Sequence record: NC_070983.1
DNA length: 64,000 nucleotides
Reading direction: 5' to 3' (one strand)
DNA from: Escherichia phage IME267
In this document: one piece after another, positions 1-64,000 of the stretch
How the letters are laid out: each line of letters opens with the position of its first letter
Position numbering within the stretch: the stretch's first letter is position 1
The notes under the pieces: model-generated
The model's database searches: none
Told to the model about the DNA's origin: nothing
What the model saw: the letters and a program-made list of their open reading frames with translations, nothing else
Made by a program: the position numbers and the translations under genes

Positions 1-1
1 T

Positions 2-271
2 TCAGGGTGTCTTGGTCTTAATTCTGATGCAGGATGGGGTGGTGTAGATGGAGGTTTTGAAATCCCAATAGACCGAAACAAACAACCTAGAGTTTGGCTT
101 GACTATGAGGTTAAAGAGGATGGTTCTCTTTTAATTAAAACTTATCATAGAACCCATTCAACATCCCCAGCTTTTGCTAGAAACGAGTTGGAAGGTTTTT
201 CTGACGGAGACCCTGTTGACATTCCTAAGGATGCTTTCATTTCGGTTCGTGTTGAAATGCCTTCTAAGTAA
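2..271 (+). CDS. 3' end of a structural (tail-associated?) protein whose start lies upstream of the window
   Basis: Open frame 2 from the window edge to TAA at 269-271 (…ISVRVEMPSK*); followed by hairpin and the tail fibre gene. Confidence 0.35.
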   Translation, partial: SGCLGLNSDAGWGGVDGGFEIPIDRNKQPRVWLDYEVKEDGSLLIKTYHRTHSTSPAFARNELEGFSDGDPVDIPKDAFISVRVEMPSK

Positions 272-280
272 ATTAACAAT

Positions 281-300
281 GCTCCCTTCGGGGAGCTTTA
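281..300 (+). terminator. GC hairpin with UUCG tetraloop (GCTCCC-TTCG-GGGAGC) plus short T tract; weak terminator or processing site
   Basis: Perfect 6-bp stem with TTCG loop read directly; only 3 Ts follow. Confidence 0.3.
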
Positions 301-311
301 AGGAGATTTAA

Positions 312-2507
312 ATGTCTAGAGAATTAATGCCCAAATCTGGTATAATGATGCCTCATGTGGTAGTTACTAGAGATGCCGCAGTAGTGGGTGTATCTACTGT
401 AGATGGGGCCGCTGGTGCTATCAACTTAACAGAAAAATACCTTCAGAAGTCTGACGCTGAAGCAACCTATCAAACGAAAGCAGAAGGGGCTACTAAGCAA
501 TATGTAACCGATGCTATTAACCCCATTATGACGAATGCTCTTTTTAAAGATGACCCCTTTGTCAATAATGACACACCTATCCGCTCCGGTGGTGGTAATG
601 GTGTTGAATCAGTAGACATGATTAAAGTCACTCCTGAGAATAATATCAAACTGGGGAGCTATGCTTCTTCTGTTCAGGGGGTTGAGATTCATTCTGCTGG
701 TCGTCTTCAGGTTGTTGATCAGAACGATTCTGGAGTCGAAACTAAATACCCGATATACTCCAAAAGGTATCGCCCGGAAGTTGAGGATTTACCTTTCGCT
801 TCAATCGGTTCCTACGTCAAAGATTCCAAAGGACGCACTATTGGTGTAACTCGTACTGGTATCAACTCTGATATCAAACAACTTACCCAGAAGGTAACTT
901 TCACTCAACCCGTTACTGTTCCTGATGCAGTTGGTGATTATGATGCGGTTACTTTGAGACAGCTTCGAAACAGCGGTGGTGGTTCTGGTGGTCCTACAAT
1001 GAGTGGAATTTCTAACTTTGGGATTGGGGATTTTCATTTACGTGATAGTCGTGCTTTTATTCCAGCTTTTGAAGTTGTGTCTGACGGGCAGCTTTTGAAT
1101 CGTGCTGACTATCCAGATCTGTGGGCTTATGCACAATTATTGTCACCTATAGAGGATTCAGAGTGGCTTTCTGACAAGTTTAAGCGTGGTCGGTACAGTA
1201 CGGGGGATGGTACTACAACCTTCCGTGTACCTGACAGAAACGGCATTCAGGCTGGTTCTGTACGCGCTCTATATGGTCGTGGTGATGGTGGGTCCAGTTC
1301 TGCTAACGGAGACATATTCGAATCCGCCGCACCAAACATCTGGGCGCGGACGGCAAGCTACTCCGGTTCCAGCTATGCACAGGTTTTTGGTGATATAGCG
1401 CAGGGTGCCTTCGTAGCGGATAACACGCTGTTCCCTGCTGCTGCTGGTGATGCTATCCCAGATACAGGCGCAATCGCTATCTCTGGGCGCTATAACACAC
1501 TGACCTTTGACGCATCTCGTTCAAGCCCTATTTATGGCGGGTCCGTTGATGAGATTATGGGTCGTAACTTTGTAGGTGTTTGGACTATTCGTGCTCATGG
1601 AGGTTTTACTGCTGCTAACACCTCTTGGTCTGTTATTAACAGTGACACAAACCGTCCTGCTGGTGGAACTCGGGTAACTAGCGGTTCAGTTGTTTCTGAA
1701 TATAAAATTGGTTCAGAAGTAGAAGCCTCTACTACGCTCCAAACTGATGCTTATATCGACGGAGCTTATTATGGGATTATCAATGTTTATAATAAAACCA
1801 AAGGAGTTACCAAGCAATTAGCTTTTGACGATTCTGGAACCCTGAACTCTGATAGATATGTTGCTCGGTCTAGAACATTGATGTCTTGGAGTGAAACAGG
1901 AAGTCGCAGAGGGACGTTTTCTATAGACAACCAAGGGGTTGGTGCTAACTACTCTTTTAACTCTATACTGAGTGCTTCCCAAGCATCCCAAGGTGGATAC
2001 AAAACTACTACCCATGTAGGGATGATTCACAATGATGCTGGATCTTTTGCTGATTCCTGTTGGCATGTTTCGGGAGATGAAGACAACAAATATGGTTGTC
2101 GTTTAACTCTCCGACCAAACAGGAACGAGATTTACTACTACACTTGGCAGCCAAGTTCAACCGGAACTTATACTCTTGCTATGAATCCTGTATCTGATGA
2201 AAAGTTGAAACATAACATCCAAGATATCTCTCCTGATGAAGCAATTCGTGCGATAAAAGGTTTGGATTTCAAATCGTTTGTGTACAACAATGATAATCAA
2301 GGAAGAACTCGTCGTGGTATCATTGCACAGCAGGCAGAGAAAGTTGAACCTCTTTATGTTAAAACTCGTAAATTCCATGACAACGATGGGGTAGAGCAGG
2401 AACAGAAAGAGTTGGATGCAACTCCAATGCTTTTAGATACCATGCAGGTTGTTCAAGATCTGCTGAAGCGTATTGAAGTTCTAGAAGCGAAGTTAGCAGA
2501 GAAGTGA
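312..2507 (+). CDS. Tail fibre protein with phage tail-collar region and C-terminal S74-type intramolecular chaperone (autoproteolytic) domain
   Basis: Collar-like segment (…DYPDLWAYAQLL…GDGTTTFRVPDRNG…); C-terminal …GLDFKSFVYNNDNQGRTRRGIIAQQAEKVEPLYV… typical of endosialidase-type chaperone domains. Confidence 0.75.
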   Translation: MSRELMPKSGIMMPHVVVTRDAAVVGVSTVDGAAGAINLTEKYLQKSDAEATYQTKAEGATKQYVTDAINPIMTNALFKDDPFVNNDTPIRSGGGNGVESVDMIKVTPENNIKLGSYASSVQGVEIHSAGRLQVVDQNDSGVETKYPIYSKRYRPEVEDLPFASIGSYVKDSKGRTIGVTRTGINSDIKQLTQKVTFTQPVTVPDAVGDYDAVTLRQLRNSGGGSGGPTMSGISNFGIGDFHLRDSRAFIPAFEVVSDGQLLNRADYPDLWAYAQLLSPIEDSEWLSDKFKRGRYSTGDGTTTFRVPDRNGIQAGSVRALYGRGDGGSSSANGDIFESAAPNIWARTASYSGSSYAQVFGDIAQGAFVADNTLFPAAAGDAIPDTGAIAISGRYNTLTFDASRSSPIYGGSVDEIMGRNFVGVWTIRAHGGFTAANTSWSVINSDTNRPAGGTRVTSGSVVSEYKIGSEVEASTTLQTDAYIDGAYYGIINVYNKTKGVTKQLAFDDSGTLNSDRYVARSRTLMSWSETGSRRGTFSIDNQGVGANYSFNSILSASQASQGGYKTTTHVGMIHNDAGSFADSCWHVSGDEDNKYGCRLTLRPNRNEIYYYTWQPSSTGTYTLAMNPVSDEKLKHNIQDISPDEAIRAIKGLDFKSFVYNNDNQGRTRRGIIAQQAEKVEPLYVKTRKFHDNDGVEQEQKELDATPMLLDTMQVVQDLLKRIEVLEAKLAEK

Positions 2508-2511
2508 GATA

Positions 2512-2532
2512 AGCCCCTTCGGGGGCTTTTAG
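2512..2532 (+). terminator. Intrinsic terminator-like hairpin (AGCCCC-TTCG-GGGGCT + TTTT) after tail fibre gene
   Basis: Perfect stem, UUCG tetraloop, T tract. Confidence 0.5.
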
Positions 2533-2596
2533 GAGTGAAACTGGTGAATAAGTAATGAAACTACTATATCCAAAAGGAAAATGAAAGGAGAAGAAA

Positions 2597-2815
2597 ATGA
2601 AAATGATGAAACAGGTAACTTATGGTCTAGCTTGCTTAGGGACAGGTTTTGTGATTTCCACAGCAGTACCTGTAAATGCAGTAGGCTCTCATTCTACTAT
2701 AGAAGCTCCTGTAGAGAAGCTTAGTTCTCAATGTAAACAAAGGACCATTCAAAATAATTTGGTTGTTATTTGCCCAGACGCTCAATCTTCAGCTCTGAGA
2801 AAAATTCTTCCTTAA
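2597..2815 (+). CDS. Small membrane/secreted protein, possible holin
   Basis: 72 aa, one N-terminal hydrophobic helix, immediately upstream of lysozyme gene; strong RBS. Confidence 0.3.
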   Translation: MKMMKQVTYGLACLGTGFVISTAVPVNAVGSHSTIEAPVEKLSSQCKQRTIQNNLVVICPDAQSSALRKILP

Positions 2816-2848
2816 TTGACCTAAAATAACAACAAAAGGAGGTCAAAG

Positions 2849-3340
2849 ATGGACGCTATCGCATTGCCGCCTGTACAGATGAGCCTAAGTCCGGCTGGTA
2901 TGGAGTTTATCATGAAGCATGAAGGCATGAGAACTAAAGCCTATAAAGACTCCGCTGGAATCTGGACTATATGTGTAGGGGCTACGCGCGATATGAATGG
3001 GTATCCAGTAAGACAAGGATTAACGTATTCTATAGAGGATTGTCTAGCTCTGCTAGATAGAGACACACAAGACTCTGTTCGTGCTACTCAGAAAAACATA
3101 AGAGTTCCTATGCTAGCTCATGAATTTGATGCTGTCACTTCTTTCAACTTTAATGTTGGTGGTGGTGCTTTGTCAGCTTCAAAACTTAGGAAAGTGATCA
3201 ACGGAGATGTGAAGGGTGATGTTTACTCAGAGTTCTTACGTTGGGATAAGATAACTGTTAAAGGTGTAAAGCAGCGGAGTCCGGGACTTCACAATCGCAG
3301 GGTTGCAGAAGCAAATCTATACACTACAGGAAAATATTAA
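2849..3340 (+). CDS. Lysozyme (GH24, T4/lambda-R-like muramidase); probable endolysin
   Basis: Motif …EFIMKHEGMRTKAYKDSAGIWTICVGAT… matches catalytic Glu and Gly-rich region of GH24 lysozymes; RBS AAAGGAGG. Confidence 0.8.
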   Translation: MDAIALPPVQMSLSPAGMEFIMKHEGMRTKAYKDSAGIWTICVGATRDMNGYPVRQGLTYSIEDCLALLDRDTQDSVRATQKNIRVPMLAHEFDAVTSFNFNVGGGALSASKLRKVINGDVKGDVYSEFLRWDKITVKGVKQRSPGLHNRRVAEANLYTTGKY

Positions 3341-3352
3341 TGGAGGTGCCTT

Positions 3353-4156
3353 TTGGCTATCGAAACAACTGCGGTAGTAACTACCGATTTAAACCCCCTA
3401 TACCCACGGGACAGGGATTATCTTTATGAAGGGGCTGCCCAGATACGACTGGTCAAACAAGTATTAATTAACACCTTTCCTAACATCACAGAGCCAGTTC
3501 AACTTGACTCAGATTCTTTCAACATCTTAGCAAACAAGGTTTCCTTTACTGGAGATTCTATGGATGTTGGAGGTTTGATGATCAAAAACTTAACTCCGGG
3601 AACTGGTGATAAAGATGCTGTAACCAAAGGTCAGATGGAAGCTTTCATGTTAAACTGGATGCAGAATAAACTCTATCGTATTGGGGCTTACTATATCACT
3701 GAAGAAGATATCAACCCCGGAGATTCTAGCTCTCTTGGTTTTGGTTCTTGGGCTAAAGTAACTGGTGTTGTTATGGGTACTGGTGTTGTTAACCCTGATG
3801 GCTCTGTTCCTAATGCTCAGCGTGTAGAGTTCCAAGCAGGTGGTACTGGTGGTCGTGTATTTAACACAATTCGTGCTGACAACATGCCTCTGACTACAAT
3901 CAATGGTTCTAGTTTTCAAGTTAGTTCTTATTCTCACTCACATAATATCACAATGGGTCGTGGAGATGCTAGTGGTCACAACAGCAGTCCTAATTGGTAT
4001 AGTCCGGGTGGTGGTTATACTCAGGTAACTGACACTAACACCCACTCTCACTCAATTACAGGTTCTGTTAGTTTTGGACGTGATGATGTATCAAGACAAC
4101 CTATTAACACTTTGCCGCCTTTCAGAGCAGCGCATATCTGGAGACGTATTAGCTAA
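3353..4156 (+). CDS. Tail fibre-like structural protein
   Basis: Gly/Ser/Thr-rich beta-type sequence, fibre-like N-terminus; tight operon coupling. Confidence 0.4.
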   Translation: MAIETTAVVTTDLNPLYPRDRDYLYEGAAQIRLVKQVLINTFPNITEPVQLDSDSFNILANKVSFTGDSMDVGGLMIKNLTPGTGDKDAVTKGQMEAFMLNWMQNKLYRIGAYYITEEDINPGDSSSLGFGSWAKVTGVVMGTGVVNPDGSVPNAQRVEFQAGGTGGRVFNTIRADNMPLTTINGSSFQVSSYSHSHNITMGRGDASGHNSSPNWYSPGGGYTQVTDTNTHSHSITGSVSFGRDDVSRQPINTLPPFRAAHIWRRIS

Positions 4157-4165
4157 GGAGGAATT

Positions 4166-7100
4166 ATGGCGCTTTATCCAATAAAATCTTTAGGGGCTGT
4201 AGGGGTTATTGCTGACCAAGCTCCGACTGATTTAGCACCTAATGCTTTCACTAATGCTATCAATGCCCGCTTTGTAGAGCAAAGAGTTTTTAAGACGGGG
4301 GGCAATGCCCCTCTTTCTTATGTAGAAGAAGATAAAGAGATTACACCACTTTCTTTTATATCAATGCCTTTTGACTACTACAGTGCAGGTAATAGCTTTC
4401 TGATTGTTGGTACAGACAAAAAGCTATACAAGCTAACAGATGAAAGTTTGACAGATATTAGCCGAAAGGTTGCTACTGTCACAAAAAGAGCTTCCGCTTC
4501 TATTAAGATATATCCAGTTGTTTCTCAGATTGTTCCTAAAGAAACTTCTATTTCAATGAATTTCAATCAAACTAAAACCTTGGAAGTTTCTATTCTTCCT
4601 GAAGATGCTAACAACACAGCTTTAGTTTGGGAGGTTAGTAATTCTTCTTATGGTAAAGTAGAAGCTGACACCGAGAACCCTAAAACTGCAACCTTGACGT
4701 CTTATGAAAAAGAAGGGAATTTAGTAGTTACTGTATCAACAGCTGATAAATCTATTAGTGCTCAGATTGCAGTAAACATCATAGACGGTGATTCTGGTAT
4801 CTTCTTAAGTCAGGATACAATAACTGTCCGCAAAGGTGGTAACACAACGCTAACTGCTGTTACTGGAAAAACTCCTGTAACTTGGGTCTCTAGTAATGCT
4901 TCTGTTGTGTCTGTAACACCTAATGCTAATACACTGACAGCTACTTTGTCTGCTAATGGTGAGGGTACTGTAACAATAACTGCTGATAACGGAACTAAGA
5001 GTGCTTCTTGTCAAATTACTGTTATATCTCAGATAGACAGTATCACTCTGAGTCAGACAAGCGTTCAAATGAGCAGAGGTACTCAGTATGTTTTAACTGC
5101 TACGGTTAATCCTTCAGATGCTCCCAATAAAAACATAACTTGGACTTCCTCTAATCCTGCCATTGCCACAGTTTCTGGAAATAGTACAGAAGCGGTAATA
5201 ACAGGGTTACTAGCTGGGTTTACTGAAATCACAGCTGTTACTCAAGAGGGTGATAGATCAGCAACCTGTACAGTGAGAGTTGATTTAGCTGGGAGAATGA
5301 TGCGAACTTCTGCAATGGCTTTATCAGAACCTGTTGTAGATTCTATACAAGAAGAAGAAACCAATAATACTCCTATCGAATCAGAAGAGGTTTTATATTT
5401 TGTTAATGAGCCATCTGGAGTTGATACCTCAGGGATGTATGAAGGTAACAACTTCTATGATTACTCAAACGTCAATGATATGGAAGGTTTTGCACGAGCT
5501 GCACTTATGTCCAGCGATACTCCGTTGCAATCTTTATCACTAGATATCATCGATGCCTCTCTTGATGTTGGGGAAGATATTGTAATTACAGCCAATGCTT
5601 TGCCTGAGGGAGAGTATTTCTATCAGTGGACAGTGGACAAAGCAGGATATGTTTCAACCACATCTACTACCGGGAAATCTCTAAAACTGACAGCTATTCG
5701 TAAAGGTGAGATCAAAGTTACTTGTACTGCTAGTCAAATGACTCAGAAAGATTATGATGCTTTTGACGACTATCCTTGGTATCACACCATAATCTCTAAC
5801 TGTGCAGTGGCTACCACTCACTATGAAACACCACAGGTCAAAGAATTTGAATCTGAGTATTTCGTAGATCTTCCGGGATGGGGTGAGCAAACAGTCGTTG
5901 ATAATGATGGCAACCCTTCTGTTAAGAAATTTAACTGGAAGTGTGAGCGTATTCGTGCATTCAACAACAGACTTTTTGCTCTGAATATGAGGGAATCTAA
6001 TGCATCTGGTGTAACTACTCACTACCCTCTAAGACTTCGGTGGTCGAATTTCGCTAACGAAAACAAAGCTCCATCTCTTTGGGATGATTATGCTTATGAT
6101 CGTTTAACAACTTCAGACCTATCAGCAAACATTGTTGGTCAAACTGAGGCTTTGGAAAATGGGTACGCTGGGTATATAGATTTAGCAGATTCTAACGGAA
6201 GCTTGATTGATGTACTTCCTCTGAAAGATTACCTTTTTGTTTACACGGAGTTCGAAACCTACATTGGTTCTCCAACCAATAACACATATCAGCCTCTTAT
6301 GTTTAAGAAGCTGTTTAATGACTCTGGCATACTTGCTCCTGAGTGTGCAGTTGAAGTCGAAGGTGGACACTTCGTAGTAACTCAAAATGATGTGATCTTA
6401 CACAATGGTGCATCTAAAAAATCTATAGCATCTAACCGAGTCAAGAATCTTCTCATTAATGAGATCTGTCTAGTAAACCCTCTAGCTACTAGAGTTCACC
6501 TACACCAAGACAAGAAAGAGGTTTGGGTTTTATATGTAGGTCCGGGAGAGCCTAAAGAGAGTTTTGCTTGTAATAAAGCCGCTGTTTGGAATTATGAGTT
6601 TGACACTTGGTCTTTCCGTACAATACCATATGCTCAGTGTATTGGGTTAGTCGATCCACCAGTTCTTGAGAGAGGTCCAATCTGGGCAGATTTTCAAGAG
6701 ATCACTTGGGATGATCCCTCTATTAACCAATTAGTCTGGAGAAAGGATGCTAATAACTTCCGTCAAAGGATTACAATAGTTGGCTCTTTCCTGAAGGGAT
6801 TCTATCAAGTGGATGTTGGTGCTCTGGACTACATCTATGACAGAACCAATGATAGGATTATAGAAAAACCTTTAGAAATGAGGCTAGAAAGAACTGGTAT
6901 TGATTTTGATAGTGTCACTAACGAGTGGAATCAAAAACATATTAATAGATTTAGACCTCAAGTCACTGGTACGGGTACTTATACTTTTGAAGTCGGTGGA
7001 AGTCAATTCTCAAACGAGTATGGACACAATCACTCAACTAAAGAGTTTAGGGTAGGCTCAGATCGTCATGTATCCGTGAGACTGAACCATCCATACCTAT

Positions 7101-7186
7101 TCTATAATGTTATAGATAATGATGTTAACAGTAATGCTTCTATGAATGGTTTAACCATAGAGTTTAGTGTTGGCGGTCGAAGATAA
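4166..7186 (+). CDS. Large tail protein with tandem bacterial Ig-like (Big_2) domains
   Basis: Repeated ~80-aa segments (…TLTAT…VSSNASVVSVTPNANTLTA…GEGTVTITA…) characteristic of Big_2. Confidence 0.55.
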   Translation: MALYPIKSLGAVGVIADQAPTDLAPNAFTNAINARFVEQRVFKTGGNAPLSYVEEDKEITPLSFISMPFDYYSAGNSFLIVGTDKKLYKLTDESLTDISRKVATVTKRASASIKIYPVVSQIVPKETSISMNFNQTKTLEVSILPEDANNTALVWEVSNSSYGKVEADTENPKTATLTSYEKEGNLVVTVSTADKSISAQIAVNIIDGDSGIFLSQDTITVRKGGNTTLTAVTGKTPVTWVSSNASVVSVTPNANTLTATLSANGEGTVTITADNGTKSASCQITVISQIDSITLSQTSVQMSRGTQYVLTATVNPSDAPNKNITWTSSNPAIATVSGNSTEAVITGLLAGFTEITAVTQEGDRSATCTVRVDLAGRMMRTSAMALSEPVVDSIQEEETNNTPIESEEVLYFVNEPSGVDTSGMYEGNNFYDYSNVNDMEGFARAALMSSDTPLQSLSLDIIDASLDVGEDIVITANALPEGEYFYQWTVDKAGYVSTTSTTGKSLKLTAIRKGEIKVTCTASQMTQKDYDAFDDYPWYHTIISNCAVATTHYETPQVKEFESEYFVDLPGWGEQTVVDNDGNPSVKKFNWKCERIRAFNNRLFALNMRESNASGVTTHYPLRLRWSNFANENKAPSLWDDYAYDRLTTSDLSANIVGQTEALENGYAGYIDLADSNGSLIDVLPLKDYLFVYTEFETYIGSPTNNTYQPLMFKKLFNDSGILAPECAVEVEGGHFVVTQNDVILHNGASKKSIASNRVKNLLINEICLVNPLATRVHLHQDKKEVWVLYVGPGEPKESFACNKAAVWNYEFDTWSFRTIPYAQCIGLVDPPVLERGPIWADFQEITWDDPSINQLVWRKDANNFRQRITIVGSFLKGFYQVDVGALDYIYDRTNDRIIEKPLEMRLERTGIDFDSVTNEWNQKHINRFRPQVTGTGTYTFEVGGSQFSNEYGHNHSTKEFRVGSDRHVSVRLNHPYLFYNVIDNDVNSNASMNGLTIEFSVGGRR

Positions 7187-7191
7187 CAAAT

Positions 7192-7212
7192 AGGGGCTTC
7201 GGCCCCTTTTAT
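7192..7212 (+). terminator. Intrinsic terminator hairpin (AGGGGC-TTCG-GCCCCT + TTTT)
   Basis: Perfect stem, UUCG loop, T tract, directly after stop of 4166..7186. Confidence 0.55.
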
Positions 7213-7221
7213 TGTTTTTAA

Positions 7222-8202
7222 TTGGAGGTACTTATGGGTGCTGGAGGTTTTCGAAAGAACACTGGTAGAAACAACACCACACTTCCGTACAATGTTGGTT
7301 TTCTAAACAATGTGCAGGATACAGAAACTTACAACGTTGCCGTCTATGATGAACTACAAAAAGTTAGTACAGCAACTAATCAGATGTTTCAAGCTATTGA
7401 TGAAATACATGAAGAAATTGATGTTAGGATTAAAGCTCTTAATGCAATGAATCTTCAATTTGATGAACTTGAAAACAGAATTACTACAGAGATCGAAACA
7501 GCTATTGCTGATATTCAAACACAGATGGGCAATCTGTCCACTGAAGATATTTGGGATAATTCAGTACAACCGCCAGTTAAGCTAGAAAGTTCTATGGCAG
7601 GGTTTAAAACTTCTATAGAAGGTAATGAGGTTAAGATACAATCTGTTGAGGGAATCGTAAACCAGCAGGGAGAGGAAATTGGCTTAGTTCAAACAGAGAT
7701 CTCCAACATTAACAGCAGCCTATCTTCTTATATGAAGCTATCTGACTACGAGGCTACGTGGGGGGTTAACTCAAATGTCAACGGTAGGTATGCTGGTGTC
7801 AAGTTAACTAACAACGGAACAAACAGTCAATTCCAAGTAACAGCTAACAAATTTATTGTTGGTGATGGCAGCTCTGGTAACACACCTTTTGTGTTTGAGG
7901 GTGGTAGGGCTAGAATGGAGTTCGCTGACATAAAGAACGTCAACATCACAACTGCTCAGATTGCCAACGCTAGGATCCAATGGGCACAGATTGATAACGT
8001 ATCTATCTCCAATGCTCAGATTCAGAATTTATCAGCGGATAAAATCACTGCTGGTTCTATGTGGGGTTCTAACTGGAGACTTACTGTTGGTGGTGATTTT
8101 GTTATGGGTGGTACAGGTGGTTCTCAGTTGTGGATGAATGGTAATAGAATAGATTTTTATGATGGGAGTGGAACTCTTCGCATAAGAATAGGGAGTTGGT
8201 AA
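7222..8202 (+). CDS. Tail fibre / host-specificity-like structural protein
   Basis: Coiled-coil N-terminal half, C-terminal repeats (…AQIANARIQWAQIDNVSISNAQIQNLSADKITAG…). Confidence 0.4.
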   Translation: MEVLMGAGGFRKNTGRNNTTLPYNVGFLNNVQDTETYNVAVYDELQKVSTATNQMFQAIDEIHEEIDVRIKALNAMNLQFDELENRITTEIETAIADIQTQMGNLSTEDIWDNSVQPPVKLESSMAGFKTSIEGNEVKIQSVEGIVNQQGEEIGLVQTEISNINSSLSSYMKLSDYEATWGVNSNVNGRYAGVKLTNNGTNSQFQVTANKFIVGDGSSGNTPFVFEGGRARMEFADIKNVNITTAQIANARIQWAQIDNVSISNAQIQNLSADKITAGSMWGSNWRLTVGGDFVMGGTGGSQLWMNGNRIDFYDGSGTLRIRIGSW

Positions 8203-8203
8203 C

Positions 8204-9238
8204 ATGGCATATGGAATATGGACACGCCCGGTTGGTCCGGGTCCAGCGGCCCCTGCTGATATTTATATTGATAGTGGTAGCACATTCCCTCAACTCAGAA
8301 ATAGGGTCAGTGGGAATTTCTCTTTTAGTGGAAATACCTGTGACTTGCCTATAAGTGGTTGGGATGGTAGTGGTCAGATAGTTATAGTTCCAACAGGGTC
8401 TGTTGTTTGGGAGAGATACATACCTCCCAATTTAACATCTGATGTATATTGGATAACTGACATATCTGTTATTAATAACTCAACCTTCAGAGTTACTATG
8501 GACTATAATGTAAACGGTTGGATATTTGATATGGCTTTTAATGTGTATCAAATATGGCCTAGAGCTAATAGGAACTATGGAATCACATTCTCCAACTCTG
8601 CTGACTATTTCTCAATCTCTGATTCTGGAGTTGTTGGTCAATGTATTTGGGCTTGGGAAGGTGACATAAATGGTTCTCTTCAAATACCAGATATTGGTGG
8701 TTTTGATATGAGCCGAGCAACTGTCTACGCAAATTGGAGTAACGGAGGAGCAGGGCTTCTATACAATCCATCCAATAGGGTTGTTTATGTGTACCAGAAC
8801 AGGTCTCATGATAATGGTAACACAAACCAAACAGGATCCATTGGCGGTGTTAGAATTGCCGTCTTCTGTGATGGTTCTGGAGTACCGACTCATAATGGAG
8901 GTTTAAATATCTTTTCTCCAAATGGGTCTCAGTGTGTATTTTCTACATATAGAACCCCTTTTAGTGTTGAGGGATTTATGCCTATGAGTGGTGGTAACAC
9001 ATCTCTGGCCTATCCAATGATACCACTATCTTACGGAGCCGGAGCAATAAGAGGCAGGACTAGTGGTTGGTATTTTCAACACACAAGATCTCACATGATG
9101 AATGGCTCTTCTTTCAGCACAGGTTTCGGTAGGATGATTTACTCTTGGAGTGACCAATACGATTTAGGAGGAGGTGGTGCTCTCGGATTAAGCATTCCGA
9201 TATTAGATGCTAGGAAAATATTCAGGAGTATACAATAA
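8204..9238 (+). CDS. Structural protein, unknown function
   Basis: ORF coupled to neighbours in structural operon. Confidence 0.35.
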   Translation: MAYGIWTRPVGPGPAAPADIYIDSGSTFPQLRNRVSGNFSFSGNTCDLPISGWDGSGQIVIVPTGSVVWERYIPPNLTSDVYWITDISVINNSTFRVTMDYNVNGWIFDMAFNVYQIWPRANRNYGITFSNSADYFSISDSGVVGQCIWAWEGDINGSLQIPDIGGFDMSRATVYANWSNGGAGLLYNPSNRVVYVYQNRSHDNGNTNQTGSIGGVRIAVFCDGSGVPTHNGGLNIFSPNGSQCVFSTYRTPFSVEGFMPMSGGNTSLAYPMIPLSYGAGAIRGRTSGWYFQHTRSHMMNGSSFSTGFGRMIYSWSDQYDLGGGGALGLSIPILDARKIFRSIQ

Positions 9239-9247
9239 GGAGTTATT

Positions 9248-10045
9248 ATGTCAATTAGAATGGGTATTGAAGAACTAGACCCAATGGTTCAACAGGCTTC
9301 AAAGAAGTATGGGATTCCTGCTGCTTTGATTCATGCTGTAATCCAAAGAGAGTCTAGTGGTCGTCCTACAGTGGCTTCTGGAACTGGTCCTGTAGGCTTA
9401 ATGCAGATTAGTAAAGGGTTGGCTAAAGATTATGGTTACAAACTTGAAGATAGGTTAGACCCTGCAAAGAATATTGACATGGGTGCTAGATATTTAAGAG
9501 ATAACCTGAAAGCTTTTGACGGTGATGTGAGGAAGGCTTTGGTGGGGTATTCAGAAGGGACTGGTGGTGCTAAGCAAATGTTTGCTGGTAAGAAAGGGTT
9601 TACACCTCAAGCTTTAGATTCAATGAATAATAAGCTGTTCCTACCATTCTTTGATAAGAACACAGCAGCGGCACAAGTGGCTAATCCTGTAGGTGCTTTG
9701 AAAGCAGTACAGCCTGTGGACCAGTTTGATTCTAATACGCTGACTAGAGAAGGTGCTGCAAACGCTCCTACTCAAGCAGAGATAGCTGCAAGCAAGGCTG
9801 GAGCTTTAGGTGGTCGTCCCGTAGAGTTTTACTCTGATGAACAATCTACTGGGGAAAATCAAAAACCTCAACAGAACTTTGGAAATGCTGTATTGGCAGC
9901 TGCTTCTATGCTTGCAGGAAAACAGCCTAACTCTCAAACCGTACAGAGAGCACATGCCCCTACTCAAGCAGGTTCTCGATATAGTCCACAAACACAAGCC
10001 GTGCTGAGACGTTTGTCTAGCATAGGTACTGATATTTACAGATAA
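9248..10045 (+). CDS. Virion-associated lytic transglycosylase (SLT domain)
   Basis: …AVIQRESSGRPTVASGTGPVGLMQI… matches SLT catalytic Glu-Ser and GLMQ motif. Confidence 0.65.
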   Translation: MSIRMGIEELDPMVQQASKKYGIPAALIHAVIQRESSGRPTVASGTGPVGLMQISKGLAKDYGYKLEDRLDPAKNIDMGARYLRDNLKAFDGDVRKALVGYSEGTGGAKQMFAGKKGFTPQALDSMNNKLFLPFFDKNTAAAQVANPVGALKAVQPVDQFDSNTLTREGAANAPTQAEIAASKAGALGGRPVEFYSDEQSTGENQKPQQNFGNAVLAAASMLAGKQPNSQTVQRAHAPTQAGSRYSPQTQAVLRRLSSIGTDIYR

Positions 10046-10054
10046 GGAGGACGT

Positions 10055-11107
10055 ATGTCTCTTTTCGGTTCTGCTCCTAAATCTAAGACTACGGTAGCTC
10101 CGTCTTCTCAGGTTGATGCTCTTCTGAAACAGATTGTAGCAAATGCTCAGGCTATGAATCAAAACGATCAAGGTTTTATTAATCGTAACATAGCAGGTTT
10201 TAATGAAAATCAAACAGCAGCTCTTTCTAATTTAGCAAATTCTAACACACTCAACCAACTCAGTCAGATGTACACCCCTAGAACTCAACAAGGGTTGGAC
10301 CAGATGAATGAGTTGGCTCAGAAATATCAAAACCTAGTTAATAAGGGTGGTATCTCCGCTCAAGATGTTAATAATTTTAGCTCTGGACTGAATAACTCTG
10401 CACTAGCTAAGTCTACAGGCAAAGCTGCTGCTAATGTATCTCTTGGCAATGGCTCTGACTCAGGCTCTCTGAGACGCGCTGCTGCTCAAGGTGCTGCTCT
10501 TTCTTCAGCGAATACTAACCTCTCTCGCTCTATTCAGGGTAAAAATATGGGTGTTAGTAATCTTCTGAATAACAACTCTTATCAGCAAGGTTTGCTCAAT
10601 GCTCAGTCTGGTTTAGCAAATCAGAATCTGAACCTAGGAGCTGCTGGGGTGCAAGCTGGTCAACAGGCAATACAGAATCAGCTCACTGCTGGAAACCTTC
10701 AACAGCAGCAAGATCAACTCCAAGCTAACAACAATTGGGAGAATGCTATTGGTAGTCAGCGGTATGGTTGGAATCAGCTTAACAATCAGCTTAATGTATT
10801 AAACTCAGTAAGTCCAATGGCTGGGTACACTATTACTAATAGAGGTGCTGCCCCTAATGCTTCACAACAAATCCTTGGTGCTGGGGTTACTGGTCTTGGT
10901 ATTGCTGGTCGTCTAGGTGCTTTTACCCCTAATCAGCAAACTACTAATGCTTGGAACTCATACAATGCTTCTGGAGGTCAAGCTGGGATGGCTGGTCCTA
11001 TGATTGGCGGCTCAAACCTGTCTCAACAGAATGGTCAGAGCAACTGGCTATCTACCGCAGGAAGTAATATCTTAGGTGGTGTTCTAGGAGCCTTTGGAGC
11101 AAATTAA
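10055..11107 (+). CDS. Gln/Asn-rich internal virion protein (paralog of 11117..12085)
   Basis: Low-complexity Q/N/G/A composition; N-terminal similarity to next ORF. Confidence 0.35.
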   Translation: MSLFGSAPKSKTTVAPSSQVDALLKQIVANAQAMNQNDQGFINRNIAGFNENQTAALSNLANSNTLNQLSQMYTPRTQQGLDQMNELAQKYQNLVNKGGISAQDVNNFSSGLNNSALAKSTGKAAANVSLGNGSDSGSLRRAAAQGAALSSANTNLSRSIQGKNMGVSNLLNNNSYQQGLLNAQSGLANQNLNLGAAGVQAGQQAIQNQLTAGNLQQQQDQLQANNNWENAIGSQRYGWNQLNNQLNVLNSVSPMAGYTITNRGAAPNASQQILGAGVTGLGIAGRLGAFTPNQQTTNAWNSYNASGGQAGMAGPMIGGSNLSQQNGQSNWLSTAGSNILGGVLGAFGAN

Positions 11108-11116
11108 GGAGGAGCT

Positions 11117-12085
11117 ATGGCTTTATTTAGTGGTGGGAGTAGCAAGACTACTTCTAAAATGACAAGACCTGACTACATTCAGTCCTATATTGATCAGTTG
11201 GTCAATCAGGTTAATAACACTAGTTCAGGCGATTATGTGTATCGAGAAATTGTTGGACTTAATCAAAACCAGCAAGAAGCTCTGAATAATCTATCACAAT
11301 CTGGTGCATTAGGTGCACTTTCTTCTCAGTATATGGATGCTGCTCAATCTGGCTTAGGTTATCTAGATAATGCATACTCTGGATATAACAACCTGTCTAA
11401 CTCTGGTCAAATCACTGGGGAACAGATTGGTGCTCTTGCAGGCCAGCTCTATGACGATGAGGCTGTGCAAGCAGCTATTGCAGCGAATAATGAACAAACC
11501 CAACAGAGTTTGGCTAGGAATGCACTTCCTCAAATCTCTCAGCAGTTTGCTGGTCAGCAAGGTTCTGGTGCACGTATGGCTAAATCTTTTGCTCAGGGTG
11601 ATGCTCTGAACCAGATGCAGAACACAGCAACTAATATTACTAACAGTGCCTACGACTCCGCTCTAACTCAAGCACAGAACATTCTTTCTGGTAATAGACA
11701 AACACAAGCATCTGCTTTAGGTGGTTTATCTAACATTGGCTCCAATCTTGCTAATCTAGGAAACCAAGCTGGTCAGTTATCACAACAGCAAATGATGAAT
11801 CAGTGGAATGCAGGACTGCAACAGCAGCAACAACAGCAATCTGATTTGAACAATGCTTATGAGAATGCTCAGAATGCTGCTAATTGGGGTTGGCAGGATA
11901 TTAACAATCAACTAGGTGCTGCCGGGGTTCTTAATGGAGCTTTAGGGACAACCACAACTACTAAAACATCTGGTGGTAGTGGAGGCTTCCTAGGTGGTGC
12001 TGCGAGTGGTGCTGCTGCTGGTTCAGCTTTTGGCCCTTGGGGCGCTTTAGCTGGCGGTGTTATCGGTGGATTAGCTAGCTCTTAA
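11117..12085 (+). CDS. Gln/Asn-rich internal virion protein (paralog of 10055..11107)
   Basis: Similar N-terminal pattern and composition. Confidence 0.35.
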   Translation: MALFSGGSSKTTSKMTRPDYIQSYIDQLVNQVNNTSSGDYVYREIVGLNQNQQEALNNLSQSGALGALSSQYMDAAQSGLGYLDNAYSGYNNLSNSGQITGEQIGALAGQLYDDEAVQAAIAANNEQTQQSLARNALPQISQQFAGQQGSGARMAKSFAQGDALNQMQNTATNITNSAYDSALTQAQNILSGNRQTQASALGGLSNIGSNLANLGNQAGQLSQQQMMNQWNAGLQQQQQQQSDLNNAYENAQNAANWGWQDINNQLGAAGVLNGALGTTTTTKTSGGSGGFLGGAASGAAAGSAFGPWGALAGGVIGGLASS

Positions 12086-12099
12086 TTAGGAGAATAATT

Positions 12100-13767
12100 A
12101 TGCAACAAACTTCTTATGCGTATCTTCGCAGTCAAGACCCAAGAAATCAGATTTATGGTGTTAAACAAGGGGCCGCTTCGGCCTCTCCATACATGGCAAG
12201 ACCTGCTTATCCAGCTGCTGATGTTTCTATGTATAACCGGAGACCTCCTGCTTCTCCTGTAGGTTTGTCTTCTCTTGTTGCCAATGCTCAAGAAGACCAA
12301 GAAGCTATGTTAAATCCGGGATTTAGACAGCGCCTTATGGAAGCAGAGAATCAAGGAACTCCTACAAGCCTTCAGGGTATTGATATTGGTGAACCAGCTC
12401 CTGCTATGAATAACCCAGATCTATCCTCTGATGAGGGTCTACAAGCTGCTGGGTTGATGCCTAGTGACCCACTTCCTGTTACTCCTCCTCGTAAACCTCT
12501 GGAAGAAACAGATAAAGAGTTCTCTCCAGTTCAAGTGGAACAGGCTCAGAATGTTATTAACACTTTAGCTAATAGTAATCCAGCTCCTGAAGGTATGGCT
12601 GGTGCAACTCGTGCTAAAGACCAAGAACGTATTAATAATGATATTATGGAAGTAGCTAAAGCTAAAGACCCAGCACAAGCTTGGAATGAGCTTCAGAAGC
12701 AACCGTTCTATCAGAAGTCTAGTTTCTATACAGGGTTGATGGGTGTTGGTCTTTCTATTATGTCTGGTAAGTCCCCTATTGAAGCTTTCCAGATTGGCTC
12801 TGGTTTGGCTGCTCAGGATGAAACTAAACAACAGTTAGAAGCTAATCGTGATGCTCTGTTAGAGCAAGGCTACTCTCAAGACTCGGTTGCTGCTGCAATT
12901 GCTTCAGGAGATCCTTCTCTTCTTAAAATGCGTCAAATTAGTCCTCAGGAGAAAATGGCTCTTGCTGCTCAAGATGAAGAACGTGCTAACCGTGAATGGG
13001 ATAGACGTCAGCAGATTCAAGAGAACTCTATGCGAGAGCGTGCTGCTGAGACTCGTCGTGCTGCTGAAGAACGTGCTGATGCACAATTTGCTAAACAGAA
13101 AGAGCTTATTGAATATCGTGATAAGGTTAAAGCAGACCGCGCTGAACAAGCTGCTCAGAGCTTCAACTTCAGTACGAAAGAGCTTCGTAACGTTCAGAAT
13201 ACTGCTGAAGGTTCTGTTGCTAAGCAGTGGGCAGAAAAAGCTGCTCTGTTTAAACAGTCTCATAAGGACTTGGATTTGGCAGATCAGGCTATTAAAGATA
13301 AAGACTACCAATCCGCTCGTACCGCTTACATGCAGGCTATTATGAACTCCGCAAGGGCAGAAATTGGTGCTAACCGCTCTCTCCAAGCTGATGACTTGGC
13401 TCACTTTGCAGAAGACCCATCAATCTTTGTTAAGGTTGGTAATACTTGGTCACTTAAAGCAGGCTATCGTCCTTCTGATGCTGCTCTGTCATACGCTCGT
13501 AAGCAGGCAACTGTTGGTGCTTCTTCGGCTGACAAAGGTGTTCTGGAGTCTAAGAAATCAACTATTGATGCTTATGTGGGTTCTGGCATGAATAAGAAAC
13601 GTGCAACAGCTTTGGTTAACCGTGGTATACCTTCTGGCGGTTTCTATGACCCATACAAGACTTTTGATGCAGAAGCTGAAGAATCTGTTGGTGGAGATGC
13701 AACCAATCCTCGCTTAACAGGTGCTCTTTCTTCTTCAGCGACAGATACGAGTTGGATGTTACAGTAA
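12100..13767 (+). CDS. Internal virion / ejection protein, unknown function
   Basis: 555 aa with charged coiled-coil central region. Confidence 0.35.
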   Translation: MQQTSYAYLRSQDPRNQIYGVKQGAASASPYMARPAYPAADVSMYNRRPPASPVGLSSLVANAQEDQEAMLNPGFRQRLMEAENQGTPTSLQGIDIGEPAPAMNNPDLSSDEGLQAAGLMPSDPLPVTPPRKPLEETDKEFSPVQVEQAQNVINTLANSNPAPEGMAGATRAKDQERINNDIMEVAKAKDPAQAWNELQKQPFYQKSSFYTGLMGVGLSIMSGKSPIEAFQIGSGLAAQDETKQQLEANRDALLEQGYSQDSVAAAIASGDPSLLKMRQISPQEKMALAAQDEERANREWDRRQQIQENSMRERAAETRRAAEERADAQFAKQKELIEYRDKVKADRAEQAAQSFNFSTKELRNVQNTAEGSVAKQWAEKAALFKQSHKDLDLADQAIKDKDYQSARTAYMQAIMNSARAEIGANRSLQADDLAHFAEDPSIFVKVGNTWSLKAGYRPSDAALSYARKQATVGASSADKGVLESKKSTIDAYVGSGMNKKRATALVNRGIPSGGFYDPYKTFDAEAEESVGGDATNPRLTGALSSSATDTSWMLQ

Positions 13768-13792
13768 TCTAAGACCTAAGTCCTATCTCTTA

Positions 13793-13801
13793 TAATGTAT
13801 A
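13793..13801 (+). promoter_or_regulatory. TAATGTATA element upstream of the 1481-aa gene; candidate phage-sigma-dependent late promoter
   Basis: Exact TAATGTATA about 37 nt before ATG at 13838; resembles late-promoter element recalled for phiEco32-type phages (recollection, unverified). Confidence 0.35.
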
Positions 13802-13837
13802 TAGGAGGTAGGACATTTTTATTTATAAGGAGACGTT

Positions 13838-16800
13838 ATGGCTAATTTAAAATCGTGGGAAGAAGCTTCCAAAGCTCCTGCGTATCTGAATGCCTCTCCA
13901 GAGCAACAGGCTCAAATGAGAGAACAATACAAGGCAGCAGGGGGCACTATTCCTGAGACTCAACCACAAGAGCAACCACAACAAGAAGAACGAGGTGCTA
14001 TTGGGGAGTTTGCTCAAGGTGTGTCTAACGCTCTTCAATCCGGTGGTGCTAACATTGCAGCTAGTGCTGCTAGAGGTATAGGTGGGCTGGTAGAGATTGG
14101 TGAAAACTTAACTGGTTCAGAAACAAGCTACGGTAAGCGTATTCAAGAGAACTCCAAGCAATTGCTGGAAGAGCGCTTATCTAAGATAGAAGATGGTTTT
14201 GGTAAAACAGCTGGTCAGTATGCTGGAGTTGCTGCTGATATTGGTTTGACAGTTGCAAACCCTGCTGTTGCTGCTGCTGTTATTGCGGCTCGTGAAACAG
14301 GTCGTGCATATGCTGACCAAACTCCAAAAGAAGACGAAGACAAGTCAGTTCTGGATGCTGCTCTTGTTGGTGGTGCTAACTACGCTGCTCAGAAAATCCT
14401 TCCGGGTATGACTGGTACAGCTTCTACTACTCTTGGTCGTGTAGGACAAAGCGTAGCCTCTAACGCAGTTGCTGGTGCTAAGGGTGGTGCTATTGTTGGT
14501 GCTGCTGAAGCTCAGAACAAATATGGGGATGACACTACTCTAGCTAACATATTAGAAGGGGCTATTGAAGAGGGTGCACTCGGTGCTGCTTATGGTGGGG
14601 CGATTGGTGGGGTTCATGGGTTAATAAGCCGTCCTAGCCCTCAAGTGTTTGATCGTACTCCTGAGCATGTTAAGACTGACATTGCTGCTGAAGATGAGGC
14701 TATTCGTAAAGCTGCTAACGCTGATGAACTCCGTGAAGCCTATGCTAAAGCTGAGAATGCTAATGCTGCCTCTGCTTTAAACCTTCTGGATGAAAATGGT
14801 TTCCGAATCACAGATGCAGTTGCTATGGACTCTCCTGCTGTTCAGCGTATCTTAAATACAGACCAAAGTCGTGCAGAGAAGGCTGCTACGGTTCAGAAAG
14901 ATAGCTCTAACGTTCCCGGTCTTAATCCTCTCGCTTCTCCTAAGAAGACTCAAGGTAAAGCTTTTGCTGACAATGAGTACAACCAGAAACAAGCTGTGGC
15001 AATGAAAGATGCAATGGCTGACTACACTAAAGATAACACCAAAGCCCTTACTGATGTTCTAGACAACCTAGACCGAGAGTTAGTAGCTCTGAGAGCAAGT
15101 GGTGATTTTACTGGTAGTGCTATTGACATTAAAAACCGTACTCAAGCTGATCGTGATTTTATTGATGCTTATAAAACTTTTTACAGTGAAGCTAATCGTT
15201 TCAAAGCTCGTGATGGTGAAGACCTAAACAACTTCATTGATAAAGCTACTCAGTTGCAGAAGCTCTCTGAAAATGTTTCTCCAGAAATGAAGAAGGCCAT
15301 TGGTGGATTAAAGAAACTAAAAGGTATGCCTGAAGGTTTTAACCCTATCCAAGATGCTTTCACTCTGAATAATACAGCTAAGTTCATGAGTAACCAAGAC
15401 CGTGGTTGGACCTCTCTGACTGATGACGGTTTTCGTGAAGCTCCGGCTCCTGTGTTAGTTAAGAATCCTCTCGGTGCAGCCAAGTATGTACTTAACCGCT
15501 TTACTTCCGATCGTGCTCGTGCTCAACGTGAGAAGCAACAGTCAGCTAATAGTGAAGCTATCCGCTCTTTGGCTAGGGCTGATTTAGAAGTACAACGAGC
15601 TAGGACTCAGGCTGAAGAAGCAAGAGCAAAAATGGAAGAAGAACCAACCACAGAAGACATCAAATTCCGTACTCAAAATGATGCACCTTCCGAACCGGTT
15701 CGTGAGGAGCCTTCTGCTACTACTGTGACGGAAGAAATTCCTTCCTCTCCAGCTCCAACTGAAACACCTCTTACTGCGAGGGATTTGGTTGCTCAAAGAC
15801 GTGCTCTCCAACAAGCAGAGCTTAGACGTCAAGAAGCTGAAGCTGCTCAGGCTCAAGAAAGTGCTACACCAGAACCTGAACCGCAGCAAGAAGCTCTTAC
15901 AGCTAGAGAATTAGTAGCTCAGCGTAGGGCTGTAGCAGAGGCTAAGAAGCGTCAAGAGGCAGAGGAAGCAGAACGTGCTAAAGAAGCTCCTGAGGAGGCC
16001 GTAGAAGAGCCTAAAGAGAAACCTGAGCCATTACCTGCTCGTGCTCCTAAAGCTCCTGAGAAGGCTCCTGAGCCTGTTAAACCGTCACTTGGTGTAGAGC
16101 GTCTAGCTTCTATGTCAACTGCTGCTCGTCAAGCAACGAAAGACCGTGCTGATCGATTTGCTCGTTCTTTATATTCGGCTGCTGCTAAAGCTAAAGCCAC
16201 TGCGGAAAACTTCCTTTCTTACAAAGGAGACCCTAAAGAGCTTATGCGTCGTATCCGTCAGGAAGACCAAGCAAACAACACACAGCGTCATGAAGAGATG
16301 GCTAGAAACCAACTAGCTTCACAGCAAGGCATTGCTTCTGCTAAATCTCAACATGTTCGTGCTTCTTTTGCTGGTTGGGTGAAAGAACGTGGGTTGCCTT
16401 CTGATATTGCTACTAAGGCTTTACGGGCTGAAGAGAAAGGTTTAGGTGGGAACGTCACAAGTCTAGATTCACTGAAGCGAAGAGCTGAGCGTTTATATCA
16501 GAAACAAAGAGATGATGAGTTTGACCGTCTCTATCGAGAGGCTCTGGAAGAGAATAAAGCTTTTGATAAGAGAGATGCTCCTAAACTGGTAGACCAGAAG
16601 AAAGAGCTTCAGGATGAAATTGGTGCGTTGCTTGATGCTGAACCGTTACGTCCTGCTCAGAAAGATGCTATGCGTAGGATTATGGAAGACTTCGTGGAGA
16701 GTAAGTTTAAATCTTCAGAGAGAGCTGGAAGGGTTGAGGCTTTGGAAGTTGGTCAGATGAAGGATGTGTGGGATGGGTTTATTAATACCTATAACCGAGA

Positions 16801-18283
16801 AGTTAACATGTTCAACAAGGCTAACAAGAATTCTCAATACGAAGCAGCAGCTAAACACTTGCAAGCACGTCAAGAACGTCTTGAGACGCTCCGTAACAGA
16901 GCTAAAGCTCGCAGTGATGCTAAGGCAGCCATGGAGGCTGAGAAGCAGTCCTTGGAGGCTATAGCGGCTCAGAAATCAGAGATAGAGAAGATGTTCAAAG
17001 AATTGCCTGAAAGTGTCAGAGAGGCTCAGGAAGGGCGTACTTTGAAACAGCTTGCTGCTCACCATGATAAGAACTCTCCAGTACCACCAGAGCGTTTCCG
17101 TAGTATCATTGAACGTATTCACAACGCTGAGAGTGATTACCTCGATCGCAAACGTCGTTTGACCGAAGCAGAGGAAGATGCTCGTGAAGCTAAGTGGAAT
17201 AGGATGTATGAACAGGCTGAGGAAATGAACCGTAAGTTTGATATCGATGCTAGAGTGAAGAGAGATAAGGCTCTGAAGGAAGCTCAAGAACGAGAAAATG
17301 ACTTAATGGCAGTTCAACGTCAGCGTGACGACATTCATAAGCGTTTGGTCAATACTCTGGAAGAGAAGGGAGTTTCTAGAGAAGATGCTGAAGCATATGC
17401 TGGGTCTTACATGGATAATCGGTATGCTTTGTTAGAGAAACCAATGACTCCAGTGGAACATCAGAATGCTCGTGCTCGTATCGAATCTGACGTAGAGAAG
17501 TTTGTTAAGAAATACGAAACAGCTACTCCAATCGAAAGAGAGATTGCTAAAGCAACTGGTGATGCAGATGGGAAACCTTCTGACTTAGATGCAGAAACAT
17601 TAAAAGCTATCGAAGATGCTCGTAAAGTTGATTCCGATTTTAAGAAACTCTTAGATGAAGAGAAGGAAATGGAGAAGATTCGTTCAGCTCTACCTGAAGA
17701 TGAAAGATCTCAGGCGAACTCTGATATTCTGGAAAGTATTAAGAAACAGGAAGATGATTTTGCTAGCAAAGCAGAGAAAGCTTTTATTGAAGGGAAGGAC
17801 TTGCAGGAGTTAGCGAGTGTTGCAGAAGTTCTAGATAGGGTTCATGGTGCAGACAAGGCTGGTAACAACCGTCGATTTGTACGTGCTCTACAGACTGCTG
17901 CCGAGAACAAGAAACGTTATGGGGATAATCCAGTGGCTTGGTTTAGTGCTGATGATTACTCTGCTATTGCGAAACTTGGTGCTGCTTCGGCAGGTGGTAA
18001 CAAATCTCGAGCACTTGAGAAAATCTTTGGTTCTACAGCAGAACAAGCTAAAGGGAAACTTTTAGGGCGGGATGATGTAGCTAAGATTAGACGTGTGATT
18101 GAAGCGAATCCCAATGTTAAGATTCCTTCTTACAAGACAACTACTCGACAAGAGTACATGCAGTTCTTGGAGAAGTATAATGACGAGGGAGAGTTGAAAG
18201 TCAAACGTGGTTCTCTGTCTGACAAGTTGGAGAGAGGTAAGCGTCAAGCTAAACTCCGTGTTAGAGTTCGAGCTAAGGAGTAA
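13838..18283 (+). CDS. Very large internal virion / ejection protein with Ala/Glu/Arg-rich coiled coils and internal repeat
   Basis: 1481 aa; duplicated segment TAR(D/E)LVAQRRA…; last gene of + block. Confidence 0.45.
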   Translation: MANLKSWEEASKAPAYLNASPEQQAQMREQYKAAGGTIPETQPQEQPQQEERGAIGEFAQGVSNALQSGGANIAASAARGIGGLVEIGENLTGSETSYGKRIQENSKQLLEERLSKIEDGFGKTAGQYAGVAADIGLTVANPAVAAAVIAARETGRAYADQTPKEDEDKSVLDAALVGGANYAAQKILPGMTGTASTTLGRVGQSVASNAVAGAKGGAIVGAAEAQNKYGDDTTLANILEGAIEEGALGAAYGGAIGGVHGLISRPSPQVFDRTPEHVKTDIAAEDEAIRKAANADELREAYAKAENANAASALNLLDENGFRITDAVAMDSPAVQRILNTDQSRAEKAATVQKDSSNVPGLNPLASPKKTQGKAFADNEYNQKQAVAMKDAMADYTKDNTKALTDVLDNLDRELVALRASGDFTGSAIDIKNRTQADRDFIDAYKTFYSEANRFKARDGEDLNNFIDKATQLQKLSENVSPEMKKAIGGLKKLKGMPEGFNPIQDAFTLNNTAKFMSNQDRGWTSLTDDGFREAPAPVLVKNPLGAAKYVLNRFTSDRARAQREKQQSANSEAIRSLARADLEVQRARTQAEEARAKMEEEPTTEDIKFRTQNDAPSEPVREEPSATTVTEEIPSSPAPTETPLTARDLVAQRRALQQAELRRQEAEAAQAQESATPEPEPQQEALTARELVAQRRAVAEAKKRQEAEEAERAKEAPEEAVEEPKEKPEPLPARAPKAPEKAPEPVKPSLGVERLASMSTAARQATKDRADRFARSLYSAAAKAKATAENFLSYKGDPKELMRRIRQEDQANNTQRHEEMARNQLASQQGIASAKSQHVRASFAGWVKERGLPSDIATKALRAEEKGLGGNVTSLDSLKRRAERLYQKQRDDEFDRLYREALEENKAFDKRDAPKLVDQKKELQDEIGALLDAEPLRPAQKDAMRRIMEDFVESKFKSSERAGRVEALEVGQMKDVWDGFINTYNREVNMFNKANKNSQYEAAAKHLQARQERLETLRNRAKARSDAKAAMEAEKQSLEAIAAQKSEIEKMFKELPESVREAQEGRTLKQLAAHHDKNSPVPPERFRSIIERIHNAESDYLDRKRRLTEAEEDAREAKWNRMYEQAEEMNRKFDIDARVKRDKALKEAQERENDLMAVQRQRDDIHKRLVNTLEEKGVSREDAEAYAGSYMDNRYALLEKPMTPVEHQNARARIESDVEKFVKKYETATPIEREIAKATGDADGKPSDLDAETLKAIEDARKVDSDFKKLLDEEKEMEKIRSALPEDERSQANSDILESIKKQEDDFASKAEKAFIEGKDLQELASVAEVLDRVHGADKAGNNRRFVRALQTAAENKKRYGDNPVAWFSADDYSAIAKLGAASAGGNKSRALEKIFGSTAEQAKGKLLGRDDVAKIRRVIEANPNVKIPSYKTTTRQEYMQFLEKYNDEGELKVKRGSLSDKLERGKRQAKLRVRVRAKE

Positions 18284-18289
18284 ACAAGA

Positions 18290-18332
18290 AAAGCCCCCAA
18301 CCTGTAAAAAGGAAGGGGGCTTCTTTATTTCT
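18290..18332. terminator. Bidirectional terminator at the convergence of + and - transcription blocks
   Basis: AGCCCCC…GGGGGCT 7-bp stem with T-rich tracts on both strands, between stop at 18283 (+) and stop at 18401 (-). Confidence 0.5.
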
Positions 18333-18400
18333 AGATGTTAGAATCCATCAAATTCATCATACATCCCAATTTTCTTCTTCAAAGTCAACCATAAAACCTC

Positions 18401-18700
18401 CTAGATTAAATCGTAATACTTAATAATATCAGAGAGCTTAAACTCTCTAATGTCATTCTTGTCATTATCCCAAGCAGTCATTATCCAACAAGGTTTGCCC
18501 CCATTATGATAAGGGGAAGAAGCAACTGAGGTTCGTATAGGAATAACGGAGCGGTCTGCAATCTCGCCTCTCCAATTACGATAGCTAAAGCGAAGAATTT
18601 GTTTCGTAGATACTTGATCATTTGTGCTTTCCTTGTTCATTGATTCAAAGACTTCTTTTTCTTCAGGAGTCTCTAGATTTTTTAAATTCACGTCTTGCAT
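18401..18700 (-). CDS. Hypothetical protein
   Basis: Start moved to internal Met (MQDVNLK…) with AGAGGA RBS; avoids overlap with HNH gene. Confidence 0.35.
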   Translation of the reverse strand: MQDVNLKNLETPEEKEVFESMNKESTNDQVSTKQILRFSYRNWRGEIADRSVIPIRTSVASSPYHNGGKPCWIMTAWDNDKNDIREFKLSDIIKYYDLI

Positions 18701-19067
18701 CGTTTTCCTCTTTAGTTTTAATCTTATGGCACGGTTCTTTACATAAGACCTGAAAGCCATCTTTCTCAACCAAAGCTCTCTCAATAATCTCATCCCAAGT
18801 AGCTTCATGGTCCACTGGAACAATAGGCTCGATGTGGTCGACAGCCACCTCTTTCAGAGGAGAGTCATTACCGCACATGGCACACTTGTAGTGCATTGCC
18901 AGCTTGCCAGTCTTAGGATTGATTTTACGTTCTGTCTGAGCTTCTTTGAGAGCATCAAACATAGGCTTCCACTTTCTAGTCAGAGAACGAATCCCTGACT
19001 TAATGAAGGAGTTGTAACGTGCTTCAGTCCACTGATTTGAACATCTTGTCTTCTCAGCCTTCGCCAT
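18663..19067 (-). CDS. HNH endonuclease
   Basis: …HYKCAMCGN…VAVDHIEPIVP…LCKEPCHKIK… Cys/His pattern of HNH nucleases. Confidence 0.5.
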   Translation of the reverse strand: MAKAEKTRCSNQWTEARYNSFIKSGIRSLTRKWKPMFDALKEAQTERKINPKTGKLAMHYKCAMCGNDSPLKEVAVDHIEPIVPVDHEATWDEIIERALVEKDGFQVLCKEPCHKIKTKEENDARREFKKSRDS

Positions 19068-19255
19068 AACCTACATCCATATCAGCGTCTTCCCAAATGC
19101 GTTTATTGACTCGGTGTGATTCTTTATCAGCACGAGGGATACGACCTGTGCGACGATCAAATGCTTGGTGCTTAATCTTTTGATCTTTACGAGATTCACG
19201 AGTAGAGAAGTTTTCATCATACGAACGATAGTCAAATTTACCCATTATAATATCC

Positions 19256-20077
19256 TTATTCCCAAGTTTTATCTAACCATGACCAATCAAAGAGGTCACC
19301 TTCAGCTTGTCCAACGAAGAGCAATCGAGCGTTTTCTAACATCTTATCTTCTGCTTCTTCCTCGAACCTCTTATAGTATTCCATTCGTATAATATGATAA
19401 AGAGTCCACTTATCGAATACCTTCTCAATAAGTTTGATTGCAGCCTTGCTACCAATGCCTTTACGGCGCATAACCAAGTTGCCACCCCACATCATTTCAA
19501 CCTTCTCACCACAACCGGGAATATTATCTGTATTATCCCCAATCAACATTTGGTAGAAGAAATTCTGCCATGCTACTTCTTCTGATACATAATGAGGAGG
19601 TACTTCTTTCTGTCTTTCTCCACAAGCCCAACGATAATGCCATCCGGGAGTGATTAACAAATCTTTATCACGAGTACAGATAATCGTATTCTTATCTCGT
19701 CTCTGTCTTTCAGCTAGGGCATCATCTGCCTCTCTCCCAAAGACTTCTATATACTCGTAATTTTCTTTAATATAATCACTAACGTTCTGCCAGTGGTGGG
19801 GTCTTTCTCCCGGTGGGCGATTAGCTTTGTAGCCTTGCTGTTTAGCAATGTTAAATCGAAAGTTACCACCTTCACTGAAGTAAAAGATTGTTTTCTCACA
19901 ACCTGACCTTGCAATGATTACATCAATTTTGTGTTGAAGTCGTTCAATCAAGAATCCATAATCAACTGGAACACGACCTGTGTCTAGAAAAGGATGCTCT
20001 TGTGTAAGAGCACCGACTTCATATCGCAGAACATCTGCATCCACAATTGCTACTTCAGGATAGATTACATCAGACAT
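19256..20077 (-). CDS. 5'-3' exonuclease / flap endonuclease (FEN, RNase H-like)
   Basis: …GYKANR…, …EADDALAE…, …TRDKDL… motifs; start set to Met after upstream stop. Confidence 0.75.
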   Translation of the reverse strand: MSDVIYPEVAIVDADVLRYEVGALTQEHPFLDTGRVPVDYGFLIERLQHKIDVIIARSGCEKTIFYFSEGGNFRFNIAKQQGYKANRPPGERPHHWQNVSDYIKENYEYIEVFGREADDALAERQRRDKNTIICTRDKDLLITPGWHYRWACGERQKEVPPHYVSEEVAWQNFFYQMLIGDNTDNIPGCGEKVEMMWGGNLVMRRKGIGSKAAIKLIEKVFDKWTLYHIIRMEYYKRFEEEAEDKMLENARLLFVGQAEGDLFDWSWLDKTWE

Positions 20078-20666
20078 AGAGTTCTCTCCGTGTCCGTACA
20101 ACAATCCAGTTTAAATAATCTACTGCATCTTCTACAGTAGAATTATTCGCTAGGTAGTATGTATTTCTCTGACTACCTTCAATGTAGGAACGAGAATCTC
20201 CTTTAAAATCACAACCTTCACGAATCACCTGAATTACCTGAACATGGAAATGTTTCTCTAGTTCTTCAACTTCGGCTTTGAACCCACCATCAGAGAAGAC
20301 GATAACATCATTCTGTGATGGGATACGTTGTTGAATACTGCTAACAGCAAGTTTACCCATGCAGGTCTCACCAAACATAGGCTTCAGGTAATTCTCGCTA
20401 GTTGCAATCATCAAGTCTCGAACTGACTTACCGTCCCATTCAGGACGGCTATGCTCTTTCCACTCACGATCGTTGTACAGCTCCATGAACTCATAAAGAG
20501 GTAGACCTAATGCAGCAGCAGCCACTCGATACATAGGCTCCTTAAAAGCCTTTACATGAGGCCTAAACTCGGTGTTACCAAGTGTTTTCTCTAACCAAGA
20601 ATTAGCGATTGTATCTTTACCACAACCCGGTGGTCCATTCAGAATTACTACTAATGGTTTACTCAT
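20070..20666 (-). CDS. P-loop kinase, probable (deoxy)nucleoside monophosphate kinase
   Basis: Walker A VVILNGPPGCGKDT at N-terminus; ~200 aa. Confidence 0.5.
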   Translation of the reverse strand: MSKPLVVILNGPPGCGKDTIANSWLEKTLGNTEFRPHVKAFKEPMYRVAAAALGLPLYEFMELYNDREWKEHSRPEWDGKSVRDLMIATSENYLKPMFGETCMGKLAVSSIQQRIPSQNDVIVFSDGGFKAEVEELEKHFHVQVIQVIREGCDFKGDSRSYIEGSQRNTYYLANNSTVEDAVDYLNWIVVRTRRELYV

Positions 20667-21316
20667 TATTGAATCATCCCTTGAAGATCTTCTTTATCAA
20701 AGTGCTTCTCTACTACCGCTTCATACAGATCACGATTCTCTGAATAACGACGATAGAAGGTTCCGTGTGAAATTCCCAACTCTTGCTGGATGTGATCATG
20801 TGGGATGCCGAGAAAGAGCATTGAGAACATGCTTGCCATCTTACGGTTTTCCATAATGTCACTCAGGTCTTGGAAGAAGAAAAAGATTCTAGATTCCAAG
20901 AACGGGTCTCCAGTAGAATCATGCTTATCCATCGCAATCTCTAAAGGACTTTCCCATGAATTCATCTCAGGAGGTCTAAACATATCAGCCTCTGGAATAG
21001 AGTAGATACGTCGGTCTCCAACTGTCTGGCGATTAGAACGAATCGACCAGATGATATTCTTGACACGATAAGTCATGTGCTCAATATCTTTTTCATCAGT
21101 GAGCAGAAGTTCTTCTTGCTTTGCAAACACAAAACGCCAAGCGTTCAGTAATACTTCCTGAGCAACATCCTCTGCCTCGTGATAGTCTTTAATGTCATAC
21201 ATAAAATACTTATGCACAACTTTCCAGTTCTCTCGATAAAATTCATCGAAGGTTGGATAATATTTAATAGGAATGCCATGAATACGATAGCGTGTGGGTG
21301 TTGTCTTCTTCTTCAT
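20666..21316 (-). CDS. Phage-encoded sigma factor (sigma70/ECF-like regions 2 and 4)
   Basis: Region-2-like [16 protein letters not shown] and region-4 HTH-like …[16 protein letters not shown]…. Confidence 0.65.
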
Positions 21317-21561
21317 AAGTCGTCCTTAACTTACTTTATGTTAGGCTACACAGAATAGATACATTGCTGTGTCAGGACAAGGAATGGCTGTCTGAATACC
21401 ACTTACCTTAATCCACATATCTTCTTCAGAGTCATAATAGGCCCAATAGGATTGGTCTCCATCTACAAAGAACTTAAAGGTTCGTCCCCAAACTTGATTG
21501 TTGTATTCCCATACTGCATGAAGTTGGGTAACGCCTTCTGGTATTGTAAGTTCTGCTCTTA

Positions 21562-21822
21562 TCATTGTATCCCTCTCTCTTTGAGAGCTTTAAGTAAACC
21601 ATTGTGATTAGCAGCACAGGTTGTATAATTATCCTGATACCACTCAAGTGTTGTTGCAAGTGCTACTCCCTGTCCACTCTGAAGTAAAGGGAGGTCTATA
21701 TCACACTCAGTTTTTAGGTTTGTTGGTAAGGGCACTAACTGCCTGCTGTTGTCTCTCGTTGAACAAGCTGACATACTCATCGCTAGCACACACATTGTAA
21801 AAAACTGGCTTAGTCTTTTCAT
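21562..21822 (-). CDS. o-spanin (Rz1-like lipoprotein), overlapping the i-spanin gene in another frame
   Basis: Signal peptide with Cys (…LAMSMSAC…), Pro-containing short mature region; overlapped architecture. Confidence 0.4.
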   Translation of the reverse strand: MKRLSQFFTMCVLAMSMSACSTRDNSRQLVPLPTNLKTECDIDLPLLQSGQGVALATTLEWYQDNYTTCAANHNGLLKALKERGIQ

Positions 21823-22054
21823 AATGCATCTCTTTGTAAATAGTTTCTGTGTTCTTCTTCCAGTTTGATAAACTAGTTAGAACTTTCTGAGCCACTTCAT
21901 CAGCAGCCTTAGCTCTCTCAATCTCGATCTCTTGTTGTTTCTTCTCTTGGTCAAGAGTGTTACTATCATTTCTATATTGCTCAAACTTCATGCCACCAAA
22001 GAAAATAATAGCTGTGAAAATAAGAAAGCCTATATTGTTTTGAAGCTTTTCCAT
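21707..22054 (-). CDS. i-spanin (Rz-like): N-terminal TM helix plus periplasmic coiled coil
   Basis: TM segment IGFLIFTAIIFFGG then charged helical region; start set at MEKLQ with GGAG RBS. Confidence 0.45.
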   Translation of the reverse strand: MEKLQNNIGFLIFTAIIFFGGMKFEQYRNDSNTLDQEKKQQEIEIERAKAADEVAQKVLTSLSNWKKNTETIYKEMHYEKTKPVFYNVCASDEYVSLFNERQQQAVSALTNKPKN

Positions 22055-22065
22055 TTTAACTCCAA

Positions 22066-22090
22066 CGAAAAAAGCCACCCGAAGGTGGCT
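22066..22090 (-). terminator. Intrinsic terminator on - strand (GCCACC-UUCG-GGUGGC + U6)
   Basis: Perfect stem, UUCG loop, 6 Ts on - strand, between SSB and spanin genes. Confidence 0.6.
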
Positions 22091-22113
22091 AAGCTATTAC
22101 AAGGAGAGATTCA

Positions 22114-22854
22114 TTAGAAAGGGCTGTCATCTTCTTCAAAGGTAGACTGCGGCTCTTCGTTAATAGTAGGGATACTTGGAGTAGCATCTTTCTGTTCCGT
22201 ATCAGAAGCTTTAGTAACTTCACGACCAGCCAGAGGGATATTCTTAGCATCGTTAGCTTGAGTCAAGAGGTTGCGTTGGAATGGAAAGATTGCTTGATAA
22301 GCAGCTAAGTTAGCGTCAGTCTCAGCATACGGTTCGAAGAAGATCAACTCACTACGAGGAGCACCTACCGCGTCACGATATTTAGTCGGGATTGGAGTGA
22401 TGCTTTTAATGGAGTTTTTCTTCTCACCAGCTTTATTGGTGTAAGAGTTAACCAGAATGTTAACAGGCTGACCTAACAGCATATCTTTAAACCAACCCAA
22501 ATCACCTTTCAGTGCTTGAACACTTGGGTCGATCATTTTAATCAGATTTAGAATACCAGAGTTCTTAGCTCGTGGGTTTACATCGAAAGATTTAAACTGG
22601 CAAGCAGGACGAGGGTCCAGAGGTTTGCCTTCATTATCAGTCCCTGTTGCATCTACGCCAATCAGCTCAAAAGCTAAGTCCATACGGAAAGCTGGGTTCT
22701 TAGGGGTAACTGCTTTGGTCTTAGGGTCAATCCAAGGGTCACGATTGTGAACACCCAAACCTACAACACGAACAATACGTGCTTCGTACTCACCATCAGG
22801 GATTACATCGTAGTTGGATTTACGGGATACAGACAGTTCAGGGATCATAGACAT
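22114..22854 (-). CDS. Putative single-stranded DNA-binding protein
   Basis: Acidic C-terminal tail ending …FEEDDSPF, as in SSB C-termini; position in replication block. Confidence 0.45.
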   Translation of the reverse strand: MSMIPELSVSRKSNYDVIPDGEYEARIVRVVGLGVHNRDPWIDPKTKAVTPKNPAFRMDLAFELIGVDATGTDNEGKPLDPRPACQFKSFDVNPRAKNSGILNLIKMIDPSVQALKGDLGWFKDMLLGQPVNILVNSYTNKAGEKKNSIKSITPIPTKYRDAVGAPRSELIFFEPYAETDANLAAYQAIFPFQRNLLTQANDAKNIPLAGREVTKASDTEQKDATPSIPTINEEPQSTFEEDDSPF

Positions 22855-22913
22855 ATTAATATTTCCTTATATAGATTTAAGATTGTTGCTCTCTTTGAGC
22901 GGTTTGTATACTA

Positions 22914-22922
22914 TATACATTA
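22914..22922 (-). promoter_or_regulatory. TAATGTATA element on - strand ~60 nt upstream of the putative SSB start
   Basis: Reverse complement of tatacatta read directly; lies in a 415-bp AT-rich intergenic region. Confidence 0.3.
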
Positions 22923-23399
22923 CACTTATACAGATAAGGTTCTATTATACTATAACCTTTTTGGTAGTAGATAATGACAAGTAGTAATGTATATATGGTA
23001 TAGCTAGTAAAGCTATTGCAGGCTTGTATATTGGGCAATCATTGTAACCCTTGCAAGTACCGAAGGGCAGGAGACACCTGCGAGATAAAAATAGAGAATT
23101 AAGGAAATCCTTGATTTAGGTTGTAGGGACTCCTAGGGACTTTGATTCTCTATTTAAAAGAATATTAATTACTTACTACCTAAATAATTAACTAACTTAC
23201 TTAAACCAAATTCAATAATAATAGATAAAAAGATTATTCCTAAGAAAGCTAAGAAGTAAAGAACATAAGTTACCACTCCATCATTCCTTTTAATCTAGAT
23301 TCTTCTACTATTCGCTGATAAAGTAAGTTAGATTCAGCTTGATCTTTTAACATCTTACTGTATTGATCTCTGAGACTATCTTTATAAACAACAGGTGGT

Positions 23400-23906
23400 T
23401 TAAATAGTGATGATACTTTGTTCTTTTCTTCTTTCATCAAAAATCTTCCTAATCTCTTGCAGAGATACAGCTTTAAAGTTGATTTGTTCCATCGAAGTAC
23501 AGAAGTATCTCCAATCACCAATCACATGATTATGAGTATGAGCATAGATGTTGAACTTCCCTCTCATTTCATCAGAGTGAATAGGAATATGAGTTACCCA
23601 AAACTCTTTGTACTTATAATCACCACTGATGTGTCTAAAGACTTTCATCATATCAGGGAGAAGTTCTAATCTATCATGGTTCCCTAAGACAAGATGTTTC
23701 TCTCCCTTTACTTCAGCGATAATATCAAGTGCATACTTCTCAAACACCCAGTCACCTGTAAAGAAAGTTTTATCACGTTTAGTAACATGGTCAAACGCTG
23801 CTAAGATAGCTTTGTCGTGTTCTTCAATACTACTAAACCTCTTCCTAAAGCTACAGATGTTACGATGGCCTAGGTGACCATCACCTGCAAAATAAACTTC
23901 AGCCAT
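23400..23906 (-). CDS. Calcineurin-like metallophosphoesterase
   Basis: …YFAGDGHLGH…, …LVLGNHD…, …HTHNH… metal-binding motifs; start set to MAEVYF. Confidence 0.6.
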   Translation of the reverse strand: MAEVYFAGDGHLGHRNICSFRKRFSSIEEHDKAILAAFDHVTKRDKTFFTGDWVFEKYALDIIAEVKGEKHLVLGNHDRLELLPDMMKVFRHISGDYKYKEFWVTHIPIHSDEMRGKFNIYAHTHNHVIGDWRYFCTSMEQINFKAVSLQEIRKIFDERRKEQSIITI

Positions 23907-24049
23907 TCTCGTATGTGTCCTCATAATATGAATAGTTGAAGGATTCAGCTTTCGTTTCAGCCTCCTCCATATCATCTGTTTCCAGAATAACTTTCCAGCC
24001 AAAACCTTCAGGATACTCAGCTCCTTCATCTAGCCAGACTTTATATCGT

Positions 24050-24535
24050 TTAGATTGAAGAGACATGCTCTTGCTCCTTCTCTTGTCTACACTTGGCAGC
24101 CTCTTCTAAAGTGTCAAAGGTTCCTAAGTATAAGGTCTTCCCTTGAATAAATATATTTGCAATGTATCGGCCTTTGCTTAAGTAGACACCCTTAACTCCA
24201 GACCTGTTATTTGAGTTGAGTCCTTTGTTCCAAGAGTTTACTTCATTGGTCACAAGACGAAGGTTAGAAAGTCTATCATCCAGTGGGTTTCGGTTGATGT
24301 GATCAATCTGAGTTTCCGGAAAAGTTCCGTGCTTTAAACACCAGATAACTTGATATCTTCTAAAAGTAAAACCTTGACAGCAGAGTTTCCATCTTCCGAG
24401 GGAGTCGATACACCCTGCTTCATCTCCTGCCCTGATTTTAGTCCCTCTTCGAACTTTCCAGTATACTTGACCTGTTTCAAAATTGGCTTCAAAGAAGTCA
24501 TGTATGATTTTAGATTTTACATCCTTCGCAATCAT
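24050..24535 (-). CDS. HNH homing endonuclease with AP2-type DNA-binding domain
   Basis: …IDHINRNPLDDRLSNLRLVT… (HNH) and …SGVKGVY…GRYIANIFIQGKTLYLGTFDTLEEAA… (AP2); GGAGG RBS. Confidence 0.65.
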   Translation of the reverse strand: MIAKDVKSKIIHDFFEANFETGQVYWKVRRGTKIRAGDEAGCIDSLGRWKLCCQGFTFRRYQVIWCLKHGTFPETQIDHINRNPLDDRLSNLRLVTNEVNSWNKGLNSNNRSGVKGVYLSKGRYIANIFIQGKTLYLGTFDTLEEAAKCRQEKEQEHVSSI

Positions 24536-25448
24536 CAAGACCTCCAAGTAAAGACAAGGACAGTAAGCGAGACTGTTCATCCGATACTAACGTATCAACC
24601 TCTTCTTTCAGAGCCATAAGCTCAACAAAAGTTAACAGTTCATGTCGGTCAGCAATCACTTGGTATTTGTAGTCATTGATATGTGGTGCGCTTTGTACAA
24701 TGTAAATATTAGACATTATAAAATCTCCCTTTGTTTAGCATTAATGACTGACATTGCTGTGATTGGGTTGTTTGTTCCGAGATACTCCAGAACAGGTGGA
24801 CTACTTGCTGGTTTACCAGCCTCTATATAATTCTTAACCTTACCACCAAGAACTGCCAGAGAAGCCTGAGCTTCTGCCTCATCAGTATGAACTCGGTCAA
24901 CTACTTTCTTTCCAATCTTATAAGTATGAACCCAAATCATTTAACTTCCTCAATATCAACTAATTCAAAACTTCCTATTTCTTCAAGCTTAATAATCTCT
25001 TTAACCTTCTCAACAGCTTTAATAGGGTTTTCTTCTTCTACAACTTTACACCCTGATACTTCAAGACTGCCTGTTCCACGAAGGTATAAATTCAACTTAT
25101 AAACTACTTTGTAGTATTTCATCGTGCTCCCAATTTCTTTCATAATATCCAGAGTTGTAGTTTAGGGCGCATTTCTCGGCCTCTTCTATGTCGTCTGTGT
25201 TTAGGATATTAACCCAACCACCAACTTCATCAAAACCCTCTTCTACCTCATTGAACCACACGCTGTATTTCTTCATCTTGATAAGACCCTTCCCCAATCC
25301 TTGATGTAACATCGACCATCAACCCACTTGGTCTCTGATTTAAACTCTTGAGAGATTCTTGTTTCACAGTCTTCTTTACTGTAATCACCAAGAGCATCCA
25401 TCACCCAAAGAAACAGAGCAATTACAATAGACCAGATTAGAAACTTCT

Positions 25449-25841
25449 TCATCGTATCACCAGAGGCTCTTCAGAGTACACAGGAGAGGTTATTTCTACC
25501 GGAGGTGCTGCTCTAAGGTCATTAAGCCTTACGCCCTTCAGCATACCATCTAGGTGGTCCATTTTAGGGATACCTACAGGGAAGTCATCAATCCAAACAT
25601 CCACAAAGAAACCCAAGCTCTGAGTGACGGAATCCTTCTGAACACCATTGCAAAAGATAACAGGAATATCTAGACTTGCTGCATCTGCTAGAAGCTCCTC
25701 ATTTGAATACCCATTAGGTTGAGCAAAACGATAGGTGACAATACGTACATCATGTCCACGAGATTTCATAAGACCTACAATGTGGGTCCACATCTCTTTG
25801 TCCACTGTAAAAGTATCATCATAATCTAAACCAATATTCAT
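25449..25841 (-). CDS. HAD-family phosphatase-like protein (possible nucleotidase)
   Basis: N-terminal …IGLDYDDTF… fits the DxDxT motif. Confidence 0.35.
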   Translation of the reverse strand: MNIGLDYDDTFTVDKEMWTHIVGLMKSRGHDVRIVTYRFAQPNGYSNEELLADAASLDIPVIFCNGVQKDSVTQSLGFFVDVWIDDFPVGIPKMDHLDGMLKGVRLNDLRAAPPVEITSPVYSEEPLVIR

Positions 25842-25855
25842 ATTAGCCTCTTAGA

Positions 25856-25882
25856 CAAGAAAAGCCACCCGAAGGTAGCTTA
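25856..25882 (-). terminator. Intrinsic terminator on - strand (AGCUACC-UUCG-GGUGGCU + U-rich)
   Basis: Stem with one GU pair, UUCG loop, TTTCTTG after. Confidence 0.5.
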
Positions 25883-26815
25883 TTTATTCTGTGTTTCCAG
25901 TTCGCTGATACGAACTTTCAAACCGTTAATCTCAGCCTGAGCAGCTTCTAGTTTAATTAGAGCTTCTTCAGCGTCAGCTTCTGTTTGAAGAACCGCAGTG
26001 GTTAGTTCGTATAAAGCTTGGCGGAGAGAATCTTTTCCCATAGCATGAATCTGTGCAACAAAGAATTGCTTACCTTCCGTGGTTTCCAAAGTCTCTTTTA
26101 ATTCTTTAGATGTTAAAATCATCATTACTCCCTTTCATAAATTTTAAGAACTGTACCGCCATCTGCTTCAATCTGAGCAACTACTTCATCGCGCTCTTCA
26201 TCAGAATAAACCAGTTGGTTGTGAAATTTGCCTGTACTATCTTGGAAATACACATTCCATTTTGGAGCAGGTTTACGAATCAAATCCATCATTGATCTTT
26301 CTCCTCTCGTTCAACCCATGTATGGAAAAGCTCCCCATACACTTTGGCATCATCAAAACGTCCTTCTTCCTGTGCGAGTTTTTGTTGCTTCAAGCACCAT
26401 TCAGAACTTTTTACTTCTTCCACTTCCTTGTCTCCTTAAAAAGAACTAATCAATAAGACTAGTTCATTTCGTAATACGATTCAGCTCTTCCACTGAACTA
26501 ATCACTACTTCTCCACCACAAAGAGGTTAACTTCAATGAAAGTTTCGTATTGTGTTGACTCCTGCTTACGGGTGTAGTAGAAATGACGACCTTCTAATGC
26601 ACCTCCGTACTGAGTGGCACATCTTTTAACCATCTCTTTTATCACATCTACAACTGATTCGCCTTTCCACGGACGTAACCCCTGAGTTGGGACTTTTGCT
26701 GTACAGGTTACTTGTGTGTAACCTACATCTTGTAGAGATATCTCAAGAATCAGCTTTGCCCAAGCATCAAAATTAAGCTTGGGGTTATATTTAACTTCAG
26801 TTTTGATATCAATCA

Positions 26816-28663
26816 TTAGTGAGTATGATTCCAGTTTAATCCAATCTTACAATCTGATGCAAGAGGACATTCCATCTTGAGGTATTCCCCTGCTTTACGA
26901 ACACATTCTTCAGTGAGGGTACGAAGTTTGTTAACATCATCACGATGTACAGTGAACTGTCCTTCATCATGCATGTCAATAACCTTCGCACAACGAACAC
27001 CATCCCGCTCAATCCATTTATTGAGGAATAGCATTGCATACTTCATAACAATCGCCCCAGCGCTCTGTAAGAGTGTATTTAAGGCTTTATGGACCATAAC
27101 CTTTCCAGTTGCATCTCTTCTCATTGTAATACGACGTCCATCCACACCGTAGATGTATCCACTTTGCGCTTTCTCTGTCATACGTTCAATAAGGATTGCA
27201 ATACAAGGGTTCTCTGCTAAGAATCTTGCTCTCATGATAGCCCCTTCGTCAGAGCCACCACCTACAATACTTCCTAACTTAGCGTCACCTGCCCCATAGT
27301 TAAAGGCATATATAAACGTCTTAGCGTTATCACGAGTAGGAAGACCAGCAAGTTTTTGGTTATGTGAGTGAATGTCTCCTTCTAAAAGAATATCTCTGTA
27401 CATAACAGCAGAAGCTAGACCACGTTCAGCTTCTCGTTTCTTAGCCGGGTTGTTTTCTCGCTCTGCTTCAGCGAGCATCTCACGACATTCTTTAATAAGG
27501 TAGTGAGCTAGCATCCTCAGCTCAAGACCAGAGCCATCGTAACCTAAGAAGATTTCACGACCAGCAGGAACATAGAACTTATAGGCACCTACAGGTTTGT
27601 CTTTCTTGCCCGGTTTTCCCACTTCGTAGATAATGTTAGTACCCTTTCGTACGTAACACCCATCAGGGATATGGTTGGTAATGATGAAAGGATGGTTATG
27701 ACTATCGTCTGAGGAATAGTCAGATTGAAAAAGACTGCGGCACTCGTGACCAAACAAACCGCGAGAAGGAATATTAACAACAATGCGATGTTTAAAACGA
27801 AATGTCGGAGTAGCGCAGCTATTAGCTTCGGCGGACAACTTACCATCTTTACGTTCCTTGTCGATAAGCCCGCTAATCAAACCTAGCCTGTGAGCCGCTA
27901 CAACGCGTCTCTTAAGCAAACTTCCTACACCCCCTAGCTCACCCCCAAGCCCCTCTTCAAGAGTCTCCTCAAGGTTTGTAGGGGCTGTGGGCCACTTGTT
28001 TGATGTAGCCAAAGCTTTTTTGATTTCATCAAAGGTTACAGGTTTCTTCCTATTCGGATTAAGACCTAAACCACTGACGTAGGCTTTCATGTAGTTGACA
28101 GTGTGATAACGGAAATGTTTATCCAAAAATCTTCGGATATCAGCATCTATCATCTCCGCTGTCTGTTTCTCTTTAGCATTACCTCGAATCCAAGCAGAAT
28201 ACCATGCAGAGTATGTACCATACTTCTTCATAGCTCTACGGATTTCAAATGTATTCCAAGGTTTCTTAGAATAATTCCACTCTGGAGGTATGAAGCCCTC
28301 ATCCATCAAGGCTTCTTTAATACGTGCATCTTTCGATGGGTCGAAGTCTACATACTCAACGCAAGTAAACGCCCCACCGATATCTTCTCTTTTAAGACCA
28401 ACCCTATCGCAATAGAGCTGAGGCCACTTCTGTAAAGCACCTGATTTCTTAAAAGGCTTAGCATAAGTTGAACCATCCACCCGCATTTTAGGGAGGAGAG
28501 GAATCAGTTCTTTATCAATATTGACAATAATCTCTTTGAGAAGGTGAACAAACCACCGAGCGTTTCTTCTGTTGAAGTTGACTCCATGCTTCGCTTGTTT
28601 TGAGATTATATCAGCGACTGTCATCTCCGTTATGAAAGGTAACTTATCAGGGTTATCCATCAC
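26816..28663 (-). CDS. DNA polymerase, family A polymerase domain (no exonuclease domain in this ORF)
   Basis: Motif A …DGSGLELRMLAHY…, motif B …NAKTFIYAFNYGAG…, motif C …MHDE…. Confidence 0.85.
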   Translation of the reverse strand: MMDNPDKLPFITEMTVADIISKQAKHGVNFNRRNARWFVHLLKEIIVNIDKELIPLLPKMRVDGSTYAKPFKKSGALQKWPQLYCDRVGLKREDIGGAFTCVEYVDFDPSKDARIKEALMDEGFIPPEWNYSKKPWNTFEIRRAMKKYGTYSAWYSAWIRGNAKEKQTAEMIDADIRRFLDKHFRYHTVNYMKAYVSGLGLNPNRKKPVTFDEIKKALATSNKWPTAPTNLEETLEEGLGGELGGVGSLLKRRVVAAHRLGLISGLIDKERKDGKLSAEANSCATPTFRFKHRIVVNIPSRGLFGHECRSLFQSDYSSDDSHNHPFIITNHIPDGCYVRKGTNIIYEVGKPGKKDKPVGAYKFYVPAGREIFLGYDGSGLELRMLAHYLIKECREMLAEAERENNPAKKREAERGLASAVMYRDILLEGDIHSHNQKLAGLPTRDNAKTFIYAFNYGAGDAKLGSIVGGGSDEGAIMRARFLAENPCIAILIERMTEKAQSGYIYGVDGRRITMRRDATGKVMVHKALNTLLQSAGAIVMKYAMLFLNKWIERDGVRCAKVIDMHDEGQFTVHRDDVNKLRTLTEECVRKAGEYLKMECPLASDCKIGLNWNHTH

Positions 28664-29033
28664 CCACTCCTTATAGTTATTGGTATATTAAGTCTGTGAA
28701 TGCTTGGTTGTCTTCAACAATATCTAAAGCTTCATATGAATCAGCCAATTCATCCACATAAAAGACTGCTGGAATATCTTCTGCTCGCTGTCTACGAGAT
28801 TCCCTTTGTTCATTGATATTTCTTTGAACCTGTGCAAGTTTCATACCCCACACCTGATCATACAACTCTGGATATTTGTCACTAACCACTACATAATTTC
28901 GAGCTGGTTGGTTTCTATTAATCTTCGCTGTCAACTCAATAAACTGGCGAAACTCTTGAATAGAGAGGTTGTCATGAATATTATCCCATTTGAGAACGCA
29001 GTGACGTTCTAGGCGTTGAGGTACTGGCATAAC

Positions 29034-29303
29034 TTACTCCACTGTCGGGAATGGTTTTAGGTTGTTCATGGCTGTACGAACATCAGCACAGATTTCAGGA
29101 TCACGATAAGAGAGGAATTTACCATCCTTACCACGAATCATTACATTAGTCCGTGCTGTTTTATTAGGCAATAAAGAAATCCCTCCAATAAGATGGTTGG
29201 TAGGGTGTTGTCCTTGATTAACCTTGTAGTCATGAGTCTGAGCGTCACCATTAAAGAGATGATCACGAATTTGGATTAAGCTAATCTTCATATTATGCAC
29301 CAA
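29034..29303 (-). CDS. Hypothetical protein, tandem paralog of 29293..29580
   Basis: Shared …TARTNV(M/A)(I/L)RG(K/P)DGKF(L/I)S(Y/F)RD…NLKPFP…. Confidence 0.4.
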   Translation of the reverse strand: MVHNMKISLIQIRDHLFNGDAQTHDYKVNQGQHPTNHLIGGISLLPNKTARTNVMIRGKDGKFLSYRDPEICADVRTAMNNLKPFPTVE

Positions 29304-29580
29304 AGTTAGGGAAAGGTTTCAGATTTTCAATAGACTTAGCAATACGCTTAGGAACAGCCTTATCACGGAAGGAGATGAACTTTCCATCAGGACCACGAAG
29401 GGCTACATTAGTACGAGCTGTTGTTTTGTTAAACTGAATCATCTCAACAGAGCTTGTAACATTTTCTACAGGAAAAGTATAGCTCTCAGTTGTGTTCAGA
29501 GAAGGGAGGAAATCAGTTACAGTGATGTAAGTTACTTTAGACATATTTATTACCTTAGGTTCTATAAAAGAAAAGGCCAC
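29293..29580 (-). CDS. Hypothetical protein, tandem paralog of 29034..29303
   Basis: Same conserved blocks as neighbour. Confidence 0.4.
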   Translation of the reverse strand: MAFSFIEPKVINMSKVTYITVTDFLPSLNTTESYTFPVENVTSSVEMIQFNKTTARTNVALRGPDGKFISFRDKAVPKRIAKSIENLKPFPNFGA

Positions 29581-29596
29581 CCGAAATGGGTAGCCT
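29564..29596 (-). terminator. Intrinsic terminator on - strand (GGCUACCC…GGGUGGCC + U-rich)
   Basis: 8-bp stem with one GU pair followed by TTTTCTTTT. Confidence 0.5.
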
Positions 29597-29600
29597 TATA

Positions 29601-29915
29601 TCAACTTGAGCTTAAAGCTCCTTTGCGACCGCCTGCTGATTTTCCAGCACGATCTCCACTTTTGCCGCCGTTCGAGCGATTTCGAGAGACTGATTCAACA
29701 CGTAAGTTACTTGACGCATTAGAACCTCCCGACTTGATTGATCGTTTGTGTCCAACATCTTTACCTCGGACAGCAGCTTTTCCATCGCGCTTTTCAACGA
29801 TGCGACGTGCACGGTGGCGCTGAGCATCTCCGCTCTTGCTACCAACGCCGGTCTCACCCCTTGCGATTGCAGTTCTTCGTTCTTGTGCATAATCACGTTT
29901 CGCCTTATCGGTCAT
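29601..29915 (-). CDS. Small basic Gly/Lys/Ser-rich protein resembling KGG-repeat stress proteins
   Basis: AAGGAG RBS before ATG; …RAGKSAGGRKG… repeats; an alternative 94-aa frame (29612..29896) overlaps. Confidence 0.3.
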   Translation of the reverse strand: MTDKAKRDYAQERRTAIARGETGVGSKSGDAQRHRARRIVEKRDGKAAVRGKDVGHKRSIKSGGSNASSNLRVESVSRNRSNGGKSGDRAGKSAGGRKGALSSS

Positions 29916-29962
29916 CATAACTCCTTAATATATCAGTGTACACTAAGGAGTATACATTATGT

Positions 29963-30700
29963 TTATGATTTTTCAGATTCCATTGCTTTAACAATAGCTT
30001 TACAGAAACCTGAACGAACAATATCATCTGATTCGCCATCTACTAGAGCGGCAAATTCAAATAACTGGTGACGGTAGATGAAATCAGTAGCCCAATCAAG
30101 ACCGCTCTCACCACGCATGTCGTGCTGGTTAGTGTCCCCCATGCAGAACATCTGAGAGGTTTCACCAAGACGTGTCATGATTGAATATGCTTCATCAGGA
30201 GTAGTGTTCTGGAACTCATCAACAATCACGATAGCATCATTGAACGAGCGACCACGTAGATATTCCAGAGGTACGAACTCAATATTACCATTACCTACTT
30301 GACATTCGTAGAAACCTTTACCGTAGCGCTGAGTAATAACATCAACGATTGGCATTAGGTATGGTTCAAACTTCTCACGAAGCCCACCGGGAAGTAATCC
30401 AAGACTATTACCCATACCAACAGCAGGTCGGCTTAGGATAATCTTCTCAATCTTCCCACTCTTCAGAGCATCAATCACTGTAGAAGTGATTACGAAGGTC
30501 TTACCACAACCAGCAGGAGCATCTGTGAATACAACCTGTTTGGTTTTAATTGCATCAAGCAGCTCACTCTGGAATTGGTTCTGAGGTACTACCGGCTTAG
30601 CAAGAACTACTTCTTCAAATTCCCGCTTTCCTTTCTTGGTGACGAGAGCTTCACGACGTAATTCTCTCCGTGATGCTTTCCGAGATTCTCTACGACTCAT
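29963..30700 (-). CDS. phoH: PhoH-like ATPase
   Basis: Walker A …DAPAGCGKTFV… and conserved …ILSRPAVGMGNSLGLLPGGL…. Confidence 0.8.
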   Translation of the reverse strand: MSRRESRKASRRELRREALVTKKGKREFEEVVLAKPVVPQNQFQSELLDAIKTKQVVFTDAPAGCGKTFVITSTVIDALKSGKIEKIILSRPAVGMGNSLGLLPGGLREKFEPYLMPIVDVITQRYGKGFYECQVGNGNIEFVPLEYLRGRSFNDAIVIVDEFQNTTPDEAYSIMTRLGETSQMFCMGDTNQHDMRGESGLDWATDFIYRHQLFEFAALVDGESDDIVRSGFCKAIVKAMESEKS

Positions 30701-30878
30701 TTCCTACCTCCGTGTTCTTCATATAAGAAGCTACAGGATTTACACTCTGAGCAATGGATACCTATAACCTTAATTTCGACAAACTTCTTATTCTTCCCTT
30801 TAGTCGGGGAGCCTTTGGCAAGCTCCCGTATTACTTTCGAGTCCAAATGGAGAAGAGTTGATTCACATTTAAAACATT

Positions 30879-31199
30879 TCAGATTGATTTGTCCTTATGT
30901 AAACGGTATACTTCAGTAGCCATACAAGCTATACGCTCGTCATGTGGGAGATGCATACCAGTAGAGCCGTTCCATCCTTCGAACTCTGAATCAAAGAATC
31001 CAATAGGCTCGGGATACATCTCTTGCAAGGTGGTTAAGTCATCAGCCACTTGTTGCCACTTATCGTCAGACCAGATTGGGTCATCCAACCAATAATACAA
31101 ATAGGAGTGGATAAGCATCTGTGTTCTATGTCGTTTAATCACTTCAGCAGGACTGATTTCATTTCCGTTACCAGTCCTAAATGTATTATTGTTGATCAT
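30879..31199 (-). CDS. Hypothetical protein, weak resemblance to NAD-dependent ligase domain Ia
   Basis: …LIHSYLYYWLDDPIWSDDKWQQVADDL…MYPEP… pattern; tentative. Confidence 0.2.
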   Translation of the reverse strand: MINNNTFRTGNGNEISPAEVIKRHRTQMLIHSYLYYWLDDPIWSDDKWQQVADDLTTLQEMYPEPIGFFDSEFEGWNGSTGMHLPHDERIACMATEVYRLHKDKSI

Positions 31200-31675
31200 T
31201 CCAAAACCCTTTCTTCTAAATCATAAAAGATTTGATTTGTCCCATTATTCTCAACAAGCGCTGTTCCATTATCTAGCAGGGTAGCAACTTGGGAATAAGG
31301 AATGTTCTTTAACATCAGAGCATTAATGGTCGGCTTGTTTTTGAAGTAAGCGACAGGCTCAACATAGAAGGAAATCCCACGACTTCCTTTAATTGGGGTG
31401 CTTGAAGATAGAACCCAAATTGTTTCTGGCTTGTCTATTTCCTTTTCAACACCAACCTCAACAAGAGAGTCAGCAGCGAAACCTACAGGACGCCTAGAAG
31501 AACCAAGCAACCGAACATATCCCGGTAATTTTGACATATTAGACCAACTACCAGTGTTTTCATTAAACACAGGTCTTACATCACCATATGCCCAAACCAG
31601 ATTATCATAGTCACGGGCTATGTATTTAACCCAATCAGGAACATCATACTCCCTTCCTTCAAAAATAGCTTTCAT
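31196..31675 (-). CDS. Hypothetical protein
   Basis: 159-aa ORF coupled to neighbours. Confidence 0.35.
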   Translation of the reverse strand: MKAIFEGREYDVPDWVKYIARDYDNLVWAYGDVRPVFNENTGSWSNMSKLPGYVRLLGSSRRPVGFAADSLVEVGVEKEIDKPETIWVLSSSTPIKGSRGISFYVEPVAYFKNKPTINALMLKNIPYSQVATLLDNGTALVENNGTNQIFYDLEERVLE

Positions 31676-31847
31676 TTAGATAACCTTGTGCTTATAGATG
31701 TTAGGGTTGTAGTAATGCAACCAGTTTATGTATTGCTTCTGTTCGAGGTAGTGCCTGCAATCATGACAAAAAGCATGACCCAAACCTGTTTCCTCGTTCA
31801 GCTTGAAATTGATAAGAAGCTTCTGCTTTCGACAGAAGCTACATGCT

Positions 31848-32498
31848 TTAGTGGGCTTCACGTAATGCATCCCAAGAGATTGGATATATTTTACGAAGCT
31901 CTTCATCAATGGTTGATGCGAACACTCGTACTTCGTACTGAGCATGGTCTGACAGTCGCTGACGACACAACTCTGACCAACCATATAGAGAACCGGTCCA
32001 TACCCACTCAGTGATCATACCCTGAGGTAATACGAATCGAGCTTGTTCTGGAGCAATAAACTTAATCAACTCATCATATGACTCAAGAGCTGTTTCATAT
32101 GCCCGATTAATCAGAACTAGTGCAGAGTTTTGCGCTCCTGTGGTGAGGAGATTCCCTGCACCTGCATGGAGGTCCGAAGGTCTTTCAAAAACCTCTTTAG
32201 GGATGAAGAGTTCAACTGCTCCATCTTTATACCTCCGGGACATTTCGTTCCACGAGAATCCAACTTGATGCTTGCCCAGCTGTCTCGCAATTGCGATTGG
32301 CGCTTTGCATCGGAAGCTAATTGTCGGATGGCGGAATGGTGTGACATGCTTTTCTCTGGCAAGGAACTTGATAAGGCGTTCATCTCGTTCATTTAACTCT
32401 CCTTCACGAGTAACCCCAAAGGAAACTCGAGCTGCATTAACAACAGATTTATCAGAACCCATTGCTTCAATTAGTGTTGCTTGTAATTGTTCGTTCAT
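31848..32498 (-). CDS. thyX: Flavin-dependent thymidylate synthase (ThyX family)
   Basis: …VVNAARVSFG…HVTPFRHP…KHQVGFSWNEMSRRY… matches ThyX conserved blocks. Confidence 0.75.
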   Translation of the reverse strand: MNEQLQATLIEAMGSDKSVVNAARVSFGVTREGELNERDERLIKFLAREKHVTPFRHPTISFRCKAPIAIARQLGKHQVGFSWNEMSRRYKDGAVELFIPKEVFERPSDLHAGAGNLLTTGAQNSALVLINRAYETALESYDELIKFIAPEQARFVLPQGMITEWVWTGSLYGWSELCRQRLSDHAQYEVRVFASTIDEELRKIYPISWDALREAH

Positions 32499-32512
32499 CC
32501 TTGAATTCTTCC

Positions 32513-32728
32513 TTAGTAATGAATCTTTTTATAAATCAGGTTGCTTCCACTTTCTGTTTCAATCCCTTTCTGGATTGTAATCTTAGAAGCACCGGTATTA
32601 GCAATTTTTAAAGCTCGTTTAAAGCGGCGAGCCTCTCTCCGTGTTGTGTATGAGGAGAAGCTAGGGATTGTACTATCAAAATTAAACCACTTAACTACCC
32701 AAAAAGTAATCCAAGGTTTCTTTTCCAT
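32513..32728 (-). CDS. Small protein, member of TRQEAR…GKVHY paralog family
   Basis: Shares W…TRREARRFK…I…Y-ending pattern with 34593..34808 and 34808..35020. Confidence 0.4.
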   Translation of the reverse strand: MEKKPWITFWVVKWFNFDSTIPSFSSYTTRREARRFKRALKIANTGASKITIQKGIETESGSNLIYKKIHY

Positions 32729-32729
32729 A

Positions 32730-33005
32730 TTAAATACCTTTCAGAGCTGTATCTAAAAACGCACGGAGGTTTGATTCAGTTTGCATACCGGACAAGCTGT
32801 AGTGAGCACCACTGTTCATGTTAGGAACCACAAAGGATGGGATACTGCGAACACCATATTCAATGGCTCGCTCTCGACCATCACCTTCAGAGATATTTAC
32901 TTCTTCAACTTCTACGTTGTAATCAGCTACAACTTTCTTAAACACAGGAGCCATAGCTGCACATGGAGCACATGAATTACTATAAAACTTAATTACTTTA
33001 CTCAT
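32730..33005 (-). CDS. Thioredoxin/glutaredoxin-like protein
   Basis: CAPC active-site motif and cis-Pro region …SIPSF…; start set to MSKVIKF with AAGGA RBS. Confidence 0.6.
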   Translation of the reverse strand: MSKVIKFYSNSCAPCAAMAPVFKKVVADYNVEVEEVNISEGDGRERAIEYGVRSIPSFVVPNMNSGAHYSLSGMQTESNLRAFLDTALKGI

Positions 33006-33195
33006 TCTATTCCTTGTTAATAAACAGGTTGATATGACGCTGGGTAGCAGGAACAACAATAAAAGATTTATACTGACCTTTTGCTAAGTCATGAGCAATC
33101 TTCTTTGTCTGACCAAGACCCATCACACAGCCACTAACGATAATGGCATGTGCTTGTAATTCTTCAGGTAGGTTTAGTTTCACTCTTTGGGTTCC

Positions 33196-33381
33196 TTATA
33201 GCATGCAAAGAATAATAACAAGAGGTAGTGTTATAGCAAAATGTACCAGAACAACACTACCTAGCTTGATAGCTTTAACATCCTCTTCTGCTGGGTTTTC
33301 TTTAATTGCTAAATTTCGAGCTTTATATATAACAGTACCAACTATTAACGACCACACGGCCCACACAATCAGTGAAATCAT
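33196..33381 (-). CDS. Small two-helix membrane protein (tandem paralog)
   Basis: Two hydrophobic segments; paralog of 33391..33612. Confidence 0.4.
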   Translation of the reverse strand: MISLIVWAVWSLIVGTVIYKARNLAIKENPAEEDVKAIKLGSVVLVHFAITLPLVIILCML

Positions 33382-33390
33382 ATCAAACCC

Positions 33391-33612
33391 TTATGCAGTC
33401 AACAGGTGGAGAAGGAAAGGAATAACAACAGAGAAAATTACCAGAGCAATGCTGCCATGTTTAATGGGTTTAGCGTCATTCGGGTTCTCTTTAAGCATCT
33501 GTTTCTGAGCTACATAAACGATACCGCCAACAAAAATTGCCCATACAGACCATACGATTGCTGAAAACATACTCATATCCTTATAAAGAAGTTCGCCCCA
33601 CCTCTTAAACAA
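33391..33612 (-). CDS. Small two-helix membrane protein (tandem paralog)
   Basis: Shared …IVWSVW…KENP…IK(L/H)GS…. Confidence 0.4.
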   Translation of the reverse strand: MFKRWGELLYKDMSMFSAIVWSVWAIFVGGIVYVAQKQMLKENPNDAKPIKHGSIALVIFSVVIPFLLHLLTA

Positions 33613-33633
33613 AGAGACAGGGCGGAGGTTTGA

Positions 33634-34209
33634 TTAGTAAGACACATCACCACTGGAGTGGGACATGTTGCTCTTGACGAAGTAACAGAACTTGCCAAGA
33701 CCTTCATTAATTTCTTGAAGCATACTCTGGTCCACTGGATAGGTGCACAAGTCTGAATCAAACTCATCCATCTTCTCAATGATACACATAAGAGTCATGC
33801 ACACGTCGGAAAGCATACCATCCATGTCGAGATCAGCGTTACCTTCTCGGAACCAAGCACGACCTAAATAATTACTAGCAGTAGCATCCACTTTAACACA
33901 ATGAAAGCGCATACGCTCTGCTATTCGGTCGCCTGCCTCACGAGCATAATCTTCTAGTTCATCGAACATACCATGAACACCTTGGAAACCGGCTCCAGAG
34001 ACGTTCCAGTGGTAGTTCTTTGCTTTGATGTGTAGAAGTTCAAGGTTAGCCTGCACACCGCAAAGAATGTGCTCTAGGCTGTTACTGCTAATCAGTTTAT
34101 TCATTCCCTCAAGACGAGAGATAGAAGAGTCAGCAGTAGAGAATGGGTTGCTAGAACCCACTCGTGTTAGTTCTGGTAAGTCGAAGACATTATTATGCAT
34201 TAGGTGCAT
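33634..34209 (-). CDS. Dps-like ferritin-superfamily protein
   Basis: …NYHWNVSGAGFQGVHGMFDELEDYAREAGDRIAERM… resembles the Dps ferroxidase-site region. Confidence 0.5.
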   Translation of the reverse strand: MHLMHNNVFDLPELTRVGSSNPFSTADSSISRLEGMNKLISSNSLEHILCGVQANLELLHIKAKNYHWNVSGAGFQGVHGMFDELEDYAREAGDRIAERMRFHCVKVDATASNYLGRAWFREGNADLDMDGMLSDVCMTLMCIIEKMDEFDSDLCTYPVDQSMLQEINEGLGKFCYFVKSNMSHSSGDVSY

Positions 34210-34592
34210 CCCCTTCTAAGTTAGTTGAATTAGCTACGTTACGAGCAATGTTGTCCATGACCTGCTGGGTAATAACAATGCAATTCTGTGGGTCTACAGA
34301 CTTAGAACGCCCCATTTCAGGGTCATAGACTTTGACTCGCTTGGCTGTTGAGCCAGTAACTTGCAACACTTTGAGAAGATAACCTTGGTTTCCAATAGAC
34401 CATGCAACAACATCACGATTCTTGATATAACGACCAAGCATATCACGATGATAGAACTGCTGCATAACTTTAGCTTTGCTAATCTCTTCAGATGGCGGGG
34501 CCACTTTACTCAAATCTAACATAACTCTCTCCTGTTTCATACAATATTCTTATACTGTATATACATTTGAGAGTTATCATATCTACTACCAA

Positions 34593-34808
34593 CTAGTAAT
34601 AAACTTTGCTGGATATGAATCCAGCACTGTTATGGATATTTTCAATCCAACGATGAATCTCCACCTTTTCAGCGATTCCTAAAGCTTTTGTAGCTTTTAT
34701 AGTTTTCTTAGCAAGACGAGCCTCTTGTCTTGTGTTGAATAATTGAATACAATCACCACCAAGAGCTTTGTTAGCCCATTTAGTACGAACTGCCCACAAT
34801 TTATCCAT
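34593..34808 (-). CDS. Small protein, TRQEAR…GKVYY paralog family
   Basis: …NTRQEARLAKK…SSKVYY. Confidence 0.4.
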   Translation of the reverse strand: MDKLWAVRTKWANKALGGDCIQLFNTRQEARLAKKTIKATKALGIAEKVEIHRWIENIHNSAGFISSKVYY

Positions 34809-35020
34809 TAGTAATGTACCTTTCCACTGATATAGAAACGACCTGATTTAAAGTCCTGAGCTTTATGAATAGTGATCTTGTCGATGGTGCTTTCACAGCT
34901 TAATAGGAACTTCTTATGAGCGCGAGCTTCTTGACGGGTGTTTCTAATACCCATTGACTCTGTACCACTGCTCCAGTGAATACGAACTACCCAACGTCTT
35001 TTCATTGTTCCAAACTCCAT
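34808..35020 (-). CDS. Small protein, TRQEAR…GKVHY paralog family
   Basis: …NTRQEARAHKK…SGKVHY. Confidence 0.4.
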   Translation of the reverse strand: MEFGTMKRRWVVRIHWSSGTESMGIRNTRQEARAHKKFLLSCESTIDKITIHKAQDFKSGRFYISGKVHY

Positions 35021-35216
35021 TATCTGTCAACCGATTTAGGGACAAACTGCATTACACAGACCTGACTACGAGGGAGATTTATTTCACAAGCGGCTCTTCT
35101 CGTCTCAATCTTAACGCTAGAATCTGGACCAACGTTAGATATAAATACTCCCATAGCAAATGCCCCAACTACAAAACCAATAGCTAAGTAAGTAGCTTTT
35201 TCCTCTTTCATCTTGG

Positions 35217-35750
35217 TTATACACCCTTAGATGCAACTACACCATTACTGCCGTTGTATCGACCCTTCACTGCATAAGAGTCATCACCAGCGTGAGAGTG
35301 TTCGAACATAACCATTTGACCAACACGCATCCCAGCACGAACTCGTAAGCTATGATTATGGGTAACGTTATGAAATTCAAAGGTTAGTTTACTGCTGTTA
35401 AACCCTGCATCAGCCCAACCAGCATGGAGGTGGTTTAAACCACAACGAGCCATTGAGGAGCGAAGTACAAACAGGCTTGAGATGTTATCTGGAAGGTTAA
35501 ACTCTTCCATTGAGTGCGCTAAGAAGAATTGCCCCGGAGTGATAACAATACCATCTTCAGGGATTTTTACTTCTTTCCACTTGAGGTTTTCTTTAGCATC
35601 AATGTCAACAATTCCGTCAGCCTGTTCTTCAACAAGGATAGTATCACCAATACGGATATCCACGCTAGCAGCGTTAACATATTTATGCTCCGCATCTAAA
35701 AAGCCATTATCAATAACGCTGTGTAATTCTTGAGAACCTAAAAGACTCAT
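35217..35750 (-). CDS. dcd: dCTP deaminase (dUTPase superfamily)
   Basis: …GLNHLHAGWADAGFNSSKLTFEFHN…GMRVGQMVMFEH… conserved core. Confidence 0.75.
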   Translation of the reverse strand: MSLLGSQELHSVIDNGFLDAEHKYVNAASVDIRIGDTILVEEQADGIVDIDAKENLKWKEVKIPEDGIVITPGQFFLAHSMEEFNLPDNISSLFVLRSSMARCGLNHLHAGWADAGFNSSKLTFEFHNVTHNHSLRVRAGMRVGQMVMFEHSHAGDDSYAVKGRYNGSNGVVASKGV

Positions 35751-37198
35751 GAGTTTCTGTCTCCTTGTACAGATGATGCCAAATTATTAATCATGTTACG
35801 AGCTGTTTCACGAGATAATGTAACACCTGCTAAGTTGTTATGAAGCTCACCAGATAGCTCACGAGCAGCAGCTCGAAGTTCTGTACCAAGTGTAGTATCG
35901 GAGTGAGCCAAACCATTACGACGACTATAAGGTCGAGGAGCTTCGTTAGCGTCATTAGCCAATGATGCAAAACCAATATGAGCAGCTTCACGAGCCGCTA
36001 TAGTTGACACTCGATCTTCCGTAGGGGTTGGCAAATCACCAACTTCTACACGTTCTATATCACCAGCACGTAGACCCTGAACGACTGAGCTTACTGTTTC
36101 CCATGAACGACGAGAACGCTGTAAATCACCCATTGACGGAGAAGGAATAGGACGAGCAGTTCCTCCTTGGACATGCCATGTACGAGTATCCATTCCAGAA
36201 GAGCGTGCACTACCAAAACTGCCAGTGAAAGTGTCACGAGGTGCCATTGTAGGAGGAACTGCGAATCTTTCCTGTTGCCAAGAATCGCGTCTGTTAGTTC
36301 CCGGAGTCCAAGGCTGCGTGATTGCTTCAGCACCTATAGTGGTTAATCCGCTAGACCATTCTGTCTGTAGGTTAACTTCCTCGTCCAGATAACTACGACC
36401 CCTTTCCTGAGGAATGTTTAATATAGTTTCCATCATCTTCAGGGTATAATGACGACGCTGATTCTGATATAAATTTACACCAGCCATAGGTCCAACTAAA
36501 TCACTAATCAGGTGAACTTCTGGCTCACCGAAAGCTCCCATTGCAAGGTGCATATATTCGATAGAACTGCTATAAACTGCAACAGTTGCTTCAGGCCACT
36601 TTTTGTGAACATACTTCATTTCACGACTAGATACCACAGGAATGTCACGAGTGTATGACATTGCAAACAAACCTTCGTTTGACACATACATGTCATCAAG
36701 AGACATGAACCCCTGACAGATCATAGGAAAGCGACGGCTTAAAGTATCCATATCCAAAGGTAGATTAATCATCATCTGGATTTTAACTTGATCAATCTCA
36801 ATTTCCAGAATCTCTTGGAAAGTGAAAAGTGATTCAGTATAGGTTGTTCCACTGATAGGCTGAACTAGTCGAGATGTGACTTGAAGTCCTTTACTCTCTG
36901 TCCAAGACAAGAAGTTGTCAAGGAACAGTGCAGCATTACTTACGTTAGCAGGGCTGTTTTCCTGACGAGTGTTCCAACGAAACCCTCCTTGAACTAGGAA
37001 GATATCAACATCATTCGGAGTTCTATTTTGAAAGAACGTATCACGGATAGCACCACCTGCAATAACAGGGTAGATACCATCAGGAACTACGTTATCTCTG
37101 ATCAGGTTACGAATCAGGTCAAGCCCTACACTGAGGGCTTCTCCTTCTTGAAGGTTTAATTCAGACAATGGAATCTTAATCATTTCTACATTTTCCAA
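35747..37198 (-). CDS. Pol-beta-superfamily nucleotidyltransferase (CCA-adding/poly(A)-polymerase-like head) with low-complexity C-terminal half
   Basis: …[24 protein letters not shown]… fits the GGxVRD…DxD head-domain signature. Confidence 0.45.
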
Positions 37199-37734
37199 TT
37201 TAGAGATGGGGGATTCTTATAATCAAATCCAGCCATTTGACAAAGACACATGTAAACTTTAACTGTCAAGTTAACGTCTTGCTCACAATAGGTGAACATG
37301 TCTTCAGTGAATGCGTCCCATGCCTCCTCCTGTTCTCCATAATCTCCTTTCAGCTCCCCAAGAAACTCGCCCCATTGTTTGAGGCCGTGACCACGAGGGC
37401 CATGTCTAGGGTCGCCTTTGGGGTATTCTGGACTATCACCAATACGGTCAGGCTTGAGATATCTACTCAGGCACAAAGTATCGAAGACGTTAAAGCGAAA
37501 AGGTATCACATGAGAATAAAACTTAAACAAAGCAGGAAGGTCAAAATCAATAATATTGTGACCTATTACTACATCAGCTTCTTTCAGTTTGTGTAGTGCT
37601 TCTTCAATTTGGTGAGGGCGATACCCCCACCGCTCTCCAGATAATACATCAAATATCCAGATACACCAGACATTCTGAATACCATCATAGAGATTATCCC
37701 CCTCGATATCAAACGCATACAGTTTCTTTACCAC
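37186..37734 (-). CDS. Stand-alone 3'-5' exonuclease (DEDDy/DnaQ-like)
   Basis: Exo I …FDIEGD…, Exo II …[12 protein letters not shown]…, Exo III …YCEQDV…. Confidence 0.65.
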
Positions 37735-39518
37735 GGACGTGCCTCCCCTTCTTGTGCAAGTAAGGAAGCTGCATCCTCTCCATTGGTAACGGTAAAAGGA
37801 TGCTCTTCATCAACTTCATGATCTTCTCGTTCTACAAGACGACCTGTTTCATTGATGTATTTGGTATAGCAAACCCCTGTCTGTCCATAGTTACGCTCTT
37901 TGAGCAGTCGTATGATTGACAAGTTTTTACCTAACCCATCCGCTTGTTTGTTACGTTCAAAACCAATAATACACTGACACCAGCGCATCAATGAACGTGA
38001 ACCAGTAAACTGTACTTCTTTAACCTGACCACCTTCTTCGTGGGGTGCACCACCTGCCGGAGCGTTCAAGTGAGATAATACAAAAGCAGTGAAGTCTAAT
38101 TCCTTACACATACCAGCAAGCTCTGAAGCAATCTTGCTGATTTCTGTGTTTACCTCAGATGGGGTTAAGTGAGATACCAATGCAGTGATGTTATCAAGAA
38201 TGATAAATTTACACTGATTCTCAACTACCCAAAAGCGAATACACTGCTTAATGTCTTCCCACTCGTTCTGCCCAAAGTTGTCATACAAGAAAAACTTATC
38301 AGCGTATCGAAGTGCTTCATCTCGTAGCTGGCTTTCTTCGTACTCAACATCCGGTCGGTGGAATGGAATAGATGCAGATTTACCTGCAATGTTCTTAACA
38401 GACATGCCTACCTTCTCTTCCAAGAAGAAGCCACCACCATTAAAACCATGCTCAAGGCAAAGCCATGCTACTAGTTCGTGTGCGATTAAGGTTTTACCTG
38501 AACCAACACCACCGCCGATTGCAACCATCTCTCCCCAACGAATACCAAAGGTCATGTCGTTAAGAGTTTTCCACGGATAAGGAATACCCCATTCCGCTTT
38601 CTTCAGAGCATCTTCGAGGCAATCAAAAACTGTAACAGCTCCAGCAGGAGATTCCCGCTTAGCTGAATATTTCAGATTGTTGAAAAGCTCTTGACCTCTC
38701 CCTGCAAGTAACATGTCGTTTGCATCTTTGATTTCCTTTTCTTGTCCGTTATAAGTGAACGTACCTTTTGGAATCCTTGCAAACTTAACATGCGGGTACA
38801 GAGAACGACCCTTAGTTAAAGCAATCTCACCTGCATCATCATTGTCCATGCAGAGTACAATCTCCTCGAAACCATTAATAAAATCACGGTTTCTTGATAA
38901 TACAGAAGAGATTGAACCTGCACCGAACGGAAGAGAGACGCAAGCAGGTTTGATGTTAGTTGCGTTTGTAAACGCGGTAAGTACGTGGAACCCAGACATA
39001 CAAGAGAGAGGATCTTCAAAGATGAAGAGTTTCTTGTTGTATACGTCACCACGTTGTGCTTGAGCCATACCAAACAAGTCGGCTTCTTTCACATTACCTA
39101 CATAATAGAACTTCTTGCTGTCTAGAAGTTTTACTTCATATCCAACAATGTTCCCATCACGTTCACGAGGGAAGAAGTAGCTGTCAGGAGTTTGACCATC
39201 TGTTTGGCTTAAACCGATACGGCATCCATAACGTTCAGATACAGCTTTAGGAATTAAGCGACGAGTCAACTCTCCCTGAGGAAGCTCTAAGCAATCGTCT
39301 AGGACTTCTCGGAGTTCTTCAGGGGACAGCTCTTTCTTTTCATTAGGAGTGGGCGTCGTTCCTTTCTCGAAGATTTCATACGCACCACATCTGTTACATG
39401 AACCCCACTCCTCACCGGACTCTTCATTTCGGAAGAGAATCATGTGATTGCGGGTCTTATCACGACCATGAGAGATACACTCTTTACAGCCAGTGTCTCC
39501 CAAAATGATCTTTGACAT
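37728..39518 (-). CDS. Primase-helicase (Zn-ribbon + TOPRIM + DnaB-like helicase)
   Basis: N-terminal CxxC…CxxC, TOPRIM …CMDNDDAGE…, Walker A …GGGVGSGKT…. Confidence 0.85.
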
Positions 39519-39746
39519 GCTCTATCCTCCTTGGAATTCCTTGAGCAATCTTCTTAGTAAAACGATCGTATTTCTTCCCACACATCATCTTGCAAGTTTC
39601 TAAAACCCTGCAAGGTTTGCTTTGTTCTGTGAATAAATTCTTCAGAGTGCTTATCAGGTGTGAGCATACTGACAAACTTTTCATAGCGATTAATCTTCCA
39701 CCGCATCTTCAAGTAGTCAGATTCCAGCTTTCTTAACTTCTGCCTG

Positions 39747-40178
39747 TCAGTTACTGTCATCCTTCTCACCTGCCAGATATGCTGTCCAGTCACCAGATTC
39801 AACCAGAACATCTTGTTCTTCGTCGATGTGATAAATCCACGCTTCCACAGTTTCACCGCTGTCTAATAATACTGGAATCAGTGTACGCTTGTAAAAGGTG
39901 TATGGGTTATCATTACCACGATGACCTTCCAGACCGTCATATGGACCTTCCAGACCAGCTTGGGTTGTTTCAAAGACTTCTACACGAACAGGCTTACCAT
40001 TGCTGTCATGCTCCAAAGATACACTTGGGAAGTATGCTGTGCAATACTGATACAGGTTACAGTTGTTTACTGTCCACCCTTCACCAATAGACACACCACC
40101 TGCACGAGCATTGATAGCGTGGTTGTGTTGACCTTTACGAAGAGAACCATACGTTGCAACTAATACTTTATCAGACAT
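39747..40178 (-). CDS. Gamma-glutamyl cyclotransferase-like protein (AIG2/GGCT fold)
   Basis: N-terminal …VLVATYGSLRKGQHNH… is the canonical YGSL motif region. Confidence 0.6.
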   Translation of the reverse strand: MSDKVLVATYGSLRKGQHNHAINARAGGVSIGEGWTVNNCNLYQYCTAYFPSVSLEHDSNGKPVRVEVFETTQAGLEGPYDGLEGHRGNDNPYTFYKRTLIPVLLDSGETVEAWIYHIDEEQDVLVESGDWTAYLAGEKDDSN

Positions 40179-40182
40179 TACA

Positions 40183-40380
40183 TTACCTTTTGTTTAAAAT
40201 TTCTTTTGTACAAGAAGTCCCGTTACACACGAGAACTGTTTGAGTTATAGAATCGACAACTGTTACATGGCTGCCGCATTGAGTTATGATTTGACCTCTC
40301 CCTGAATCTTTAGAGATGCATTCATCAGCGGCGATCGCTGACACACTGAATAAGGAGAGTAAAAATAGAATCTTTTTCAT
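40183..40380 (-). CDS. Small secreted Cys-rich protein
   Basis: Signal peptide MKKILFLLSLFSVSAIA, then 5 Cys in 48 residues. Confidence 0.4.
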   Translation of the reverse strand: MKKILFLLSLFSVSAIAADECISKDSGRGQIITQCGSHVTVVDSITQTVLVCNGTSCTKEILNKR

Positions 40381-41311
40381 GGCTGCTTACCAATCATGTT
40401 GGAAACCAGAATATCCAGAGAAGATGATTGATCGGATTGGCTTTTCAGGGAATTCTTCAAAACATCCCTTAATGGCTTTCTTGGTTTCATCAGAAATTGA
40501 CTCTTTTTCACCAAACCAATATTCTTCAAAAATATCAGAGAAGATATAAGTTCGGTATCTTTCCAAGTCATAAAAACCTTCCACTGCACTTGTAACAGCT
40601 CTACTAATTACACTTGAAGCTACAGGAAATAAGTCACCGTGTTCCAGAAACAAGCACCAACGATCAAAGAGAGGAATCTCTTCATCTTTCAGAAGACTTT
40701 CTAACTCTTCCTTTGCCTCTTTCTTGTGCTTCTCAAAGAGGTTTTTGGAATACTCTACATCTAAGATACGACTTTTAAACATATCCAGTTTATTATTAAC
40801 CATTTTACAACCTCTAGTTAAATTCGAACTAGCCTCCTCTTTCGAAGAGGCTAAAGCAAATTATTCTACTTCGAAGTGTTTGATCACACCAGTCAGTACA
40901 TCAGATTGGAATGTACCAACTAGCTCTGTACCTCGGAAGAAGTTAACACTTGTTCCAAGTGATTCAAAGCGATCTGCTTGAATGTCCAGAGATTGAATAT
41001 TTCCTTCTGCTGACATTGTACGAAACATGATTGTGTATTTATTCACAGACTTGTTACTCCCTTATCTGCTTGTGCAATTGCGATGATACGCTCAGCACAT
41101 TCCATTGAATATTTATCACCTCGTTTGAGGAAGGTGATGATTGCAGAGAACTGATTACCAATCACTCTCTTATTTGTGATACCAAACTCTTCACAGAGTT
41201 GGTTGATAGCTTTACGAGAGCCTACAATCAGAGGCTCTTTTTCTTCGGTCATTCCACGGCTGATCAAATCTTCGATAGACAACATTACAAATTCCTTTTT
41301 GTTTAATTTAA

Positions 41312-42547
41312 TTACAGAGTTACTGCTACTTCGCTACCTTCAACATTGACAGACTCTAACTTGCGAGGGTTATGAATCTGGACTGGATTGACCGGAACGT
41401 TCCAACCACTGCGGTAGAAGTTACGACCATCACAGAACAGGATGACATTGGCAGACATTGCATTCGGTTGCAGGTTGTTGTGGACATGACGGATATTTGC
41501 AATCCAGTAGCCACGAGACAAAGTGTAGCCAGTAGGTGCATTACGAATAGTTTGAGTATTCATCTGACCTTCCAGTTGCATTTCTTCAGGAACCACATCA
41601 ACTGAATCAATCGGCTGTGCTACTTGTCCTTCCAGTGCAAAGTTTTCATCATCAGCACTTTCAATATCATCCACCAACTCACCGTCTCCATCTTCAATCG
41701 GAGTCTGGTAAACCACTTTATACTGAGGAGTATAGAGAGGGTTCTGAGCTTTAACAAACTCAAGAATGTTATGACGGTAGGTATCCAGAGTTGTACCAGT
41801 CAGGCCCGGTGCTGTATTAACTTCCAGTACCCACGCTTCTTGACCTTTGGTGATAATATCAACTGCACCGAAATCCAGACCTATTGATTCAACAGCTTTC
41901 ACTGCATTGATCAGAGAGGCGTCATTCGGAGCATCTGTGAAGGAGCTTGAGTAAACCCAGCCAGTGTGGTGATTACGAATATCTTCACGATAGTTAGGGT
42001 CTTCGCGATAACCATTGCGACGAATCTTCTTCTGAACATAGGTGATTACACCTTTGAACACATGGACACGCCACTCACGACGTGGGCCTTGAATGCCTTT
42101 AGTGTACAGTTCAGCTCGACCAAGACCATCACCCGGTTCTACAACAACAATGCCCGAACCAGAGTGACCAGTCAGCTCATGGCGCTCATACACAATATTA
42201 CCAGTGTTTGACCACTCTTGAGCAGTCTCTTGAACATCTGTGTATTCCACAGTTTTAACACCTGCTTGGTCCATCACGCTGAAAGCACGACGTTTGTTCG
42301 CTGCCATATGTAAGGCTGCGGTACGGTTAAGGACGGTTGCAGAACCAAAGAATGATTCAGGATAGCGACGGTTCCCGTAGTTAACAACCACATCACCTTC
42401 ACGAGAACGCCAGCGGCTATTCTCTGAAAGAAGACCCATCACGTTAGCATTGATTCGTTCATCACGGATAGTATCACTGATAGCAGATACTAGAGCGTTA
42501 ACAGAATCAGACGGGCCATACGGAAGAACACGGATACGAGTAGTCAT
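41312..42547 (-). CDS. ATP-grasp ligase, RimK-like
   Basis: …GHSGSGIVVV…, …EWRVHVFKG…, …FGAVDII…VLEVNTAPGL… ATP-grasp blocks. Confidence 0.6.
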   Translation of the reverse strand: MTTRIRVLPYGPSDSVNALVSAISDTIRDERINANVMGLLSENSRWRSREGDVVVNYGNRRYPESFFGSATVLNRTAALHMAANKRRAFSVMDQAGVKTVEYTDVQETAQEWSNTGNIVYERHELTGHSGSGIVVVEPGDGLGRAELYTKGIQGPRREWRVHVFKGVITYVQKKIRRNGYREDPNYREDIRNHHTGWVYSSSFTDAPNDASLINAVKAVESIGLDFGAVDIITKGQEAWVLEVNTAPGLTGTTLDTYRHNILEFVKAQNPLYTPQYKVVYQTPIEDGDGELVDDIESADDENFALEGQVAQPIDSVDVVPEEMQLEGQMNTQTIRNAPTGYTLSRGYWIANIRHVHNNLQPNAMSANVILFCDGRNFYRSGWNVPVNPVQIHNPRKLESVNVEGSEVAVTL

Positions 42548-42996
42548 TTTTAGATACCTTTTAGTTTAAGAATTTCGTTACGACAGGATTGAATTTTAGC
42601 TTCGATTGCCCAATACTCAGCGAACATTTCGTCTTCTTGGGCATCGCTTGGAGAGTCGATTAAGTTAAAAGCAAACGGATACAGCTTTCGCTGCTCCGTT
42701 ACCAGTTGTTGAAGTCGGAGTTGTTGATACTCCAGCATTGTCAGGTGAGGCTTAGCTCCCTTGCTTGACATGAGGCTCAACTTTAATCCCCTTCATTTTA
42801 ACATAGTCAGCCAACACGTTATTGATAACGGTTGGAAAAGGGATTTCTACTGGAGAGTCAACCAGCTTCCCAATACCTTCTTGCATCCACTTCTGGATTG
42901 CTCGGAGGTTATCACATCCTGTGCTTGTCATCGGAATACGGCGGGTAGTTACCACGTTATCCAACATCAGTTTACGAACTTCCATAACTATACCTC

Positions 42997-45030
42997 TTAG
43001 TGTTTACCTTTACAGTAATCTGAATTACAGATCACCCTGTTTTCTTTGTTCAGTGAGCAAGTTTCTGCATCACGCCACGGAATTTGTTTATAACAGACTG
43101 CACAAAACCCAATTGAAGTCCAGAGGGCTTTTGTAAACTCAGCTGTTCGTTGTCCATCGTAACTGACAACTGTTTTTCGGAGAGAGGTTGACTTTTCTGG
43201 AAATGTCTCCGCTTTCTCAGCGGGTACCTCCTTTGGGGCATTCTTTGGACCATAAACAGAGATGGCATAAGTATCACCACCACGTTTTTCCAAATACGAA
43301 TTAGGAACATCTGCAAGTGTGATGTCCCCTGAACGTTTTGCTGAGCTGACCATTACAATCATACGGCTAAGCATACGTTCATCAACACGAACAGCTACTT
43401 CAGGACGACGTGGGTTGGTTGTGTCTACTGCTTTAGTCCAAATATAACCTTCAGATAGAGTAACATTCTTTACTTTATCTTTGATTTCTTTGGAGCAGAT
43501 ATAACAAACGTCTTCACCACGAAGTTTACTCATTTCGTTGTCAAACTCGAAATCAGTCTTGACTTCACCACAGATAGCACATACACCCAAAGGCACATCT
43601 TCTTCCTCTTCAGAGGTTTTAGATAACGCTTCGAAGCATTCTGGATGCCAGTATGCCTGATAAGCAAACACAGCCTTACGAGCATCTTTCCAGTCAATGT
43701 GCTTATCACAACCACCACAGTCACCATGAGAGTGAGATTCCCAGAACTTACGAGTGACTTCTACACCATTCTTAGTGATGAAGGAGTCCTCTGCATCAAA
43801 AGGGATATCATCATCAAAATCAGCAGTAGTGCTTTGAGGCTCCTTATCTGTAGCATCAACAAACAGCCCTGAAGTTAGTACGAGGCGAATCATACTGTCC
43901 ACTTCGGAGATACAAGCAATCGTCCCGCGATATACTACCTTTGGGTTTTCAAGAGCCTTAAGATATTCATCTTTGGCTACGTTGTGAACATCCCCTTCGA
44001 CATACTCTTGAGCTTTATCATCGTAGATGTAACCAACCATCTTACCACGATCTGTGTTGTTATAAGCATGGAACTCGTGAGGAATAATATCCACACGACC
44101 ATCACGACGATAAGGAAGACCACGATCGGCAGCCAGTTTGTTCTGGTCTTCAATCGCTTTACGACGACGAATGTCTCCGCTTGTCACGCCGGGCTTGTCG
44201 TCTTTGTTTCCGTAAATGTCGCTTGTGCTGCTGCTTGATTTGTTTGTCTGTTGGTTCTGATAAAGAGAGGAGTTCGAGTAATAGCCGCCCCAGCGACTCG
44301 TTACCGTAAAAACCGGAAGCGTGTGCTCCACCTCTTGAACCAGAGTCATACGACTGTTAGACACATCAAAGATATACTCAGTTCCCACTTTACATTCGAA
44401 GTGGTCATTGATACGGTTCTTATGGGACTTAGAACGCTCTAAAATCCACATAAGCATAGCTTCTTCAGAAGCTCCAAACCAATCCAAACCACAGCGGGCT
44501 AGGTGGAAAGGACGCTCATCATTACGGATAATGTGAAGCGTGTTGTCTTTAGCATCATGCCAAATCAAAGTGAATGCACCATCCAGTTTTTGGATAGTCT
44601 CTGCTGCTCCAATGGTGTTAATTGAGTGGCAGATGTTTTCACTATCAACTTCGAAACGCTTACTGTCAGGAAGGAGATCTTGATCTAACAGGGTTCCATT
44701 ATGAACCAGAGTAATATCCCCGTGAGTAAATGGGTGAGCATTTCGAGCATTGACAGCCCCACGAGTGGCATGTCGGCTGTGACCAACAATCCACGAAGGA
44801 GGAACTACGTAGTTCGTAAGCCCTTTGGTAATATTTGTATATTCTGTCTGGAGCATAAAAGCATAAGAAGGAAGAGCTTCTTTATAAGAGAAGACTTGCT
44901 TTTCACCTTTACGCTGACCAAACACACCAGTTGAGTGCTGTCCACGGAAAACACCAGCATACAGAAGTTGGTTGAAAATGTCCAAATCTGCTGAGGTCAT
45001 GTTGCCGCCAGCTAATACGATACCACAAAT
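42997..45030 (-). CDS. Class-II glutamine amidotransferase-like (Ntn) domain fused to Cys-rich C-terminal region; probable ATT start
   Basis: CGIVLAGG…, …GHSRHATRG…, …NAHPF…, …VHNGTLLD…; C-terminus with several CxxC pairs. Confidence 0.6.
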   Translation of the reverse strand: MCGIVLAGGNMTSADLDIFNQLLYAGVFRGQHSTGVFGQRKGEKQVFSYKEALPSYAFMLQTEYTNITKGLTNYVVPPSWIVGHSRHATRGAVNARNAHPFTHGDITLVHNGTLLDQDLLPDSKRFEVDSENICHSINTIGAAETIQKLDGAFTLIWHDAKDNTLHIIRNDERPFHLARCGLDWFGASEEAMLMWILERSKSHKNRINDHFECKVGTEYIFDVSNSRMTLVQEVEHTLPVFTVTSRWGGYYSNSSLYQNQQTNKSSSSTSDIYGNKDDKPGVTSGDIRRRKAIEDQNKLAADRGLPYRRDGRVDIIPHEFHAYNNTDRGKMVGYIYDDKAQEYVEGDVHNVAKDEYLKALENPKVVYRGTIACISEVDSMIRLVLTSGLFVDATDKEPQSTTADFDDDIPFDAEDSFITKNGVEVTRKFWESHSHGDCGGCDKHIDWKDARKAVFAYQAYWHPECFEALSKTSEEEEDVPLGVCAICGEVKTDFEFDNEMSKLRGEDVCYICSKEIKDKVKNVTLSEGYIWTKAVDTTNPRRPEVAVRVDERMLSRMIVMVSSAKRSGDITLADVPNSYLEKRGGDTYAISVYGPKNAPKEVPAEKAETFPEKSTSLRKTVVSYDGQRTAEFTKALWTSIGFCAVCYKQIPWRDAETCSLNKENRVICNSDYCKGKH

Positions 45031-45107
45031 TTTCTAATCCACCTGAAGGGTAAACCCTTTCATCTAATTAACCTTTAAATGCGCCCTGTATAAGAGCGCC
45101 CGTTGTG

Positions 45108-46208
45108 TTACAGCAGTCGTTCTAATTGCATTTCCAGATGGTCTGGAATATAACCAGTGACGTTATCATCACTGCTACCTGATTCACGCATCAATGCAAA
45201 CATGTGACGAATTTCACGAACCGTTGCGATTCGAGTGCTTTCAATCTGAGGGGTGTAGTAGGTCATGATCTCTTCGTAGACACTGTTGGCATTACCGCGC
45301 ACATATCCCAAGAAACCATAGAAGTCATTCATATCACGTAAGTTGATAAGGACTTCACCATCAGGGCCAGTCTGTTGCACACGAACACGACCAACCAAAG
45401 TCACAGATTGCTCACGACAGAAGAGAATATCACGAGCAAGACGATACCCTTCAGTGAGATCACTGTCTCTTGGAGTATAGTCTAGGGGTAGATGTTGAAT
45501 CATAGGAGCGAAGCGCAGCTCATTCAACTTCTCAACATAAGCTTCATTGTCTAAATCTGCATATTCAACAGCCAGTTTCTTGAGAACCAAGAAGCGGTTG
45601 ACCAGATTCAGAAGTTGGCTCTTTTTCCACTTCGGCTCTGAGATACGGAACTCAACAGAACCAAATTGAGATAGAGGCAAAAGATTAAGGGAGGTATATT
45701 TATCCCAGCTATTAACAAGAGAGTGGAAGAAAGCTTCCCCGTCTCGGTTGAACGCTGACGAAGCATTCATAACTTGTGCTTGAACGACAGCAAAAGCTGG
45801 ACAGAAGTTGCTACGATAGCGATGGTATCCAGAACATTTGAACATCATCTTTTCATAGAACGTCCATCCAAGAATAACTTTCTTAAGGATATTACTATCA
45901 GCGTCACGCATATCCATATGAACGTGAGTGGAGCAGCGCCAAGTTCCCTCGGCTCCAGAATCCTGTACTGCTTCACTCAGATTGTTAATAGCACGAAGTA
46001 ATTCTTCACCGTTGTAAGGTCGTGCACACACTAATTCACAACCATCACGAAGAGAGCCATCTTCAGTACAAACCCACATATCAGCGTCAATATCAGTTGT
46101 ACCTTCGACTTCTAACTCAATACCAACACCACACTGAAAAGCAATACTTGGATGCGGTTCAGATAAGCGAGGGTTACGGTATCCAAAAACTTGTGCTACG
46201 GTTGTCAT
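45108..46208 (-). CDS. GS/GCS2-like carboxylate-amine ligase (amidoligase)
   Basis: …GVGIELEVEG… and …CSTHVHMD… resemble GCS2/YbdK-type metal-binding motifs. Confidence 0.5.
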   Translation of the reverse strand: MTTVAQVFGYRNPRLSEPHPSIAFQCGVGIELEVEGTTDIDADMWVCTEDGSLRDGCELVCARPYNGEELLRAINNLSEAVQDSGAEGTWRCSTHVHMDMRDADSNILKKVILGWTFYEKMMFKCSGYHRYRSNFCPAFAVVQAQVMNASSAFNRDGEAFFHSLVNSWDKYTSLNLLPLSQFGSVEFRISEPKWKKSQLLNLVNRFLVLKKLAVEYADLDNEAYVEKLNELRFAPMIQHLPLDYTPRDSDLTEGYRLARDILFCREQSVTLVGRVRVQQTGPDGEVLINLRDMNDFYGFLGYVRGNANSVYEEIMTYYTPQIESTRIATVREIRHMFALMRESGSSDDNVTGYIPDHLEMQLERLL

Positions 46209-46831
46209 AATGATTCCACCAACTCTACATTATATGATGACAGGTCTGAAGAAATATGCTTGAACTTCTCCAGAAGGTTTAAAGATTGACGACCATTGTC
46301 GCCATAACCAGCTTCAAGAAGCACGTTTCCAACGTAAGCTCCTTTGTAATAAACTTTTCCATCGACAGGGTTGATATAGATGAAACGAGTAACCAACCCT
46401 TCAAACTCTGGATTAAACAGGTTGTACACCAAATCACCCGGAATCGAACGTCCGAGAGAAGGTGGAGTACCACGAAGTTTATTCCCCATCAATCCTTTAG
46501 CTCGCTGACGAACAGGGTTGATATGGGTCCAGCTCACCATGTTATTACCATGCTGAAGGTATCCTACATCTGGAGACTCCAGAATGAGGCTGTGATCAAA
46601 CACTGGGATATTACTAACAATCTGACGTTCAAACTGACCTTCGGAGTTTTTAGTCCAGCGTTCCGCCTCAAACACTAAAGACATTTCAGCGTCGTGTGAG
46701 TAGTCGTCAATATCAAAGTTACCTTGCTGACGAACATCAAGCACATATAGAGGGAGGTTTTTACCATCAGGTGATCGCTGAGCAATCCATGTTCCACAAT
46801 AATAGTGTTGAAAATCTCTTAACAAGCTCAC
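46205..46831 (-). CDS. Hypothetical protein within the amidoligase cluster
   Basis: 208-aa ORF coupled to neighbours. Confidence 0.35.
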   Translation of the reverse strand: MSLLRDFQHYYCGTWIAQRSPDGKNLPLYVLDVRQQGNFDIDDYSHDAEMSLVFEAERWTKNSEGQFERQIVSNIPVFDHSLILESPDVGYLQHGNNMVSWTHINPVRQRAKGLMGNKLRGTPPSLGRSIPGDLVYNLFNPEFEGLVTRFIYINPVDGKVYYKGAYVGNVLLEAGYGDNGRQSLNLLEKFKHISSDLSSYNVELVESL

Positions 46832-46840
46832 AATATCACC

Positions 46841-47647
46841 TTATACAATCTGGAGTTTAGAGGAGAATTTATCCGCTTCTTTAACATCGTTACTGTTGAT
46901 GATGTTGTGAAGCTTTTCAATTGGAAGGCGAGAGTGAAGTGACATCAATACTTCCATATCACAGCCTTGAACAACCTTATCAACTTGCTCATAAACAAAC
47001 TTGCGGGTTGACTTCTCGCCAATCCAGAAGTTAGAAAGAGAACGATATTCAATGCCGTAATCCTTGTAACGAATAGCAGAAGCCTTTCCGTATAACTCTT
47101 TACGACGAGTGTCTTTATCCATGATCACAGCTGGCAAGGACAGGAAGTAATCACACAACACACCCAACATCATTTGAGTCTGACGACTAATTTCCAGCGT
47201 ACCAGCGACGCCAAGGTGAACGTGACCGCCAGCAGTACGCAGACCTTTGTCTGTCGCTACTGGTGAAGGGTTCTTTTGTCCAGTGAAGGCATTGAAATCA
47301 GGAGTACAACCAAATACAAAGGCTGACGGATGGAAAGATTCCAGCTCTTCTGAAGTGAACACATGAGAGCTAATCCCAAGTGCTGCCTCCATGCCACGTT
47401 CATTGAGAACTTTGTTAGTCAGATCAATACCACGCTGAATGTTATCATTAAACGCTTCAAACCCTTTCTGTGGGTTAATATCAAACTCGGCCAGAACGTT
47501 GTCTTCTTGAAGACGAACATCAGGAGCCAGATCAATTTTATTATCTTTAGAACAGCCCAGCTTACCAGCCACAGAGGTGATAATACCGGAAGCAGTACGA
47601 ACAAACATTTCAGGGTCAGAGCCAATAAGGAAAGCGCGCTTAGTCAT
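46841..47647 (-). CDS. Second GS/GCS2-like amidoligase-type protein (tentative)
   Basis: …IGSDPEMFV… and …GGHVHLG…; start set to MTKRAFL with GGAG RBS. Confidence 0.4.
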   Translation of the reverse strand: MTKRAFLIGSDPEMFVRTASGIITSVAGKLGCSKDNKIDLAPDVRLQEDNVLAEFDINPQKGFEAFNDNIQRGIDLTNKVLNERGMEAALGISSHVFTSEELESFHPSAFVFGCTPDFNAFTGQKNPSPVATDKGLRTAGGHVHLGVAGTLEISRQTQMMLGVLCDYFLSLPAVIMDKDTRRKELYGKASAIRYKDYGIEYRSLSNFWIGEKSTRKFVYEQVDKVVQGCDMEVLMSLHSRLPIEKLHNIINSNDVKEADKFSSKLQIV

Positions 47648-48590
47648 TGTAATACTCCACGAGTTCATCAAAAAGGGAAACAACACGAGCACCAGCTTCT
47701 TCTGGTGTCATTGAGGAAGGTACTGCTTGCATCAGACGTTCGATAAAACTTTGAACAGTAATTCTGTCCATACGCTGATCTAATACTTCTCGCTTGTGGC
47801 CTGCACAAGTTGACCAGAGACGTAACCACTCACTCATACTCTCATAATGGTCAGGGTCTTGGTCACGACGACGTGCCATACGACGGAGAACTCCATCATT
47901 ATGGTTTCGTACATAACCATCTCGGTTGTCATCAACACCGAATACATTCTGAACCCATACGTTTTCAGAAAATTCATCAGTGGTGCAAATTAATGGCAGA
48001 AATGCAATTGCACTCATGTCGCCATCAAAATAAGTCGCTGCTGACTCATCGGTTGAGTCTACGTCATTACTATAACACCAGCGACCAAAGAAGTTACGAC
48101 TTAAACCAGCTAAGCGTAGAGCTAAACCGATTCGTTGTCGCTTAAGCAACTCTTCCTTGTCTTGTACGCCTTCCTGAAGGAACTCCATTCCATTAAAATC
48201 ACCATCCAAATAGCTACGGATGGTCATTAGTCCAGTAAACACCTTATCTGCTGGATGGTTTCGAAGGTTCACGGCAATAGAGTTCACCGAAGTGACAGAG
48301 AACATATCTTTATAGCAAGACATTGAGTTAAAAATGTCTGTTGCTTCAACTAAAGCTCTTTCGATATCTTTAGCTGGTACGCCATAAAAATTGTGAGGCC
48401 AGAAGTTAATAACTTCAATTTCTGAAGTTCTGTCACGAAGGCTTGTTCGGTTACGACTTTCACCGTTAATGTCTGTAACAGAATACATGTGCATACAGTT
48501 AAAAGTACCAAAGCAAGCTCTTCCTTTGAACACTGACTCACCGAAATCCTCTGCCGGTGTTACCGGAGCAATCGATGCGGAGATTGACAT
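47640..48590 (-). CDS. Hypothetical protein within the amidoligase cluster
   Basis: 316-aa ORF, no recognisable motif. Confidence 0.35.
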   Translation of the reverse strand: MSISASIAPVTPAEDFGESVFKGRACFGTFNCMHMYSVTDINGESRNRTSLRDRTSEIEVINFWPHNFYGVPAKDIERALVEATDIFNSMSCYKDMFSVTSVNSIAVNLRNHPADKVFTGLMTIRSYLDGDFNGMEFLQEGVQDKEELLKRQRIGLALRLAGLSRNFFGRWCYSNDVDSTDESAATYFDGDMSAIAFLPLICTTDEFSENVWVQNVFGVDDNRDGYVRNHNDGVLRRMARRRDQDPDHYESMSEWLRLWSTCAGHKREVLDQRMDRITVQSFIERLMQAVPSSMTPEEAGARVVSLFDELVEYYND

Positions 48591-48598
48591 ATTCGCCT

Positions 48599-49816
48599 CT
48601 ATTTATTAAAGAATAATTTTTCCATAATGGTTTCCCACTCTTCTGAGGGGAGGGTTGAGAACCCGTTTCCGTGAAGCCTGTTTGTCATGCAACTAATAAT
48701 ATTGTACATGTTGTAGCTTCGGGTGGATTCTGTTCCATTGTTCCAGTTATAACCGAAAACAATTTTATCGAAGGAGGTTTTATCCGTAGTTACTTCTCGG
48801 ATAAACTCAACCAAGAGCGATTTCTCTGTGATGACCGCACGTTCACCATCTGGCAGATTGCAATACTGAGGAAGAAGGATTGGTAAGAACATCGAATTGT
48901 TCACTCGACAATCACGAACACCTTCACTGCGATAGATTAGGCTTGAGAAGTCTTCATCACGCAGGTGTCCTTCACCTTCAGTGTATTCACACTGTCGCCA
49001 CTTGGTCTGGCGAGGCTCAATCATTGTACTACCAACGCCTACTGTATACAGAGACGCTTGGAAAATACATGAATCGTAATCATTCCCTGTTAAAGCAACT
49101 TGCTCGTTGCCGAACACATCCACTGAAGAGTTAATCAGTCGGCTGAATGCAAGAGAGGCTAGTGGAGACCAACCTTTCTTATACATCTTGTTCAGCATTT
49201 CATACACAGCAGATTTTTCATCATCTGTATAGAATGTACGATTCAGCATCAGATAGAACAGAGCGCGATCAGCAGGACAACCATCAGTACAAACACCCAT
49301 GAATCCTACTTCATGCCATACCAGACATGAGTCAGAATCTTTATCCATGAATGCTTCAAAGGCTTCCATTACAGCCCTGTCAGTAACATCAGGACGGTTG
49401 TTTTCTTCTGCCCATGTTTCTACATGAGAAGGAGGACGAGGGTCTCCATTCTCCACCCCTTCGCGGAAATATTGAGTGGTAATAGGCTTTTTATCACCAT
49501 AACGTTTTACACCATAAGCGGGAAGGTGTGTACCAGAGTTCCAGATGTACTTAATTTCGGACATAGGCATCATGTTTTCGAGAACGTTCTCTTCAGCAGT
49601 GCCTTGACGAACCATCATATTTTCACTCCACACCTTAATGCGGATATTCCAGCCGTAGTTGCTGTCATACGTGTTATAATAATCAGGATCACCATCTTCA
49701 TCTTCATCATAATCACCACCCTGATAGTAACCTGCTTTCAGGAAACCATAACAAGGAGGCCAGACGGTTACAACATCATCTGATTCTTTCCAGCTTTGAA
49801 GTGTTACAGGGAACAT
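48599..49816 (-). CDS. Hypothetical protein within the amidoligase cluster
   Basis: 405-aa ORF with acidic Tyr-rich N-terminus. Confidence 0.35.
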   Translation of the reverse strand: MFPVTLQSWKESDDVVTVWPPCYGFLKAGYYQGGDYDEDEDGDPDYYNTYDSNYGWNIRIKVWSENMMVRQGTAEENVLENMMPMSEIKYIWNSGTHLPAYGVKRYGDKKPITTQYFREGVENGDPRPPSHVETWAEENNRPDVTDRAVMEAFEAFMDKDSDSCLVWHEVGFMGVCTDGCPADRALFYLMLNRTFYTDDEKSAVYEMLNKMYKKGWSPLASLAFSRLINSSVDVFGNEQVALTGNDYDSCIFQASLYTVGVGSTMIEPRQTKWRQCEYTEGEGHLRDEDFSSLIYRSEGVRDCRVNNSMFLPILLPQYCNLPDGERAVITEKSLLVEFIREVTTDKTSFDKIVFGYNWNNGTESTRSYNMYNIISCMTNRLHGNGFSTLPSEEWETIMEKLFFNK

Positions 49817-49827
49817 CTTTTACCTCT

Positions 49828-50190
49828 TTACTCTGCTACCAAAAGGCTCAGAGATTTGCGAATGTAGTCAATACTACGGAAGTTTCGATAACTCTCTTGG
49901 AAGCGCATCTTTTCAAACTCTGCTTCCTGAAGCTCTACCTCTGCTGCTTTATATCCTGATAAAGCTAAACTTACCACATCCTGAGGTAAGGTATTACGAC
50001 GGCGAATAAGATATTTATTCGCTTTTAGTTTACCTTGTGCACGAGCCATTTTGGCCTTTGCCGCCTTGATACCATGAGAAATCCAAAGCAGTTGCTGTTT
50101 CAGATCTTCCTCATCCATACCACCTAAATCATTTGCTACTTTATGCAGCGTAGACAGGTTCACATGGCCTTTAATGGGGCGTAGGTTCAT
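49828..50190 (-). CDS. Hypothetical protein
   Basis: 120-aa helical ORF; start overlaps stop of upstream small ORF (ATGA). Confidence 0.35.
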   Translation of the reverse strand: MNLRPIKGHVNLSTLHKVANDLGGMDEEDLKQQLLWISHGIKAAKAKMARAQGKLKANKYLIRRRNTLPQDVVSLALSGYKAAEVELQEAEFEKMRFQESYRNFRSIDYIRKSLSLLVAE

Positions 50191-50354
50191 AACTTCTCCT
50201 GTTTGTCACATTGATTGGTTAGCCAGTTGTAAGACCCACTGTTGTTCTTGCTTAACTCGCAAGATGCAAAAGAGTACATCCTGACAAACCCCACAGTGGC
50301 TAAGCAAATAAAGATTGCTGCCAATAAGAATTTAGCTTTCAACTTATTATCCAT
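50187..50354 (-). CDS. Small signal-peptide protein (55 aa), not in the ORF track
   Basis: Translated by hand: MDNKLKAKFLLAAIFICLATVGFV…; AAGAAGAGG RBS; ATGA coupling to next gene. Confidence 0.35.
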   Translation of the reverse strand: MDNKLKAKFLLAAIFICLATVGFVRMYSFASCELSKNNSGSYNWLTNQCDKQEKL

Positions 50355-50372
50355 ACAACCTCTTCTTTGAGC

Positions 50373-50400
50373 TTAAAAAAGGACTCTCCTAAGAGAGCCA
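50373..50400 (-). terminator. Terminator-like hairpin on - strand followed by U6
   Basis: GGCTCTC-TTAG-GAGAGTCC then TTTTTT on - strand. Confidence 0.4.
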
Positions 50401-50489
50401 AGCTTTAAGGCCAATTAAATAGATATCACCCAATATCTGTGGATAACCTGCTCTTAAAATATTCTATCCGACGGATGTTCGAGGATTAT

Positions 50490-50600
50490 TCCTCTCCCTA
50501 GCATCGGCCCCATACGGGAAAGATTAAATTAAGTTTAGGTTAGTTGAGCCAGAATAGCTCACATAGCCCTCTGATACTCACAAGGGCTATAGATGTTACT
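50490..50600. repeat. Copy 1 of ~110-nt repeated element with conserved hairpin, immediately 3' of paralog gene 50596..50844
   Basis: Blocks tctccctagc…tagttgagtgag…ctcacATAGCCCTctgatactcacaAGGGCTATa…gatgttact shared with 56030..56150. Confidence 0.6.
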
Positions 50601-50844
50601 CTGTGGCTCCGTCGAATCGGAGGATTGCTGCTGGAACAGGGTATACTTCCAGATCTTCATCCAGTCGGTATAGATGCCCTGTACTTAAATTTACAGCTGT
50701 TACTGGCTTAGAGTGGCCTCCAGCCTGTATGGAAGGAACTCTGATAAAGAACTCTTCTGGATATTCAACAGAGTGGAACACACTTCCTGAATAAAGATCT
50801 TTTATTTTAGAAGTTTGTTTAGGAGTTTTATCAGCAATTTTCAT
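50596..50844 (-). CDS. Small protein, L-x-x-G-(D/E/S)-x-F paralog family
   Basis: …IKDLYSGSVFH…YPVPAAI…. Confidence 0.45.
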   Translation of the reverse strand: MKIADKTPKQTSKIKDLYSGSVFHSVEYPEEFFIRVPSIQAGGHSKPVTAVNLSTGHLYRLDEDLEVYPVPAAILRFDGATE

Positions 50845-51105
50845 TACAGACCTTTCTTAGCACGATCTTTGGCAGTTTTGCCAGTGCGGATACGATGGGA
50901 AACATTAACCAGCTCGCCACCTTCGACGATGGTTACGCTTTTGTTTTTCGCAATATCAAACACAGTTTTCTCTGTGCCGCCCAGACGAATCTGTTTAGGC
51001 TCACTGTGGGTCTGAGTTGATTTAGACTGGAACTGGAACGGCTGACGGATGGCATCAATTGCGCTAACTTTAGACATGTTTTTATTACCTTACATTAAAG
51101 AGAGA

Positions 51106-51534
51106 TTAAACAACGAATTGGAACGCTTCGTATCCAAACTTGTATAAGAAATCGTGTTTGAACTTTACTACACGACCACGATCGCGGAAAGCTTTCAGGC
51201 GACTGCTGAACCCAACCATTGGCTCAGGGTCAATAGGGCTACGAATCTTCATAGCTACAGAGTGCAGCTTGAAGCGTTTACCAGTGCTACAGGCCATCAT
51301 CACATACTCCATACGAGTAGTCCAGATGTTGAGCACCATGCTTGTTTTCTCCGCTGACCAACCAGTCTTGCGGGCGATTTCTTTATGGACATTAAGCTCC
51401 AAAGGAAGAGGGAATTGCTTGTTGAATGAAGCCGGATATAGCTTGACCAGAAGGTCAATGTTTTCTTTATACGTTAAGTAAGCCAATTTCTTGCTTACGT
51501 TAGGGAATTTCCCAGACATTTTTTGAAGCTCCAA
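51106..51534 (-). CDS. ProQ/FinO-domain-like RNA-binding protein
   Basis: …KKLAYLTYKENIDLLVKLYPASFNKQFPLPLELNVHKEI…LNIWTT… resembles the ProQ N-terminal FinO-like domain. Confidence 0.45.
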   Translation of the reverse strand: MELQKMSGKFPNVSKKLAYLTYKENIDLLVKLYPASFNKQFPLPLELNVHKEIARKTGWSAEKTSMVLNIWTTRMEYVMMACSTGKRFKLHSVAMKIRSPIDPEPMVGFSSRLKAFRDRGRVVKFKHDFLYKFGYEAFQFVV

Positions 51535-51965
51535 AACAGCGCCGAAAAGAGAGGCGTCATAGTAGCTAAAAGGAGGAGAGAAGAGGGCTTATTTACTTGC
51601 CTTTTTCTGTCCGTTAATGTACCAGATAACTGAACCGTCAGGCTGTCGTTGACCGAAGCCTTTCAAGTTAACCATTTCTTCTTCAGAGTAGGCACGTTTT
51701 CTCACTGATTTTCTCCTGTCAGTAGAAGGTGTGTGTAGAGTCGTCGTTCATAGATAACCAAACGAAGAAGACAATCACACAGAAAGCAATAATACCGAGA
51801 GTTGCAAGGATTATAGTGTTAGCTAATGTGATATCTAACACGCTTTGCAGATATATAAAGAACTGTACGACACCACATACCATCAGCACAACCCCAACGA
51901 CAATGAGGAGCCAATATGTGCAGAGAAGGACTGCATCTAATAGTGATACATACTTTGGATGATCT

Positions 51966-52232
51966 TTATGTCTCACTGATCTTTTCCACTAAATCCAGAG
52001 TTGCTGATTCAAATACAACACCAACTACCATATTAGGTGCCATATTACGAACGTATCCGCTCTGCATAGACACGGCCCGAGAGTATTCAGAACCGTTAGA
52101 ACTTTTGTTTACCTTCATGTAAAGGGTTTGCTCTTTATCTTCTTTCAGAGTAAAGAAAGAGCCGGGAAGAAGCCTCTGAACAGTCAGAGGGATATCTGCA
52201 ACATGAGTCTTATTGATAGTAAGAACTGTCAT
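51966..52232 (-). CDS. Small protein, L-x-x-G-(D/E/S)-x-F paralog family
   Basis: …VQRLLPGSFFTL…. Confidence 0.4.
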   Translation of the reverse strand: MTVLTINKTHVADIPLTVQRLLPGSFFTLKEDKEQTLYMKVNKSSNGSEYSRAVSMQSGYVRNMAPNMVVGVVFESATLDLVEKISET

Positions 52233-52235
52233 TGC

Positions 52236-52490
52236 TTATTCCTTAATAGTTGCTTCAGCTTTAACAGGAATAACAGCAACATCTTTACGAGGTGCTGTCG
52301 CTCGGCCCGTATTAAGACAGGCTACAAGTCTGTGCTCATCTGCACCCTTAATACAAAGTCGAGTAGAGAACTCAGTAGACAGTAAGATGTACAAATCATC
52401 ATCTTCACTGTTAGGGTACATGAAGCAATCCCCAAGTCGCAAAGCACTGAGAGGTATTGAGTTTTTACCTGCTGGTTTATTAACTTTCAT
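52236..52490 (-). CDS. Small protein, L-x-x-G-(D/E/S)-x-F paralog family
   Basis: …SALRLGDCFMY…VIPV…; start set to internal Met. Confidence 0.4.
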   Translation of the reverse strand: MKVNKPAGKNSIPLSALRLGDCFMYPNSEDDDLYILLSTEFSTRLCIKGADEHRLVACLNTGRATAPRKDVAVIPVKAEATIKE

Positions 52491-53323
52491 TTTACCACCT
52501 TTAGTTATGGACCAAATAGAATTATTAAAGAGTGCACTAGCTCTGGGCCACGTTGTGAACATCGGCCTACCTTTCACAACTAATCAACTAATGCACTCAT
52601 TAATAGCTTATCTACTCCAATAAAATAGGGGGAGGGGACGAATCCTCCCATATCCTATTAATTAATATTGCATGTAAGACCTAACAATCCGATGCTGTAG
52701 TGGATAGCGTAAAACGCTTACCGGCATTAAACCCAGCCCATGAGGGGCTTATGTGAATAAAATGCTCAACATTGAGCGGTTAGTTGATAGGAGACCTGAA
52801 GTCCTATCTCAAAGGACTCTCGTAAGAATCCTTCACGATATTACTTAGTAATAAAGACTGTCATCTTGTCCAACACCCACTCTAACAGGAGCATGAAAGG
52901 GATGAGTAAGAGGAATAATAACAAAATAGGCCAGAAGAATATTGCTATCCAGATAGAACATTCATCAGGCTTACCACTCCACGGGTTGTGGAAGAAGTTA
53001 TAGAACGTATTGGTTTTGAAGCACCACTTAACTACGATGGCTGCTAACCACCAACCAATAACATAAATCAGGAAGACATACGATGCTGTAACCATTGACC
53101 ATTCCATTGATAGTTGCGAGTGACCACGTTTCCGTGGATAAGAAAGTGCTGGCGGCGAAGGATATCTTTAACGTTGTAATAGGCAGCGTTTCCGATATGA
53201 CCTTCTTTGATAAGCCAGCGCAGGTTACGAATATCAACCAACAACATCTTTACTTGCTGTTGGCATGAAGTTTGAGCTGCTGTTTCAAGCAGAGATTTCG
53301 TATCAGAATAATGACCAGACATA

Positions 53324-53629
53324 TCACCACTCCTTACCTGTTGTTGTCACAGAGCCACCACACCATAATGCGGTGTCAACCACAACCTTATCCGGTGTAG
53401 ACTTCTCTTCGTTGATAGACGGATTCGCATTAGAACAAGTTGCCCCGTTATATCGCATATCAACCTCACCACTAGGAATCTTCTCCCCGCTATGCCAACG
53501 GGAAACACAGACACCTTCTACAGATAATGCACACCATCCATCAGGACGATGCTGTACACAGCCTGTAAGAGCTACACAGGCGATAAAGATACAGGTTAAG
53601 GTAATTACACCACCCCAACTCATAAGCAC
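53324..53629 (-). CDS. Putative lipoprotein
   Basis: Signal peptide with lipobox-like LTGC; Cys-rich mature part. Confidence 0.4.
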
Positions 53630-53763
53630 CTCCTATTTGATTTGGTGGACTATCTGGAATCGAACCAGAAGCTCACTAAGAAAGCAATTCCCACTGTTAT
53701 AAAAGCACTTGCCTCAACAGGGATACACTAACTCTGGTGCCGTACCCATACTAGCCCTAAATG

Positions 53764-53839
53764 TGGTGCACCCTACAGGACTCGAACCTGTAACCAACGA
53801 CTTAGAAGGTCGCTGCTCTGTCCGTTGAGCTAAGGGTGC
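53764..53839 (-). tRNA. tRNA-Arg(UCU): tRNA-Arg (anticodon UCU), 76 nt with encoded CCA
   Basis: Hand-folded cloverleaf: 7-bp acceptor stem, D arm, anticodon loop CTTCTAA, T arm ACAGG-TTCGAGT-CCTGT, 3' ACCA. Confidence 0.8.
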
Positions 53840-53848
53840 TGAATTTGT

Positions 53849-54058
53849 TTAACTGAAGATACGCAAGGCCACATCGTGACCGATATGACCGGGAACTTTA
53901 TGCTGTTCTATTTTCAAACAGTGTTTACAGATACGAGATACACGAGATTCTTTTCTCTCTACTGGAGTGTCTTTAGCGTGAGTGATATGTAAGTTTTCAG
54001 TGACCACCCATTCATGTTTACATCCAGAATCTTCGGGCTTTTTCTTACGAAAGAACAT
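53849..54058 (-). CDS. Small Cys/His-rich protein, tandem paralog family
   Basis: …GCKHEW…CKHC…; start set to internal Met. Confidence 0.35.
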   Translation of the reverse strand: MFFRKKKPEDSGCKHEWVVTENLHITHAKDTPVERKESRVSRICKHCLKIEQHKVPGHIGHDVALRIFS

Positions 54059-54066
54059 AACACCTC

Positions 54067-54231
54067 TTAGATCAGATCTGTTTTCTTGTGCAGACCACAC
54101 ACTTTACAGCGAGAGTAGATACGCAACCCTTGTCGCTCTCTGTCAGTAAGTTTATTTGTGATCGTCAGTTCATAAGTATGAAGATCTTCCCACTCATGGA
54201 AATGAAAGAAACGTTTGAACCATTTAATCAT
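54067..54231 (-). CDS. Small Cys/His-rich protein (54 aa), not in the ORF track; tandem paralog
   Basis: Hand translation MIKWFKRFFHFHEWEDLHTYELTITNKLTDRERQGLRIYSRCKVCGLHKKTDLI*. Confidence 0.45.
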   Translation of the reverse strand: MIKWFKRFFHFHEWEDLHTYELTITNKLTDRERQGLRIYSRCKVCGLHKKTDLI

Positions 54232-54240
54232 AATGATTCC

Positions 54241-54402
54241 TTAGATTACATCACGATGACTAACATCACCACACACCTTACACTGAATAACGTAACGTGT
54301 GCCCTTGTCATTGTTCCCATCTGAATCTGTATAGACCAGAGGACGGGTGTTAATAATCTTCCAATCATGACAATGGAAGACACGCTTTAGCCATTTAATC
54401 AT
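54241..54402 (-). CDS. Small Cys/His-rich protein, tandem paralog
   Basis: MIKWLKRVFHCHDWK…CKVCGDVSH…. Confidence 0.45.
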   Translation of the reverse strand: MIKWLKRVFHCHDWKIINTRPLVYTDSDGNNDKGTRYVIQCKVCGDVSHRDVI

Positions 54403-55469
54403 ACTAAGCACACGCCGGTAATTCAATTAACTGAGGAGTACGACAAGGGCCATCCTCATACACACCTACTAGTGTTGGCATGTAAGGCCCAGCGCACTGG
54501 TATTCATCGAACAGTTCATTGTAAGTAGGCTTCCACTTCCAAGCCCACACATAACCCATTCGATCAATGGCAATGTAACGAGTGTTCAGAGGAACCTGCA
54601 TCATCACATCACCAACTGCTATTACTTTCGTAATAACTACTGCTCGGAAGTTTGTCTTCATGACTTTGCAGCCTCCATCATTTTATTCATTTTAGCCACA
54701 CCTTTACGGATAAGAGGCATAAATTCATCAGCCAGTTCAGTGGATAAAAGTTTAAGCCCGCCTGATTTAATACCGTTCACCGCCTTCTCAACTTCATCCG
54801 ACAGCAATGTCATTGTTAACCACGGGGATTTTATTACCACAGTAAAGCCCGGTTCATACCGCGAGTGACTGTAGGTGAACTCTAAATGAGTAACACCGGG
54901 CATCTTAGACATTTGAGCACGGATATCTACATTAGGGTTGCAGCGAGTTGAAGATGAAATTGTCATGGCGCTTTAATCTCAATCTGAACGTTGACGACGA
55001 ATACAGTATGGTTTGCACTGTACACTGAAGTGCCTATGATTGGCTTATCATCACTGAGGATTTCAACAGCGTGCTCAAGGTTAATCTTCAGATGAAGACG
55101 CCCTGATTCCATGAAGAAATCACCAGCACGTATCTCACCGAACTTAGCTGGCACACCGATAGAGGGTATCAGTATGTCAGTGCGACCTTTACGGTCAAAT
55201 AAACGATTGAACATATCAACCCCTTATGTAATATCAACCTCAAACCAACAGGTAAGAGCTTTTTCATTGTTGCGTTTTGGCTCAAAGGATTTAACAACCG
55301 ATAATACTCGGCGCTGTTCTCCATCAAACCAGATAGTTTCATCTTTTTCAGGGAGTAGGTTGTGTGCAGCACAAACGATTTCACCTAGCACAACCTGTCT
55401 GCCATCTTGCTTACGAACTAAACGAATGTTCATAACAACCTCTCTTGTTAGTTTAAGTAAGAGTTGTCC

Positions 55470-55510
55470 CTTAATTAAAACAACAAAGGCCACCCCTAAG
55501 GGCAGCCTCT
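55470..55510 (-). terminator. Terminator-like hairpin on - strand with U-rich tail
   Basis: GGCTGCCC-TTAG-GGGTGGCC (two GU pairs) then TTTGTTGTTTT. Confidence 0.4.
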
Positions 55511-56029
55511 TATTTAAGCGCAAGCACTACGCAGTTTGTTATTCAAGAAGCGATCTTCTGCATTATACAGGAATGCATAGAACAACTCTTTTGCTACATC
55601 CCGATCGCAATTGAGACATTTAGAGATCTGTAACAACAAACCATCACGACTATTAGGATGGTCAATTATCGCAAGACGAATAATCTCACGAATACCAATG
55701 TCATGCTCAGCCGCCATAGAACCAATCACCCTGACGTTTACGAATGTTAGTTGTCAGACGAAGCATGGCAGACTCAATCTTCAGAGCACCATTTGCTACT
55801 GCATCCATACGTTCAGGACGGTTCATACGTTTGGTTGTCTTTTTCATAATGTTCTCTCTTTATTGATGGAGGCAGGATTGCCAGTTGATATAAAGGGAAG
55901 CCCTACACGTTAAGGCTTCCGCTTGTACAAACTGTCGAGAACTCTCTACCCCTAGATTGTTCTCTATCCCAAACCGATACATACCCCTACATATCGGAAT
56001 GCCATTCGAAAATTAACAGGTTTTAGTCT

Positions 56030-56150
56030 ATCACCGGATGTTTGAGACAAGTCTCTCCCTAGCGGTGAGCCATATGGCGTTGAGATTATAGTTAATTGAG
56101 GAACATCCTCACATAGCCCTCTGATAAACACAAGGGCTATAAGTCGATGT
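56030..56150. repeat. Copy 2 of ~110-nt repeated element with conserved hairpin, immediately 3' of paralog gene 56150..56374
   Basis: ctcacATAGCCCTctgataaacacaAGGGCTATa differs from copy 1 at only 2 loop positions. Confidence 0.6.
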
Positions 56151-56374
56151 TACTTGTTGGTTAGTCGTGCGTTAGGTACAGGTCTGACTACAGTCGATTT
56201 ACACTCAGAATCACGCTTACCTGTATAAAGGTTAACAAAATAACTTTTGTTTTCACCATAACACGCAGTACGCATGTAATATTGAGTTTCGTTATAGTTA
56301 AACTGGAAGACTTCACCCGGATTTAGATCACCGAGAGTTACAATCTCTGGTGTATTATCGATATCAATTTTCAT
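56150..56374 (-). CDS. Small protein, L-x-x-G-(D/E/S)-x-F paralog family
   Basis: …TLGDLNPGEVFQF…VRPVPNA…. Confidence 0.45.
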   Translation of the reverse strand: MKIDIDNTPEIVTLGDLNPGEVFQFNYNETQYYMRTACYGENKSYFVNLYTGKRDSECKSTVVRPVPNARLTNK

Positions 56375-56605
56375 TTAACCACCAATATTAGTCACTTGAA
56401 CATCAAATACAGGGATAACTTCATGATGTTCCTGTAACTGGAATAGTGTTCCCTGACGAAGACCAACCACACGATGCATATCATTCAGGCAGGTGTCTGT
56501 CTTTAGATAGAGGTGTTCAGAGTTAGTTGGTAGACGGAATACATCACCCGGACGTAGATCGCTGAGTTTTTTAGTAACAACTAAAGATGGGAGATTAATT
56601 TTCAT
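56375..56605 (-). CDS. Small protein, L-x-x-G-(D/E/S)-x-F paralog family
   Basis: …LSDLRPGDVFRL…VIPVFDV…. Confidence 0.45.
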   Translation of the reverse strand: MKINLPSLVVTKKLSDLRPGDVFRLPTNSEHLYLKTDTCLNDMHRVVGLRQGTLFQLQEHHEVIPVFDVQVTNIGG

Positions 56606-56761
56606 TTGATTAACACCAAATCAGTACGACGTTCGAAGGAAGGGGAGGATTCACCATTCCACTGAACAAGATAACAGAGAACACCATCAATCGTTGTTCT
56701 CCGACGAATAACACCTGTAACAGTTCCACCAACAAGGCGAACGGTGTCGCCAACGGTAAAT

Positions 56762-57067
56762 TTAACCTTTGATCGCATCTCCTGTTTCCTCATTCTGGCG
56801 TTTAATTTCTTCAGTGAGTTGTTTGTTTAGATCTTGAATACGCTTAATCTCCCAACCCAAAGAAGCCAAACGATCGTTACGTGCTTCGATTTGTTCCTGC
56901 ATTTTGAGTAATTTGGAACGAACATCAGCATTAAAAACTTCTTCTTGCTTAAGAAGGAACTCGTAACGACGCTTCCAGCTTGCTGATTTATTTCTTAAAA
57001 TAATAAACCCTAGAGTAGAAACCGTTACAGTGAGTACGAAAAGGAACTTATAAACCTCTAAAGACAT
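56762..57067 (-). CDS. Small membrane-anchored coiled-coil protein
   Basis: N-terminal TM helix then charged helical region. Confidence 0.35.
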   Translation of the reverse strand: MSLEVYKFLFVLTVTVSTLGFIILRNKSASWKRRYEFLLKQEEVFNADVRSKLLKMQEQIEARNDRLASLGWEIKRIQDLNKQLTEEIKRQNEETGDAIKG

Positions 57068-57268
57068 ATCTTTATCCTCTTAAAGTAAGATATTATAAGA
57101 AATATTATTTAGAATTTATTATTTCTAAACTTAATTTCTATCAATAATTTTCAGAGGTCTATATACAGTCATTACCTCTGGTCCCAAATCACTTCCACTT
57201 TTTACAGAGAAAATCATAAGTGTGTGATTTATAAGGAAATTTAGTTTGTCAATATTGGCACCTACGAA

Positions 57269-57655
57269 TCAGTCACGGGAGCTATTATTGAACACTAAAT
57301 CACCACAATACATCGGATTGGTATACCACTTTGGCACCCCTTCGCTCTTACTCTGAAAGTATGTACCGCTGTACAAAGGCACATAACCTTTCTTCAGTGC
57401 ACGCCTTGCAAGCCGCTCGCTCTCTCTGATTGATTTCTTTATCAGAGGGTTATCATCACGAATTAGCTTTACATAACGCTTAAAAGGTTTCTCCTTCTTT
57501 AATAGGACGGGTATCCACTCGAACTGGTTTCGTTGATTTATAACCTGCTCGGCAGTCAGTTTTCGTTGTGACATTCTGTTTATTACGGTATCCGCTACTA
57601 ATGCTTTGCAAGCGGTTGGCTGATTCCCTGCCTCATAATAAATAGTCAATGTCAA
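57269..57655 (-). CDS. SleB/CwlJ-like cell-wall hydrolase domain protein
   Basis: …YYEAGNQPTACKALVADTVINRM…NQFEW…GYVPLYSGTYFQ… resembles the Hydrolase_2 family. Confidence 0.45.
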   Translation of the reverse strand: MTLTIYYEAGNQPTACKALVADTVINRMSQRKLTAEQVINQRNQFEWIPVLLKKEKPFKRYVKLIRDDNPLIKKSIRESERLARRALKKGYVPLYSGTYFQSKSEGVPKWYTNPMYCGDLVFNNSSRD

Positions 57656-57707
57656 AAGTAGCTGGGCTGTCGTTATCAGAACTTACTACCCCCTTGTTTT
57701 ACGGGCA

Positions 57708-57734
57708 TAAAAAAGCCCCATCCGAAGACGGGGC
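57708..57734 (-). terminator. Strong intrinsic terminator on - strand (8-bp stem, UUCG loop, U6)
   Basis: GCCCCGTC-TTCG-GATGGGGC followed by TTTTTT on - strand. Confidence 0.65.
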
Positions 57735-57892
57735 GACCTGAAAAGTGAACATGACTTCACTCATTTAAGAACCCTCTCAAAGACTCTTAAAAAAGAGGCC
57801 TCGTTAAAGGCCCGGTCAAATGACCATCCAATAGGGATTGAACCATGCCAATGATTCACAAAGGGAGTTCCCTTTAGGCATCACTAGCTACG

Positions 57893-57914
57893 AAAAAAGC
57901 CGCACAAAGGCGGC
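57893..57914 (-). terminator. Intrinsic terminator on - strand (GCCGC-CTTTGT-GCGGC + U6)
   Basis: Read directly; second terminator in the same 290-nt intergenic region. Confidence 0.5.
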
Positions 57915-57971
57915 AGACAAAGACGCTCAAGAAGAGCGTCATAGTAGTTGACCACTGGTACAGAAGAGGGC

Positions 57972-58415
57972 TTACTTAACTCTTGCTGTTTTGAGTGGGT
58001 CAATATATTTTTCAACTCCCCACTTATGTTTACTATCAGCGTAGAAAACATCAGGTGCACATTGGCTAGTAGTAGGGAATGCTTTCGGCGGCTTAGTGCT
58101 ACCTTTATTCTTCTGCTTACCTTTAGTGCGACCGTTGCAGAAGATTTCTAAACGCTTTTCTTGTTCCGTTTTCGCCGCCCCGTTGATTAACAAGGAACGC
58201 TTGTGATCAGCAAGAAGAAGCGCATCAGCACGATGAACACGACGACCTAGTACCTTTGGTACAGGAGATTCTTTATGTTCTTGAGCGGCCTGTTTCATAG
58301 CCCTGCGTTTAAGGCTACGTTTGCTAATATGGTTAACAGCGGCTGGCTTTTCTTTTTCCAGCTCATTCATAGAGAACACTCGTCCGCCTTTCATGCTGAT
58401 TTTAGATTTAGCCAT
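57972..58415 (-). CDS. Basic hypothetical protein
   Basis: 147-aa Lys/Arg-rich ORF. Confidence 0.35.
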   Translation of the reverse strand: MAKSKISMKGGRVFSMNELEKEKPAAVNHISKRSLKRRAMKQAAQEHKESPVPKVLGRRVHRADALLLADHKRSLLINGAAKTEQEKRLEIFCNGRTKGKQKNKGSTKPPKAFPTTSQCAPDVFYADSKHKWGVEKYIDPLKTARVK

Positions 58416-58694
58416 TGTTTTATTCCTTTCGCTGATAAATTATATCGTGCAAGCCTTACCACATAGCAAGGCTTAACCAAATAACTTAATCAATTAAACT
58501 AAACGATTTCCAACTACGTGTAATTGCTACCTTTTCGCCATCAAAGAGAACACTTACAGAGATCAGTTTACCGCGACAACTGGATACCGTGGTAATACGT
58601 CCGGTTAATGCCTTACCTTTATTCAGGTAGTGATAGCGGACACGACGTCCTAACAAACGAGTAGCTTTCTTCTCTAACGTGCTTAAGCTGGTCA

Positions 58695-58916
58695 TTAAAT
58701 AGCCCCTTTATATTGGAGTGATCTTACACGACGATACATAACAGTTGATGCACTAATCGCCGCTTGTTTTCTTTCGTGCTCATGCTGATTCTTTCGAATC
58801 TTATCCATCTCGGCATCATTACGACGACGTTGTAAGATTCTGCTACATTTGCGATGGTTATTATTAGCACGTGCTTTCTTACAGATAGGGCAAAGGTGGG
58901 ATTGAGTTAAAATCAT
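58695..58916 (-). CDS. Small basic protein with CxxC motif
   Basis: …HLCPICKK…. Confidence 0.3.
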   Translation of the reverse strand: MILTQSHLCPICKKARANNNHRKCSRILQRRRNDAEMDKIRKNQHEHERKQAAISASTVMYRRVRSLQYKGAI

Positions 58917-59245
58917 TTGCGAAGCCCTAACTTACGAAGTAGACGACCTAACTTAGTTTCCTGCGTAATGGTGTAGGTAACAGAGTTTTCGATTAACGCT
59001 TGTTCTTGAATCGGCGACGGATACCATTCACCGGTAAGGATGCATTTGCATTCGATTCCATATCTATCGGTTTTACGATAGGTCATATTGTTTAAGATAT
59101 TACGATACATCTTAACTTCTGTTTTCAATTTTGGCATGGTGATCATCTCTTTTTAGTTTCTTTGATTAGCACACTGAATCAATGCACTAGTAAAAGAAAA
59201 GGCGCTACCCTTTCGAATAGCGCCTTACTTGTTCTTTATTGTGGG

Positions 59246-60157
59246 TTATGCAGCTTGTTGGCGTGCCGCCATAATCTCGGCAGCTTTGCGTAACACTTCC
59301 TCTTCTTCCTGCGCAGCTTTCTCATTAGCTTTGACAGTTGAAGCGTTTGAGATACGACCGCGAAGGTTAGACAATTTTTCAGTCATTTCATTGATCACCT
59401 TTTCCATTTCATCGGCGTACGAGTCCAGAGATTCAAGCTCTTTAGTTGAGGCATTAATCAGGTAGTCATCGCTGATAGAAACAGTTGAAGCGGTTACTTT
59501 CTTAAGGAGTGAATCGAAAGTTTTCTTAACTTTGCCTACTTCTTCACTCAATGCGATAGTATTGTCAGAAGATGCGCCGTTGCGTTCATCTGCCAGTAGT
59601 GCCGCTTCAATACGGATTGCAGCCAGACGGTCAACCAGTGCATAAATATCCTGATTAAAGTTTTCGTTAACCTTCTGGTTGATCTGGTTTGCTACCGGAA
59701 CATTGTCGTTGCAACCTTTGTAGAATGCTGGGTTATCAACCTGCACGTCTTCACCTTTAGCAAAGCGTTCAAAGGAATTAGACCAGCGGGCGCGGTTTTG
59801 TTCCATTTTGGCCTTAACTTGTTCCGGTTTAGCATCCTCTTTCGCTTTCGCTTCACCTTCCAGATTAATCCATTTCTTTTTACCGTTCGCCCCGTCGCTG
59901 TTGTACTTGATAGGGGTTAAGAAAGAGATGGCAACCGCAATCACGTCTAAGTCACGATAACGCTCAGTTAACAAGAAATCAACCGCCGCCTGCAATACAT
60001 CCAGTTTCTTACCGTTGGTGCGGAAGTGTTGCAAATGGCCTAACAGGAAGTTAGAAACATCTTGTTTGATTGCCGCGTTGTTGCTACGAATGTTGTTAGC
60101 CAGTGCATTAAAGCCGGATTCGTTAACCAGATTAAAAACTTTAGCCATGATATTCAC
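59246..60157 (-). CDS. Hypothetical early protein (helical, 303 aa); first sizeable ORF downstream of the early promoter region
   Basis: Long ORF in the - frame. Confidence 0.4.
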   Translation of the reverse strand: MNIMAKVFNLVNESGFNALANNIRSNNAAIKQDVSNFLLGHLQHFRTNGKKLDVLQAAVDFLLTERYRDLDVIAVAISFLTPIKYNSDGANGKKKWINLEGEAKAKEDAKPEQVKAKMEQNRARWSNSFERFAKGEDVQVDNPAFYKGCNDNVPVANQINQKVNENFNQDIYALVDRLAAIRIEAALLADERNGASSDNTIALSEEVGKVKKTFDSLLKKVTASTVSISDDYLINASTKELESLDSYADEMEKVINEMTEKLSNLRGRISNASTVKANEKAAQEEEEVLRKAAEIMAARQQAA

Positions 60158-61066
60158 CTTTCAACTGTAAGGGCACTATGCCCCGCTCTCTATGAGCTTT
60201 TTAAGTCACTATTGACTTATCAATAATCACTCAATATCAAGTAATTATTGATAAGCGAGGCGGTCTTATCAGGAGTTAACCTTGCCGCCTCCTTATCCGT
60301 GATGTTTCATCTGGTATCTTTAATTAGTCGCTATAAATAAAGCCGACCTGATAGCGATGATCAATCATCACAATAAGGCAGTGCGTCCGACTCTATTTAA
60401 TTACTTTATCGTAACCGTCGGCAATATCGTCTACTTTGCTTTCGCTCCCGCCTATCCTTTTGTACTAACTCTCAATCGCTAACCATCGCCCACTACGGGA
60501 GGTTATTGCGAAAGAGTCATTAGCCGTCTAATACATTGACGTTTTATATCTTTCAGCAGGTTTACTACATAAACTGATTATGTACGCCATCAATAGTGGC
60601 CTCAAATCATTCACATCGTAAACGTTCACACTAAACCTTATTGTTAAATAGCAATTTGCCACTTTTTAACCATTCACCGCCGCCCCCAATTGAGCGTTAA
60701 TTCTTCGGGCTTGCCTACCCTGATTAACTTCTTTCACTGTAGCGCCTTGTTAGCGATGACCGCCGCTACCCTTAACCGTGGGCGATTAGCTTAAGTCTTT
60801 GCGTACACTCAATGAATCCGTTTATCAGTGGTGACGTTTCCAGCAAGGGATTATAAGATTGTTTTCTCTGATAGTTTAGAGAATCTTACACCGTTTTATC
60901 TGGTATGTTATCCGATGGTTATTATCATCTAACATATTCAACCGATATAGGAGAATGTTTAAATTATTAAAGAGCGGTAAATCTATCAGTGTACTTTCTC
61001 ACACTATGCAACTGTTAGCCGTTGTTACGCTTTTCACTGAAGCGGTGATTTGCTTAGTGAGTGCTC

Positions 61067-61095
61067 ATTATGAATCATGTTGTTTTCGCTGTCAA
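61067..61095 (-). promoter_or_regulatory. Near-consensus sigma70-type promoter on - strand (TTGACA-17-CATAAT)
   Basis: -35 TTGACA (rc of 61090-61095), 17-nt spacer, -10 CATAAT (rc of 61067-61072). Confidence 0.5.
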
Positions 61096-61379
61096 CCACT
61101 TTTTAATCTTTTTTCGTCGTTCCCGCTATTGGGAGGATATATCAATCAGCTTTATTTGATTGAAGACTAAGCGGTGATGCTTATCTTATGATTCATATTG
61201 TTAAAGAGCGGTTACTACATTTACAGCTTAACACATCGTGTTAGCTTGTCAAACTCTTTTTATCATCTTCTTTTAATTCCTTTCCCTTATCTCGCGTGAA
61301 TCTATGCGAAAGGGCAAGATGATAAGTTTTTAAAGAGCGGGATATTTCACGTCATCGCTGACTATGCTCACTATATATC

Positions 61380-61408
61380 AGGCTGTTTTCGGTGTCAATA
61401 CTCTTTTT
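61380..61408 (-). promoter_or_regulatory. Near-consensus sigma70-type promoter on - strand (TTGACA-17-TATAGT)
   Basis: -35 TTGACA (rc of 61403-61408), 17-nt spacer, -10 TATAGT (rc of 61380-61385); homologous to the 61067-61095 promoter. Confidence 0.5.
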
Positions 61409-61509
61409 AAGAATATTTTCACTTTCTAGCCTGATTTTTAAAGAGCGGGGCAAGTGGTAAACCTGCCTTGTATGTTTTACATCGTACCCGATGAATTGAA
61501 GTATACATT

Positions 61510-61537
61510 AACCAATGACGGTTGCAATAGGGTAAAG
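61510..61537 (-). promoter_or_regulatory. Promoter-like element on - strand (TTGCAA-16-TATACT) overlapping a TAATGTATA motif
   Basis: Read directly; could be sigma70-type or phage-sigma-type. Confidence 0.35.
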
Positions 61538-61689
61538 CAAAATATTTTAAACTTTTTCACTATAGGAAGGTAAAAGAGCGGGAGCGCGTGATACATCATA
61601 GGAAACGGCATGTAAAGTGATATTTAGCGGCCTAAAACGCACTATAGCGAGCTAAAAGGGAGTAAGGCATACAATCACCTCATAAAAGA

Positions 61690-61722
61690 GAAAAGCCTCA
61701 CTAGGAGGCTTACAGGAAGGAT
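61690..61722 (-). terminator. Terminator-like hairpin on - strand after 61788..62153
   Basis: AAGCCTC-CTAGT-GAGGCTT followed by TTCTCTTTTAT. Confidence 0.45.
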
Positions 61723-61787
61723 TTAAAGCATCAGATAGATTATGACCATAGGCATGACCACGGCACAATACAGGAGAAAGATTAGTC

Positions 61788-62153
61788 CTATGGATTTACA
61801 CATTGACCGTTACCGGATGCCATTTCATTCATGGACTCATCAAAGAGCGTTAACGATGAGCGCATCAAGTGATCGACCGTGATTTGTTTACCAGTGGATT
61901 CATTTACCAGTTGAATAGTTTTATCATATGATTGCACATGATCGAAATCATTTACATGCAAAATAATAACTTTAGGTGACTTTTTACCGGTATCATAATT
62001 TTCTATCAAATAGGTGCACTGTAAACCTTCCACCGTAGCAGGGGAAAATGTTGCAGCCTTAACGCTACCCATAGCCGATAACAGGACACCTAACAGAAGA
62101 ACAACCAGAAAGAAGCCTACAACCGTTTTAACGATGAATTTAATAAACCACAT
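61788..62153 (-). CDS. Membrane-anchored / secreted hypothetical protein
   Basis: N-terminal hydrophobic helix (…VVGFFLVVLLLGVLLSAMG…). Confidence 0.4.
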   Translation of the reverse strand: MWFIKFIVKTVVGFFLVVLLLGVLLSAMGSVKAATFSPATVEGLQCTYLIENYDTGKKSPKVIILHVNDFDHVQSYDKTIQLVNESTGKQITVDHLMRSSLTLFDESMNEMASGNGQCVNP

Positions 62154-62256
62154 AGCAATAAACCTCTTAATTAAAGAACGTAAGAATAAAGCATATCAGC
62201 GACGAATAACGCCACTGTAACAACGAACAAGCAACGCCAAAAATAATCATGAATCA

Positions 62257-62529
62257 CTAGTTGCTATCCTCGCCAAAAAATGCTACGCTAACCTGTTCCA
62301 CTTCTTCCAGCGACAGAAGAATCCCACGTTGGGCTAAATACTTCCCAATAGTTAGATAATCTTGCACTAAGCAGACAATAGGAAAGCGTATATTTTGTAT
62401 CTCACCTTTGGAAAGAAAAGACAAATAACCAACGTCGGTTGATTCATCAAAGGATAGTGTAACGCCACCGTAATTATGCGTATCAATTAACGCGATAGTT
62501 TCATTTCCCATAACGTTTCCAATCCTCAT
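62257..62529 (-). CDS. Small hypothetical protein
   Basis: Overlapping-stop operon with neighbours. Confidence 0.35.
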   Translation of the reverse strand: MRIGNVMGNETIALIDTHNYGGVTLSFDESTDVGYLSFLSKGEIQNIRFPIVCLVQDYLTIGKYLAQRGILLSLEEVEQVSVAFFGEDSN

Positions 62530-62731
62530 AATGATTAACTAGTGCCTGATAATCATCAGATGATAACTCACCGCCTAAATAGGCAACGGTTATGCGTGCT
62601 TTGTATTCTGACAAGCTGCATAGCGCGGGAGCGGATAACCTGCTTTCGCCATAACATCCTAGCACTTCAACGATACAACCGTTTAAAGATACTGATTTAT
62701 TAATCACAATACGGTTAGCCATTAATATCAC
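62501..62731 (-). CDS. Small hypothetical protein
   Basis: Coupled ORF. Confidence 0.35.
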   Translation of the reverse strand: MILMANRIVINKSVSLNGCIVEVLGCYGESRLSAPALCSLSEYKARITVAYLGGELSSDDYQALVNHYEDWKRYGK

Positions 62732-62978
62732 CCTTAATTAGTCCATGATTGAGCAGGTTAACCAGTGACAAGTCACCGTCAATGTAGATTGATTTGAAAT
62801 CTTCACGGGTAATTTCGAAATCAGCAAAGGCTAGCCAGTCTTTAAGAGGCTGATATTCCATCCTGCAAAAAGTGATAACAGGCAAGATTATCTGACCATC
62901 AAGTGTATTAAACATGATAGAGCTTCCACCAACAAAACAAGAAAAACCGTTAGATAATTTAACTTCTTTAATAGCCAT
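62715..62978 (-). CDS. Small hypothetical protein
   Basis: Coupled ORF. Confidence 0.35.
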   Translation of the reverse strand: MAIKEVKLSNGFSCFVGGSSIMFNTLDGQIILPVITFCRMEYQPLKDWLAFADFEITREDFKSIYIDGDLSLVNLLNHGLIKGDING

Positions 62979-63004
62979 TTTTTACACTCCCAAAAATAGA
63001 TTAT

Positions 63005-63496
63005 TTACTTACTAGCCTTAATACAGTTGGCTAAATTAACGTGAACAGTATAAACAGCATTATCAGCATTATTGTAAACAGTGGTGGCAAGTATTGATTC
63101 ATTCATCTGACCATAACTCACCAGATTCGTGACAGCTTTCGCATGGCTGTAACGTTGTACAGTACCAAAAGTAACTAGTTCGGGATCGTTATCACTACGC
63201 TTTAAGACTAAATCTTCGTTGCCCTGATTATCCAGTGTTTTAGTACTAACAACCAGACCACTGCGGGAAACGTTACTAAATTTAACCTTTAAAACTACTT
63301 GATTAGTATCACTATCCGCACCGTTGCAAATCATCCAACCTTTATTGATGGAACTAACAAAGACGTCAGCGGCATTAGTTGCAGGAGCAGGACTAGCGAT
63401 AGCCTTATCAGAAAGAGATGTGACCAGTGCACTAACACCGATCGCTGCAACCAGTGCATAACTTGCCAGATTAACTACCTGCATTGCTTTAGCCAT
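63005..63496 (-). CDS. Secreted hypothetical protein; first gene of the - strand early block in this window
   Basis: Signal peptide with AXA-like site (…SDKAIA|SP…); preceded by a sigma70-like promoter and AAGGAA RBS. Confidence 0.45.
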   Translation of the reverse strand: MAKAMQVVNLASYALVAAIGVSALVTSLSDKAIASPAPATNAADVFVSSINKGWMICNGADSDTNQVVLKVKFSNVSRSGLVVSTKTLDNQGNEDLVLKRSDNDPELVTFGTVQRYSHAKAVTNLVSYGQMNESILATTVYNNADNAVYTVHVNLANCIKASK

Positions 63497-63534
63497 TTCG
63501 TTATTCCTTAGATAGATTCAATCAACTGTCATCA

Positions 63535-63562
63535 ACTATATATTAAAGGAAAAACCTGTCAA
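63535..63562 (-). promoter_or_regulatory. Near-consensus sigma70-type promoter on - strand (TTGACA-16-TATAGT) upstream of 63005..63496
   Basis: -35 rc of 63557-63562, -10 rc of 63535-63540; about 35 nt upstream of the start codon. Confidence 0.5.
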
Positions 63563-64000
63563 CCATTTATTTTCTAACTTTTTCATAACTCACTGAATAC
63601 TAAAGGAATTTAATTTACTAAATTTTCTATACTCAGGGTATCAGCTTACTAGCTATTGTTACTTTATAACACCAATTCTACGGGCAGCAGACCAACAGAC
63701 CAGGACACGGGGAGCATACAACCGCAGGGTAGACCACGGGGAAACATAGCAAGATAGTGCGGTAATAATATACCACTTAAATAATCATCAACTCATAAAA
63801 GAAAAAGACCAACAGAACGCTGAAAAAAGAAAAGAATAAAAGAAATACAATCATCCACTTAATTAATACATACATCATTATTGCACTCATAACAATCACT
63901 ATTGAAACTATTTACATTCAAACTATGGGGGAAGAGGGTAGTAACTAGGGGGTATTATTAGCACTTCTATTGTCACTATGACTACGCCTTATACAGTGCT

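Follow-up and report, generated by a model that had tools for sequence, protein, structure and literature searches.

The window analysed here, a stretch of 64,000 nucleotides from Escherichia phage IME267 (sequence record NC_070983.1), is that of a phiEco32-like coliphage of the Gordonclarkvirinae. Between its homologues of gp124 and gp125 lies a spacer with relatives, at 76-95% identity, in 95-96 phages of Escherichia coli and Shigella that belong to the phiEco32 group (Kuravirus and Suseptimavirus). The spacer is conserved in 96 records, and its equivalent in phiEco32 is a 1944-bp CDS-free gap from phi32_124 to phi32_125. Since the early genes here all read leftward, the minus strand was taken as the sense strand. 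The genes and terminator-like hairpins that frame the spacer are as follows.

59199-59226, minus strand: strong intrinsic-terminator-like hairpin with a 12-bp stem, predicted to end the RNA-gp124 unit
59246-60148, minus strand: gp124 homologue of 300 amino acids (phrog_13018), with its true start at the ATG at 60148, directly 3' of the RNA
61693-61711, minus strand: intrinsic-terminator-like hairpin with a 7-bp stem and a T-run tail, TTCTCTTTTA, from a sequence scan
61788-62153, minus strand: gp125 homologue, on the other flank of the spacer

The hairpin at 61693-61711 is predicted to end the upstream gp128-gp125 early unit, and the records of SU10 and 4E8 carry an annotated terminator at the same place. 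The hairpin beyond gp124 is likewise annotated in SU7 and 4E8. No terminator lies between the structured RNA described below and gp124, which the RNA always abuts. The gp124 homologue itself gave no informative match by family or by fold, and the region holds no tRNA or tmRNA.

A preliminary description of the same DNA had called the spacer free of credible ORFs, and the comparison bears this out: 17 phages share no conserved sense-strand ORF of at least 30 codons. In the alignment of these phages, variable columns are spread over the three codon phases as 133/115/126 (p=0.52), with no 3-base periodicity, while the adjacent gp124 CDS gives 76/50/239 (p=3e-38). That the spacer holds unannotated small proteins can therefore hardly be entertained. 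The GenBank record of CHD5UKE1 (MZ234028 / NC_070989) does have 10 ORFs called in it, but most of the records listed annotate nothing there, codon periodicity and a shared ORF are both absent, and the alignment gaps are mostly of 1 nt. Annotators should regard the spacer as not empty and should not fill it with small ORFs.

Four sigma70 promoter-like sites were recognized on the sense strand.

61067-61095, minus strand: strong proximal promoter of the sigma70 type, TTGACA-17-CATAAT, 11/12, shared by 17/17 close relatives
61225-61252, minus strand: decayed promoter, TTGACA-16-TAAGCT, read from the sequence and compared with relatives
61370-61398, minus strand: strong sigma70 promoter, TTGACA-17-TATAGT, 11/12, its corresponding place occupied in relatives
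61500-61527, minus strand: weak sigma70-like promoter, TTGCAA-16-TATACT, overlapping the exact TAATGTATA

Both near-perfect promoters of the preliminary description exist; the first lies where it was placed, and the second, put at 61380-61408, was 10 nt off and belongs at 61398-61370. The third, weaker promoter that it mentioned corresponds to the site at 61527-61500. A simple scan of the region gave 12 promoter-like sites against 15.5 in shuffles and thus no excess, so the weight of the promoters rests on their near-consensus quality and their conservation. By a criterion of near-consensus hexamers 16-18 nt apart, promoters scoring 10-12 of 12 stand at corresponding places in 26 other phages. 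The weak sites of the window also have counterparts: by module order, that at 61500-61527 is TTGACA-16-TAATAT in phiEco32, SU10 and PH444, and the decayed one at 61225-61252 is TTGACA-16-TAGAAT or TTGACA-17-TATACT in SU7, EK010 and Bas94. The start predicted for the proximal promoter (about 61060) is some 910 nt from the gp124 ATG at 60148, in keeping with the distance of about 900 nt that had been given for the first long ORF. The promoters of the spacer are real and were previously published for phiEco32 and SU10; SU10, like phiEco32, has three sigma70 promoters between the gp124 and gp125 homologues and a terminator after the gp125 homologue (PMC4281155). The reading as a multi-promoter early region for host RNA polymerase is thus sound and already in the literature (PMC4281155).

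A middle or late promoter for gp36, the phage sigma factor, was considered at the exact TAATGTATA (61510-61502). This sequence does not occur in any of the 16 other close phages, nor is it one of the six known tAATGTAtA sites. The candidate was dropped because TAATGTATA is specific to the window.

Alternating with the promoters is a short repeated motif, which on the sense strand reads CCGCTCTTTAA. Its copies, and a hairpin beside the first of them, are listed here with the name that their sequence suggests.

60964-60975, minus strand: boxA copy 1 (proximal), GCTCTTTAATAA, directly 5' of the structured RNA
60988-61005, minus strand: small hairpin with three covarying pairs, AGUGUG-AGAAAG-(U)ACACU, some 10 nt upstream of boxA copy 1
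61198-61209, minus strand: boxA copy 2, GCTCTTTAACAA, the same as the boxA core of E. coli rrn
61327-61338, minus strand: boxA copy 3, GCTCTTTAAAAA, about 25 nt downstream of a predicted start site
61435-61446, minus strand: boxA copy 4, GCTCTTTAAAAA, a consensus match
61570-61581, minus strand: degenerate boxA-like fifth copy, CGCTCTTTTACC, which fails the boxA consensus

The motif had been described as five copies of a 10-mer at irregular spacings of 108-234 nt. The spacings were indeed 234, 129, 108 and 133 nt, and TAAAGAGCGG occurs exactly four times on the plus strand (60968, 61202, 61331 and 61439), but the fifth copy (61572) has one mismatch. With one mismatch allowed, TAAAGAGCGG was weakly enriched over the whole window (8 found and 3.4 expected). 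Conservation in relatives also held in part: a shifted core is kept and the 'CC/GG' end of the 10-mer is not. In 17 close and then 10 distant phages the invariant part proved to be GCTCTTTAA[A/C/T]AA, that is, GCTCTTTAA followed by N-A-A, the bases on the 5' side of the G being variable. It agrees at every position with the rRNA boxA consensus GYTCTTTAANA, which was derived for gamma-proteobacteria (PMC5725501). On the strength of this match, the repeated motif is identified as boxA, the host rRNA anti-termination signal.

Several counts support the identification. In the 64 kb, GCTCTTTAAHAA has four matches, all on the minus strand at 60964-61446, where 0.09 were expected and none of 100 shuffles reached as many. 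GYTCTTTAANA itself has five matches in the window, four of them, all perfect, at 60965-61446 on the minus strand. Across 27 phages there are 100 exact 9-nt cores, 2-5 per phage, of which 100 are sense and 0 antisense. Positions that took no part in the selection are still rrn-like among the 83 distinct sites of these phages: position -1 is C or T in 79 of 83, and positions +10 and +11 are A in 83 of 83, the other flanks being variable. The degenerate fifth copy is shared with IMEP8. The hairpin at 60988-61005 occupies the place that boxB has in rrn leaders.

Each of the four boxA copies in the window is preceded by a promoter-like site, two of them near-consensus and two weak; in relatives the copies alternate with TTGACA promoters and lie about 17-85 nt below the predicted start. 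Paralogous promoter-boxA modules are dissimilar except in the boxA core and the promoter hexamers, whereas orthologous modules are conserved between phages. The copies are on the transcribed strand, downstream of predicted promoters and upstream of untranslated RNA, in agreement with the earlier expectation that the motif would be transcribed in the leaders.

The same facts bear on a simpler account, in which the spacer is a plain early control region with promoters for early mRNAs, the motif is a DNA operator for some regulator of phage or host origin, perhaps one shutting off early transcription, and the leader is functionless. The motif adjoins every promoter, and phiEco32 is known to shut off sigma70 transcription via gp79, although gp79 acts on RNA polymerase and not on DNA. 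A DNA operator is nevertheless improbable, as the motif always lies downstream of the start by about 17-85 nt, in the 100 to 0 orientation given above, and equals host rrn boxA including the unselected flanks; the precedent in T7, moreover, is an RNA element. Nor is the leader inert, because it contains 75 covarying pairs. The suggestion that the motif is a binding site for a regulator at the DNA level thus found no support, the sites being always sense, downstream of the start and identical to boxA.

A second alternative accepts the boxA identity but regards the copies as decoys, which on abundant transcripts would titrate NusB, NusE and SuhB away from host rrn and so aid host shut-off more than they protect phage transcripts. 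The 2-5 copies per phage on transcripts from near-consensus promoters, all fitting the high-affinity consensus, would suit such a role. One boxA per promoter, however, is what would be expected for loading each initiating polymerase, and distant relatives manage with 2-3 copies. As the principal function a decoy appears rather unlikely; as an additional one it is possible, since it is compatible with the main reading set out below.

Between the proximal boxA and gp124 lies the largest feature of the locus, with two domains that were modelled separately.

60149-60963, minus strand: large structured non-coding RNA and gp124 leader, 232 predicted pairs in 37 helices, from covariation, strand bias and z-score
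60200-60369, minus strand: 3' domain, modelled as R1 with 48 bp, conserved more widely than any other part of the RNA
60711-60837, minus strand: 5' three-way-junction domain (model R2), conserved in 17 close phages and weak or absent in distant relatives

The preliminary description had included a structured leader among its guesses and had proposed a covariance analysis, which answered in favour of that guess. Sense-strand sequences running from the proximal boxA up to the start of gp124 (60990-60149) were aligned for 17 phages, and RNAalifold returned 232 pairs in 37 helices. Of the aligned cells, 98.9% are paired, and 75 pairs (297 cells) show compensatory changes on both sides. When the 3' partners were slid by 1-3 columns, only 8-12 compensatory pairs (16-22 cells) remained; in this control the structure has an advantage, having been predicted and scored on the same 17-phage alignment. 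None of 500 shuffles reached the observed covariation values. The signal is specific to one strand: there are 439 G-U cells and 10 A-C cells, all the sequences have G-U at seven of the pairs, and the consensus energy is -246 kcal/mol in the sense direction and -152 in the antisense direction. The RNA of the window itself folds at -250.5 kcal/mol, compared with -203 ± 6 for shuffles (z=-7.8). The leader of about 830 nt is one large structured non-coding RNA; it is well supported and apparently undescribed.

The first helix of the fold begins directly 3' of boxA, and the sense strand is G-rich and C-poor (195 G and 143 C). A single-stranded loop of 21 nt in the 3' domain, CAAGGTTAACTCCTGATAAGA (60285-60265), is invariant save for one substitution in TH42. 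CCWGATRARAC, likewise conserved and single-stranded, occurs three times in the RNA and nowhere else in the 64 kb, and two small covarying hairpins (helices 36 and 37) stand just upstream of the gp124 Shine-Dalgarno sequence. A helix 1 that would join the boxA flank to the gp124 Shine-Dalgarno sequence in a 'leader-trailer' closure was rejected, because it shows no variation in the close phages, where it is invariant, and is not maintained in the distant ones, where it is lost.

Searches of known families were negative. With Rfam at E<=1, positions 58000-64000 gave nothing inside the region and one weak match (E 0.18) downstream of gp124. With Rfam 15 (4227 models, GOLLD, ROOL, introns and riboswitches among them) at E<=10, positions 60100-61750 gave only matches far below the gathering scores. 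A blastn search of the RNA against 5426 E. coli genomes returned zero matches.

The strand bias of the conservation also bears on whether the region is a replication origin, where promoter transcripts would yield an R-loop or primer or the repeats would serve as iterons. Origins of T7 and T4 are transcription-dependent, and here strong promoters lie within an ORF-free region that holds the lowest-GC stretch (20% GC, about 60198-60255). Against this, the DnaA box TTWTNCACA has zero occurrences in 60149-61790, and the repeat families of the region are those of the promoters and boxA, with no others that could be iterons. Conservation, moreover, tracks RNA pairing, tolerates G-U and does so on one strand only, which fits selection on a folded transcript and not on a DNA site. 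An origin, one of the options first raised for this region, is therefore unsupported and very improbable.

Uncultured phages provided an independent test. Homologues of gp124 at 45-70% identity were found on uncultured phage contigs, some of 80-100 kb, and ten such metagenomic relatives were examined, none of which had been used to derive the RNA structure. In every one of them, no gene is called over 1.4-3.4 kb immediately 5' of the gp124 homologue (in locus L024 over 1.0 kb, on disregarding a call of 71 aa). Each of the ten also has a sense boxA at -870 to -936 with 1-2 further copies upstream, and in most of them the proximal boxA follows a detected TTGACA promoter. An nhmmer profile built from the 17-phage alignment matched the leader in the four distant loci tested (4/4) and in two short duplicate contigs (E 4e-93 to 1e-11).

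The R1 covariance model found a full-length match at the right place in 10 of 10 relatives (E 1e-13 to 1e-32). Full-length R1 matches thus occur in 27/27 phages, and there is none in phage 7-11. In the 27-sequence alignment 40 of 48 pairs are compensatory and 97.7% of cells are paired, with 9-14 pairs in slid controls; this alignment was fitted to the model, so the covariation count leans on it. In an alignment made from sequence only, the distant RNAs keep 60-81% of the 232 pairs against a background of about 35-46%, the central and 3' helices being best kept. The R2 model with default filters had no match in the distant relatives; with filters off, weak matches at the right place appeared in three of four loci in which gp124 is 65-70% identical.

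The RNA appears not to extend beyond this group. An exact-pattern scan of IMG/VR with the 21-nt loop found three contigs, all phiEco32-like, and tblastn of gp124 against the phage collection returned the same 96 records and none more distant. On these searches, the RNA family is apparently confined to phiEco32-like phages and their uncultured relatives. Salmonella phage 7-11 is distantly related, belongs to a different family and follows the same genome strategy; at its early end boxA is absent, and no match to the RNA reached significance. In all 27 loci examined the RNA and gp124 are linked, and among phage records the RNA occurs in 95-96 and gp124 in 96. So strict a linkage suggests that the two work together.

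The locus is best read as an early unit that resembles an rRNA operon, in which boxA would recruit host Nus factors so that a long untranslated RNA is made and folded as far as gp124; we assign this reading a probability of about 0.7. Host RNA polymerase would start leftward on the minus strand at two near-consensus and two weaker sigma70 promoter-like sites, and each start would soon expose, about 20-85 nt on, the boxA RNA element GCUCUUUAA[A/C/U]AA. The nascent boxA would be bound by host NusB-NusE(S10) and so nucleate an anti-termination complex of Nus factors, on the pattern of rrn operons and of the early region of T7. The polymerase so modified would resist Rho-dependent termination, to which some 900 nt of untranslated RNA would otherwise make it liable, and it may also aid co-transcriptional folding. 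The predicted product is a multi-domain RNA of about 830 nt that runs from the proximal boxA into the gp124 ribosome-binding site, and the intrinsic terminator 3' of gp124 (59226-59199) would close the unit.

In this model the promoters, the identity, orientation and conservation of boxA, the structure, strand and non-coding nature of the RNA and its linkage to gp124 stand at the level of sequence. We infer the role of the RNA and, from the precedents of rrn, T7 and CRISPR, the Nus binding, Rho protection and chaperone effect. Anti-termination complexes of the rRNA type resist Rho on untranslated RNA and help long-range RNA folding; recruitment of Nus factors by boxA would thus enable polymerase to complete and fold a long untranslated RNA. 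The sense RNA is possibly a poor Rho substrate in any case, being G-rich, C-poor and heavily paired. Anti-termination of the rrn type is weak on intrinsic terminators, and boxA alone may thus not explain read-through into the approximately 55 downstream early genes. Counting against the model are phage 7-11, which is without boxA, the 5' RNA domain, which is undetectable in the most distant relatives, and the closing helix 1, which was rejected.

As to what the RNA does, we would most readily guess that it is made early and in abundance and serves, with or on gp124, as a structural or regulatory RNA. A purely cis-acting 5' UTR, which would govern translation or stability of the gp124 mRNA and have no role in trans, is a minor but serious possibility. 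The constant adjacency to gp124 with no intervening terminator, and the covarying hairpins just upstream of the Shine-Dalgarno sequence, would be natural in such an element. A length of about 830-950 nt with 37 helices, however, far exceeds the needs of known translational control elements, helix 1, which would sequester the Shine-Dalgarno sequence, is not kept in distant relatives, and the conserved loops and the three CCWGATRARAC copies point to ligand or tertiary contacts. Somewhat more probable, though still tentative, is the proposal that the RNA belongs to a new class of large, ornate phage RNAs that act in trans, either by themselves or in a particle that includes gp124. The phage would make it in bulk by using, through a boxA at each promoter, the rRNA anti-termination and RNA-folding machinery of the host. 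Such a role could lie in host takeover, counter-defence or assembly.

Phages of the phiEco32 type are common and serve in phage therapy work. The BASEL collection now includes them; the BASEL work called their molecular biology poorly studied. The identity of the motif as boxA and of the 'long leader' as a large structured RNA appear to be new. No mention of boxA together with phiEco32 was found in the literature searched, a set that excludes the two original phiEco32 papers, which may already note it. The arrangement of one boxA per promoter likewise appears new, no description of it having been found in the same literature. If the rRNA-operon-like reading is true, the locus would be a clean natural instance in which a virus has copied the design of the rRNA operon, with its tandem promoters and boxA, for a long non-coding RNA. 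It would also offer a new family of large structured RNAs, of a size that suits cryo-EM and for which E. coli K-12 provides ready genetics. In the 7-11 paper an anti-termination strategy was considered 'highly likely' but 'undefined', and boxA would then be a candidate for it, limited to the phiEco32 subgroup because 7-11, the subject of that remark, has no boxA.

Among large phage-associated RNAs, GOLLD and ROOL share with this one a length of about 600-900 nt and many covarying helices. The RNA described here differs from them in having no Rfam match, in belonging to virulent enterobacterial podophages, and in being fused to an mRNA and preceded by boxA. The nut sites of lambda (boxA, boxB and N) are likewise phage-borne boxA elements in early transcripts. 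In lambda, boxA is weakened (CGCTCTTA) and depends on N that is bound at a boxB further downstream, whereas boxA in the window fits the consensus fully and the only hairpin noted near it lies upstream. No hairpin of the lambda boxB type was noted downstream of boxA on reading the modules, and no N homologue was found among the neighbouring ORFs scanned.

T7, also virulent and a coliphage, has several strong early promoters of the host type and a consensus boxA in the transcribed leader; exact GCTCTTTAACAA lies 63 nt after promoter A3. This boxA was reported to be a functional anti-terminator, and mutations in it were reported to matter for T7 (PMC3709561). T7 has one boxA after A1-A3 and about 100 nt to the first gene, while the phage of the window has one boxA per promoter and about 830 nt of structured RNA between. 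Use of the GYTCTTTAANA element outside rrn is also known from the suhB leader, with the same consensus (Baniulyte et al. 2017, PMC5725501), and from CRISPR arrays, upstream of which boxA protects long untranslated transcripts from Rho (Stringer et al. 2020, PMC7665894). Those elements are chromosomal and single-copy; the phage element is viral, multi-copy and placed ahead of a folded RNA.

The counterpart in the host is the rrn leader, whose TGCTCTTTAACAATTTATCAG lies upstream of 16S and was confirmed in every one of 5426 E. coli genomes, the median number of places being 7. In E. coli this leader has tandem P1 and P2 promoters, a boxB-boxA-boxC arrangement and a Nus-factor anti-termination complex. 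The phage modules differ in having no visible boxC (TGTGTGGG) and in their serial order, since rrn has one boxA after two promoters; the phage RNA has no relation to rRNA and continues into a protein-coding gene, and its Nus dependence is putative. Shared by both are tandem strong sigma70 promoters, the identical boxA GCTCTTTAACAA, which in one module of the relatives is part of a 20-nt match (GCTCTTTAACAATTTATCAG), a small hairpin just 5' of boxA, and a long structured untranslated RNA that starts directly after it.

The gp124 homologue of the window belongs with the Suseptimavirus type, represented by SU7 and Bas86 (97–100% identity), and the gp125 homologue shows 95.9% identity to that of phiEco32 (Kuravirus). 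The SU7/Bas86-type similarity ends approximately 1.19 kb into the gene-free spacer that separates the two genes. Judged by these sequence comparisons, window 59246-62153 is a mosaic, and the end of the similarity places a recombination junction among the modules in which a sigma70-like promoter is followed by boxA (GYTCTTTAANA).

The surroundings of the spacer also vary among relatives. In some records, the gp125–128-like block lies on the opposite side of gp120–gp124 or is missing (L006 IMEP8, L007 Bas94; L013 Bas92), and the phages that lack it constitute a 67–69 kb clade. Where the block is moved or missing, the unit of promoter, boxA and the large structured RNA of the gp124 leader is located directly at the genome end. 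Permutation of the records may account for part of these differences. Beyond their boxA modules, six distant relatives (L022, L025, L027, L028, L031 and L032; upstream positions 1-3000) have another 1.5–2 kb on the upstream side in which no genes are called.

Phage LAMP (L008) is the sole close phage with lowered pairing of the RNA (94%). In the central domain of its RNA, at approximately 2150-2260 of L008, there is a locally divergent stretch, together with about 34 additional bases that the alignment places as insertions of 21 and 11 nt.

Within the 64 kb, the motif CCWGATRARAC is confined to the RNA, where three copies (window 60263-60273, 60304-60314 and 60893-60903, - strand) were found against 0.28 expected. 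These copies are identical across the 17 close phages except for single changes in TH42 and IMEP8, and the motif could be one for protein binding or tertiary contact. The RNA also contains a boxA-like variant, GCTATTTAACAA (60641-60652, - strand), which is kept in all close phages, with one base differing in TH42. This variant is probably not a free boxA, because it is base-paired in predicted helices 14 and 15.

An exact promoter element of the phage sigma factor gp36, TAATGTATA (61502-61510, - strand), overlaps the weak sigma70-like promoter. Since the element was not found in the other 16 close phages, this copy is probably due to chance or is a lineage-specific feature. Far from the spacer, one more perfect GYTCTTTAANA match, GTTCTTTAACA (31304-31314, + strand), is consistent with chance (0.68 expected). 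Elsewhere in the window is a tRNA that has been reported in other phiEco32-like phages too:

53764-53839, - strand: tRNA-Arg (anticodon TCT)

Two small hairpins are predicted 5' of the proximal boxA:

60988-61005 and about 61008-61023, - strand: both hairpins, downstream of the proximal start site and upstream of boxA

One of them, AGUGUG-AGAAAG-ACACU, has three covarying pairs and is placed like the boxB of rrn leaders.
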